Shown here: piece by piece, positions 1 through 64,000 of the stretch | Layout of the letters: every line of letters starts with the position of its first letter | Numbering within the stretch: position 1 is the stretch's first letter | Origin: Microbotryum violaceum | Lineage: Eukaryota | Assembly: GCA_001244265.2 (NCBI GenBank) | Contig: CDLV01000009.1 | Span: forward strand, 558,001-622,000 | Direction of reading: 5' to 3' | DNA: 64,000 nucleotides | Notes under the pieces: generated by a model | The model's database searches: none | Told to the model about the DNA's origin: nothing | Seen by the model: the letters and a program-made list of their open reading frames with translations, nothing else | Made by a program: the position numbers and the translations under genes

Positions 1-224
1 GAGGCCTTCAGCTACCTCGACGCACCCGTCGAGCGAGTCACTGGTGCCGATCTCCCCACTCCCGTGCGTATCACAAGCGTTCGCCCTATCCTTGTAACTG
101 AGCTGATCCTCACTGTCTTGATCCAATGCTCAACTTGCAGTATGCTCAAGTGCTCGAGGAGCTTGCCTTCCCTACGACCGATATCATTGTCAAGGTCGTC
201 AAGAGGTCCCTTTACAAGTCGTAA
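1..224 (+). CDS. PDB1: Pyruvate dehydrogenase E1 beta subunit, 3' end (partial; exons 1-63 and 141-224)
   Basis: Spliced translation EAFSYLDAPVERVTGADLPTP|YAQVLEELAFPTTDIIVKVVKRSLYKS* matches the PDH E1-beta C-terminus; intron GTGCGT(64)...TTGCAG(140). Confidence 0.9.
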
Positions 225-2292
225 AGAAAGAAAGCCATCTAACCCCCCCCCCTTTCCCCCCTTAACCTCTACTTTGTCATTCTTCTTTCTTTCGGAGCCC
301 ATGGGGGTCTGCTGCTGCTATATTGTTTGGACTAGAGTAAACTGAGGAACAGGCGCGTCGGCTTCTCGCTGACCTTGAGAGCTGCGAAGTACGTCCAAGA
401 TCGACCCGTCGAGGCTGATGTACAGAACAAAGAAGGGCCGAGCGACTCCAAGCTGCGAAAGAAGGGCTCGAGTGGGTTGATAGGCAGAGGGTGGCCCCTC
501 AGTCGATCGACGGCAGCAAGCACTTGTTGGTCTCGCCTTTAGGAACCACAACAGACGGCTCTCATCTGCTGCGGACCCCCCCCCCCCCCCCCCCTTCACT
601 CTCTTAGCTTGTTCGGGCGGCTCCGAGAACCAGACGAGTCGCAGTCAGGAAGCCTACACCCTCTGTAGCCAGATAAACTCTCTGCACCCTGTTTCTGAAG
701 CGCTACCTAGTATCAGCATGGAGGTTTGTCTCTGCACAGGCTTCGGCGAATGCAGGGCGGTGCGGCCGCCACCGCAAACCTGAGGCCCGATCGGTCCGAG
801 TCCCGGCGGCCGGCAGCCGCGATGATGTACGCGGAAAGTGGGAATGATTCGGCCTCGTGGAGGCAACTTCACACTATTGCTGTATCTTGTCGCATACAGC
901 TACAGGCGGTAACTCTGCAGCGCACTCTTGTTCGCACTCCAGCTGTCTAGCTAGCAGAGGGGCCCTCGAGTCAGACCTGTGACTCGGATTCGAGGAGCGA
1001 TCGGCGCGCCCGGCCGGCAAGCCGCAACACCCCGCGCGGTCCTTCGGTAGAGTTCGGCTTATCTCCAAGTTCTCGGAGGAGTTCCTGCAGTGTCTAGACT
1101 TTTCGGATGAGAGCTCTCTATCTACGCTTCAAGTTGGTGTGCTCTGAAGCTCTCTGCTCTCCATGCTCAGCGGGGGATAAGACAGTCCAAAAGTTCAACC
1201 GAGCCGAGCTCGGCCGACGTCGAGATGTGCGACAATTAAACACAATACTCTTGTTACTCGCGATCAGTCTCCGGTAATTCGGCCGAGTTCCGGATTTTAT
1301 TTTTATTTTATTTTATTTTATTGCATTGCGCCATAGTAGCCCCTGAGTACGCAAACCACCTTTACCTTCCGTCTCAAAGCTGACGTGATCACATATAGGA
1401 GCGCTGAGATTTTTTAGCACGGAGACCCCACGGGCGAAATTTCCTTATCGTGAGCGTAGTGTGCACATCGGCTAGCCGTGGTCCCAGCGAAACTTTATTC
1501 CATGGGAGGAGCTGTTGTGTTGCCCCTTGTTCAGGTGGATATCAGTGGATTGCTGTTTGCTGCCCTCGGAGTAGTCTGAGACCGCGTGACCAAAAATAGG
1601 CATCGTAATTGTGACTGGCGTCCCTAGCGCGCCAGTAGCGCGCGGTGCGATGTGCGACATTACCTTGGCGTTTGATCCGCGACCAGTGGAACGGCGCCAA
1701 TCCGCGCGATGACACGCCACAAAATCGTTTTGCCGTGGGGCTCCAAGTGCGGTATCCACACCAGGGCAATCCTGCAGTTGCATGTGAGCTTGTAGGGAGC
1801 GAACTAGTCGTAGGGAGCGATCTCAGTTGTTCCTTATTAATGCTAGAAGCACGCGGTTCGCCCAAGGCGCAGAGCTCTCGGCTAAAAATTGCTCGATGTC
1901 GCCATCACGGAGCCTCACGGAGCTTGCCGAGATGAAGCCCCCGAGTTGGCCTGCTCCTTTTCTCTATCTTGCGCATCCCCCACTGCTCGACGATCGACTC
2001 TTCCCAGGTGGTCAAGACCAGGATCAATCGATACGACAACACTGGAATAAGGCGACGATACTACTTTCACATCGCTTCTCTCGACGAGACCATATAGTAC
2101 GTCGGGACTGTTTTCCCTTCCTCGGCAACTCGACGAGCGCGCCACAGCCTCGGCAATCTGCAGTTGAAGTCGACCGGTGACGCGCTGCGCAAGAGCGTCA
2201 CCGAGACTGTTGGAACTTCGCACGCCTATTCGTTGCTGACTTTTGAGCCTATCCGCACACTTCTTATTCGAACCCTCCCTTTCAGAACGATC

Positions 2293-4843
2293 ATGGTTGG
2301 TATGCAAGGAACCGACGCCGCAGTGGCAGGACTCGCCTTCGCCACTTATGACGAAGCGCTCCAACAGGAGCAGTTCGCCAACTCGGAAAAGGCCCCTGCG
2401 TCATATGGTAGTCCCAAGCGATCCGACTCTTTCGAGGCTTCTACCGCCGCGATCGCTTCTGACGCCCCCACGGAAGAAGACAAGGTTAATCTGCGTCGAG
2501 TCCCCGCACCCATCCCCATTGCCAGTTTCCTCATGTGCGTTCCAATCTCCTCCTGAGTCCTTTGCTTTGACAGGTGGCGATATTCGGAAGGCGCTTTGCC
2601 CCTTCTTCCTGCCACCTGCAACGGAGCCGCGCTTGGGTGCCGTGACATGACAAAGATGACTAATTCGTTCGCAAAACCCGCACGCTTCACATTTTGAACA
2701 TTTCCTCCCTCATTGCAGTGGTTTCATCGAGCTCGTGAGTCCGCTCTCCGCTACCTCCACTTGTGATGTCTCAGATGACGTGCTTTGTCCGGTGAGCCCC
2801 CACCTTTTTCCTGGCATCTCTGCTGACTTGCCCGCTGTTCCTCCTTTTTCCCCCTCTCTACTCAGGCTGAGCGATTTTCCTACTAGTACGTTCGATGCGT
2901 ACCGCTGCCCACTCAGTACATTACCACAGTGTCTGACCGAGTTGTTTCGTCCGGCATCCTTTCTCTGCTCGCTCTCAACCGCACAGTGGAAGTACCGTCG
3001 TCTTCACCAAGTACGTGTGATTTTTCTTCGTCTTTTTTTTTGCGACCTCCGAAACTGACGTGTCCACTTTGTGCAACCCTCTCTCAGCTTCATTCAACAA
3101 AAGCTCCCCGCTGGCTCGACCACGGGTTCGTCAACCGCGAACCAGGTCTCAGGAGCTCTCGGCAAAGGTCAACGCGCGGCGACCGGTTTGACAACCTTCA
3201 ACTCCTTCTGGGTGTACGTCACGCCGCTGTTCGGTGCCTACATCGCCGATACCTACCTCGGACGTTACAAGACGATCTGCTGGGCCGTTGTTGTTGCCTT
3301 GATTGGCCACGTCATTCTCACCGTCTCAGCAATCCCTTCGGTTATTGCCAAGCCCGACACGTCGCTCGGTGAGTGCGGAAGCCCCTCGTGGGAGCGCTCA
3401 AATTTTGTGCGAGAAGGTCAATAGCTGAACTCGGAAAAAAACTCACAGGTATCTTTGTTGTCGCCATCATCATCATGGGTATCGGAACCGGCGCATTCAA
3501 GTCCAACATCTCGCCCCTGATTGCCGAACAGTCCGCTGTGGGACCCCTCCGAGTCGAGACGCGCAAGAACGGCGAGCGCGTTCTCGTCGACCCCATCCTG
3601 ACGGCATCGCGCGTTTACATGTACTTCTACCTCTCGGTCAATGTTGGTGCTTTGGTTGGACAGATCGGCATGGTCTACGCCGAGAAACGTGTCGGTTTTT
3701 GGCTCTCGTACCTCCTGCCGACCTTGGTCTTCCTCTTCTGCCCCGTCATCTTGTGGATCGGTCGCAACCGCTACATCAAGACTCCTCCCAACGGTTCGGT
3801 TCTCTCCAAGTCGGTGCGCGTCATCCGATTCGCTGGTCGAGGCAAGTGGACCCAGCCCAAGAGGCTCACGGCCAACGACTTCTGGGATGCCGCCAAGCCC
3901 TCCAACATCCCCGTCGAGCAACGGCCCGGGTGGATGACTTTTGACGACGCTTATATTGATGAGCTGAGGCGTGGACTGAAGGCGTGCAAGGTGTTCGTTT
4001 GGTACCCCATCTGGTGGCTAACTTACAACCAGTGCAACAATAATCTCGTGTCACAAGCTGCTACGATGCAGACCCACGGTCTCCCCAACGATATCTTGTC
4101 CAACTTGGACCCCTTCGCGCTCCTCATCCTCATTCCAGTCTGCGACTTGCTCGTCTACCCCGCCCTGCGCAGGTACGGTATCCGCTTCACCCCCATCAAG
4201 CGCATCACTGCCGGTTTCCTGATCGGTGCTCTGGCCATGCTTTGCGCTGCTGTAAGTTGATCAATACGGTGAACCTTTTGCGCAGCCATTTCTATGCTGA
4301 CCCTTCTTTCTCCGCCACGGTGATCTAGATCGTCCAGTGGCAAATCTACAAGCAATCGCCCTGCGGATACCAGGCCGCCACTTGCGAAGAGTTCGCTCCC
4401 ATCAACGTATGGGCTCAGGTAAGCACGAGTCGGGCCTACATGGCCTACATGATCAAGTCCTATTCCAGAGTTCTGATCCGTCCTTTTTTAACCAGACTCC
4501 GTCTTACGTCTTCATCGCGCTGTCCGAGATCTTCGCCTCCATCACCGGTCTCGAAATCGCCTACACGAAAGCGCCCAAGTCGATGCGCTCGCTCGTCACC
4601 GCTGTCTTCCTCTTCACGTCGGCGATCTCTTCCGCCCTCGGCGAGGCGTTCCTCGCCTTATCGAGCGACCCCCTCCTCATCTGGAACTACGGCGTGATGG
4701 GTGCTTTGTCCTTCGTCGCCGGGATCGGATTCTTCTTCTCGTTCCGCGAATTGGATGCCGACGAAGAACGCCTCAACGATTTACCCGAAGGTCACGTCTC
4801 GCAGAAATACACGGAAAAGGAGTTGCAGGCCGAACGATCTTGA
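2293..4843 (+). CDS. PTR2: POT/PTR-family di/tripeptide transporter, multi-exon
   Basis: ExxERFxYYG motif rebuilt across micro-exons (IGFIEL|AERFSY|YGSTVVFTN); PLFGAYIADTYLGRYKTI, GTGAFKSNISP, FYLSVNVGAL, SEIFASITGLEIAYTKAPKSMRS. Confidence 0.95.
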
Positions 4844-5315
4844 AAAAACACGGTTCGAGTTGCTTTCTATCTATAGATTATAAATAACGATAACCTTGAC
4901 CCGAGTCTTGCAAGTTGTAAGACTTGTAATACGCTCAAATGCTACAATGTTCAAGAATTCGGGGGACTTGTCTGAGACGGGATTGTGGTTGCGCGGTGAG
5001 GGCTGTACTACATTTAAAGCTACAGTCAAACCTGAAAAAATTCGTATTTTCGGTGGACGGATTTTCCCATGAATTAAGACAGGTATAAGCTTGGAGAGTT
5101 CGGCTTCAGATCAGTACATTATGACCTGAAACTCCGTTTTTGAGCTTCCTACATCAAATCAAGAATTTTCGTGCATTGTTCGAGTCGATACATTGACTTT
5201 TGAGGGGGAGGAATTCAGAAGCCCCGAATTACTCAATAGCAGCCAATGTACGGTGTCTACCGAGGCATGATGACATCTAACAAGTTATGAAAGCTCCAAG
5301 CAATAATATCTTGAC

Positions 5316-5702
5316 CTACTGACGCTGGAAATACGACGTCATTGTTGTCTGAATCCTCGCGGCATCCTGCTCGGCAACAAGAGTCCTGTGAATCCTCCTA
5401 GCCGCGTCCTCAAAAGAAATCAAATCCGTTGGACTTGAGTACCCATTCATAGCAAACCTAAGGAAAACATCAAGCGCTGAGATTGCCTCCGTCAGCGTCG
5501 TTCGCTCCGCCGGTCGGAGCTCTATCTCCGCTTCCTCCTCTCCTCCTTCTCCCTCGCAACTCTCCTCCTTCTCCCTCGCAATTCTCCTCCTTCTCCCTCG
5601 CAATTCTCCTCCAACTCTTCGGCAATGACCAGGTCCACAATCTCCTGATCGGTCATTTCAGCCCCACCAGCAAGGTTCTCCTCCTCCACATCGACGAGAG
5701 AA
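5316..5702 (-). pseudogene. C-terminal remnant of a pogo/CENP-B-type transposase
   Basis: SLVDVEEENLAGGAEMTDQEIVDLV...TLTEAISALDVFLRF...RIQTTMTSYFQRQ* resembles the TDxEIV and QTTxxSYF tail of Tigger/pogo transposases; frameshifted by a 22-nt triplication; no DDE domain seen. Confidence 0.65.
5546..5611. repeat. 22-nt tandem repeat x3 (CTTCTCCCTCGCAAYTCTCCTC)
   Basis: Copies at 5546-5567, 5568-5589 and 5590-5611. Confidence 0.9.
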
Positions 5703-7930
5703 GCACGTCGCGACTAATAGCCTGTCAACGGGTCAACCGCCGCCTTTGCTCTACTGGGTCGAGTTCATTTCTGAAAATCACGCGTTTTCTGTTCTTGCGG
5801 TTTAGTGTCGGTTTAGGCATTTTGAAATGAACGCCCTGCGCGCGCGTCCAATTTAGCTTGCCTCTGATCAAAGTTGATCGATGCATCTCAAGAGGCACTT
5901 CTCAGCGCGTCAATCCGCGCTCACTCGAACTATCGTTCTCAACTCTTCACGATGGTCCGCAAAAGCGCTATTCAATGGCAACGTGATGATGGTCGCGTCG
6001 AGATCGAAGAAACGGAGAGGGATCTTCAAGAACTTTTATCCCTCAACCAATCCATTCTGCTGGAGATTGATACGGGGATGGATTCCGACTTGTTGTCGGA
6101 CGCGATGGACACGGACTCCGACGCGTCGTTGCCTCCAGCCTCTTTCTCACCGTCGGAAGACCTGCGATCCGCCAATGTTACCAACGGCACAGCAAATCGC
6201 TCCTCTATCCCGGAAACTCCACTGGTTGATTCTTGGCTTTGCCAATTCTGCCCCGAATCGTCCGAAGTGTCCGACGACCGGTCTGACGTTCTTGACAGGC
6301 TGAGGACGTTCCGCACCAATCACTTTCGCATGAACTACCGCTAATACAGGCTCTTTGGAACCACCTAGAGATGTTGATCCGCAAATAAGAAGAACTCGCG
6401 GGACAACGCTACGCGAATCGGGCAAAGAACTACGCCGGCAGAGGACCCGGCCACGGGCTGATGAGGTGTTTGGATGTGGAGCGGGGTCATTGATCGTCTC
6501 AAGGTTGGCGGGAGACGGGAGACCTTGACCGGTTTCACCCAGCTGTTCACGAGCCTTCCTGTACTTTGCTTTCTCTCTGCAGCGGGTGTTCGACTATATC
6601 AGCTCTTGCCGGACCAGACGTCTGATTCAAGCTGGGGAATTACCGTTTCCACCATCCTATTGCGCGTTCGATAATAATTCTTTTCACAGGCCGGCCCGAG
6701 GTGTGGGCCTTCGCGTCGGGGCTAAAGAAATGCGCCATGTCCGGGCGCTCGCTGTACACCCCTTCCATCATCTACAATAGGTCAAACGAGAAGTAAGACG
6801 CGTACCGAGAGATCGACGTCGGATGCATGCGAGTTGGCAACTCAAGACTTTACCTCAAACAACGCGTTGTCGCGCTTCTTGGTGTAGGTGGGGTTGCGCT
6901 TTCCTTTTTCGGTCGCCGGAGCGTGTTTAGTTAGGGTGGCCGCGATAATGTTGTGTTGCTTGAGAAACTCGAAGTAGAGCGGCGCATCGGAATCTAACCT
7001 TGCGGGAAAGTTTTCCGATTTCGACGACTTCGTCAATGGGGTCGGGGAAGACGTTTTGGCCGGCGGAGTTGTTTTGGTCCGCTTCGAGGTTTGCGACGAG
7101 CTCAGACCCTGTCGCTTCTCAGACCCCTTGCGAACCTTGGTCTTGGCTTCTGAGGTTCGCCTGGGCATTTAAACATTGCAAGCTTCCGTTAGCTCTTTGC
7201 TTGATACACGCCAGTACGATAACCGATACATACTTTTGACGGGGAAGGGGCGCCCTCCGAGGATAAGGACGACGAGAGGGGCCTGTTGCTTTGACGCGCC
7301 GGGACGGGCCGTTGCCTCGCTTGCAGCATATTCGAGGGTACCCGTTCTGGGAGCAGTTGTAGAGCGGCGAGACGTGAGTTTAAGTGCCCACCCTCCCAGG
7401 TGCAGAATCACAGCGAAGCGAGCTCACACTTGGTCGGCTGCGAACGACGTGTGGACGACGTCACGTTGGGTCGCGTCCGCTTTGCTTTCAGATGGGTATC
7501 GCGTCGCGATCTTGGAGGCGAAGGTGATGAAGAATCAGCAATGCTAGACGATCGAGTGCGCATCCTAGGTTAAGAATGGGCCTTCCGTGAACGAAGAAAA
7601 TGTTCCAATAGTGCAAAAGTGAAGTGTGGTGAATTGCTGAGGGGTGGTTGTTCGAGCTCAAGAACAGTCGGGCGCGTCGACGCGCGAGACGGTCTTCCCA
7701 CTGCTGGGGTGGGAATCAGCACCTATCAGCACCGAAAACAACGCGCCATCATATACACAAGTCCACTTTTTTCTAAATAATAAACAAAATATAAGATGGG
7801 AATAACATTCTCAGTTGGTCTAGGACGCATGAGAGTGTATTGAGGAATATTATAAGTCTGTTGTCACTGCATTGACTCTGAGGCTGTGATTCATCATATG
7901 GCTGGCTCGAGTTTGGACGCCACGGGACCT

Positions 7931-8070
7931 TAAACCGTTGCTTAAATCGCGTTAAACCTGCTCGCGAGCAGGTTTAACGCAAGCGGTTTAAGAGCGGTTT
8001 AAGGCAATTTAGCAACGGTTTACTGGAAGCGCGTGCGTCGCTAAACCGGACTAAACCGCTCTAAACCGGT
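7931..8070. repeat. Perfect 32-bp palindrome within a cluster of TAAACC/GGTTTA motifs
   Basis: GCGTTAAACCTGCTCGCGAGCAGGTTTAACGC at 7949-7980; about nine TAAACC motifs in both orientations. Confidence 0.9.
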
Positions 8071-10012
8071 CGCGCGCGAAGAAACGAACTCGACCCTGTG
8101 CTCGCTTCTCGGCTGTTTCGGGCATTTCGGATTGTTCCAGCAGGCGGCTCGTCAACAAGAACGCCGAAGGAGAGGCCAATTCCTGATCAATCGCTCATTT
8201 CCGGCTCTCTCTTATCTTATAGTTTGACCTGTAAACCCATAAGTTATAAGGTATAAGATTGGACCGGTTTTGTCAGCCAAAAAAGTCGGGAGATTGAAAA
8301 GTCCATAGATTTTGCCAGGTATAAGATTGGGCGATATAAATTTTCTCAGGTTTTGACTGTACTAGAGGGCCTTTACAACAACTCGGCTCCACCCAAGGTA
8401 CCCCATGGATGGCTGGCCGCAAGGTTGGCCGCTGTCACCCTGATTCGAATGCATGTTATTGATCAACCACGCCACAACGTTTCGTTCCCCACTCAGGCTT
8501 TGGCTGAATTTGCAGGCCGTGGAAAGTTTGTGCGTTCCAAAAAGGATGTTTGCGCCGATACTGCTCCGGAAAGGGTGCTAGAGTCTGCAAGCGTGGTCTC
8601 AGCCGACCTCCTCGGCACCGTGCTTCCAGTGACGACCCGTGGTTTGTCCTCGGTGCATGTTACCGTCATGCGCGATTCGATCCCCACAGTCTTTGTGCAG
8701 TCTTTGTGTAAAAACGTCTCGCGCCATCCTGATCTTTGAACTTCAGGTATGCCGGTGGCAGCTCTTGTGAATACACGACGCCGGCTCGGATCCACTTGTT
8801 GCCCCCCGAGTCGGCGAAGAGGTGGCGGTTGCGGCGGGGATCGATGTCCGGAGTCTCCGCAGGACCCGCTTCCTCACGATCGAGGTGCTTCTGAAGCTCC
8901 TCCGCCGTCATCGGCACCGCGCTCGACGCCGACAGACAAGGGAGGCCGGGCAGGAGCTGATGGGGGGGAGAGGTACTCCATGCCCCACTCCGGGTCACCT
9001 TCGCCGACGAGTCGCGCCTCGCTCCAGTCGACGGACGGGAACTTGAGGTGGAGATTTTTGTTTCGGAACTCCGCAGCGTCGAAGATCCTCTCCGTGGCCC
9101 CCTCCGTCTTCGAGGGGCGGAAGTACGGCATCCAGTCGTCGTCCCATTCGGGTTGGGACGATTTGTCATGAACGACGGATGCGGACGCCCCTGTCCTTTC
9201 CTCGCTGTGTCTATCCGACAACCAGCCCAAAAAAGCCTGCTAACATTCAGCAACACGACATCGCTTGATTCTTTTCACTTGGAACATCGTCTTTGTCATT
9301 GTCGGCATTGTCATCGTCGTTGCCGTCGTCGTCTGCGTCGTCGTCATCGTTGTTGGATATCAAGTCATGGGTTGGCAGGTCGCTGGGGACGGAAGGATAA
9401 GGAGGGCACGACAGGTTAGAAAGGGGATGGTGGGATGCAACACACCCGCGGCTTGGGGTTCTGTGACTGGTTTAAATAGTTTTGTTTGGTCGAGGTAGGA
9501 AATTTCATCTCACACACCAGTGCGGGTGGCATTCTGATTCAAGAAGCTTCCGTCCCCGGGTTGCACATCTCGTGCGCTGCGCCGTCGGATGTTGCAATCT
9601 ACTTTCGCGCAAGGCACCGTTTCCAAACATTCCAGCAGCCCCCCCAATGGCCCCGTCGACGCGCGCAATGTGATAGAGTGTTCTTTGAAAATTGCGATGG
9701 TGACTACTGCCTTTGCTACATGTTTGGGATGAGAGGGAGGGAGGGAGGGAGAGAGAGAGAGGGAAATTGATGCACAAGTTGTGGGAAAGCGAACGAACGG
9801 ACGAAGGTCAAAAAATAAGCGTGGGGGGAAAGAGCTTCATAAGATGTTGGGGCGAGTGTGTAGTACCACAAAGAATTGAAAGAGACGTCAACTGAGAGGA
9901 ATAGGACAAGAAGTCATGGTTGAGGAGAGAGGGGTATTCGTAAAGACACTGAAGATGCTTGCGACTCGAAGAAGGAAAGCCAGGATACGGAAAGCAGATG
10001 CCAAAACGTCGA

Positions 10013-11480
10013 TCAGTCCAGACTCATGCGATGTTCGAGCTTGTAGTTGTTCCCTGACGTCGTGATACTACTCCCGTCTATTTCACTTTCGTCGGCCAAT
10101 TTGACTTTGTTCCTCATTACTGCAGAGAAGCCAGTTTAAATGATGAGCATCCCCACTCTCCTCTTTCTTGTCTTGCCCCAGTCGACTCCATCGGCCACAG
10201 TGACTCACGATGATACCTCAGCCCTCTCCCAAAGTTGCGATAACAGATCGTCGAAGTCGTGATAGTCCACACCAGCGCGGCGAAACACAACGCCGCGAAG
10301 AGGGTCAACGACTTGAACACGAGGACGTAGTCAGTTGATCGGAGTTGATAGATCCGCACGAGCTGTGTGGAAAAAGGGAGTGAGGATCCGAACACAAGGA
10401 GAGACGCTCAGATTTCGAGAAAATAAACCTTTACCTTGTAAGTAAAGTAGATCAAGCCCAGCCCACAGCCGACGGTGAAGATCCAGTACAACGATTTTTG
10501 CTCCTTCCTCACGCCGAGATACCCACAGATCAAGATCGCGGTCGTCGCTGGTAATGCAGCGACGGTCAACCACCTCTCGACATCGTTCTGCTTCAGAACG
10601 AGGAATACGAGTTGGAGCGAGAAGGCGAGGAAGAAGAAGACGTCTATGAAAAGGGGTCAGAAGGGGATCAGTTGAGAGCAAAAATCGGTCGGATCGAGTG
10701 CAAAGTCAAGAGCACACACCAAACTTGAGAATGACGAGAAAAACCTGATACCACATGTAAGCCTTCTTAATTCCCCTATCCGCACCGATCCTTTTGAAGA
10801 CCTGCCACCCGAAATCGCGGTAGATGAACCAAAAGGTGGCGAGGTAGGTGATTTGCGTGACGAGGATCATCCCTGGGATGAGCCAAACGAGGATCCGGAG
10901 GACGCCTTTGGCGATAAGGTTTTTGATTTCGAGAATCTGGAGGATAGAGTAGGCGAGAAAGAGGGTGTTGAACATGATGAGAGCGACCTTTGGAAGAGAG
11001 GGTGAGAGCTAACGTTAGTCATCGGAGACTCAAAAGTCACTTGCGGCGGGCAAAGGGCTGCTTACGACTTGAATCGTGTTCTTGGCGACGATCGCATCCA
11101 TCGCCAATACGAGTTGGACGATATGGGCCAAGATGAATCTGTGTTGGGTGCGGTGCTCAGGGCAGGGCAGACGAGGTCAGATTTTTATCGCGCGCGATCC
11201 GAAATCTTCCGAGTTTTTCCCTGGACTGACAATCCCATGTAAACGGGCAGAACGGAGTCCTCGTTCCTCTTGAGCACGGTCTGAAAGACATGTTCCTCGA
11301 ACGAATTGAGCAAGACGGCGACGATGCAAGTATCACTGCGAGGGATCGAACGACATTCCAGACCGAGGAGAATGGGTTGAGTGAAGATGATTAGCGCCCC
11401 GAAAGCCATACGCGCGCGGGTTGAGAATCGAGTTGGTCCACTTGCATGATGGTTTCAAAGAGGGTGACGGAGAGGAATAT
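10013..11480 (-). CDS. UPF0658-family multi-pass (Golgi) membrane protein; 5'-most exon(s) not resolved
   Basis: Spliced: IFLSVTLFETIIDTCIVAVLL...DAIVAKNTIQ...YRDFGWQVFKRIGADRGIKKAYMWYQVFLVILKFDVFFFLAFSLQ...CYRNFGRGLRYH...RMSLD*. Confidence 0.75.
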
Positions 11481-12229
11481 CTGGGACGAGATGGATTGGG
11501 GGATGTAGGAAAGTAGACGTTCTTTCCATTCGCGGATCGTCATCGCTGCTGGAGGGGGTGGTGGTGGGGAAGCCCTTGTTCAGGAGAGAGCGAGAGCGCG
11601 TGCGCGCGCACACGGACGACGGGCACTAAGACACGCGTATAGGGAACGGGAACTCTGCGGCGGACGTTCGAATGATCGAGCCGAGTTGTGTGGAGTCTAC
11701 TTGGTGTAGATGGGGGGTACGATGTCTGCTGACCGTTGTTGAATATGGCGCGCAAGAAGAGGAGGCGCAACCGTATCCAGTTGGTGCCGCTAGCGACAAG
11801 GGAGGAGCGCTTGGATCGGGTCGGGCCGCGGTGCTGCTGGCTATGCAGTGCGATGATGCGCGGCGGGTGGTCGTCGAGTAGAGTGAAGCGAGCAAGCCAC
11901 GAGACGCTGCGGATGGGAAGACGGGGAGTGAATGAATGCGGTCGGGTTGCAAGTCGGGTACGAAGCGAGAGAGGAGAGGAATGTATCACAAGTGAGACAT
12001 GCGGCAGTAGCGTGCACGGTACTCAGTCGGGACTCGGTACCCGTCCGCCGGCGCCGGCGCCGGTTGGCGTAGAAGACTCTCGACGCGATTATCGACGCGA
12101 CGCGCACGAAGCGTTCGATCATTGATGAGCGCCCCTCTTGGACGCGTTGCCATCAATTTCCGGTCTCGCGCATCAGGACAACGGGTTTGCTCTGGGCTTG
12201 TCCTGCCTCCCGGATTATAATCCCCGAAC

Positions 12230-13165
12230 ATGGCCACACAAAGGACGATCCGTCGTATCGTCACCACCACCCCCAGCATATCATCCTGGCTATCGCCCCC
12301 AGGGGGCCAACCCCTCCTCCCGACGCTCGTCTCGATCCCACCCCTCCCAGCGCAATCCAAATGGTTCCTGCCGCACCCTACCACGAACAACCCCCCCACG
12401 AACAAGCTTGATCGTCCACATCGTCACCTCAACCTCGACCACCTCACCAAATCGGGAACCCAAGACCCTGTCGTCAATATCGAGCATACGCGAACGGGAT
12501 CCGAATCCTACTTCGAGCGCCTCGAAGTACCATGGTCCTATTACCTACAATACCTCGATAATCCACCCGTACCAAACACGTTATCAAATGCGCCGCTTTC
12601 AACTTCAACACTTTACTTAGCTCAATCGCTCCCACCTTCCCACCTCCTACCCGACCTAACCCTCCCCCAAACTCAACAAAACTTTCCCCTCTCCGGTCAG
12701 ACCCCTTCCTCCCTCTGGATGGGCCGAACCCCGACCACGACCCCGATGCATCATGATCCGGACCATAACTTATTCCTCCAATTGTGCGGGGAGAAGAAGT
12801 TCAGGTTGATGGAACCCAAGGTGGGGAAGAGCGTTTTCGAAAAAGTTCAAGAGAGGCGACTCGGAGGACTGGGCAAGAAGGCGGCGTTGAGGGATCGTAG
12901 AGGTCGTTTGAGAGGGGAGGAGATGATGTTGCCCGGTCCGGAAGGGGACAGGGACGCGTTGGAACGAGCGGTGTGGGAGGATAGTTGTGATGGGCGAGTT
13001 GGATCCGAGTCGGAGCAGACGCAGGAAGAGGTCTTTCAAGTTACGGTCCAGAGTGGTCAAGCTTTGTTGATCCCTCAAGGATGGTGGCATGCCGTGAGGT
13101 CGAGGTCGACTAGGAGGGATGGCGAAGAGGAACTATCCGTGTCCGTGAATTGGTGGTTCAGGTGA
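12230..13165 (+). CDS. JmjC / cupin_8-type 2-oxoglutarate-Fe(II) oxygenase, single exon
   Basis: 311-aa ORF with LYLAQ, LWMGRTPTTTPMHHDPDHNLFLQLCGEK (HxD), LIPQGWWHAV (distal His), SVNWWFR. Confidence 0.85.
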   Translation: MATQRTIRRIVTTTPSISSWLSPPGGQPLLPTLVSIPPLPAQSKWFLPHPTTNNPPTNKLDRPHRHLNLDHLTKSGTQDPVVNIEHTRTGSESYFERLEVPWSYYLQYLDNPPVPNTLSNAPLSTSTLYLAQSLPPSHLLPDLTLPQTQQNFPLSGQTPSSLWMGRTPTTTPMHHDPDHNLFLQLCGEKKFRLMEPKVGKSVFEKVQERRLGGLGKKAALRDRRGRLRGEEMMLPGPEGDRDALERAVWEDSCDGRVGSESEQTQEEVFQVTVQSGQALLIPQGWWHAVRSRSTRRDGEEELSVSVNWWFR

Positions 13166-13442
13166 AGAATATTGGCAGGGAGAGTTCCTTTGCGAATGAC
13201 GGCTTGATCCTTTTCGGATCGGGGGCTGGAGCGTAGGGTGCAATAATCAAGTAGGAGCAGAAGAGTATTACATGTCAGAACGTAAACGGTCGGAGCAAAA
13301 TAGCAAATGAGATGAAAAAAAGAGGACGACTCGTTCCTCAGCGATTGTGGCAACGAGCGTCGGCAAATATAACGACGGTCGTGAAATCGTCAAGAGAGGG
13401 GGGTTGAGATAAACGCCCGACCAGTAGCACTGCTAACAACTT

Positions 13443-14643
13443 TTACATGACGACGCAGCACGAGTTTTGCTTTTGTGCGGTCTTGTAAAAGTTTTTAGAT
13501 CTGCGAGGGAGAGGAGCGAGGCTGAGTGTGAGCTTCTCGTTCCTGTTCCTTAGATGGAGTGACATTGTGCAGTAAAGTGCTTGGACTGACGAAGCTGAGA
13601 GTGCGGCGGATTTGTCGACCAGACTGTCGAGTTTCTCCCCTCGTTCCAGAACGGATTCGATCGTCTTGTGCTGTAAGAGTGTGGGACCGATTTACCCGTC
13701 GTCAGGCGTCAAGCTTCGTCTTTCTTTCCGAGCGACTGAACTGACAAGAATGATTTTGGTCTCGTCCAACTCTTGCTGCACCTTCATGATCGTGTCGGCC
13801 TGCTTGGGATCCTGGTACTTGGTGCAATACTCTTGCAACTGCGGGAACTCGACGAGGTACTGCTTGCCGGCCTGCCTCGATTCCCTCGCCTTGGCCTCCC
13901 ACACGTCCCTCTTGACCTGGGTGGTGAACTCGTCGAGGATCTTGTTGATCAACGAGAATGCGACGCGCACGGGGTATTCCTGATCGGTGATGATCACGCC
14001 GGCTAGGTTGTCCGAGGCGCGGGTGTAGGCGTGGGCGGTGTAGGCCGTCGAGGCGGATTCTTGTTCGACCGATTGGCGTTGACCGGGCGCGGTTCGTTCG
14101 GCGACCGTTCGAGAGAAGAAATCCATGAATTGAGAGATGCTGCAAGGATGATCGGGTTCAGGTGTCAGCAAAAGGAAAGGGAGGTGTGTTTTGGTGAGGA
14201 CGATCTAGCCGGGAAGCCGTTCCGGTCGGGGGCGCGTTGGGACGACGGTTTGGGGGGGACGTGACGCGGCGTGTCCGGGGGAGCAGCGTGACACGGCGGC
14301 GAGCTCGGTCGGGTCAACACGAAGGGGTTGCAGCCGAGTGCATCACCTTGATCGGTTCGACGACCTATCCTTCTCTTGAACACTCAGATGATCGCTCCCA
14401 CATGCACCGTATCGCTCCCACATATGCGCGGTCGCACGACATCACCACCACCGACTCGGCTTGATCAAAGAACAACCGCCGTCCCACCTCCGACTTGGCT
14501 TCGTGCAAATGCAATCGCCCAACTTACACCGATCGTTGATAGAACGAGAAGGAGGAAAGGTTCAATGCGGCGGCGACGGGTACGGCGGGGATCGCTGACC
14601 TCGCCGGCTCGACCGCGAGGATCTGGATCGAGATGATCTTCAT
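13443..14643 (-). CDS. YKT6: Prenylated R-SNARE Ykt6
   Basis: MKIISIQIL...SSFSFYQRS|..[24 protein letters not shown]...[22 protein letters not shown]...[22 protein letters not shown]...[15 protein letters not shown] (CCAAX end). Confidence 0.95.
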
Positions 14644-14782
14644 ACTTTCTCTGGGCAGACCGAGTCGCGCGTTGGCGGGATTGTTTGAGTGCTATTGGTG
14701 CGTTTGTTGACGGTGTTGGGGTGTCGAGTTGCAAGGAGAGCGGGGTGAGCGTGCGAGCGTGCGTGCGTGTGGTGTGGTGTAT

Positions 14783-14830
14783 GGTCGAGGTCGAGGTCGA
14801 GGTCGAGGTCGAGGTCGAGGTCGAGGTCGA
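14783..14830. repeat. (GGTCGA)8 microsatellite upstream of YKT6
   Basis: Eight perfect hexamer copies. Confidence 0.95.
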
Positions 14831-14930
14831 GAGGTAGCGAAGGTTCAAACGTTCAAAGACGAACAAAGTGCCGTGACGGTCGACCGTTAACTAATCCTCA
14901 GTTAGCCTGGACGCGTCGAGGTAGTAACGC

Positions 14931-17637
14931 GCAATTTGGAGTCGCGCGACTGATCCTTCCCTCGCGGGCCCATCTTCCATCTTCATCCGCCTACGCAAAG
15001 TGCGCGCATCCGACCTCATCCCTTCCCTCTCGGTCGACAATGTCGTCCACTCCGACCCCGACTCGATGCTTGGAGCCGCTAGCAAGTACTTCGAAGGGGT
15101 CTACGAGGATCGCGCTATCGATGACGACGCCTTGGAGAAGATTATCGACGGTCTCGCCTCGACTCGCCTATCCCCTGCCGATTCGGACAAGCTCGAAGGA
15201 GCGTACCCCCTAGAGGAGATAACAAAGGCACAAGAGGCGTGTAAGTCGAACTCCTCGCCTGGACCCGACGGTCTCCCGGTCGAGTTTTACCGCGCAACGT
15301 GGACAGCCACAGGCCCCATCCTCCGCGACGTCATCAACTCGATCCCCACCGACGACGCCAGTTCTCGAACGTCGGCCCGCCACACTGCCCACATCCACCT
15401 CATCCACAAGCGCGGCGAGAGGGATCGGCTGGTGAACAAACGCCCCATATCACTCATCAACGCTGATGAACGCATCATCTCCCAAGCCCACAACCAGCGC
15501 CTTGCCCCTCTGCTCGAGACCCTGATCGGCTCGACCCAGCGCGGTTTCGTTCCGAACCGCTGGATTGGCACGAACATCGCCGAGGTGCAGTGTCTCATGG
15601 ATCCTGGGCTCCCGGGTTCAGAGCCGGTGTCCGGTCTGCTCGCAGTGATGGACTTCGAGAAGGCTTACGACCGTCTTTCCCACACCTACATCGATGCAGT
15701 CCTCAGCGCCGTTGGCCTTGGCCCGAAAGCCTGCCAATGGTACCGAGCGACCTATACAAACCAATCCGCCTCAATCTACCTCAACGGATGGCTCTCGGCC
15801 GCGTTCGATATCCTCTCGGGAGTTCGACAAGGCGACCCGCTGGCTCCGTCACTCTTCGTTCTCGCAATTGAGGGCTTCGCCGTACAGTTGCGGTCACAAG
15901 TCAAGGGCATCGCGAGCCCGGGACTCCCAACCATACGAGAACTTCTCTTTGCCGACGATGCCTGCTGTGCTCTCCACGACACCTCGGACCTCGACCACCT
16001 CAATCGGGCGATCGAGCTGTACGAGCGGGCAAGTGCCAGCAAGCTCAGCAACGCCAAATCTTTCCTCTACCCCCTCGGGTCATTCAGGGACCGTCCGATC
16101 CCTTCACACCTCGGGTCCTGGCGTCTCAGCGACTCGCAGTTTCGTTACCTGGGAGTGCAGGTTGGGGTGGACATCGCCGAGGATGCGGGCTGGGAGGAGG
16201 TCAAGTCCGCGACCGTCGCCCGGATACGATCCATCCCAATGTACGACCTTCCGTACGCAGCGAAATGTTCGATAATCAATATCTACTGCTACACGAAGAT
16301 TCTCTACCATAATCGTTTCATCCCAGCTTCCAAGAGCGTCGTCAAGGAGATCGAGGACGCGGTCATGATCGCTATCCACGGTCGAGCCTCGGACGGATCT
16401 CAGAAACCCCCGAAGGTCTCTCGGCTGCGCCTCTGCACCCCTCTCGACCACGGCGGCTTTGGCTTGATTGACTTACCTCGGCGCCTCGCGGTCGATCACG
16501 CCAAGTGGGTCTTTCATCTTCGGGACCCGGACGGCTGCTTCATTCGGCACCTCTTCGACATCCGCACTCGCCTTCAGGCGGCGAACGAACGCACCCCTTT
16601 ACCTTGCCCAAATCAGGCCCCAACCCACATCGTCGCTCGTGGGTCTGGATCTGGTGGGCCTACTTTTGCCACCCTCCTCCACAGTGGGAACGCGCAGTGA
16701 GGAAGACGAAGGCCCTGCTCCCTCCACGATGGATCCGCTATTTCGAAGCCTGGGATTTGGTGACAACGCTGAACCCCCCGAACTTTCCAAGAGCCCGAAT
16801 CTGGAGCGGTGGGCAACACACGTCCTCTACTTCCCAGCAGGCCACGGAATCCGACTCTCGGTGAACCCGACGCTTTTCCGAGGACCCGATGGCGAGGTGA
16901 TGACTCCGTCTTCGTTTGTGAACGCGTCCAAACGCCACCAAGCCTTCCTCTACCCTCCTATCCTCCCTCTCGGTCATCAGAGGGTTTTCTGTCTCCCCGA
17001 GCAACGCTGGAATGCCTGGTGGAAGGCGCTACGCAAGACTCGCAGGGTTCATTCGGACGCCGAAGACACGGCCCACCTCCTCTCCCTAGGTTCACTTCAT
17101 CCAGGTAGCCAAATCGCTTCTCCAAATAGCCGTTCTCTCCACAATCGATCTACCGCATGTGTCATGTGCCTGTCGGAGGCTCCGGAGACCCTGGCACACC
17201 TTGCGGTCGGTTGCCCGTTTGCCCGCCGCCTCTGGTCTGCGCTCACTCCTATCCCACACCCCGACTTTGTTCAGTTCGTGTGCCCGGTCGTTTCTCGCTC
17301 GGAACGCCGACCCGTCGAGCTGCGTCTACTCTTCTTCCACGCGATCTGGAAGCTCTCTCGTCGCCGTCGATTTTCGTCGGATCCTCTGGAGCCGATCGCC
17401 GAAACGGCATTTGAGGAGCTCCGCGCGTCCATCCAGGAGTCCAAGGGACGACTGGTTTCGCTGTAACCGCCTAAGGGGGTTTTAGTGGGTATGGTTGATT
17501 TTGTTCCAAGGTCAACGAGTCCCACACTACTGGCCTCGCCAGTGTGCTTAACTGCATTCCCTCCGTCTTTTCCGAGGATTTTTAGGCATTAATATAGATA
17601 TGCTGTTAATGAAATCTATTAGATAAAAAAAAAAAAA
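14931..17637 (+). mobile_element. 5'-truncated non-LTR retrotransposon (L1/Tx1-like LINE) with poly(A) tail; 5' boundary approximate
   Basis: RT domain and CCHC finger, short 3' UTR, A13 at 17625-17637; no ORF1 or endonuclease; no clear TSD. Confidence 0.9.
15000..17466 (+). pseudogene. LINE ORF2 remnant: reverse transcriptase plus zf-RVT-like finger, frameshifted
   Basis: SPGPDGLPVEFY, RPISLINADERI, DFEKAYDRLSH, GVRQGDPLAPSLF, LLFADDA, FRYLGV, LDHGGFGL; CVMCLSEAPETLAHLAVGC in a different frame. Confidence 0.9.
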
Positions 17638-17697
17638 CAGTTGGCGCAGGTTCATGATCTCACTCTTGCCATCCCCACATCCCTCGTTCGAACCAAC

Positions 17698-18617
17698 ATG
17701 CCCAAAGTCAAGACATCCAGGACCAAGCCACCACCAGGTCAGTACCTCACTCCTACAGGAACTACGTCCCAAAGGAGATCCTACGATCCGTAGAGTAGCT
17801 CGTTAACGGAGCTGACCCAGCTTCATTCATGCTCCTGCAGAGGGATTCGATGAGATTGAACAGATCTTGGAGGACTACCAGAGAAAGATGAGGGATGGTA
17901 CGTTCTTGTGAATCATTCCGGGGGCCTACAAGGATGGCGAGAACAGAACCTGCAATCCGGAGACTGAACTTTTGGTGTCTCTCTCACTCTGCGCACAGCC
18001 GAGGCCGAGTCGCACGAAGGGAAACGCAAGACCGAGTCGCTATGGCCCATCATGAGGATCACACATACACGGTCCAGGTGCGTACCCAACACCACCTGTT
18101 GCTCATCGAGGGCTGCACATAGCCTTCGCGAGCTGATTCCGAGTCGGGCGATGATTTCGCCTGGGCGCTGGAGAAACAGATACATCTATGACCTCTACTA
18201 CAAACGAGAAGCCATCTCGAGAGAACTGTACGACTGGTTGCTCAAGGAGGGCTACGCAGATGCAAAGTCAGTCCTCTTGCTCTCGTTCGAACCGCGAACG
18301 GGATCTGGCGCAGAGTGCCTGATCAAGTGCTTGCTGCGTATATTATTCTCCAGTCTGATTGCCAAGTGGAAAAAACAAGGTTACGAAAAGCTGTGTTGCG
18401 CGAGGTGTATTCAATCCCGGGTACGTCGCACTCACCTCCGAGCCGACGAGTTCGGACATGCCCGACTCACGAGACCCTTCTCTGCGCCTGCGCATCTCAG
18501 GACATGAACTATACCGGCTCGACGTGCATCTGCCGCGTCCCTAAAGCACAGCTCAAGGCCGGTGTCGTTGTCGAATGCACACATTGCGGTTGCCGAGGAT
18601 GTGCTTCTCAGGACTAG
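17698..18617 (+). CDS. BUD31: Spliceosome-associated Bud31/G10 protein
   Basis: [19 protein letters not shown]...[35 protein letters not shown]...[20 protein letters not shown]...TCICRVPK...[12 protein letters not shown]. Confidence 0.97.
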
Positions 18618-18940
18618 AGAGGCAAACAAAAAAACAAAAACCCGAGCAAGAGATTGACCTCTGACTCGAGTGAGTGCGTTGGGAGTTCGTACTGTAGAAT
18701 TTTACAAGCTTGTATGATGAAGATGATGCGCACTGTGCATTGTAAGGGCATCGGATCATCTGATGGGCTCAAGGGCAGAGAATCGGAGAGAATCGCGCGA
18801 GAAATGATTACTTCGGTACCAAAGTTGGTGTGCGATACTACTTAAAGTCCGGGCTCTCGAGCAGCTTGCATTTGCAGCTGAAGCCATCGGCATTCGTTGA
18901 AAGATCATGCAATTCAGTCAAGCGCTTGCGCTCTTGTTCT

Positions 18941-20068
18941 CTACTCGCCCCTAATCAACTCCCTCAACGCCTTTTTGGTAACGACGACCTCCCCTTCGAC
19001 AGCCCTGGGTTCGACTCCAATATTGAGCAAGCAATCTTCGTACCTCCTCACGTCGATCACTTTGAGGTACTTGAGCGCCTTGGCGCGGTCTTGGATCATG
19101 GCTCGGAGCGATCTTCGGTTGTGGATATCGCGCGGTTGCGAGATGAGATGCGTCAAGAGAGAGTGGATACGGGCGGTTAGAATGGCAGCTGTGAAAGTGA
19201 ACGTTCAAGAGTGAGTGCCCAGCTCGGATCGACCGCCAAGATGTGCAAGAGCGGTGAAACGCACCGACGACCTCTGGACTACCCGTATCGTTCTCATCCT
19301 TGCCAAACGCCTTGACGATCCTCCTCACATTCTCGACTTGGATGGCTTTACTCCCCGCATTGCCCAAATCCAAGATCCTCATCAACTTGTCCTTCTTGTC
19401 CATCTCCCTCTGCTCGGCCTTGGCCAACCGGTTCTCGTTCAGTTCCTGCGAGGCCAAGTGACCCGACGCCGTGACGACGTCGCGCATCATCGACACATTC
19501 GGCAGCGATTGACCGAGCAGTTTTACGTCCTGTTCGTTCAGTCCAAAGTTGTAGTGTCGTTCGACGGTGGTTTTCTGCAGCTTGCGCTCTTTACCCTCCT
19601 GCTCCTCCTGCTCCTCCTGCTCTACGGACCCCGTCTTGACCCCTTCCCACAACACCTCCCTGTCCAACAAGGTCCGTTTCAACAAACAACGTTCCCAAAG
19701 GTCACCCCCGATCTTTTTGTTGTAACCGAGAACGGGATCGGGTTGGTTCTGGAGGTGGGATTGAACCAGGAGCGCTTTCTTCTCAATGTGCGCTTTGCGA
19801 ACTAGACGGGCTTTGCGGAGTCGTTTGGACTCAGAGGCGTGGGAGGTGCTGGAGAAGGGGTGCGAGTGGGAGGTGGAGGTGGAGGTGGAGGCGAGGGCTG
19901 GATTGGATGTGGGCACGAGGACTGCGAAAGGGGGAGGAGGTAGATCGATTCGGGTTGAGAGTTGGGGTCAGACGGGCTAGGTCAAGGAGGTAGAGACGAA
20001 ACTGTGCTGTGGTGGAATACGGTGCAGGACTCACCCCTTGAACTTCGACTGGCTATCCGAGCGAACAT
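18941..20068 (-). CDS. MRPS28: Mitochondrial ribosomal small subunit protein uS15m
   Basis: Arg/Ser-rich presequence-like start MFARIASRSS; S15 motif NDTGSPEV..AILTARIHSL..HL...PRDIHNRRSLRAMIQDRAKALKYLK. Confidence 0.88.
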
Positions 20069-20100
20069 GCTGCGAGAGGTCTCGGAGTGGTGCGACGACG

Positions 20101-20154
20101 ACGACGATGCACGACGATGCACGACGATGCACGACGATGCACGATGCACGATGC
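20101..20154. repeat. (ACGACGATGC)4 plus degenerate copies in the uS15m/VID27 divergent intergenic region
   Basis: Direct tandem repeat visible. Confidence 0.9.
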
Positions 20155-20528
20155 GGGCCTAAGCAGAATCGCACACGCCGGCGTGACCCGTACAGCCCAG
20201 CCTCACTTGCGGGCCGGCACGGGGGGATAGTATATCCGATGCGAACCACCGCACGGGACATGGCACGAGTCAGTTTTCAGACGCTTTGTGATATTTTTAC
20301 TCGGTCAACGAAAATATATCGATGCCACTCTTGTACTCGTTTTGGATAAAGACGGAAAAATCCGGCCCCGCCTCCTAAAAGTCAAGTCACGCGAGGTCCG
20401 CGCGCGCTGGTCGAGCTCCGTCACGGTGCCTATCTCAGTCACCTGAATTTGAGCAGCCGAGCGCCACCGTAACCCAGCCACGCCGCCACGCCGCCACGCC
20501 GCCTCCCACTGGGGCACCACAACCATCC

Positions 20529-23500
20529 ATGTTTCTAGTAAGTTCATGTCCACAGTTTGCACGCCTACCTCGGCCCTGATCAGCTTCCTGTCGCGCTGCA
20601 AACAACAGGTCAACCGACGTCAGTAGTTCTCGGCTCGCCCCCCCACTCGACCGTGCGGCCGTCTGTTTCTGCACTATGCACGCTCATTCTCACATCAACC
20701 ACACACACAGTCCTGGGAACGAACAAGCCCAAGGTCGGCGCAGAAGAGCTGACCGTGATCGACCAAGGACGGCTTTATCTCGTCCGACCCGACAGCCTCA
20801 AGGCCGGCAGGGAGTGCATGTCAGTCCGCGCTCACCGCCGCCCTCCTCTCCGCCACAACTCAACACCTTCGTATGGTATTCCCACAGCTTCATCGACGCG
20901 TCCATCTCGATCCGAAGGACCACGTACGAACACACCTACCAACTCGTCGTCACCAGGACCTTCCAAGAAGGCGAGGAGCAATTGCTCGAAGAGGATGCAG
21001 AGAGTCAGTTCTGCAGATGCCCCCCCTCTCTTAATTCTCTGCTCATCTTTTGAACTCACACCCCCGCCCACAGACTCGGACGAACGTGCGTTCCTGATCG
21101 ACGAGAACCTCTTCCTCTCCGTCGGACCCACCCTCGACCCTTCCGCCGCCACACCACCCCCCTTTTCCATCACCTGGGCCGACCCCGAAGGCGACGGACC
21201 TGAAGACGAGTTCGAATTCGTGCTCGCTCCCGCACCCGACATCACCGCTCTGGCCCACGAGTTTGAGAGGCTCGTTTGGAGGTGCCTCTGGGAGGACAAG
21301 ACGAACAGAACTTGGCCGACGGATGCGAGGGAGGTCGCGATGATCGAGGAGAACGAGTTGCAGCAATTCATGATCGAGTACGTTTTTACGTTCATGCGAC
21401 CGTGTTTTTCGGGCGAGTCGGCTGCTGTTGGCTACTCGGGCGGTGAAGCGCTATGGAGGCCCGATGAGGGGAGAGGAGGTCAATGCCGATTTCAATTCAT
21501 GCGTGGGCTGACGTGTGATCCTTCCGCCTCCACTCTACCGTGCACGATGCCTAGACGCACCGCACCTCAAACATTGCCGGCCTCGACCAAGCAACCCTTG
21601 TTCCGATCAGCGACCCCCGAATCCGACTCTGATGCCGAAGACTTTCGTCCTCCCCCACCTTCGGCACGCAAGCTGACCACCGCCGACTTGGACGACTCGG
21701 ACGACGAACGCTACGACGACTCGGACGACGAACGTAACCAGCTGGCCGCGACGCTCATGAAGAAGGCGACCCTCACCCCTTCCTCGACCGCCAAGGGCAA
21801 AGTCAAAACCACGTCTGCACCCGCCTCTGCCGCCCCCACGCCTTCGAGAACAAAGTCCAAGGCGAAGGAGCCGATCGAGACCGTGACCGAACAACCGCCC
21901 AAACGATCGACCCCGGGCGGCGTCGTCAAGCAGGCATTGGTCAGCGTCGAAGGTGATCTGTACCTCTACGATCGAGCGACGGGGATGTTCATGATGCAGG
22001 AACCTTTGGTCCAAGCGAGCATCCATCGTACGATGGAGGCGTACTGGCTCATCGTCGAGGGCAAGACGGGGCCGTGGGTCAGTCAGGGCATCGATTCCGA
22101 AACGACGTTCAGCGAGGTCAGTCCTTTCCCAAATGGGTCTAGAATCATTTCCGCAGAAGTAAATCGGACTAACGTCGAACATGGGGAGGAACGAACCGCA
22201 GGCGGAGAAATCCATGGTCTTCAACTACCGTTTCGAACCCGAAGACGGGCTGGGCGAGGGCGAGTCGTCCCAAGTCTACACTTGGCTCGTGAGGTTCCCT
22301 ACGAGCAAGCCGTTCGAGATCATTCAACAGGCCGTGACGACCGCCTTGTTCGAGGACAAGTTCGGTAGCGGGACCTGGCAAAAGTTGAAGGAGGATGAAC
22401 AGGCTTATCAACGACGGGCTTATATTGACGATGCGGAGATGTTTGACGCGGTGAACGAAGAGGAGGAGGGTCAGGGCCAGAGCCAGGAGGAGGTCGATGA
22501 GCTGGATGAGGAAGAGGAGGAAGGGGAAGAAGGGGAGGATGACGACGAGCGACCCAAGTTTGGAGAGGGGACGCAGACGAAGAATTCTCAGTTGGCCGTG
22601 GGTTACAAGGACGCGTTGTCGTTCGTGGTGCAGGGGGATATGATTGGCGTGTTCAAGCAACAACACGATGGGGGCAAGAAGGTAAGCAATGCCAATTCCT
22701 GAACTCAATCGAGGCCGTTCAGAGGTTTGAGATCTGATCCTGACGCGGTCCGCGGTCGTGGGGGGATCAGCTCAAATTCGTTACGAGCATCGTCAACATC
22801 TCGACACCCGATGGCAAGAAGGCGTTCACACCGCAAAAGGTCATGCTGCACAACCAAGGTGAGTGTCTAAACTATATAGGGGCCTGTGGACTTGAGTGAA
22901 GCTGACCATGTTGAAAGACATATCCTTTCGCCAGACACATCGATGATCTTGCAAAACCCTCTTGCGCCTGGCTCGCTCTACCGCCTAGATCTCACGACCG
23001 GCCAAGTCGTTGACGAGTACAAGGTTTCGGATGAGGTGCAGGTCAAGTCCTTCCTCCCCGACTCCAAGTTTGCCCAAACGACGCAACAACAGACCTTCAT
23101 CGGTCTCTCGCACAACAGCGTCTTCCGCATCGACCCTCGCCTCTCGGGAAGCAAGCTCGTCAACGATGAATTCAAACAATACGTGACCAAGAACGATTTC
23201 TCGGTCGCCACGACGACTGAATCGGGTCGGTTGGCCGTCGCTTCCAACAAGGGTGATGTCCGCTTGTTCGACAAGCTCGGCAAGAACGCCAAGACGGCTT
23301 TACCTGCGTTGGGGGACCCGATCCTCGGAATCGACGTGACCGCCGATGGGCGATGGGTCCTCGCGACATGCAGGACGTATCTCTTGTTGATCGATACGCA
23401 AATCCCCGAAGGCGCAGGGCGCTACGGTGGTTCATCGGGCTTCGATCGCTCCTTCCCTGCAGGCCAAAAACCCATGCCCAAGCGCCTGCAACTCAAACCC

Positions 23501-23973
23501 GAACACGTAGCGTACATGCAAGAACAATCGAGGGAAGGGGTTTCCTTTACGCCCGCGAAGTTCAATGCCGGTCTAGGAGCGGATGAGAGGACGATCGTCA
23601 CTTCGACGGGACCTTACATCGTCGCCTGGAATTTCAGACAGGTCAAGCAGGGGAACGTTGCGAATTATACGTTGAGGAGGTTCTCGGATACTATTGTGGC
23701 GGATTCGTTCAAGTTCGGGGGGGACCGAGAGATTGTGAGTGGTTGATTGCCCGTTTTAGGCGCTTTCGAAATGTGGAGCTGACGGGGTTTTTGCTTGATT
23801 CAGATCGCCGTGTTGCCAAACAACGTCTTTGTCGAGGACAAAAAGAAGCTCAAAGGTCAGTCCAGGAGCTTGATTCTCCATGTGATTCATGACCACCGAC
23901 GTCACTGTCCTTGCTACCCACAGCTCCCAATCGCGATTCCATCTCGAGCGTCGTCAAGAGCTACTACGATTGA
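20529..23973 (+). CDS. VID27: Vacuolar import and degradation protein Vid27
   Basis: Micro-exon start MFL|VNR|LLGTNKP; PH-like region (GDLYLYDRATGMF); C-terminal NSQLAVGYK, FTPQKVMLH, LYRLDL, FRIDPRLSG, AVASNKGDVRLFDKLGKNAKTALPALGDPILGIDVTADGRWVLATC. Confidence 0.93.
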
Positions 23974-24477
23974 ACGGTGCTTTATCAGTGCAGGACCTTC
24001 TTCTTTCTCAGAACTTGACTAGATCGTTGTGTCTTTTCTCTTGTACCCTCCTCTTCTTTTTTCGCCTTTCCTTTTACATAATGAGCACGGGGTCTTTCAG
24101 TCGAGCTTTCCCGAACGGGCTCTGCTGTCGTTGATTTTGATGACGACTAGTGCTTTGGGGATATTTTCTAGTCTACTAATGCAATAAAGATATATGCTTT
24201 GTTTCAAGGCCAAAAAATGTATCGCGGTCCTATTGCTCACTAGATCGTTGATGATTCGTTTTGCGCATCGACCCCGCTCGTCATTCTGAGCTCGGGGACT
24301 TGACCTCAGCAAGTTGGCTCGTTCCTCTCGTCATCCGTCTTTCTCCCTCTTGCGCCACCCCCAACCCCCACACACCCTGAACCGCTCACTGAGCACTCTC
24401 ATATCAAGTTCCGAACCCAAAGTTAACCAGACTCGACGCCACTCGTACACGGACCCCTTGTCTGCTCCCATCATATC

Positions 24478-26518
24478 ATGCGCATCACCATCACCTCCGA
24501 AGCAGGAGATCACTTCATCAACCTCGACGTCGACCCCTCGATGGAGGTCGAGAATGTAAAAGCATTGTTGGAAGCCGAGGTGAGTACGCGCTCGTTTATC
24601 TGAAGATGGCAGGACCAGAAGTTGTAGACGGTGTTATTGGAGGTTAGAGTCCCGCTCAGGCTCCCCCCCGCCAGTTCCCCCCACATGGACGGCGCTTCGT
24701 CATCGCATCGCTCGATCCCAGACTCTGACCGAGGCGCTGACGGAGGCGCTGACCGTCTCTCCTTACAATCATCGGGACCCAGTCCAACGTTCCCACAGCA
24801 GACCAACTTCTCTTCTTCTCCGGTCGACAACTCTTGGGGGACAAGGACTCCTTGGCGGTGAGTCGACGACTTCTGATTCAACTTTCTTCATGACCGCTTG
24901 CGAGAGTCGAGACTCACGGCCTTCGATTTTTGAGCGCGGGCACACAGAGCTACGACATCAAGGAGGACGATATGCTTCTCTTGAGGAGAAAGAGCAACGA
25001 ACCTGCCGCTGCACCTTCGGTCGCAGGGCGTAATGTCGAGACCGATGCCGAGACGATGCGCCAGCAACTCATCGGGAACCCTCAATTGCTGTCCCAGTTG
25101 CAAAGGGTGAGCTGCTCGCGAGCTTTGCCGTCATCGCTCCTCAAACTTGTAAACCAAACCGTATCTCGCGTGTCGTGCATCACAGACGCAACCCGAATTC
25201 GCCGACGCAGCGCTCAACAACCCCGACCGATTCCGTGACATGCTGTCGAGATTTTCGGCGATGCAACAATCCGCGCAACTGACCCAACAGCACGAGGCCG
25301 ACTTGCTCAGTAGCGACCCTTACAACGTCGAGGCGCAACGCAAGATCGAGGAGGCCATTCGGCAAGAGGCAGTGTTGGAGAACATGGAAACCGCTTGGGA
25401 GAACATGCCCGAAGCGTTGAGTCCAGAGCTGATGCGCGTGAGCATTGATATGGGCGAAGAGCTTGCTCATCGTTTGGGTTCTCGCGATAGTTTCGGGCAT
25501 GTACACATGCTTTACGTCAATGTTGAGGTCAACGGGCACTCGGTCAAGGCATTCGTCGATTCTGGAGCCCAAGCCACAATCAGTCAGTGGAGCCCTCGGT
25601 CGAAGGCTGCCACCGCCAGCAGACACTGATGAATCTACCCGATTTGTTTTGGTTTTTGCAGTGTCGCCTGATTGTGCCGAACGATGTGGTATCATGCGCT
25701 TGCTCGACACTCGTTTCGCTGGCATGGCTCGAGGTGTAGGAACGGCCAAGATCTTGGGACGAGTACACAGCGCTCAACTCAAAATGGGCCAAGACCTCTT
25801 CCTCCAATGTAGTTTCACAATCTTAGAGGTGTGTGTGGTGCTGAGGGGCTATCATGTTCCTTGGATGCGTTGTGGAAAAAGAGGTTGACCTTTTTATACC
25901 TTTGCTTTGGTTCGCACAGGGGAAGGACGTTGACTTGTTGTTTGGGCTGGACATGCTGAAGCGACACCAGGCGTGCATCGACTTGCAGAAGGATGCGCTC
26001 GTCATCCAAGGGAGGGAGATCAGGTTCTTGTCCGAGCACGAACTGCCGAATAGCTTCGAAAATGGGCCGATAGGGGATGAGCCAGCTGGGTGAGTGAATG
26101 TCTTGGTCGAGGTCTCAGTCAAGTTGACACAACTGCCTAACGGGAGTAACTCAGCGCCGACAGAACATCGCAATCTTTGTCCGCACCAGCAGTCGGCTCA
26201 GGCCCCGGTTCAGCATCAGCACCAACGGCGTCGACTTCCGCCTTCCCGGGATCGGGCCAAGCCTTGGGAGCGCCTCCTAACCGAGCCGCCCCGTTGGCAG
26301 GGCCGTCTACCTCCTCCTCCTCATTCGCCCCCTCTTCCGGCCCCGCATCTCACTCGACCTCGACGACGACACCACAACCCCCTTCCAAACATTCCGAAGA
26401 CAAGATTTTCAACCTTGTCGCTTTGGGCGTTTCGAGACCGGAGGCGATCAAATTGCTCGATTTGACCAATGGCCACGTCGAACAAGCTGCTGGGCTGCTC
26501 TTTTCGGGCGATTTCTGA
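24478..26518 (+). CDS. DDI1: DNA-damage-inducible protein Ddi1 (UBL, retropepsin, UBA)
   Basis: UBL start MRITITSE...; [91 protein letters not shown]-terminal UBA. Confidence 0.96.
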
Positions 26519-27728
26519 GCACGGGTATGGATGCTTTCTGCGTTGCGACCAATTCTTGCAATTGTAATTAGATTCCTCCATCTGCTCTGTACACAAGTCC
26601 AGTGTTGCATCACCCCTAAACTTGCTCACTGCCAGCCAGGAAGTCGGATGCCCTGATCGGCGGTCGTGTACTCGGGGAAAACTCTGATAGTTTCAAAGCC
26701 ACGAACACCACATGATAGACCTTTTTGTCTTTGGCTTTATTGAAGCAAAAGCAAAGCCGGCAAAAATAAGAAGATCAAGTTTGATGAGACCAAAAGACGA
26801 ACTGTTTCTTGGCTTTCTACTTTCACGTGCGTGACGTGGTGTTTCAGAAGTCCACCGTCAGCGACTCTATAACCCTCCCATCCGAAACGGGAAAACTCTG
26901 GCCTCCGCAGCCTGTTCTAGGTGCCTACTAGACTGAAAATACCCTTTTGCGGGCACGATTTATAACTTTGCAAGTTAACTATCTGTGTTTATAGTTGGCA
27001 ATGTTTCGATGAAGGCGCCTCTGATATGCATAACGAGCTCTGCTACTGTAATTACAAACTGTCGTTCTCGCCCGCTAGACTAAAAGCAAGTCGTAGATAA
27101 AACTTGATAGTTCTGAAGCTACTTTTAGAGTTGTTCTGTACGACATCCCATTGCATTGTGCTCGTTGGCTCGGTATCTCAAGTCGGCGCTTAAGTTTGGC
27201 AAACAACAGCCAGTATCAAGCAAGTCATGATCGAGTGGCGATTCTTAAAGCCATGATAAATGCCCCTTGTTTTAACTTGGTAGCCGATGGGAAAGCACGC
27301 GCGAATTAATGAACCACTGGTTCATTGATCCGAGTTTCGACTCGGATCGGCGGACGGACGTCCGGCTGCGCTGTTCCTGCCAGCCAGGACGGACTCATAC
27401 CGCAGATGGGCAAAGAATTCGTCGAGCTTGATTGCAAGCATCAGTTTTGAAGGATGCTTGGCTCCCACCGGCTTCCGCTTAGCAGCTTTAACATCAGTTT
27501 TTAAACGATTCGTCGTAGTGGCGAGTCGTGACTCCTCGTGAGGGACTTGGCCGCGGCGGCCGCTCGATCTCCGGATCGCACTCTCAGCTTACCGATCGCG
27601 TTTAATTGATGAGCGAAGTGCTTCGCTTATTAGTCCGCCGTGGCCACTGTCCTTTGAACTACTCACTGCCATCGCTTTGCTTCTGTCCTTCCGCCACCGT
27701 TGAGCGGACCATAAGTTGGTGACACGCT

Positions 27729-29506
27729 ATGCCTTACGTGACATTGCCCGGCTCGATCGAGCTGTATTGGGAAGCCTACGGGCCGCGCCGAGACAAACTA
27801 GATCCGTCTGGGCCAGACACCAAATGGGCCGAACCCGAAAGCCCATCGACTTCGACCTCGACCTCCTACCGATCCATCGAACTCAAGCCGGATGGCTCGC
27901 TGGACCTCCGTACGGACGTCCCGACCTTGATCGTCTTGGCGCCGATCTGGCTTGACTTGAGCTATTGCCAGTCCCTGTTCGATCGCTTCGCGCCGCAATA
28001 CCAGATCGTCGCCCTGGAGAATCGGTCCCATGGCCGATCAACAAGGAGCCCCGTCATGCCCTCGTTCGACTTCTTCGTGTCGGCTGCCGACGTTGGTGCG
28101 TTGAGACGATCTCTTTGATCGGGATGTAGAGAGTTAGAGCTGACGAGGCACTTCCATCGGCTGTGGGTGGCAGCTTTCGCCATGGTGAGCGGACGTGCGA
28201 TCTCAATCGGCTCTCGATCGAGATCAGAACGGAATGGACTGGTCCTCCCTACTTTTGGTCCTACAGGAAGCCTTGTCTATACCACCGAGTCACGTGTTCT
28301 GCTCAGGAGCTTTGGCTTTTCAAGGTAGGAAATTCGGGACCCTTTGAGCTCTCCACGTGGGTCGACGTGCTGACTTTAGCTTGTCTTCTTATCAGTCGGT
28401 CTCAAACTGTGCCTGCTGTTCCCGAATCAAGTCCTGTCACTTGCGCTCGTCGGAGCAGGACAGCTCTTTGCTCCGCCAGATCATGTTGAAGTGTACGTCC
28501 ACCTTTCTTTGGGGAAGGAAGGAGGCGACATGGTTTGCTGACCAGCTCTCCGGTCATCGCCCACCGACAGATTCGAAGAACTCGACCAATGTTGGTTCTT
28601 CCCCGTCGATGAAGGGGACTATTACGAGACCTTGGAGGCCATCTCCGAGATCTTCCTCAGCGATTACAACCATCGGGAAGATAGCGCGTCGATCGAGCTC
28701 AAGGACCGGATCGTCAACACCTTCATCAGGAGATACAACCCCTATCGACTGCCTTCCGCGCTCGAGGTGACCCGGCCGAATCATCGGCATCCTTGTCTAG
28801 GGACCGAGGATTTGTCGGGTGTCAAGCAGCCGGTTATGCTCTTACACGGAGGGTTGGACAAGTGCTATTCTCCCGATACGGTGAGGGGCGAGGTCCCAGC
28901 TTGGCTACAAAGTTCGAAAGAGGTCGATTGGCACGTCATCGAGGGCGCCCCCCACCTTTTGGCGCTCACGCACCCCGAACTCGTCAATGACTATTGGGCC
29001 AAGTTTCTGGCTCGCCATTCCGTTCTTAACTCGACTTGGATACCACTCGACCGTGACTACGCCCTTCAGGTGCTTGCAGGCTTGGCACGGCATACTAACG
29101 GCGAGATCGCACCGGAGGACATCCTGCAACGCTCAGGCGACGACCCACACGATTTTTCGCTCGTGACGCCCTTGGAGGTGGACTTGACGCGCGCTCAGAT
29201 CGTCAAATTCAGTCAGTATGGCGCCGAGGTGTGCCGACTACAGTTCCCTGGTCGTTACACGGCCGATCCTTGGGATGTCTCGGTGCGAACCAAGAAGGGC
29301 AGAAGCTTTAGTCAGGAAGAGTGGACGTGAGTCGGATTCTCGGCTCCACTGCGATCGACCGAAATTCACAGATACTGACATGTGTTGCTTTGCTCAATCC
29401 ATTCAGTATATCTCGTCGTCATGTCCTCGACGACCGATTTCAAGCCCCTCGAAAACCGATGAACCCTCAGGGAATCTCCGTGTCGGTGCTCGCCGACCGT
29501 TTCTAG
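27729..29506 (+). CDS. Alpha/beta-hydrolase-fold protein, tandem copy 1
   Basis: IVALENRSHGRS, FDFFVSAADVAFAMEAL, PVMLLHGGLD, IEGAPHLL; intron positions shared with copy 2. Confidence 0.85.
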
Positions 29507-30329
29507 ACGCCAGCATCACCGTTGGTCCCATCCGGAATAAGAGAGCGTCTTTCTTCGCCGCTGCCAGGGAAGAATTTGTCTGGGAGATCTTCGACACGAA
29601 TCCCTTGATCGAGGCTGAACGCTGTAGGATAACGGTGACATTTGTTTGTTGGTTCGTATATAACGCTGGCGAAGGCTGGTCGGGTTACCCTAACTAGTAA
29701 AAGAAAAGTGTCGATCCGCGACCCATGTACTGGCGAAGGCTGGTCGGATGACTGCTTACGACAAAGACTTGTTAAAGCGTTTGTAGAAGATTGTAAGATT
29801 GTACAAATCCGATTGAACATAATAGACCTGGGTGCTAATCACTCTGGTGAGTCTTGTCTCCTAGGTGCGTATTCACATACCCGCCCACCTACCTATCGCC
29901 GCGGATATTCCCCTACCCGGTGGCAGACCAGTTGGGCATCGTCTGGTGTGAGTTGGGACCCTTTCTACTGCAATTTAGGGGATCGCGTGACCGGGCGCGC
30001 CTGGCCTAAATGTGCAATGTGGCGAGGCCAATGATCGTGCGGGGGTTTTGGACCGTGCGGCGGACAGCCTAATTAAACTACGCAGGCCAAGGACGCCTTT
30101 GACAGCTTCGGCGGTTAATATTGAAGCCAGGGGGTCGTAATTGGAACACGCGATTGCCCACAGCGGCGCCGACTCGGGAGTCGAATCGCGGAGACTGCGA
30201 GAGCTAGCTGCTGTGCGTCTGGCCCACCGGCGACACTATCTTGTTGAGCCACTCGTCGATTCTTCTCTCTCACGGTGCTTCCATTGCTTTGTCACCTTTC
30301 CAGCCTCGCAAAACCGGGGTTCCATCAAG

Positions 30330-32229
30330 ATGGCGATAGTCGAGCTTCCCGGGGGATTGGAGATGTATTACGAGGTTCACACGGCGGCGCGTGGCACTCG
30401 TGAAAGCTCGGATCAACCGCTGGATGAAGTCGGGCTGAACCCCACCGCGGCCACGATCGTCGTTCTCACGCCCATCTGGCTCGACTGCACCTACCTCTCC
30501 AACATGATCGAGGACATGTCGCCGATGTACAACATTGTCGCTTTCGAACTTCGGTCGCATGGGAGAACTTTTCAGGCACAAAAGAGCCCCCGCTATGATT
30601 GCGCTACCGCCGCGGCGGATATTGGTGAGGCTCGCGTTCGCTCGGCGTCTCCGAGTCGGAAGATTCGGCGTCTCGGACATGCGTCACCATATGCTGAACT
30701 GCTCGAACTGCTTCCCCCTTTTTTTTTCCTGCTGCATTATGCTGATTCCTTTCACGCTGCCCATCCCTACGTGTCCGTTCGTCAGCCTTCGCTATGGTGA
30801 GTTTTAGCACGCGCTCGGGCCGCAGATGAGCTACAAGCTGGACCGGCGCGCTAACAGCGAGGAACCGGGCCGTATACCCCAATAGGAGATTCTTCGCGTA
30901 CCGCCGAGCCATGTTTGTGCCAACGGCTTTGCGGGGTTTCGAAGTCAGTAACCCCTATTCCTAGGTGGGGGCGGCGGCCCCTGCGTCACGAACGACGACA
31001 ACCTTTGTCGTCAGCGTGCTGATGACGCTTTGGTTCTTCAATGGCTTCTTCTCCAGTTGCACTCAAGTTGTGCAAGATGTTCCCAAACCAAGTGCTCTCT
31101 TACACTCAGGCTGGCGTCGGTCCGCTTTTCTCACCGCGGGAAGACGTCAAGATTTTCAAAGAGGTCATAGATTTTTGGTTCTTCGTGAGTCGCCTGAGCG
31201 AGGCGCATACTGAAGGTCCGAACCACTGAATTTAGCCTTACTTGTTGTTTTCAGCCGCAAGATCCGAGCGATTTCTTCGAAGCGATGGATGCGATGTCCC
31301 AGATGCTGCTGAGTAGCGACGAGTGGGACGAAACTCCCGAATTGGTCGCGCTCAAGGATCGCATGCTCGGGACAATGATACGACGGTATAATCCGTATAT
31401 GCTCTTGAAGGCACATGAGGTGAGATGCCCCGTGAGAGTGCGCCCTTCGCCACGCCCCGGCTCACTGAAAAAGTTTCTCTTTCCTTTCGCCCCCAGGTGG
31501 CTCGGGTCAATCTGAGGCCGTGTCGTATCTCGCCCGCCGATCTCGCCGACTTCCCGCATCCACTTCTGCTGCTCCATGGCACCTCCGATCTCTGCTTTCC
31601 CCCAGCAGTTATTCAACGCGACATCGTCGACAATCTCGTCGGCGCCCACGAGATCACCTGGCGGTTAATCCGAGGCGCGCCCCATTCGATGCTGCTCACG
31701 CACTGGCCGCAGATTAAAGAAGAATGGATGCCGTTCCTGGAACGACACCCCAAGTTTTCTTCCGAGCCAGTGCCTCTCGATCGACCTTACGCACTCAGTG
31801 TCGTAGCCAAACTGGCCCGGAATGCGAGCGACGAACTTTCAGCATCGATTCTTGCCCGGAGCGGCAACGAGCAGACCGACTTCTCGCTCTGCACGCCGGA
31901 GGAGGTCCGCCAGGCAGCGGAGGACTTGCAGGCATTCAAAAAGTACAGTGAGAGTTGTCGGATGTACCTGCCTGGGATCGATGTCCCCGAGAGTTGGGAT
32001 CAACCAATAGACAAACGGTCCAGCAGAGAATGGACGTAAGTAGCAGCGATCTTTGGTTCGGCTCGGCGGTCCTCCGAGAAGGGCGGACGGAAGGTATGCT
32101 GACCGGATCCCTACCATGCACCACAGTTTTTCAAAACGCCATCTTTTCGACGAGCCGAGTCATTCCAGTCCGGTAGATCTCATAGCCGGCGGGATCGAGG
32201 TTATGACCGTGGACAGCAGTGCCACTTGA
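30330..32229 (+). CDS. Alpha/beta-hydrolase-fold protein, tandem copy 2
   Basis: MAIVELPGGLEMYYE, IVAFELRSHGRT, AAADIAFAMEIL, PLLLLHGTSD, IRGAPHSM; collinear with copy 1. Confidence 0.85.
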
Positions 32230-32809
32230 CTCCCGTCTTGACGACCTCGGATTTCTGTTGACGATTTCATCGTTGTCACCTATGTATTCTTGCTCTCCCT
32301 TATGGATAAAATATTATATTGCAGCTGCATGTTTCTACCCAGATTGATCCACGATTCGACGCTCTCCTATGTCAAATCGGCGCTCACTTTCAACTCGGGG
32401 AGCGCAAGCACTCCGTGCCGAAGCACATCCTCATCGCCTGCGAGTGTCTTTGCTTTCAGACCAAACCTACTCGTTATGCGCGGCTGAGTAACGTTTTGAT
32501 TACACGAGCAAGCAGTATCACAGGTACAAGGGTGGTATTTTGACAAACGTTATTCGCGGCTGTTCGAATCCCCCCCCCCCCTCCCCCCTATCTCCACCCG
32601 CGAGAAAGAAAGGCTAAATAAATTTCTGCGTAAGGAGCAAAGCGACTAGGGTTCTTCGGATGAGGTGGACGAACATACTGCACCGGCAGATATAAAGTCT
32701 CGGCAAACGGGTCGGCTCTTGAAACGCGTGAAGTGAGTCGGCGTGAGGCGCTGTGATCGATCTGTGAACCTCCGGTCACGCCAGCTGTCGAACAGGAGAT
32801 GCGATCGAG

Positions 32810-33215
32810 GCAGGGGAGGGGGCCCAGCTTATCGGCTACCACATGCCGGAACAGTGTTCAGCTCGCTAACAGCTTGCTCTGCATCCTATAAATAGCAACA
32901 AGAAGACTGATTCAGCATCTGCTACATGGACTGCATGCACTAGTGTCAACGAGCGCTGTCGTCCAGCGACCATTGCAGGGGGCTTAAGCGACGACACGAA
33001 GCTGAACCGTCGACCGCACCCTAGCTACTCAGGATTCAGGACGATGAAAGAGAGGGTACTAACCGGGAGGTTGACAAAGTCTACAAACCCAAGGCCTTGC
33101 CGGACCAAGATGTCACACAGTGGGCCATCTTACCCAAGGGCTCCTCGAGTATGCTGGAGGTTGAATAACTGATGCTGGCGACAGATAGGTGGAGGTTAAG
33201 GGTGTGTGTGTCTGG
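32810..33215 (-). pseudogene. Degenerate RRM-domain gene fragment
   Basis: LHLSVASISYSTS (RNP2-like), frameshift, GPLCDILVRQGLGFVDFVNLP (RNP1), intron 33063-32886, DAEQAVSELNTVPACGSR*. Confidence 0.5.
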
Positions 33216-33532
33216 AGGGCGCTCAATAGAAGCGATGTGCGCGCGCGACTTGAACGACGGAGAGGAGCCCCGTGACAGAAAGTCAAAGGCTGAGCTGGGC
33301 ACTCGCTGGCTCGACAGTGGCTCGACCCGAGTGCACAGGCACCTGGGATGTGCGGTCGCGAGTTCGGTCTCGGTGTAAAAGCTGGTCTTCACTGTTGGTG
33401 TAACTTTCTGTCCGGACTAGGCATGCGAGTTAGGTCGTCGAGGTCAGGTAGGTATAGCAAGTACAACAGTCTATGGGCAAGCGCACAATCGTCGGAGGTA
33501 CTAGTGGTGAGGGCATCTATACATCCAAGACT

Positions 33533-34465
33533 TCAAGCCGGTCGACTCGGGCCGTATACGGTCTTGACCCTCTTCTCGAACCCATCAATCATCAGACCAC
33601 TGACCTTCTCCCACAGCGCGCTGACTGCAGCGGCGTGGAAGGGCGAGATGAACGAGTAGGCAATGTAAAGATCGACCTTGGTTCGAGGCACATCTTTTCG
33701 AGTCGGTAGCGGTGTGAGAGACCATTTGGTTTCCAAGTGCTTGAAGATGTTCGAGTTGTTTGCGGTGGCCTAATGAAGTCGGTCGGAGGATTTCGGTGCG
33801 GTAAATGTCTCGGTCCGATCGGACATATTCTTCGCCATGTTCAGGACCAAAAACGTACAGAGACCGATGCCCACTTCTTCGCTCTGATATGCGAAACATA
33901 AGCCTCTTGGTACCCCATTGCGCCAACCTGTAGCTCGCCTTGAAGGTTCCACACCTCCCCAAGCTGACCGCCTCGAAGCCATTCCTTGATCTCGACAGGA
34001 CGAGCCTGCTTGCCGAGATTCGAGCTCGGGGGTGGGGTAATTGAAGCGGACAAGATGCGGGACTCGGTCGTGAAAGGAAGAAAGGACTTGTAGGCATCGA
34101 CATCGGCGATAATCGAATAGAGCTGTTGAGGGTCATACCTGAGTTACGAGATAGCAGCGGCAATTTCGGTTTCGGTCATCCGGTGCCGATCGGCCTCGAA
34201 CAAAGCAAGGTCTGGACGGGTTCACTAAAGCCTGTGCACGCAGCAGTGAGACGCACCCCATTTCCCGAGACTCCTCATAGATGGAAAGCGAGCCACTCTT
34301 GGTCAAAGTCCCTTTTACGAGCGAAGCTGCGCCGGTTGAAGACGACGACGATGACGATACGAACGGGGACGGAAAGCCGAAGAGCGATCGGGTTTGTATG
34401 GGTTGCGCGATGCGTTGTAGAGGTTGGATCGTACCCCGAAGCGAAGGGATAGCTTTGGATGCCAT
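33533..34465 (-). CDS. COQ10: Coenzyme Q-binding START-domain protein Coq10
   Basis: Presequence then YEESREMG|YDPQQLYSIIADVDAYKSFLPFTTESRI...YQEAYVSH...FKHLETKWSL...MIDGFEKRV. Confidence 0.92.
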
Positions 34466-34786
34466 ACTTGCCGAGTCTATGCGAAAGTGTGGGTATATGT
34501 ATGAGGGATGAACGTGACAAGTCGGTAAGACATCTGGGGGTAACGACTCGCTCACGCTCTGACTACTGTGGCTCTGGCGATCGCAGGCGCCTGCAAGCGC
34601 CCCCCACCTTTTCGCGCGCCTTCGCATTGCGCGCCTAAGTGCGCCGCTGCCTCCGCACTCGTCTTCCCTTCCTTCCACGTTTGACTCATAATCCACGTTT
34701 GATTTTGCTTGCTCCAATAAGGAGCGTTTATCTCCCCAGAGCGGCTCTGTCGTCGGTGCATCCCTTGAGAAGGGTGGTGCCTTGCC

Positions 34787-36827
34787 ATGGTCGCCGCGTC
34801 GGCCACGGCGGTACAGACCGTCAAGGCGGAACCGGTCGACGAAAGAGCAAGTCTGCTGCAGCGCCTTGCGTCTCCAAACGCCATCAACGCTCGCGCTCCG
34901 GACCAGAATATTTCGGCATCGATATCAAAACCTGGTATCGCTCCGACCTCGACCTCGGCCGCGTCCGCTCTGCAAGCCGAAGAGGGCTCACCAGCGACGA
35001 ACAAACCGGTCGTACCTGGCACCGCCGCGGCAGGAGGCCAGATCTTGACAGGAGGCGTCAACCCGCAAAAAATCTATATAGGGAATCTACCCCAGTCGGC
35101 GACGCTGGCCGATCTGGAGGACTGCTTTGGCCAATTTGGCCCTTGCACTTGCGCGATCAAACGTGGCTTTGGTTTCGCCGTGAGTACATGCCCCGATCAC
35201 GCCTTTCTCGTCAACGCTGGGCTATCTGGTTGTTCAACTCAGATGTCTCTGAAGCTTACCGTGCCGTTCTCTGCTCGCCCTAGGAATTCGCCAGCCCCGA
35301 GCATGCCAAGGCCGCCGTCGCCAAGTACCACCAGGGTCACTTTCTCGGGTCGCAAATCACCGTGCAGCTCTCGCACGAGAGGATATACCTCGGCAAAAAG
35401 TCGGACAACAGCAAAAATACTCGCACACCTCCTTCGCCGACCAAATTATCTCAAGGTCTGCCAGCCCCTACGAGCCGACCTGCGGCGTCGGACAAGCCCC
35501 GCGGCAGTCGCACCAAGCAAGTATTATCCGGCCTGTGAACACATACCTCAATGCCCAGATTTTTTTTTCCCTTACAAGGCTCTTTGCTTTCTATTTCATC
35601 AGGGGTAAGGATACATCGGAACCAAGTCCCAAAGCCAAGCCGGCGCCTACTGCGGCAGCAACGGTGGAGCCCATCGAAACCTTGCCCCCTCTGCGCTTCG
35701 TGATGGACCACGTCGGGCCTGCAGCGCAGGCTGTTTCGATGCCACCCAAGACCTCGCCGGGCGTGTACGAACGAAGTGACCGTTACGTACCTCAGCTACC
35801 TGGTGCTGCGCCTCCTGTGCCCCATGCCCGAGCGGTCGGCAGCGCCGACGAACTCCGCGCTGCCTTCACTTCCGTCCTTCCCGAGGCGTATCCTCTCGCG
35901 CCTTCATATGCAGTCCCTCGCTTCGACCATCGACCAGACGCTTACGCCGATCATCGTACTTCAACCGCTTCTACCCCTCGTGCACTCGGGTACGCCTACC
36001 GAGCGAATCTCGATGCGAACCCATATCAGCAGCAGCCCCAGCCCCCGGTGTCTTCCTACGATCGCAACCCTCTCCCCGAGTTCATTTCCAGCTACGATCG
36101 CGCACTCTCAGCCCCAGCCCTCGATACTATTCCCTACCCTCCCATTCCAGACAACCTTCGATTTTCTTCGCGATCCAATCCGCTGCCGACTCCTTTGCGA
36201 GCATGTTCACCTCCGCCGTCAGCCGCTTACTATGCGGGACTCTCGCCGGCACGCGATCATCCCAGGGAACCCCCAGCGTCTCGGCAATACTCTTACCAAG
36301 AGCCCGACTATCCCCCTCCTCGAGATTACAATGGCTTTGATCACTACGACCCCCGCCGACCTGCTGCGTCGCACCCGTATGAGAGTCATGCGTACCTGCC
36401 GACGGGTCTGACCCAGGCATTGCCTCACCGCGATCGGGAAGAAATTCGCTACGATGCTCGAGCCGGCCCTGTAAGGGACTATGCTCGGGAAGCTGCTCGC
36501 TACCAGCCGTATGGTCGCTCCCTCCCTCCTCCCTCGCATCTGTCGCTGGATCCATCCACCTCGACGGTCCGCGACTCGCCGTTTGGCGCGGTTGGCAGCC
36601 CTGTCCCGTGAGTAGCAGCTTGGAGCGCTAATCTGTCGAGCTGGCGCATTCCAAATTGGCTAATTGTGGACTACACTTCTTGGTGCACTTTTCGTAGCCA
36701 TGCTCCCGATTCGAGTTACGCTCGTTCCGCCGGCGACGAAAGGCGCTATGCCGACCCCTCGTACGGGGCTCGATCTCCGGTCGATCACGACTGGCCTGAC
36801 TGGGGCGCTTCGTACGCTCGACGATGA
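34787..36827 (+). CDS. Single-RRM RNA-binding protein with long Pro/Tyr/Arg/Asp-rich disordered tail
   Basis: KIYIGNLP (RNP2), KRGFGFA|EF (RNP1), AKAAVAKYHQGHFLGSQITVQLSH; low-complexity C-terminus. Confidence 0.75.
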
Positions 36828-37059
36828 CATGGTAAGACGGGATATTGATATCCTATACTTTGTAGCAAACCTCATATAGATACGGTGAGAATAGAATGTG
36901 CTGTCTGAAGTATTGGTGTGACGTGTGACGGCTGCCTGAATCGTGGTGCTCAGAAAGGGTCAAAATGGGCTCCATCCGGCTCCAGTCCCAAGTCACGGGA
37001 CTTCGGCGGGCGACCGGCTTTCTCGCTCCCCGAGCGAAGACAGCAAGGGCCGACGACCG

Positions 37060-38849
37060 ATGGCAGAACCGAGACCGTCCGCAACAGACTCAAGCGCTAC
37101 TTCGGTGGCGGGAGCTTCAACTTTATCAGCGCCATCGAACCTGGCACCAGCTGTACCACCTCGGCCTCAACCTCGACCCTCCGAGGTAGCTGCTTCAGCG
37201 CGACGAGCGGCTGGGCCCTCGTCGGCTTTCAAGGTCCCGTTCTTTGCTAGTGCTGCTCAGCCTGAAATAGGTCAGTGACTGGCATGAAAGAATACTAGAT
37301 CCAATGGCATAACCTATTCTGGGGTGTTTTGCCCGCTCTTTTAGTGCGAGCGAATCAGAAGGACTTGTACTATCTCTCGCAATTAAGGGAGCGCTTCGAG
37401 GATGTTGCAAGATCATTGCTGGGTGAGGACTGGAGCATCCCGATATGATTGACAGGACAAGAAGCTGATGATTTCAATCCCACAGGTACACGGTGGCTGC
37501 AGAATTGGAATAAGGAGCTGCAGCACGGCAGTCGATTGGCCTACTTTGGGCTAACGACTTTACTAGGTCGGTCAAGGATGGACTACGCGAGGGAAAAGGC
37601 ACGCATGCTGATCATGTCATAATTGATATCCAGGCTCTCAAACCCTCGGGGAAGAGTACTGCGACATCTTGCAGTACGATGTCAAAACGCGCAAACCGGC
37701 TTCTCCTCGAGTCAGTTCCGTCGGGCACATCGGTCGAGCTTTGAATGTCACAACAAACTGACAGCTCCGTGATTTCTTTCTCGCTCCAGAAACGTGGCCT
37801 GTTGATCTCGCTCCACATCGTTTTTCCTTACGTGGCTGCTCGCTTGTACGCCGCAGCTCGGCGGCGACTAATCGCTCGGCACGAATCCATTCTTGCCGCT
37901 CGAGCGCAGGAGGATTCGCTCGATGACCTCTTTTCATCCGGCGAGGCACTACCGCCGCTCAAGAAGTCTCTATACAAGCGGATGATGGAGTCGATCGCGG
38001 CTCTTGCGGCCGAGATGCCATCATTCGAGACGTTGACCGAGGACTACCTTCGAAGCGTGCATCTTGCCGTATTTTATCTGTTTGGGCGGTACTACAACTT
38101 GAGCAAGCGGGGCGCCGGTATTCGATTCGTCAGTACCGTTGTCTTGGTATCGTTCTGACTTCATACAATGCATTACTGAGCCTGCCCTGTTCTTGATTGC
38201 AGATATCAACACAATCGCGACCAACAGGCCAAAGTGCGAGCGGCGGCGCAGTGCCGACCTCGTACGAAGTGCTCGGCGTGTTGATGGCCGTCCAGCTGGT
38301 TGTACGAACGCTACTCGCTATTCGACGACGTCGCGCCGCTCAAGATATGCAGATCAAGAAGTCGCCCGAGCGAGAGGAACGAGAGAAGCAGCAAAAGGAA
38401 GCGACAAAGAAGCGATTCTTGGTCGATGGACGGCCCTTGTCAAGTCTCGTGTTCGATCCCGACGACCCGGAACAAGCATCACCTTATCCTGATGAAGAAG
38501 AAGGGGCGGATGCGAGGGATCGGAGGTGTACGCTCTGCCTGGGAACGAGGAGGGATCCGACGGCGACCGAGTGTGGTCATGTCTGTGAGTGGCACTTGGA
38601 CCCTTGTTCTATGGCCAGCTCGACCTTGGACACGTGAAGCTCATGAAGTCTTTATGGTGTCTCTGTATCAGTCTGCTGGGAATGTGTCGTGGGCTGGGCT
38701 CGGGAAAAGGTCAGCCGAAAAACCCCTTTTTTGTTGTCGAGATTGCGAGTCAACTAAATAATTCGACTTGTATGATCTTGCAGCCGGAATGCCCGTTGTG
38801 CCGACAGTCGATTGCTTTGTCCAATTTATTGCCTTTGTATAATTTGTAA
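37060..38849 (+). CDS. PEX10: Peroxisomal RING E3 ligase Pex10
   Basis: AAQPEIVRANQKD, LTTLLGSQTLGEEYCDI, HLAVFYLFGRYYNLSKR, SYEVLGVL; RING CTLCL...TECGHVFCWEC...ECPLCRQ. Confidence 0.96.
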
Positions 38850-39037
38850 TGTTTGAGGCCGTGGCATGACGAGCTGCGAACGCATTCTCCGAGTCCGCCA
38901 GTGCAGCTGCAGTACGGTGCAGCTAGGTGAGCCTGCCCACCGCTGGGTTGCCCGAGACAGTCATCTCTGGGGACGCGCGCTCTCTGACGTCGACCACACC
39001 ACACCACACCTCGACATTCCCATTCGAGTCGACGCCG

Positions 39038-42000
39038 ATGGCACCCGTCATCAAACCCGAACCGGGCTCATCCAAAGCACGCGCCCGTACCTCCAAGGCC
39101 CGCGCCGTCGAGTCCGAAGAGGAGCAAGACACGCCCGATGCTGGACCGTCGCCGAGCGAGAATCCAAAGGCCAGGAAGCGCGCTCGTGTAGGACCTGCGG
39201 ACGCTGGTGAGGAGCACGAGCAACATCGAGGTGATGAAGAGGAGGACAAGAAGCCTCTACGCAACGGTGTCAAGTTCGAGAAGACGTCGGAGACGGATGA
39301 TGCTGGGTGAGTTTGACACGGTCCACTCAGACTCCACCGTCACGCGACGCACCAGACCCAGGGAGAGAGAGCAGGCTAGACCAGCTATCAGCTGTCTCCC
39401 CATGGTCGGATCTCATGTTTCATGTAGCTTCCTACGCGTCCTTACGATCGTGGGGGGTTGGACTTGCTGGCGATATTCTGCTCGAGCTGACCTCCTATTC
39501 TGACCTCTTGCTCACAGCTACGTGGTTGGCTCGATCGTTCGCATCAAGTGCCAGGCCTTCGTCACGTACGACTCTGTCGAATTCCGTCCAGGACCAGCCC
39601 TGAACATGATCCTTGGCAAGTTCATACCCTCCTTGCTGCGAATGCGCCCATTCACGATTGAGCTCCTGCAGGAATATCGCTCATTGCCTCTCACCGTGCG
39701 GAAGTCCTACAGGCCCGAACGGAACCGGAAAGAGCACAATCGCATGTGCGATTGCCATTGGGCTTGGATTCCCGGCAAAAGTGCGTACACGAGAGACTAA
39801 GCGTTTGCGCGACGGGCTCGGAGGCACTGAACATTTCCATCGCGGTCTCTAGGTACTCGGTCGTGCGTCAAAGTTGTCCGAGTTTTGCAAGAAAGACTCC
39901 AGCAAAGACACGTGGATTGAAATCGAGCTTAAGGCTCCCAGGGGCTCGAGGAACCTTGTCATCCGTCGATACCTGAGTCGCACCGACGAGCGCTCAAGTT
40001 TCCAGATCAACGGTGAGTCCTAGATGAAAGAAATGGCTATCGCGTAAGCCGTTTTCTGATCATTGCTCGCTCGCATGTCGTGTCCGGCTCATCAGGGAGT
40101 GAAACGACGGCAAAGGAGGTCAATGAGCGCATGAGCAACCTCGGAGTGCAGATCGGCAATCTTTGGCAAGTCCCAAAGACGATACATGCGTTTCGGAGTC
40201 GAGCACTGACCGCTCATTGGACCGTGGCATCCGCAGTACCTTCCTGCCGCAAGACCGTGTCGCCGCCTTCTCACAGATGTCCAGCGTCGAGTTGCTGCGC
40301 GAGACAGAGAAAGCAGCGGGGGATGATCAACTGAGCGATTGGCACGATCTTCTGGTTGAGGAGTACGCCAATCAAAAGAAGCTGCTCTCCGTGCGTTCTT
40401 GAGCGTCGCAATGTGGCCTCACCAAACCGCTTTCTTTGCGATCGTTTCTCTGCTAAAGAGGTGGCCCGTCGGATTTTTCTTCTATAGGAGGTCGACCGAC
40501 ACGGCGAAGTGCTGAAGCGCAAAGAGTCAAAGCAAGCCGAGAACGAAAAGGAGGTGCGACAGTTTGAGGAGCGCGAGCGAGTCGAGCAGGAGCTCGTCGT
40601 CATCTCGCTGTTGCTTCAGTACGCCCACTACAACGACACGTACTCGCAGTGGGGTCAAGTCAAGGAGAACCGCAACCAGGCTGAGGGCGAGCTGGCGGAG
40701 CTGATCGAGCAGAACCGCCCCTTCAAGGACAGCCAAGAGTGCGTTCGATCAGGTATAAATCTTAAAGGGCTGCGCTGCGCTGACGCTGCCCCCGTGGGCC
40801 TTCTCCGACAGAGCTCTGATGAGCGCGGTTGCCGAGTACGGAAAGCTAGGCGAGATGGCTCAGACGAAGAAGCGCAAGCTCGAGAAGAAAATCAAGGATA
40901 GCATGGGTTTGGTTGATAAAGCAGTGCGTCTCTGAACTTGACATGATACTGTTGAGGCTGCGCTGACGTAGTATCCGATCTGGCGCGTCGTGCAGGCGAA
41001 GACTCTCGTCAAGACGAAGGAAGAACTCGACAATCTGCGCGCTGACGACCGCACGCGCAAGTCGACCATCATCCGAACTGAGAAGGATATCAACAAGATC
41101 GAACGCGAGCTCGAAAAACCAGAAGAAACCGTCGACTTCTCCGAGATCGATGCAAAGCTCGTAAGTGGCTAGTGGAGGGCAGACTGGCCGAGTTGATCTT
41201 GCGCAGACGGGCTAAGATGACGTCTGCTTCGGCTTGACCAGATCGAAAAGCGCAACGAGATCAACGAGATCAAGGACCGGGCCGCCCAGGCCGACGCGCC
41301 CAAAGAGGACTTCGAGCGACAGGTTCATCAGTGCGATAGGGAGATCGCTCTACAAGATAAAAAGTCCGTTTCAATGCTGCCGCCCAGTACGCGTGGTCCT
41401 TGAGCGACCAGCTTATCTTCTCTCTTCCTCCTTCCGTAATCTCGTGATCTCTTCTAGGTTGAAGAACTTGAACAACATCAAGAATCAACGCGAGGAAGCT
41501 TTGAGGAAATATGAACCCGACACCTGGAAGGCCGTCGAATGGCTCCGTACGACCCAACACAAGTTCAAGGGTAAAGTGTACGAGCCGCCACGCCTCACTC
41601 TTTTCATCAAACATGGCCATGAACAACACGCCAACTTGATCGAGGAGCCGATTGCTTTGCATGTGTTCAAGGTCGGTCCCCATTCGGCGGCGACGATGTC
41701 GCCCGTGTTGCTCACCTGACCACACGAGTCGTGACTTTTCTACTTGTACCGGGTCGCCCAGAACTTTTTGTTTGAGGAACGAGAAGACTACGACTACTTC
41801 ATGCGCGAAGTCAATGACAAGGTTCAGGCGAACGGCACCCGAATCCAAGCGAACGGTCAGGAGATCGGCAAGGACTACACTCGCGAGAGATACCCCGCGC
41901 AGTTCAATAAGGAGCAGGTACGCTGCCTCGCATTATGCTTCTATACACCGAAATCTGGCATCTCTGACCCGTTTAAATATCTCGCTGCCCCATGCAGCTC

Positions 42001-44172
42001 GCCGAAATGGGCTTTGACGCCTTCACCACCGATCTTCTCGAAGGACCTGAAGCTGTTCTTACTTGGCTTTCGAAGGATCTCGGCTACGGCTCCATCGTAC
42101 GTTATCACTGCAACCTTGCCGATAATTGCAGCTGATGACCCTGCTCAATATGCCGGCGCGAACAGCCCCTTCAACTCACGAAGCGCGACGTCAACTATGA
42201 TGCATCCCGAAAATACCAGTGTCGCAAGTGGGTAACGCAAGAAGGCTCTTTCACCATCACGCACTCGAGGTATGGCCGCAAGGAATCGCAGATCGAACAA
42301 CGCAGCCTCGGCACCGCGAAGGTTTTGATTGGCGCAAGTAAGTCGAGCGAGCTCTGTGTCCGTTTGCGGCTTCGAGGAAAAGAGGTTGTTGTTGATGTGC
42401 CCCTAATTTTAATATAGGCGACGTGTCGGGTGTTCAGGAAATCACTGCCCGCACGGCTGATGCTACAAGCCGACGCGATGAGGCAGTTCGCAGCCTCGCC
42501 AAGATTAACGCCAAACTCGCTGATCTTGATCGACAGCGTCATACTCTGGATGAAGAGAAGGTTAGTGACTGTGCGATCGGCCTTGTCCGCTTGATTTTCT
42601 TTCTTGATTTGGCTGACCATGTTTCCTCGCGTGCCCACAGAAAGCATTACAGGGTCAAAAGACCAAGATGGAGGACAAGAAGAAGCAACGGGCCAAGCTC
42701 GTGGCAAAGCGAGGTACGTCGGCCTTATGACTCGGCGAGCATACGAGTGTTCTCCTGCTTACAGCGCGGCATCGCATTTTCTTTGTACAGAGGTGCTCGT
42801 CAGCCAGCTCAAGCGTGAAAAGGCCAAGCCGACGAGCGAACAGAAACGAGCGCAGCTGCGCGGCAGAATGTCGGAGCAGATTGAGAAGCACCTTGCCGCC
42901 GTGTCGAAGCACAACATGTGGACGACGAAGCTCGTTAGCTCGCAAGTCGCAGCGGCAGGCCTTGCGATCCGCCAGATGCAGGTCGACAACGACTTGAAGG
43001 CGATGAATGATTCGGCCAACGCCCAGGATGTCGCATTGACAGAGAAGCGACAGGAGGTCGATGAACGTAAGTCTAACGATGGAACGATGAATGGTTACGA
43101 GCCCCGTAGAGGCGATCACCGATACAGCGGAACTGAGCACTGAATTGGTCCGGCACTCGTCCCGAAACACAGTCAAAGCCCGGGTGAAGGAGCTGTACCG
43201 ATCCGCCAAAGCTATGCATGCAGCTGCCGACCGCGACTTGGAAGCCGCCAGCGAGGACATTAAGCTGGCGGTTGATGAAGCACGCCAACAGGGACAGATT
43301 GAGACGGAGCAACTAATGACGCGCCACGCCGAGGCCGAGGCCAAGCTCAACGTGACGGTCGCCATCAGTCCCGAGATTGTGAAGCGATACAAGGAGGGCA
43401 AAGCCGAGGTGGAGCGCCTGCGCTCGACGCTCGAGGGCAGCCAAGCGAGCCTCGCCACCTCGACCGAGCGACTCCAAGCCGTGCACGGGGTGTGGCTGCC
43501 GGCGCTCGAGGAGCTCGTCGAACGCATCTGCACGGGCTTCCGCGCCGCGTTCGATAATCTCGGCCTGTTGGGAGAAATTCGCCTCGCCAAGGACGACGAC
43601 TACGCCAAGTGGGGCATCGAGATCCTCGTCTCGTTCCGAGACAATGAGCCGCTCAAGGTTTTGACGGCGCATCGTCAGTCGGGAGGAGAACGCGCCTTGA
43701 CGACGGTCATGTACCTGATGTCGCTTGCCGAGCTCGCCAAGGCCCCTTTCGCCCTCGTCGACGAAATCAATCAAGGTATGGATCAGCGCGTGGAGCGAAA
43801 CGTCCACAATGCGCTCGTCAGGACGACGTCGAAGCCGGATGTCGGCCAGTACTTTTTGCTCACACCAAAGTCAGTCTTGCCTCGACCGAGTTTCGGTGTG
43901 CTTGATCACTTTCCGAGAAGAGCTGACCAGAGATGGTGTTCTCTCCCGCAGGCTTCTCCCGGATCTGCAATACCATCCTACGATGAAGGTGTTGGTCATC
44001 AAGTGAGTTGTGCTGGGTCTCCTCCGCCTCACCAGTAACAAGCTGTTTACTAACCTTTGTCAACATTTGAACCCAATCTAGCTCTGGTCCGTGGCTTCCG
44101 CCGACAGGACAGCTCTCGCTCGCCAAGATCGTCAAGGATCGCAGACGTCGCATCGCGAATCGCTCATTGTAG
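39038..44172 (+). CDS. SMC5: Structural maintenance of chromosomes protein Smc5
   Basis: FVTYD, LNMILGPNGTGKSTIACAIAIGLG (Walker A), NLCTFLPQDRV, long coiled coils, LTAHRQSGGER, LVDEINQGMD, QYFLLTPK. Confidence 0.96.
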
Positions 44173-44253
44173 ACAGGATCCGCCCCTTTTTCGTCTTCTT
44201 CTTATATAGTTACATGGAGTGATTTCTTTCGATTCGCCAACATGGTTTTGGTA

Positions 44254-45657
44254 CTACGAAGAATTGAGCAATACGAGCAGCTGTTTCGCTCTTGTCCTCG
44301 CTTGGCCCAAGCACGCTTTGAGAATCTCGACCGAAGACTTTGACCCCGTCGCACCACTTTGTTGCACTTGCAGTAGCCGCGACGACGATGCCGAGACGGT
44401 GATGGAGATTTGAGACGTGCATAGCTGCGATTCGAATAGTGTAGGATCGGGAAGGAGGTCACTGTCGGTGTGAAAGGGCTTTTCTGTGAGCTTTTAGAGG
44501 ATCCGACACCCGCTGACGCCGGAAACGGGACTAACTCTTCATAGAGACCGAAAGAAAGTGTCAAGGGTATTGTCTCTGCCAGCTGGAGTGCACGTCCAGG
44601 CTCTTCATCCGAGATGGGTTCGCATATCGTGCTCAAGGTATCCACGTCCCACGTAGCTTGAGGGAGTTTCACTGTCGCATAAAGGTCAAACTCAATGTCA
44701 AAAAATGGGCGTCGTCACGGGTAAAGAACGGTGCGGATGAAGGAGCGTACGATTCCGTAATGCGGCTACGGCGGCTAGTACGCTGGCATCCAGTACGCTG
44801 CCGTCGTAGTTGAGGCAGATGAGGTCGAGGTAGATGACCCAGGCGGCTTTGGAACGTTCAATGCAGAGCGAGTCGAGCGGAACATAGTTTGACCTGGTGG
44901 GCGGGGGCCAAATGTATGCGCGTGAGTCACACTTCACAAAGCGAGGAAACGAAAGGGACATCTACTCACGATAAAAGGGTGTCACGTAGTCGTGAAGAGA
45001 GCACTTGAGCTTCATCGGCTGGCGGTCCCGGTCGGAAGAGGGACGAACACAGGGGAGGCAGATCGATATTCGGCACTGGAATTTTCAGGAAAGCGTACGA
45101 GCGGTGAGTTCATTACGTTAGCGAATAGGAGCACTCTCTTCGGTCTTGCCTTGACCCACCTATGAATCCATGTGTTGGTGTGGCCATGTCGGGCGGTGCG
45201 ATTTCGAGTGTGATGCCACACACGACTGTCGTCTTGCCGAGTCGGACCAGGGCCGAGGAAGGCGCTGTTGCGATCGAGCCTGCAAAGAACAAAGGACGGT
45301 CGGTTGGAGTGAGATGAGCGACTGAATTCGAGCGTTTGATCGCACACATGATCCCTTGGTCTCCGGTTTCCATTGCATTGGATGCCTCTGAGCTCGTTCC
45401 GGAGGAGCCAGCTCGGCTAGTACGCTCCTTCGCCAGACTCGGGACCAAGTGAACCAAGCGTCGCTCCAAAACATCTTACCGATATTGATGCTCGCATCCC
45501 TCCAGGCTGCATGTTCGTGATCAAGCGGTCGCCCATCGGGGCGCAGTCGTTCCTGCAGGAAGCGCTCGAGGTACGGCTTGGGGTGCAGTCGCTTGAAGAG
45601 CGCCGGGGTCAAGGACGACGGTCCAGCCAAGGCGTTGGCTTCGTTTTCGATCGACAT
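44254..45657 (-). CDS. RRP43: Exosome core RNase PH-like subunit Rrp43
   Basis: [14 protein letters not shown]...[76 protein letters not shown]. Confidence 0.92.
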
Positions 45658-45891
45658 GCTGTAGCGCAGGCTGGAGGGGTTCGCGGAGGTGTGATGAGCT
45701 GAGAGCGAAAGCAAGCGCGGAGGCGACGAGCACGGACCCGGACTGGCGCCTCTTCGCAGCCTAATCGCCCCCGCGAGTGTCCCCCACGTGATGCCGGCCG
45801 GCCTTGCTCCCTCTCCCCCTCTCTCCCTCTTGCTCGCTCCGACTATTCATCCCCTCGCGTGCTCTGGTGGGCCTGCATCGAGCTATGTACA

Positions 45892-47171
45892 ATGTCTAGT
45901 ACATCGGGCGACGATCACGTCCAAAGTCCAAATCCCACCCAGTCTCGCGATGTATGGCGTCCACCCAACGAGCGCAAGCGAGATCGCGATGCCCCACCCC
46001 CGATCCCATCCATCTACGAGCTTCTCCCCTCCTTGCCTCAACTCGCACCGGCGACCCAGACGCTCTCCGGCAAGCACCAACGCAGCACTGAAATGCGCAA
46101 GCTCGAGCACCTTGCCCGCGTGTTCGACATCGGACCCGCGGCGGACGCTTTGACGCGGCACCTCGAGGCAGAGGCCAAGCGATTGCACCAAATCCACTCG
46201 GCCGTGCGCAAGAGCGCCCCCAAGTATGCGCGCACGCGAAGCGGAACCTCGGGGGAGAACGAGACCGACCAGGATGGCTTGAGCAGGAACGACGAGACCG
46301 AAGCGCGCGATGGGGGCGACGAACAATCCGATACCGCAGCGCCGTCCGGCGGCGTCGGGTCTCCGGAGAAGGCGCGCAAGAGAGCCAAGCCCCAGTCGCG
46401 GACCTGGAGCAAAAGAAGGAGATTGGCAATTCCCAATGTGCCCAAGGTGGACGATGTGAATGTCCGAGTACCGCCAGGTGAGCCTTGGCACACCAGACTC
46501 GGAGCAGACGTGCCGCAGCTGATGATAGATTGAAACTCTTTGCCCGTCCGCTCAAGATTTTCCCTCAGGGGTAGGCCACAACAGCCCCACTGGCGTTGGA
46601 CTGATATATTGCGATCGCTGAGACAAGGTCACCGCTTCCTTTTGTCTACAGTCTCTTCTCTCGAGCCTCCATTCTCACGTCTCTCGCCGGCTTGCCGCAT
46701 CGTACAACATCGTCCTGCCTCTCACCATCAACGAGCCCTTTCAGTCTCCGTCGGTGCTACAACACTTTGAGGAGCTCCACGCCGACGAGTTTGCGTCCGA
46801 GGAACGCTGCTTTGAGATGGCCAGCGAAAGACAGTGGAAAAAGTTCAAAAAGGCGTTGCGCGCCAATCCATTGTCGACGTCGCAGAAAGTGGTCGGATGG
46901 AAGAAGGAGTGGAGGAATGCGGATCGAGCTTTCGAAGATTCGGCGCTCGTCGCCATGGGTCAGTTCACGACGACACGGTGCACTTCCGTGGCCTTCATTG
47001 ACCCGAGTCGCATCTCTGATGACTTTATTTTGGGATACCATAGGGATCTTGTTGAAATTACACGCTCGCGACCTGTGTCAAAACCCGGAACGAATCATGG
47101 CGCTCTCGGCAACATCGGACGCGGAGACCGACGACGACCCACCCAGTGTACCCTGCTCTGTCGCGGCCTAG
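45892..47171 (+). CDS. Conserved fungal protein, Rrn10 (Pol I UAF subunit)-like C-terminal motifs
   Basis: Spliced model with LLSSLHSHVSR and AFEDSALVAMGILLKLH, resembling the Rrn10-type LHyyAS...FDETsLiaLGlL motifs; head-to-head with RRP43. Confidence 0.5.
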
Positions 47172-47938
47172 AACCTCGGCTTACCGCTACACCCGTTGTC
47201 GCAACTACCCGAGCAACGTATGTCACAACCCAAGAATCGCAAAATATTCGCCGACGAGCATGGACAAGAAGAGCGAGCCCAATGGGGACGAAAAATCGGG
47301 CCAGGGTGCTATGTGTCAAGCTGAAGCAGGGACTAAACCCTCGCTACGAGGCTCCGCCGAGCCGGCCCGAGCGGAGGGCGTGAGATGCGGTTCAAATCCG
47401 GCTACGTCGAGAGGGAGCTGTGTATCCGCTCTAAACGTTAGCTCAATCAGACCAATGACGTGGTGACTCAAGTCTAATAAGGTTTGTTGAATTTGCTGGA
47501 GCTTGACCGGGTCTGCGAGTCCATTCACGACCCAATGGGTGTTCAACGCGAGGGGAACAAGCAGTATGGCACTTCTTGTTGGGACTGGTATGTGACGGGA
47601 AATACTCGACATTGCAAGAAGAAAGCATTTGCTGTGTACTGAGAAAATGAAGAGGACGGTGTCTTCGGTACTTGGAGTCTTCGTTCATGAATCCTGCAAT
47701 AATGAGTAGTAATGCGCCGTCAGATGCGTCCCGGAGAACTTGAAGCTCGAGCCAAATACTCACAATATGCATCCTCTGCTCCTCGTCCCGGGGTGGGTTC
47801 TGTACGCCTGGTGTCGGGATCTCCTCTCCATCGCCGGCTCGTTCGCGGGGTTCGTGACGTCCACGCTTGCTCGGCGAGCCATCATGTTCGTTCCGCTCTC
47901 TCGCAAACGTGTTGTTCGTAGTGTTAGCGTCAGGGTCG

Positions 47939-48287
47939 TTGGAACGTTGTAGGCGAGTTACTGTTGTTGGAAGATGCGATTAGCGTTTTAGGTTCGATTG
48001 GTGAAGAGCGTGCTGATACGAAAGCTGCGCGTCCTTTGCTACCTGTCTCACTCCTTCAGGCTCCTGCTCAAGGTCGTGGTATTCGGGGCGTGCGCTTTGT
48101 CCCCACCCCAAGCCGGACAGTTCGGAACACCACAATATCATAAGCAGGGAGCTTGTAGGGACGAGACAGGCAGCCAAGGACGCGCAGATGTTGAATTTGC
48201 CCAACTGCCATGTTCACCAATCGAACCTGCAGATCCAAAACGCGAATCCCATCGTACAACAACAACAACCCGCCCACAATGCTCCAA
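47939..48287. repeat. Diverged inverted repeat (arms ~47939-48093 and ~48125-48287)
   Basis: Shared blocks such as TTCACCAATCGAACCT and GAGACAGGyAGCmAAGGACGCGCAG in opposite orientations. Confidence 0.75.
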
Positions 48288-48523
48288 AGGTTGGTAAGGA
48301 ATTTTTTTCCTTTAACTTCTCACACGTTCCCGACTCTTTACATTTTTATTTGTCTTTTTTTGTCCTGCTTTTTGATTAATCAAAAAAGACAAAGAAAAAG
48401 AGTCGGGCTAAGATAAAAAAATCTAAAGTGATGGGAACAAGAGTCGGGGGTTTCATTTTCAATCAAAGCAGACCACATGACCCTGCTTCCCGAAGCAGAC
48501 TAAGACGATCTGTTTTGCCGCCC

Positions 48524-49929
48524 GCGAGGCTGCTCGCGCACCTCCTCCTCCGCACAACCTGACTCCCGCTCTAATCGCACAGACGCCGCCGCCCACAACC
48601 TGGAACAATCGCAGATCCAAAGCCCAGCGGCAACGACGCCTTCGCGAGCAGCAGGCGAAATCGATCAACACGACGTCGCGCCAACTGAATCGTCAAGCCA
48701 ACTGCACAGGCAGCAGGCAATCCCAATGTCGCACGGCAAGTGCGACGGGCCCGCAGTCCTTCACTTCCGGGCTTGAGATTCGTTCGTCCACGCTTTGAAG
48801 CAGTTACAGACCTCTCTCGCGTCGCCGGTTCAAGTACAGACGCAACTGCGACTTCAGCCACTATTGTCGTCGATCGACGGACGCCAACGCCGCAAAAGAG
48901 AGCGATCGAGCCAGACCGTTCCAACTGCGCTGCTGCAGTTGCCAGAAAGGCCTGTTCCCTGGCACGATCTCGAATCAATGACGTTGCAATGTCCGATCTG
49001 TTCGGCTCTACACGGGGAGTTCGAAAATCACCGACCCCAGGCAGCGCCACAAAAGACTGGGTCGTTTGCTGGGGCTGATGCTAGCTTGCCGATACGGTGA
49101 AATACATTCCGCTCAAGTAGAAAGATGGTGGCCCGGAGCCGCTGATGATGCCATGGCCTTTGCTCGTGCCGTAGCAAGGTTTTCGTTGAATACAAGAATG
49201 CGGTCCCGGAAGGTCTTCTGAACTGTTCCACGGATAGTCAGCAAGGCCGTTAGTCCGCTGTACTCATTCTAGCAAGTTGAACGAATCGACGTGTACTAAC
49301 CTGGGCCATCGTCAGTCAGAAGCGCGAGCAGCTCGGGCGGGGGCTTTTCGATCCCGGGCACTCGGAACTTGCCGTCCGCGCAACAGATTTTGAACGGTGT
49401 GGCGCTGCCTGGGGTCGGTGATTTTCGACCTCCCAGTGTAGAGCCGAACAGATCGGACATTGCAACGTCATTGATTCGAGATCGTGCCGGGGAACAGGAC
49501 TTTCTGGCAACGGCAGCAGCGCAGTTGGAACGGTCTGGCTCGATCGCTCTCTTTCGCGTTGGCGTCGTTGACGCTGCGCCGCGGATCGTCGATCGACGAC
49601 AATAGTGGCTGAAGTCGCAGTTGCGTCTGTACTTGAACCGGCGACGCGAGAGAGGTCTGTAACTGCTTCAAAGCGTGGACGAACGAATCTCAAGCCCGGA
49701 AGTGAAGGACTGCGGGCCCGTCGCACTTGCCGTGCGACATTGGGATTGCCTGCTGCCTGTGCAGTTGGCTTGACGATTCAGTTGGCGCGACGTCGTGTTG
49801 ATCGATTTCGCCTGCTGCTCGCGAAGGCGTCGTTGCCGCTGGATCTGCGATTGTTCGAGGTTGTTGGTGGCGGCATCTGTGCGATTAGAGCGCGAGTCGG
49901 GTTGTGCGGAGGAGCGCGAGCAGCCTCGC
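48524..49929. repeat. Long inverted repeat: arms ~48524-49051 and ~49398-49929, ~350-bp spacer
   Basis: Near-identical arms; ORFs 48740(+) and 49726(-) share their first 47 residues. Confidence 0.95.
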
Positions 49930-50052
49930 TGGCGGAGACTGGCGGAGGCCGGCGGGTGGCAGCTGGCTGCGCGCTCAGCTCAAGTCACGCTGCCGACGTC
50001 TCTGCTGCCCCTCTAGGAATCAGAGTCTTCGAGCAGACGCGAGGTAGTCCAT
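49051..50052 (-). mobile_element. Helitron Rep/helicase N-terminal fragment (degenerate, with one intron)
   Basis: RHDLESMTLQCPICSALHWEVE; FKICCADGKFRVPGIEKPPPELLALLT|intron|QKTFRDRILVFNENLA; GSGPPSFYLSG; NVFHRIGKL, in the order typical of the Helitron N-terminal region. Confidence 0.8.
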
Positions 50053-52089
50053 TTCAAGAAAGCTGGTTGATGTAGTAGGGTGTGTGTCCCGCAAAATGAG
50101 TTATCGACGACGATGCGTGAGTGCAATGTGAGAAGCAACAGAGGAGCGAAGAGCTGCAGAACCGGCGACAAAGCGACATGCTATCAGCGACGGATTACGT
50201 GCTCCTTGAGCTCAGCTCGAGCGAGCTTGCTCATTCAGCGACTCGTCGTCCCAAAATGGGCAACATTGAAAGCAGATTTATCGTGTCTCATAAGATAATG
50301 ATGTCAAGATATACCCATGTTCTGCCTCCAGAAATACGTACAGCCTTCTACAGCAGGCGGATCAACTGTTCTAGTTGAAACGGACTTGAACAGGACGTTT
50401 CGGCTGGTGCCGGGCCAAACTTGCTACGGCCAAGGAGGCTGCCGATCCGATCGGCTTTTCTTTGCCGCTGCACGGCGAGATTAGGATCAGCCCCTATGAA
50501 TATACCTGAGGTCACTGTAGACACGTGACATGCGTAGGGGCTCGCCAGTGCACCGAAGACTTGAGCGCGCGGCGGTTGAAGCTTTGAAGGGCTCGAAGGG
50601 CGCCGCCCGAACAAGCTTCCGTGGCGATCCCTTCCGTTTTGGAACGTGAGCTCGGTACCGCGATTATTCATCAACTCGGATGGGCTGGTGCAAAGTTCAA
50701 GCGACCAGGTGCGAGAATTACTGGTATACCAGTACTTCTCGGCGCAATGCCCGTCCGAAGTTTTACATCTGACTCTGCCTATGCACAATTATTCCAACAC
50801 CAGCTGTGCCGAATTTGTTGGAGCACGGCCCTCGAGCTATTATCTACCACTGCCTGACTGCCCCGCTTCCGACCGACCAGGTTGCAGTGGGAGCTTCGAT
50901 ATTGAGGTCATATGCATGAATTCCCCACAGTCGATTAGTCAAAGTATCATGCATTGAATTCCAGACGACCTGATGAAAAAGGATGGGAAAGAAAGGAGTG
51001 GGAGCGGGACGTTGTTTTGCTGTGCAAGCCCACCCTAGGGGCAAGACATGGGTCTTCGCGGTGGCTTCTGGCCGATAAAAAACTTGCCGGATCGAGAAAT
51101 GGCATGGTTCAGTAGGCCTTCGAGGGGTAAGAGTGGTACCTACATGGTCCTAGGCGGTGATCGTTGGCCCTCGAAAGAGAAAGTAGAGCAAATCTTTCCG
51201 GCAAAGATTACCATGTAGGGGCTCACTCGCGCAGGCGAAGCGAGCGCGCTCATGGAGGCAAAGGGCCCTTCGACTCGTGCAAGGGCGATCATCAGTTTGG
51301 GGATTTTCATATTTATGTAGCTACTCGAATGATTGCCCCACTACTGAACACCTCCATCGAAATGTGCTCTTCATTCTGCCATGTGCGTTTTACGAATCAT
51401 GTAGTTCAAGATCTGCCGACCGCTTCTTCGTCGGCTTGGCGCGTGACATGACGACAGACAGATCGCGTACCTTGAGACGGAACCCGCGGCCGCTCGGCGT
51501 TCGACCGGTCGCCCCATCCCTAACTTGACTGCTTCGTAGATTACTCTGTGACTACTACTAATTACTACTCAGTAGGTGGCCATCGCCGCTGACAGTTTAA
51601 TTCTTGACTTTTAATTTATTCGAGGCGTGGTCGGTGATCACATGGCGTACGACGGCGGGGTAGTACTCGGAGATCTCTGGACTGACTGAATGAGATACTC
51701 ACCATGGGTATTCAGAGGTGGGTCTTGAGGGGCTCGGGGCTCGTAAGAATTCTCATCGAGCAGACCAGAGTCCGGATGTCGACTAGGGGGCAGGAAGATC
51801 AGAATCCCGATTTGTCTGGCGATCTCGTGGTGGCCGCGTCGCCTCAGCCTGCCAGGCTTTGCCGCGTTGAGCCTGAGGATCGCTTCCGTCCGCGCGTGCT
51901 CTCTCGCGTGCGTGCTTGGCCTTCCTGAACGGCCGCTCCCTTCCCGGTCCCCTTCTCCGTCCGTCCTCATCTTCTAGCACCGCGCCGCGAGCTTCCCTTG
52001 CTCTCCAGGTCTCTTGTCATCTCTCGACTACCTACCTATCTACCTACTCGAACCACTCGCCCAACTGCTTGCACTCACACCTACCCTCG

Positions 52090-52498
52090 ATGCAAGTCGC
52101 GACGACGACAACAGAGATCGAGCGATCGCCCTTGCCAGCCAAGAGCGATGCACCGTCGTCGCCCAAAGCCATTGACGTTGCGGCCAGATCCACCGCCGAA
52201 CAGCGCCGCTTCTTCGTCCACCTCAACGACATCTGGGATGATGGCTACGAGGCCGGCACTCAGAGCCAGTCGACGTCTTCTACCTTCTCCTCGACGGCCA
52301 AGTTCGATGGCAAAGGTCGCGCGCTCTCTCGTGATCGTGAGTCGTCGGGTCTCGTCCGTGCCTGCCCATCTCTCGCGATCTGCGGCGTAGTTACTGACCG
52401 ATTGCTTTCTATCCTCGCCAACGCTTTGATTGACAGATGGATCGCGGAACACCAAAGATGCGGATGCGAACAAGGCCGGGTGCTGCACCATCTCATGA
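52090..52498 (+). CDS. Small (102 aa) predicted prenylated protein ending CCTIS; exons 52090-52336 and 52437-52498
   Basis: GTGAGT donor, ACTGAC branch point, GACAG acceptor; in-phase splice gives ...RALSRDHGSRNTKDADANKAGCCTIS*. Confidence 0.65.
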
Positions 52499-54240
52499 TT
52501 GCGCTTCGGAGCGCATGCCATCGCTGGCTCCGCCATCGCTCCTTAGCGCACTCACCGACCGCTGAGGGCAAACTGCTGTGTCGATCGACCGTGCGCCACT
52601 GCAACACGCGATGCCTCCACGGCAGCCGCCCACTATCACAAGAACCTGACCAACTCGCTCGACATCCTGTACGGGTACAAGTCAAGGAAACACGTGCTAG
52701 CGTGGACAGCCTCGCAGGCGCATACCGCCCGTCGCACACCGCCTTCTCCCTCTCCGCCGCCGGGTCTCACCGCTCTTTTACCGGACTAAATCCGTCGCGT
52801 CAAACCTAGACTTGACCGCTCGCAACTTCCACCTCGCATAAATTCGTAGTACCCGCATTTCATGCTCACCCACCTTAGGGTCATGTTGTTGTACCATGTC
52901 AATAATCCCTCGGAATGTATCGATCTCTGCTTCTCCCGCTCTATTCGCTTGTCCCCTCTCCTAGCTGGCGATGACTTTGCAGGGTGCTGACGTGCTGACT
53001 CGCTGAGGGTGGAAGGCGGCTTGCCGAGCTAGCCAGTCAAAGCAGTCATGGGCGATCAAGTCGGCAGCGCCTGTCACCTGATCATCAGGACGACGTCTCA
53101 GCTCGAAACGCTACAAAAGGCTCAGCACTTAGCTACGAGCCACAAATCTGCACGTGCTGACCACCCTGACACCCCGTCTACCCCGAGGTGCCGTCCCCGT
53201 GCCCTACGGTCAACGCTCGTCCGCGGAGCGGAGCGGTGTGAGCCAGCGCGCGAGCCGCGAGCAATCCACTGTAGGAAGGATCGCCCTGGGCACTTGTCTC
53301 ACACGCGTCTCATTCATTGTCGATGGGCGATGGGCGCGCGCGCTGTCGATCGCCGAGCGTTCGGGCCGCGGGTCGTTACGCCTCGCTCCGAGTCCCGGGC
53401 CCTCGCGGGTGTTCATGTCTTTCCGAGGTAGAGACCTACCTATCGCAGATACTGTTCGCAGATCGTAGGCCGCTTTGACCACCTCCGATGAGCCATGGCT
53501 CCCACAGGTTCGAAGAGGCAACCTTGTCAAAACAATCCGCGGGCCGGCTTCGCTCACCGATCGAGCGAACCCATTCAGTCTCTGTGCCCTCTACCCCTTG
53601 CATCCGGTCAAGCGCGACAGATCCGTAGCTCGGTCCGGGTACCTACCTACGTGACACCCCTCGGAAAGGAATCCTTGCCTCGGCGCTCACTCCAGCAGCG
53701 TCACCTCGGGTCCTCGAGCGTTGTCGGCTTTGCGCAATTTCTTCCCGGATCCAGGCCGAGAATAATATTCGACTTGCTACCTGGTCTTCGATTCGCTGAT
53801 TACGCATCTCACGGTGTTGTCCTTTTGCGCATTACAACCAGTTGAGAGACGATGCGTGGGTCCGTTCCGCTTCGTTTGACGGTAGCCCTTGCAGGTGTAC
53901 CGCTTGGCATGGAGGGCTCAGCGCTGAGCTCCTCCGGGCCGAAACTTCTTGCGAGCTCGAACGCATCGAATACGTTTGTACCTGCACTATTACAGTGTTC
54001 GGTGGTGCGTCACTAGATACCCCTCTTTACACCTAGATAAAGACCAAAACATGCTCTCTTCGCCCCCCTTCGCACCCTTCGCCGAGCACACTTCTGGGTT
54101 CCGACGTCCATCGGACATCATCTTGCCAGATTCAGCCGGCAGATCTTGCCTCGGCGCCCGGGTGCGAACCTGTCCACTGTCACACAGCCTCGGACTCAAC
54201 CTCCTTGTATAACCGCTTACCCAAACCTTCCCTCAGCGCG

Positions 54241-55989
54241 ATGGCTCAGATGGTGGACTCGAGCAATGGAACACAGCGATTTGTAATTGGCAAGATCGAT
54301 GGTCAGTGTAGTAGTGGTTTTGTGTGGTGCAGTGTCTCCTCAAACTGACCAGCGCGTCATCGGTCTCGTCGCCCGCTCGCCCTCGACGTTCGACAGCTGG
54401 TATTGCGGTTCTCATATCGGACGTAAGTACACTGTTGTCATACCTTGAACACGGCTCTTTACATCGAGCCGACCTCTTCCGTCTGCAGTCCGTTCACTTG
54501 ATCGAGTTCCCGTCACTGCTACTTCCCGCTGGCGTCGGGCCCGGTTCGATCGTCAACATCGCGTGCACGAGGAACTTTGCCGCGGAGAAGGAAGCCTACG
54601 AATCCTTCTGGAGTCTGCAACGGGACATCTACTCAGAGTTTGGGGCCAAGGAACCCAAGGCGCCGACGCTGCGAGTGCGCAACACCACCCAGACGAGTGT
54701 ACGTTTCCGGTCACATAGCGCTACTTTGAATGGCGTTTCTGAAGAGGAATATAAGGTTGTTCATCGTGTATACATACCTTTGTTGTTGATCACACAGGTC
54801 ACATTAGAATGGGACAAGCTCGAGTTGGCTAGCGCTAAATTGCTGCAGCTTTCCGTATGGCGCAACGGGCAACGGTTGACCACGATTCCGAACCCTCAAA
54901 CCAACACGAGCACCAAACTGTCCGGTCTCGCGCTCGACACCGACTACAACTTCCACCTGGTGCTCAAGACATCGGCAGGTACTTATACGTCCCCGACGGT
55001 CAAGACGCGGACACACACCATCACCGATACCTCGGGCATTTCGGTCTGTTTCGGCCTGATCGAACCGGAAGCCAAGTTGGCCGAGGCCAAGAGTGCTCTT
55101 GCGGCGATGAAGGCCAAGTATTCGGACAAGATCCAGATTGATACGACCCATTTCGTCGCGACGAGTCCGGCGAGTGCGAGCAACCCGACAGGTGGGCCGA
55201 GCGTCGAGTACCAGAAGGCGCTGCAACTGAGCATCGTAGGTCCCACCCCTGACGGACTGCTTTGGTGGACGCGCTTTCCAGTGGCAGCGACACAAACTGA
55301 TCTGAATTATGTACCTCCTCGCATCACAGCCCGTCGTCAGCCCCGAGTGGGTCATCGCATGCCAAAAGGGGCAAACGATGGTGCCCATCTCCAACTATTA
55401 CATCGGCACCGTCAACCACGCCGCGTCCATCTCCTCGGCCCAGCTCGTCACCTCGACAGGCGCTATCCCATCCTCCAAACCTAGCACACGCCGAGCGACA
55501 ACCACCACACCCATCGCTGAAGAGGGGCCGTCCTCGTCCGCACCCGTTCCGGCCGTCGCGCCGACCGCTTCGACGAAGGGGGCTAGTGCGCTCGCGGAAG
55601 AGGAGCCCGAGGGTCCGCCCGGCGATGAGAGAGGCTTGGACGGGATCGTGCCTACGGCCGAAGGGTTGGAGAACCGACGGGTGTCGAACCCCAAACCACC
55701 AAGACTGCACGTTATCGCACCGTCGCAAGATATCGATCCGGCCAAGGTCGATGCGCTCGTATGCGAGACGAGCAAGGTCAAGATTGAGGAAACGGTGGCG
55801 GAAGAGGAAGCGTTGGAGGAACCGGAGAACCCGCCTGATGAGGATGATGCGACCTTTGTTGGGGACGTCAAGCCTGTGGAGGAGGGAAATCCTAATGGGG
55901 AATCAACAAAGGAGGAGGACCCAAAGGCGGGGAATGAGGAGAGCACCTCGGCAAAAGCCAGTGATGGGATGGAGGAGGTTGGACTGTAG
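54241..55989 (+). CDS. CHS5: Exomer subunit Chs5 (CHS5_N, FN3, BRCT, acidic tail)
   Basis: FVIGKID|AGIAVLISD|SVHLIEFPSLLLP...GSIVNI; LRVRNTTQTSVTLEWD; STKLSGLALDTDY; IQIDTTHFV; PVVSPEWV. Confidence 0.95.
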
Positions 55990-56471
55990 GCTGTAGGGCG
56001 GAAGAAGGTGTCGGATCCTTGAATCCCGATATTTTCCTGTTTGCGGTATTTTCACGTAGTTGTCCCCCATGAGAAATACTCACGATCAGATGTTTTTTGA
56101 CGAGCGGCAGTTCAGGAGGAGGAAGCCTGAAGAAAAATCCCGAGCATCGTAATAGCCGAGCCCAGCGCGCTGTGAAAGATCTCGAGTAGCCCTAGGACGT
56201 CGTACCTCTTCCCCACGATTGTCGAGTTCTCGTGTGCAAGCTCTCCGACGGCGGGGGGGCGGGGTGACCCCTGTTCAGCAGGCGCAAAATACTGCATTTA
56301 CCTTGAACCGACCGCCCGAGAGAAGGCTCTGGCCTGCGTTGGCTCGCGGCTGTAGGCGGTTGCTCTTGGGCGCTTGGGGCCGGGCACGATCGATGTCTTG
56401 CGCGAGCTGTTGCGGTTCCACGCTTGGCTCTCCCGCATTCGCACCAGCCTCCGCCGTCGTCGTCGAAAGCC

Positions 56472-57618
56472 ATGTCGTCGCAACCGTTATTACAACGTGC
56501 TCCGAACAAGCGCATCGCCCTGCCTGTGCGAGTGGTATGTTCTACACCTATCCTGCTTTCCCGCCTCCTGTCGCGCCCCTTGCCGTGGCTGCCGTCGGCT
56601 TCAAGAAGCGCCAATCGACGGCCAATCATAAACGTCCGCGGCGCGCAGGAGAGCATGCGCACGTGCTGTTCGTCCTCGTCGAGCTCGTGGAGGCCGTCCG
56701 ATTTCCGCTCGTCGCCCGGCTGCCGGCTGGGCCCTGCGGAGTGATGAACAGCGCAGTTGTGGGATCTGGGGTGCTGATCGACGCCATACCTCCCTGCCTT
56801 CAATAGGAGCCCAAGGTCTTCTTCGCCAACGAGCGAACGTTCCTCTCATGGCTCAAGTGAGTCCGCCGTTGCAGCTCTCGTCGTCGTCGGTGGCCGCTCC
56901 GTCATTGCGAGACCGCTGAAATTGATCCGATGGTGTTCACCTCTACAGTTTTACCGTCGTTCTCGGTGCGTGACCCTCGTTCGATCGAAGAAGCGTTTTC
57001 CTACGTAGGGGTTTTGTGCTCACCCACCGCGGGTTTCCATCCGTCGTCGGACATCTTTGCCTTCTCCGTCGGTTCGCTTGCAGGGGGTCTCGCCGTCGGG
57101 TTGCTCAACTTTGGTGATCGCGTCGGCAAGATCGCTGCGGGCATGTTCACCGTCGTTGGTCAGTCCGTTGTGGGCATTCTTCGTAAAGAGCTGTGGTGAC
57201 TGATCACTTGCGCCTCCCTAATTCATGCCCTGCCGTGCTTTCCCGACACGGATGGGAATTCTCCCCCGAGCAGCCATGTCTATCATGATTTACGCGTAAG
57301 TTTTTGCCTGGCGGATATGGGATCTATCTAACGAGAACTGAATCATTTTAAAATGCCAATTTCTAGTCTGATCACATATCACTGGCGCGCAAACGCGATC
57401 CGCAAGCGTGGTTCGGGCCCTTACGATGACCGACTCGGCCCGACCGTCCTGTGCCTCGCGCTTCTGTCCGCCATCATCATCAACTTTATCCTGCGTGTAC
57501 GTTCCACTCTGAGCCACCGGACGGATCTCGCTTCCGAGTTATTTTGGCCGGGTCTCTATTGAGGCAAATGTCAAAAACTGATTTGTTCTCTATTTCTTTC
57601 CAGTTCACCGCTTCATAG
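56472..57618 (+). CDS. VTC1: Vacuolar transporter chaperone subunit Vtc1
   Basis: [37 protein letters not shown]...[11 protein letters not shown]...[26 protein letters not shown]. Confidence 0.97.
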
Positions 57619-57961
57619 ATATTCCCCTTGCTCTTTTGTTTTTTCTCTTGCAACGCTGTGCCATGTTTCGGATATCGTGTTGTCGTCGTGAGCATTGTAC
57701 TTTTGAGTGCTTTCGGGTTGTTCGGGACGAAGAACTCGAGGAGATGGTTGGGGTCGGGAACGGTTTTCTTTCAAGCTCTTGAACGATAAGACAAAATAGA
57801 TGCCGTTCGAGAGAAGTTTTCTTGTTGTTCGTTTGGGAACATGCGGGGGTACATCAAGTTACAGCGGCCCCACGTCAAGGTATTCCGCCTGAATGACGGT
57901 ACGCGTGGGAAAGTGTTGCAGTGTTAATACATGCATTTCTAAGGGTATGATCTTTGAGCCT

Positions 57962-59001
57962 TTAAATATTGAGTCGCATCGAGTAGGCATCCTGTTCGTT
58001 CGAAACGGAGGCGAAGAATAACAAACAGCATTAGGTGATGAGATATGAGGGGGACGCCCTGGTCGGAGGTGGAAATAAGAGCTTACTTCTCCGTCGGCAT
58101 CTGGATTCGGATGAACACCCGGGCGTACAGGAAAGCGAAACGCGACGAGAAGATGATCAGCTCAATGTTCCTCTCCCCCTTTTTTGCCGAGCATCCCAAA
58201 TTCGCGCTCGAGGGTCCAAAGAAGAGAAGAGAAGAAGAAAAAACTGACAATAACTGCTCTCGATCTCAACGATCTCGAACCCGAGCGTATCCCTGTACAA
58301 ACCCAATGCGGCGCGATTCGTCTTGCGTACGTGTAAAGAGATGTAGGACGCGTTGAAGGTCGACTTCATGGCTTGTTCTGTGGTAAGACGGGAAGGGGGG
58401 GCTGGGAATCAGTTTCCGGGGGAGATGAGGATTTTGACGGGGTTGGGGAGAGACGCACGGGATAATTGCATGAGTTTGTTGGCGAGACCTAATCGCCGGT
58501 AGTTGCGTAAGACCGAAATGGATGTGACGTGACCATGAGGGTCGGTCGTCGTTTCCTCGTCCCTGTAGGAAGTGAAAAGGGACGGGCGAAGATTGTTGGT
58601 GGGCTTTCTCTCGAGGCGAAGAAAGTGGGAGGAGGGGCCAGGGTGCGTACATCTTGGCGAGTATGTAGCCTACGATCCGACCTTTGTGATCCTCCGCTAC
58701 GAACGAGACTTGGGGCCAGGTCAGGGCGTGGTAGAGGTCTACGGGGAACAAGGAGTGAAGAGGGCGCTGAGGGTTGAGCGTCGCTTCAGTCGAGGGATCT
58801 GGCTCTACGGACGGAGCTCACAGTATTTCATTTGGTAATTCTCCGGAAGGTTGTGCAGGTTCGCATTCTGCATCTCCATGAGGTCGGCGACGGTCGCGTG
58901 GCGGACGTTCTGTGGGGCATTCGAGTCGTCGCGTGCAGGGTGAGGAAGAGGGTCCGGGATACTGTGCACCTATCTTGGTCAGGAAAGAATGGACTGACCA
59001 T
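57962..59001 (-). CDS. ARD1: NatA catalytic subunit Ard1/Naa10
   Basis: [30 protein letters not shown]...[28 protein letters not shown]...[19 protein letters not shown]...[21 protein letters not shown]...YYADGE|DAYSMR. Confidence 0.97.
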
Positions 59002-59289
59002 GATGCTCCAATTGCGAGCTGTTGCTGATGCGTAGACCAGGTGAGGATGTGCTGAGCACCAAGAATGAAAGGCGAGCCGCTTCCACTGCGCATCTCGCTG
59101 CTAATAGCGCTAATACTTGGCTAGACTTCGCTGCTATTCAAGTTGGCATTCTCATTCTCATTCGCTTCTCGCGCTTTTTGGCTTCTCCCCACGCGCGCAG
59201 GTCCCGATCACCGGCTTGACCGATTGCCCCGCCGCACGCTCGGTTCTCGAGGAGGAGCTGTAACACACTCCACCCTCACCAATCGAACG

Positions 59290-62200
59290 ATGGCCCCTTC
59301 CTACTCCTCCGAGGGTCCACCCCACCCCTCGACGAGCGGCAAGGACCCCGCGTCGACTCTGGGCGGCATCTCGTCGTCGGCGTCGTTCACGAGCGTGACC
59401 CATGCCCGCTCGTTGCTTACGCTCGACGCGTTCAAGCAGGACAACTTCAACGTCGCCCGACTGGTCGAGAGTCTGATGGAGGACGATGTCAAGCAGGCCA
59501 AAGCTGATGGAGGAGGTGAGTGCGCGTGTCGGTCACGCGACGTGGAAGCTCGACTGTGGGGCTACCGGTGCTGGCTCGATAATGATGGGGGGTTACATGC
59601 TTCAGTAAAGACAGTCCCGGGTTGGAATAATGCGCGATAACTGAGAACGAGGGCACCGAGAGTGAACCATGCGCTGACGATCGTTCACGTCCCACGCACG
59701 CCAGCGTTCGACCCTCAACCCCACATCAAGACACTCGAGCACGCCCTGTCGTTGCTGCTCCCTCTTCGCAAAGCGAACGCGACCAAGACCGCTGAACTCG
59801 AAAAGGCCGTCGCTGCCGCAGAGAGGGCCTACAGGAACGATGTTCGAGGCGCCAAGGCTGGATTCGAAGTTAGTCCTCGAGTCCAGCGACGGGCGGCGAG
59901 CCTTCTTCGGCGTAGGCGTAGGTGGGGTCTGACCCCGTAGACAAATGGCGATACCGAGCAGACCGTCAACACTCAATTCCAGGCCCTCGATTCCAAGATT
60001 ACAAACGTAGGCAGAGGCGCGGTTCGGATAGGTAAGCCGGGTCGATCTCTTACCCGAGGCTCTTCCCTCTAACGTCCCCGTCTCGTCCCATCTCGTCAGG
60101 TGAACAATTGGAGAGCATCGACCGGCTCAGACAACGTGCTTCTGAGGCACACGATCTCATTCTCTACTACAACGAAACAGCTCTGGGAGATACCTCTCGG
60201 TGCGTCTATATACGCATTCAACGTACCATCTCGGCAGCATTGAATCCTCATCTGGCCATAATCTTTCTTCCTCCTCGACAGACTCGAGATCATGCGAAAG
60301 GACGGTGGAAGGGAAGGTCGGGCCAAGGTTGCCGTTGCCGCGAGGCGCTTGATGAGTTTGGCCAGAGAGGTAGAAGGTGTTGACGGGGCCGAACAGGTGA
60401 GCAGTTACCGGTGAGGAGTTGCCGAGGTCGTCGTTCACTGAACCCTAGTGGCTCCGGCAGACCCGAGATACGATCGAAAAGTACTGCGAACGCTTCGAAA
60501 AGGACATGCTCAAGTTGTTTGATCGCTACTATCGCAAAGGAGACCCAAAGGCTATGGCTGTCAGTGCTCCGTCCTTGAAATGCCTCTTCCTCTAGGGAAG
60601 TGCTTTCTGACGTGGTCTCGTTCTGTTCCCGCAGCACTGCGCCAAGACCTTGCAAGACTTCAACGGCGGCCAATCTTGTATACAGATCTACGTCAATCAG
60701 CACGACTTCTTCATCTCAAAGGAGAGGGTTCAAGAGTCTGCAGGGAATCTCGTGGGCGGAGCAATGTGAGTCATACGGACCCCTCGTCCGCGACTTGTAC
60801 TGTGCTGACCAAACTTTCTTTACGGTGGCATACAGTTGGGAGCTTTTGCCAGACCCTGACGCACTCGCACCACGCAATGAGCCGGGCCTGAACAGCCTCT
60901 ATGATGAGATCCGGGTGACGGTTGGGCAAGAGGCTCAAATCATCACCGCCGTGTTTCCGAATCCGCCGATCGTCATGCAGGTATTCTTGCAGCGTGTTTT
61001 TGCCCAAGTCGTGAGTGGTCTTCATGTGTTGTCAAATTGACCGCCACAGAGGTTGAATGAGTGGGATGGCTCACCCACAGATTCAAGCTTACATTGAAAC
61101 GCTCGTGGAAACGGCATCGTCGTCCTCGTCGCTCGCCTACCTCCGAATCCTCCACCTTGCACGATCGACGACCAACGCATTGATCGAGGATCTCAAGGCC
61201 CACGAGTTCTTCCGCGCATCGTCCTCGTCGCTAGCTTCGACGAACGCGACGGTCACAGGCCCCGTCTCGGCGGCGTTCGGTAATCAAGCTGGTGATCGAA
61301 CCTCTGGTCATGGCGCCAACGGAACGTCTATCGTCGTCGGTGCTGGAGCTGTTGGGGTCGCGGCCGTGTCGATGATGCTCGATCAGGCGGTGGAAGAGCT
61401 ATTCGTGCCTTACATGGAGGGGAACCGGTACCTCGACCGGGAAGGGAAGAGTTTGACCGAGCTATATGCAGGTAAACTGCTGCGGTTCACGAACTGGCAT
61501 GTGAGTGTAAGCAACAAACCCCTCTTTGAGTCTAGGTCACTGATGAACTACTTGCGAACGCTTATCAGCGAGCGATGAACAAAGCCAAACCGAGCAACAC
61601 CATCTTGGATCGTATGGTCAACCAGTTGACTGCGGCGGCGAACCAAGCCTCGCAAAACATCGTCCCCGATCGTTCATCGATGCACGAGCACTCGGACCTC
61701 TCTCGACTCGATCGACTGATGAAGCTTTCTGGATTGTCGAACTTGGCCAAGGATAAGATGAAAGACGGCGAGGAGATTCACCCTGAGCAGATGTTTGAGG
61801 AGGGGGATGGCGAGTTGGATCTGGGGGCTGCTGAGAGCATGCTCAAGTGGCATGCTGAGGCGGTCGGGAGGATGGTTGAGCTCTCGGTTCTGGGCGACGT
61901 GTGAGTGTGCCATGAGAGTCCGGTTCGAATTAATGCAAACGCATCATGGCTGACCTGCTTCGATATCGACGATCTGCGCACAGATCCAAGAACGCTTTCA
62001 CCTTGCTCAAGGTCCTCGCCGACTCGTTCGGTAAAGCCTACGTCGAAACCGCTCTCGACACGGCGACGCACCAACTCTCGTCGTACGACGCCAAGACCGA
62101 ACCGGACCTCGGCCCCATGTCCGTCTGTCGCTTGGCCGACATGATCATGCACCTCTGGCAACGCTACATCGCAACGGCGTTGGTACCTCTTGCGGGGACG

Positions 62201-63239
62201 AGTGTGACCGTTCGCCGTGAGATGAATATTTTCAACAATCATGTCTCGGTGAGGATCGAGCAAAAGATCAATACGATCGTGCAGCGCACGACGGACGGTA
62301 AGAACTTTCCGTCTCGGTGTGGCAGAGACGACAAAACTGATGATCTGTCTGCGAACACCGATCAGGTATCGTCTCGTGGTTGTCGCACCTACTATCGAAG
62401 CAAAAGAAGCTCGATTTCAAACCTCGCAACGACAACGAAGCCTTTTCCAAGATCAACACCGAGCCTTGCTTGCTCGTGTGCGATTTCTTGGTCAAGGTTC
62501 GTGAGGCCGCTGTGGCGAGTCTGAGCGGGCGCAATTGCGAGGTGTTCTTGACAGAGGTTGGGGTGACGTTCCATACGTGAGGATCACTTGATGATGCCGT
62601 CTCAATGGCATGTCGTAGCTGACACATGGCGTCTATCGGTTGTGACGCAGATTACTCCTCGAACATCTCAAAAAATTTCCCATCTCCGCGACCGGTGGAC
62701 TGATGCTCACCAAGGATTTGGCCCTGTACCAAGACACCATTACCAGTTTCTCCCTCACACCGCTGAACGACCGCTTCGAGATGCTGCGTCAACTCGGCAA
62801 CGTCTTCATCGTTCAACCCGAGATCCTCAAATCCTACCTCAATGAATCCTACCTCGCACGCATCGAAAATCGTCTCCTGCGGCCCTTCGTCATGATGCGC
62901 ACCGACTTTGGCGACTTCAAGAAGGCGTTCTGGGACAACATCTTTGGGGTCGACGAGAATGCACCGGGTCCTTCGGGAGGGACTGTGTCGATCGAAGCGC
63001 ATAGTGGTCCGACTTCATTCCCAGGGACGAGTGGATCCGGTCTGGCGGCGCCTAATTCGATGGGATGGGTTGGAGCGGGGTCGGCAACGAACAGCTCGTT
63101 GAGTGGGAAGGGCGGGGACGACGTCTTGGGCGCCTTGAAGATGTCAGACTTTGATCTCGGGTTGGATCAAGCTTCTGATGCTACCGCGTCCCACACCGGA
63201 GGCTCAGGTGGACCACCACCTCCTCTGCCACCGAGATGA
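59290..63239 (+). CDS. SEC10: Exocyst subunit Sec10
   Basis: FDPQPHIKTLE; AVRIGEQLESIDRLRQRASEA; IEKYCERFEKDMLKLFDRYY; LQDFNGGQSCIQIYVNQHDFF; LSKQKKLDFKPR; GGLMLTKDLALY; RFEMLRQLGNVFIVQP. Confidence 0.95.
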
Positions 63240-64000
63240 TCGTGCGGTGTCGGTCGGTCGAAAGGTCACTTATTCTGCGAGCTTCTATTCTTTTCTTACC
63301 CATAGTCTGGTGCCTCACTTGTTGTAATGGATTTTCGTGGTTTTGGAACTCTTAGGTTGACCCGCCTGTTTCAAGGGGAGGGAGAGAACTTTCGTGCAGT
63401 CGAGACCAGAATCTCCCCGCTATGAGTAACCGTCTGAGCTTCATCCGACAGAGTGCAGTGGTAAGTACCTGACTGCCATCTCCTTGAGCTTTTCTGCCTA
63501 GGTAGGAAGTTCCTTGCCAAAGCGAAACTCAAGTGAAGGACTCGTGTCTACGGGAAGAGGTTTGAAAATGCCTCATTCTCGCGGTTTGCCGTCTCCGAAG
63601 CGAGCCAGGCCACCCGTGGACGCGCGGCTTCTTTCGGCCGACCGTGAGCAGGAGAAGTGTGTTACGAAGGACTCCATAGGAGCGAGCGAACGAACGACGT
63701 GTAAGTAATCAAGAACCCGATTGAAATCTCTAGCTGCAGAGCCTGGCAGAGCTTGCCTTATCGAGGGTGGGGACCCGCAAAGTTTCGGCTAGAAACGTCA
63801 ACTTGAGCCAGCCGGCGAAGTGGTAAATTGTCACCGGCTTACCGCGTGGAACCCGGGTCACTAGAAGGTGATTCATTGAGCTTTCGCTGTTCCAGCGGGG
63901 TCGTATTAAAGAACGGCTCCGATCGCGCTCCGTGGTGCAGCAGGCAGGGCGGAATGACGCAAACGAGTCGGGAACCGGGGTCCAAAAACAGACCTCGCCC

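Follow-up and report, generated by a model that had tools for sequence, protein, structure and literature searches.

Drosophila hpRNA loci and intron-spliced hairpin transgenes consist of a long inverted repeat with a loop, which is transcribed and processed as a Dicer substrate. In maize, a natural partial inverted duplication of the 5′ part of a DNA transposon transposase gene is found in Mu killer (Muk), where ~1.3 kb of mudrA is inverted and able to fold back, and Muk is described as silencing MuDR by genetic evidence and as having known transcripts (PMC3440606). Related structures are described from DNA repair in Saccharomyces cerevisiae. Fold-back inversions in this yeast give an inverted duplication with a unique spacer, which a second junction stabilises; they are reported to rely on short inverted repeats already present at the turning point, and they usually lead to large chromosome rearrangements (PMC7467729, PMC10622511). 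Short templated inverted insertions, mostly of ~5-34 bp, are reported to arise when, during the repair of a break, neighbouring sequence is copied into it by fold-back (PMC11724301).

Here we analyse a locus in the genome of the anther-smut fungus Microbotryum violaceum at which a Helitron fragment is folded back on itself. The analysis covered a window of 64,000 nucleotides, the whole stretch of DNA under study, and all positions are those of this window. A fold-back transposon hairpin is a known kind of structure, and the Microbotryum Helitron locus is a new case of it with an anatomy like that of Muk: in each, a section from the 5′ end of the transposase gene of a DNA transposon has been duplicated naturally in inverted orientation, and each could give a long fold-back RNA. 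They differ in host and element, Muk being derived from a plant Mutator element and the Microbotryum locus from a basidiomycete Helitron, as well as in size, with 0.53 kb of the 5′ region of the RepHel gene inverted here against the ~1.3 kb of mudrA described for Muk. In addition, no terminal repeat or promoter was duplicated in Microbotryum, as far as can be told. The locus shares with the Drosophila hpRNA loci and hairpin transgenes the long inverted repeat and shares with the transgenes an intron in the loop. In contrast to these systems and to Muk, with its reported genetics and transcripts, it is known from DNA alone. Compared with the reported yeast events, the inverted tract is long (534 nt, with a 346-nt spacer), there is no visible microhomology, and the chromosome is otherwise collinear.

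A Helitron fragment joined to an inverted copy of its own 5′ region

When the whole 64-kb window was compared with itself, the only repeat of at least 80 nt was a pair of inverted copies, arm A at 48518..49051 and arm B at 49398..49935. In blastn, 48518-49051 matched 49935-49398 with 91.8% identity over 551 columns (E 0.0), with 15 mismatches and 5 gap openings. A repeat search resolved the pair into four collinear pieces, namely 48518-48545 with 49908-49935 (28 nt, 93%), 48545-48619 with 49840-49914 (75 nt, 92%), a perfect core at 48624-48879 with 49587-49842 (256 nt, 100%) and 48891-49051 with 49398-49558 (161 nt, 96%). Arm B lies on the minus strand and is the original 5′ coding part of a Helitron copy, hereafter copy B, with a zinc-finger-like motif, CPICSALHW, inside it. 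Upstream of the repeat, copy B extends through 49936..50052 on the same strand to an ATG at 50052 that opens the reading MDYLA, and this segment has single-copy contig depth (bins 49869-50170). Downstream it continues through the loop, 346 nt at 49052..49397 (minus strand), as far as ..ANDPVF at 49052. At this point, the fold-back or inner junction (49051..49052), arm A ends and the reverse complement of ..GACCCAGTCTTT (..DPVF) follows directly. Arm A is an inverted copy of the part of copy B at 49398-49935, with the Helitron sense on the plus strand; residues 36-83 of the homologous protein P0003 match it at 48882-49025 with 81% identity in tblastn, and at its outer junction (48517..48518) it meets unrelated DNA of the left flank. 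These data confirm the inverted repeat described in an earlier sequence-only reading of this DNA, which had seen a near-identical stem with a loop of ~350 nt and a fusion at ..DPVF to an inverted copy of the element's own upstream ~530 bp; the inverted tract measures 534 nt.

Exon 1 ends in the loop (..FKICCADGKFRVPGIEKPPPELLALLTDDGP), which also contains an intron and exon 2 (VQKTFRDRIL..), the latter with frameshifts. The predicted intron comprises 78 nt at 49223..49300 on the minus strand, has a GTTAGT donor, an ACTAAC branch-like site and a CAG acceptor, and lies between ..DDGP (49302) and QKTFRDRIL (49220). Its removal keeps the frame and gives ..DDGP-V-QKTF.., to be compared with ..GDGPVEKIF.. 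in P0003. The idea that the loop contains the element's own intron, which had been put forward from the letters, is right in view of this GT..AG interval and of the frame that its removal preserves.

Identification of the fragment as the degenerate N-terminal part of a Helitron on the minus strand, likewise proposed earlier, was borne out by homologous proteins. With the minus-strand ORF 49316-49777 as query, six proteins among 3190 candidates gave E <= 0.01 (E 3.6e-48 to 1.5e-14), and all six belong to Microbotryum (M. silenes-dioicae or M. saponariae). They are of the RepHel family: the Helitron_like_N domain (PF14214) is found in P0001, P0003 and P0004, the PIF1 helicase domain (PF05970) in P0003, P0004 and P0006, and both together in P0003 (1470 aa) and P0004 (1740 aa). 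When the whole window was searched by tblastn, residues 1-185 of P0003 mapped to 49672-49052 and ended exactly at ..DPVF. Alignment to full-length Helitron proteins, which had been suggested as a way to map the junction, places it at 49052 in this manner.

The remainder of the element was looked for by several routes. Beyond residue 185 of RepHel, tblastn with the homologous proteins gave no match in the 64-kb window, and the same held for the PIF1-type helicase (PF05970). Among the eight ORFs of the arms and loop, Pfam did not find PF14214 or anything else relevant, the lone match being SWI-SNF_Ssr4_C with E 0.11, below the cut-off; 13 further neighbouring ORFs also contained nothing relevant, and a search of 47000-51500 against Rfam (E <= 0.1) returned 0 matches. 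With its Rep/HUH and helicase parts missing, the locus is a fragment and not an element. Helitrons have a 5′-TC end, a 3′-CTRR end and a 3′ hairpin, and they insert at an A|T site; the 3′ end is missing from the window. The reading frame of copy B also shifts three times or more over its 185 residues: the CPICSALHW motif is in another frame than the FKICCADGKFRVPGIEKPPPELLALLTDDGP stretch, later parts are shifted too, and the frame that begins with the ATG at 50052 meets a stop after 10 codons. Given these frameshifts and the early stop, copy B is dead.

Elsewhere in the window, ORFs at 14928-17466 on the plus strand contain RVT_1 (E 1.4e-20) and zf-RVT (E 1.6e-4), which mark a LINE-like retroelement or relic as judged from these domains. 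PTR2, VID27 and CHS5 domains in other ORFs of the window point to fungal DNA.

Junctions and neighbouring repeats in other assemblies

The stretch, or part of it, is contained in 20 listed runs from seven studies, none of which is recorded as RNA. We aligned the contigs of four of these runs (X1, X13, X15 and X20), which come from four studies and carry four organism labels; X1 is perhaps the window's own source, and X15 and X20 are from other studies. In the flanks of the four sampled runs, divergence from the window is far below 1%. At the outer end of arm A, the junction 48517|48518 is bridged by X1 record 2 (48420-48576, 0 differences) and by X15 record 17 (48449-48590); at that of arm B, the junction 49935|49936 is bridged by X1 record 8, X13 record 16 and X15 record 23. 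The fold-back junction itself, 49051|49052, is bridged by X20 record 25 (48972-49135, with 80 and 84 letters on the two sides). X1 record 3 and X15 record 20 also reach it (49022-49148, 30 and 97 letters, no differences); these contigs have 30 letters on the arm side, where the rule demanded 31, and since their first 31-letter word is possible only with the junction present, they support it all the same. Depth at the fold-back junction is that of single-copy DNA (225 against 228 in X1; 26.8 against 26-28 in X15). An inversion of the loop is invisible to 31-letter words, the inner 31 nt of the arms being identical. X20 might be an RNA run, but its patchy cover of ~3x is alike over flanks and locus and looks like low-coverage DNA, so that no conclusion on transcription was drawn from it.

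Summed contig depth over the arms and loop was 906-1589 in X1 against 228 in the flank, that is 4-7 times as high, and the ratios were similar in X13 and X15. This raised depth indicates that the fragment stems from a family with several close copies. For comparison, 373 Helitron copies are reported for M. lychnidis-dioicae (Table 2 of PMC4469406).

A few smaller deviations were seen in the aligned contigs. X15 lacks 3 nt at 48541 in arm A and 2 nt at 49197 in the loop, and one of its contigs of single-copy depth skips 49293-49342, across the intron donor. In X1, the positions 49286 and 49987 are connected through 27 foreign letters by a contig of single-copy depth whose shorter side spans 25 letters; this contig may come from a different copy of the family or be matched spuriously.

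Two more inverted repeats lie upstream of the arms, as had been noted before. One is an imperfect palindrome of 181 nt at 48016..48196 (49-nt arms, 78% complementary, 83-nt spacer) with single-copy depth, which folds at z = -6.9, with 0 of 200 shuffled sequences folding equally well. The other is a small A/T-rich palindromic element at 48290..48448 with very high copy number, whose core at 48329-48407, with the ends CCCGACTCTTT / AAAGAGTCGGG, folds at z = -4.6 (0 of 200 shuffles as good). In each of the four runs, words of the A/T-rich element reach ~30-270 times the depth of single-copy DNA, and the element is polymorphic, its 159 nt being replaced by 1078 other letters in a 24.8-kb contig of X15. 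It may represent a MITE-like family; the window holds no second copy, and there was no Rfam match within 47000-51500. In the self-comparison of the window, the upstream repeats were unrelated in sequence to the Helitron arms. The further suggestion that so many inverted repeats might make the locus fragile found no support in the four runs, which show only small indels at the locus. According to published work, the instability of inverted repeats is lowered by distance and divergence between them (PMC10164571).

Arm divergence and origin of the fold-back

With one complex indel region excluded, 12 substitutions separate the arms in 506 aligned columns (2.4%). The arms are further distinguished by a 6-nt indel, a 7-nt indel and a 20-nt deletion accompanied by small adjacent changes. 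Judged against arm B and the homologous proteins, the 7-nt insertion and the 20-nt deletion both occurred on arm A; the homologous proteins do not resolve the polarity of the 6-nt indel. Each arm also has private amino-acid changes. The 12 clean substitutions comprise eight transversions and four transitions, all four of the latter at CpG, a spectrum that is unusual, in small numbers. A RIP-like process of Microbotryum is reported to target TCG, with C-to-T change (CGA on the other strand; PMC10502011). Between the arms, none of the 12 clean substitutions lies at TCG or CGA, of which each arm has 36-43 sites, and the four transitions are at other CpG sites.

The differences leave a clean run of 262 columns, a length that was reached in 99 of 200000 trials in which 16 events were placed at random. 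This part may simply have stayed identical, but it was more probably made identical again by gene conversion between the arms. Opposite-arm states at 49014, 49020, 49489 and 49499 had raised the possibility that the arms are more alike in the X20 lineage; this was rejected, as collapsed arms give the same picture. The 2.4% divergence of the arms is about that which can be estimated from the sister species, and the dating is therefore loose, with the rearrangement scar being fairly old.

A gene with three exons lies to the left of the hairpin on the plus strand (45892..47168) and is transcribed towards it; no Pfam domain was found in the ORF 46622-47383, which holds its last two exons. Its best homologue is P0007, BQ5605_C004g02719 of M. 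silenes-dioicae, with 98% identity, and MVLG_03853 of M. lychnidis-dioicae is in the same 90% cluster as P0007; these two are its orthologues. The gene differs at ~3% of residues from M. lychnidis-dioicae p1A1, and likewise from M. silenes-dioicae, and is conserved in M. silenes-dioicae, M. saponariae, M. lychnidis-dioicae and M. intermedium. The closest match to copy B is P0002, BQ5605_C004g02722, with 94%, and P0002 and P0007 are located on one contig of 1,412,762 nt, three locus tags apart. P0002 starts with MDYLA, like the window at 50052-50038, which is single-copy by depth, and it runs 62 residues past ..DPVF into ordinary Helitron sequence that is missing from the window. This shared start and place, together with the read-through, make an unfolded allele in M. 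silenes-dioicae the simplest reading, and P0002 is probably the orthologous copy before folding, with the left flank as the anchor of this assignment. On the right flank, the ORF 51877-52809 had homologues in 0 of 3510 candidates, and for the CHS5 ORF there was no near-identical representative, the best having 72%. As judged from these comparisons, the fold-back probably arose after the split from M. silenes-dioicae and before the four sampled lineages diverged.

We envisage that a Helitron copy on the minus strand, already incomplete by then, suffered a break or an interruption of replication just after ..DPVF (residue 185 of 1470 in RepHel). DNA synthesis would then have turned back 346 nt upstream and copied ~534 nt of the copy's own 5′ coding region in reverse, after which the new end would have been joined to unrelated DNA at 48517, with loss of the Helitron sequence past ..DPVF. 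Both arms would afterwards have decayed as non-coding DNA. Two features of the arms bear on this scheme: arm A begins 117 nt inside the frame of copy B and also ends inside copy B, and both arms have lost 1 nt (..EVEN/EFEN HRPQ for E-K/R-SPTPG), a loss missing from all six homologous proteins. Together with the probable unfolded sister allele, the internal ends of arm A and the shared loss argue for a local inverted duplication instead of a second insertion; the same points date the event to a time after the element's insertion and speak against a template switch in rolling-circle replication. No microhomology between 49051|49052 and 49397|49398 is visible in the present sequence, from which the parental DNA past ..DPVF has been lost; fold-back priming in yeast is described as using short inverted repeats (PMC7467729, PMC10622511). 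We infer general DNA repair or replication as the origin, a route that need not be Helitron-specific.

Several other histories have to be weighed against this one. An artefact of assembly, through a mis-join of chimeric or palindromic type, deserves mention because palindromic mis-joins are a known event in assemblies. The sequence-only reading had already taken the differences between the arms as an argument against it, and rightly so: 12 substitutions and three indel regions separate the arms, and all junctions recur at single-copy depth in contigs of other studies. We regard an artefact as very unlikely, to the point of being hardly credible. Alternatively, two Helitron copies of one subfamily might have been inserted tail to tail, with a later deletion taking both tails, a history for which the abundance of Helitrons in Microbotryum (as reported in PMC4469406 for M. 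lychnidis-dioicae) and the several close copies seen by contig depth offer the material. Arm A, however, is cut inside the element at both ends, the frameshift common to the arms is missing from six of six homologues, the arms share a 256-nt perfect stretch, and their outer 55 nt are covered by contigs of single-copy depth such as X1 record 2, all of which makes a double insertion highly improbable. The same must be said, with barely less emphasis, of the origin proposed in the sequence-only reading, in which the fold-back was born at insertion as a by-product of rolling-circle transposition, when Rep/helicase or a polymerase switched strands. Helitrons are reported to move via single-stranded DNA intermediates (PMC10502011), and it is the 5′ region of the element that is folded; against this, arm A does not derive from an element terminus, copy B continuing for at least 117 nt further, to the ATG, and the probable allele of the sister species has the copy unfolded in this very position, which would make the fold-back later than the insertion. 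Nothing ties the origin to template switching in rolling-circle transposition, the inverted arm starting as well as ending inside the element, and the proposal is probably wrong in detail. We consider it likely that the locus is a genuine fold-back scar, an inverted duplication formed at a single locus in a dead Helitron fragment, without demonstrated function.

Hairpin RNA and silencing potential

A minus-strand RNA of 48500-49960 (1461 nt) was predicted to fold with -1211.6 kcal/mol, a value taken without a shuffle control, and with its arms paired end to end. If transcribed, an RNA through both arms would form a stem of ~0.53 kb with an intron-containing loop, and the predicted hairpin would be a substrate for Dicer. 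Such transcription might start on the upstream side of the element or might be read-through from the plus-strand neighbour that ends at 47168. For M. lychnidis-dioicae, expressed genes for one Dicer, two Argonautes and an RdRP are reported (PMC4469406). In the literature search, no small-RNA study of Microbotryum was among the matches listed. We think it rather doubtful that the locus gives detectable siRNAs, and it is decidedly unlikely that the locus silences the Helitron family to a measurable degree.

One functional reading is that of a working 'killer' locus, in which the fold-back is transcribed and spliced, its stem is diced, the siRNAs silence an active subfamily in trans, and selection keeps the locus. 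In support of it one can name the existence of close targets, as indicated by the 4-7-fold depth of arms and loop over single-copy flank in X1, the RNAi genes that are described as present and expressed in M. lychnidis-dioicae (PMC4469406), the retention of the locus in all four runs aligned, and the 262-column perfect core that remains. On the other side, both arms carry indels and substitutions, as expected of neutral DNA, gene conversion accounts just as well for the perfect core, and persistence over less than 1% divergence needs no selection. A killer locus is unlikely on this balance, and an inert scar is the most likely state of the locus.

Even if it is silent, the locus remains a clean small fold-back duplication with both junctions mapped. 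A more far-reaching idea, to which we give little credence, is that Microbotryum repeatedly turns the front ends of transposons into transcribed fold-backs that act as heritable RNAi 'vaccines', one per family. Were it true, these would be a recurrent fungal counterpart of Mu killer, the locus described here would be the anti-Helitron one, and, with a fold-back born after the split from M. silenes-dioicae, that species would serve as a natural control without it. How genomes first recognise transposon families is poorly understood beyond a few plant and animal cases. A sequence-resolved Helitron fold-back in an RNAi-competent fungus, with a probable unfolded sister allele, would allow a comparative test of whether such scars seed silencing.
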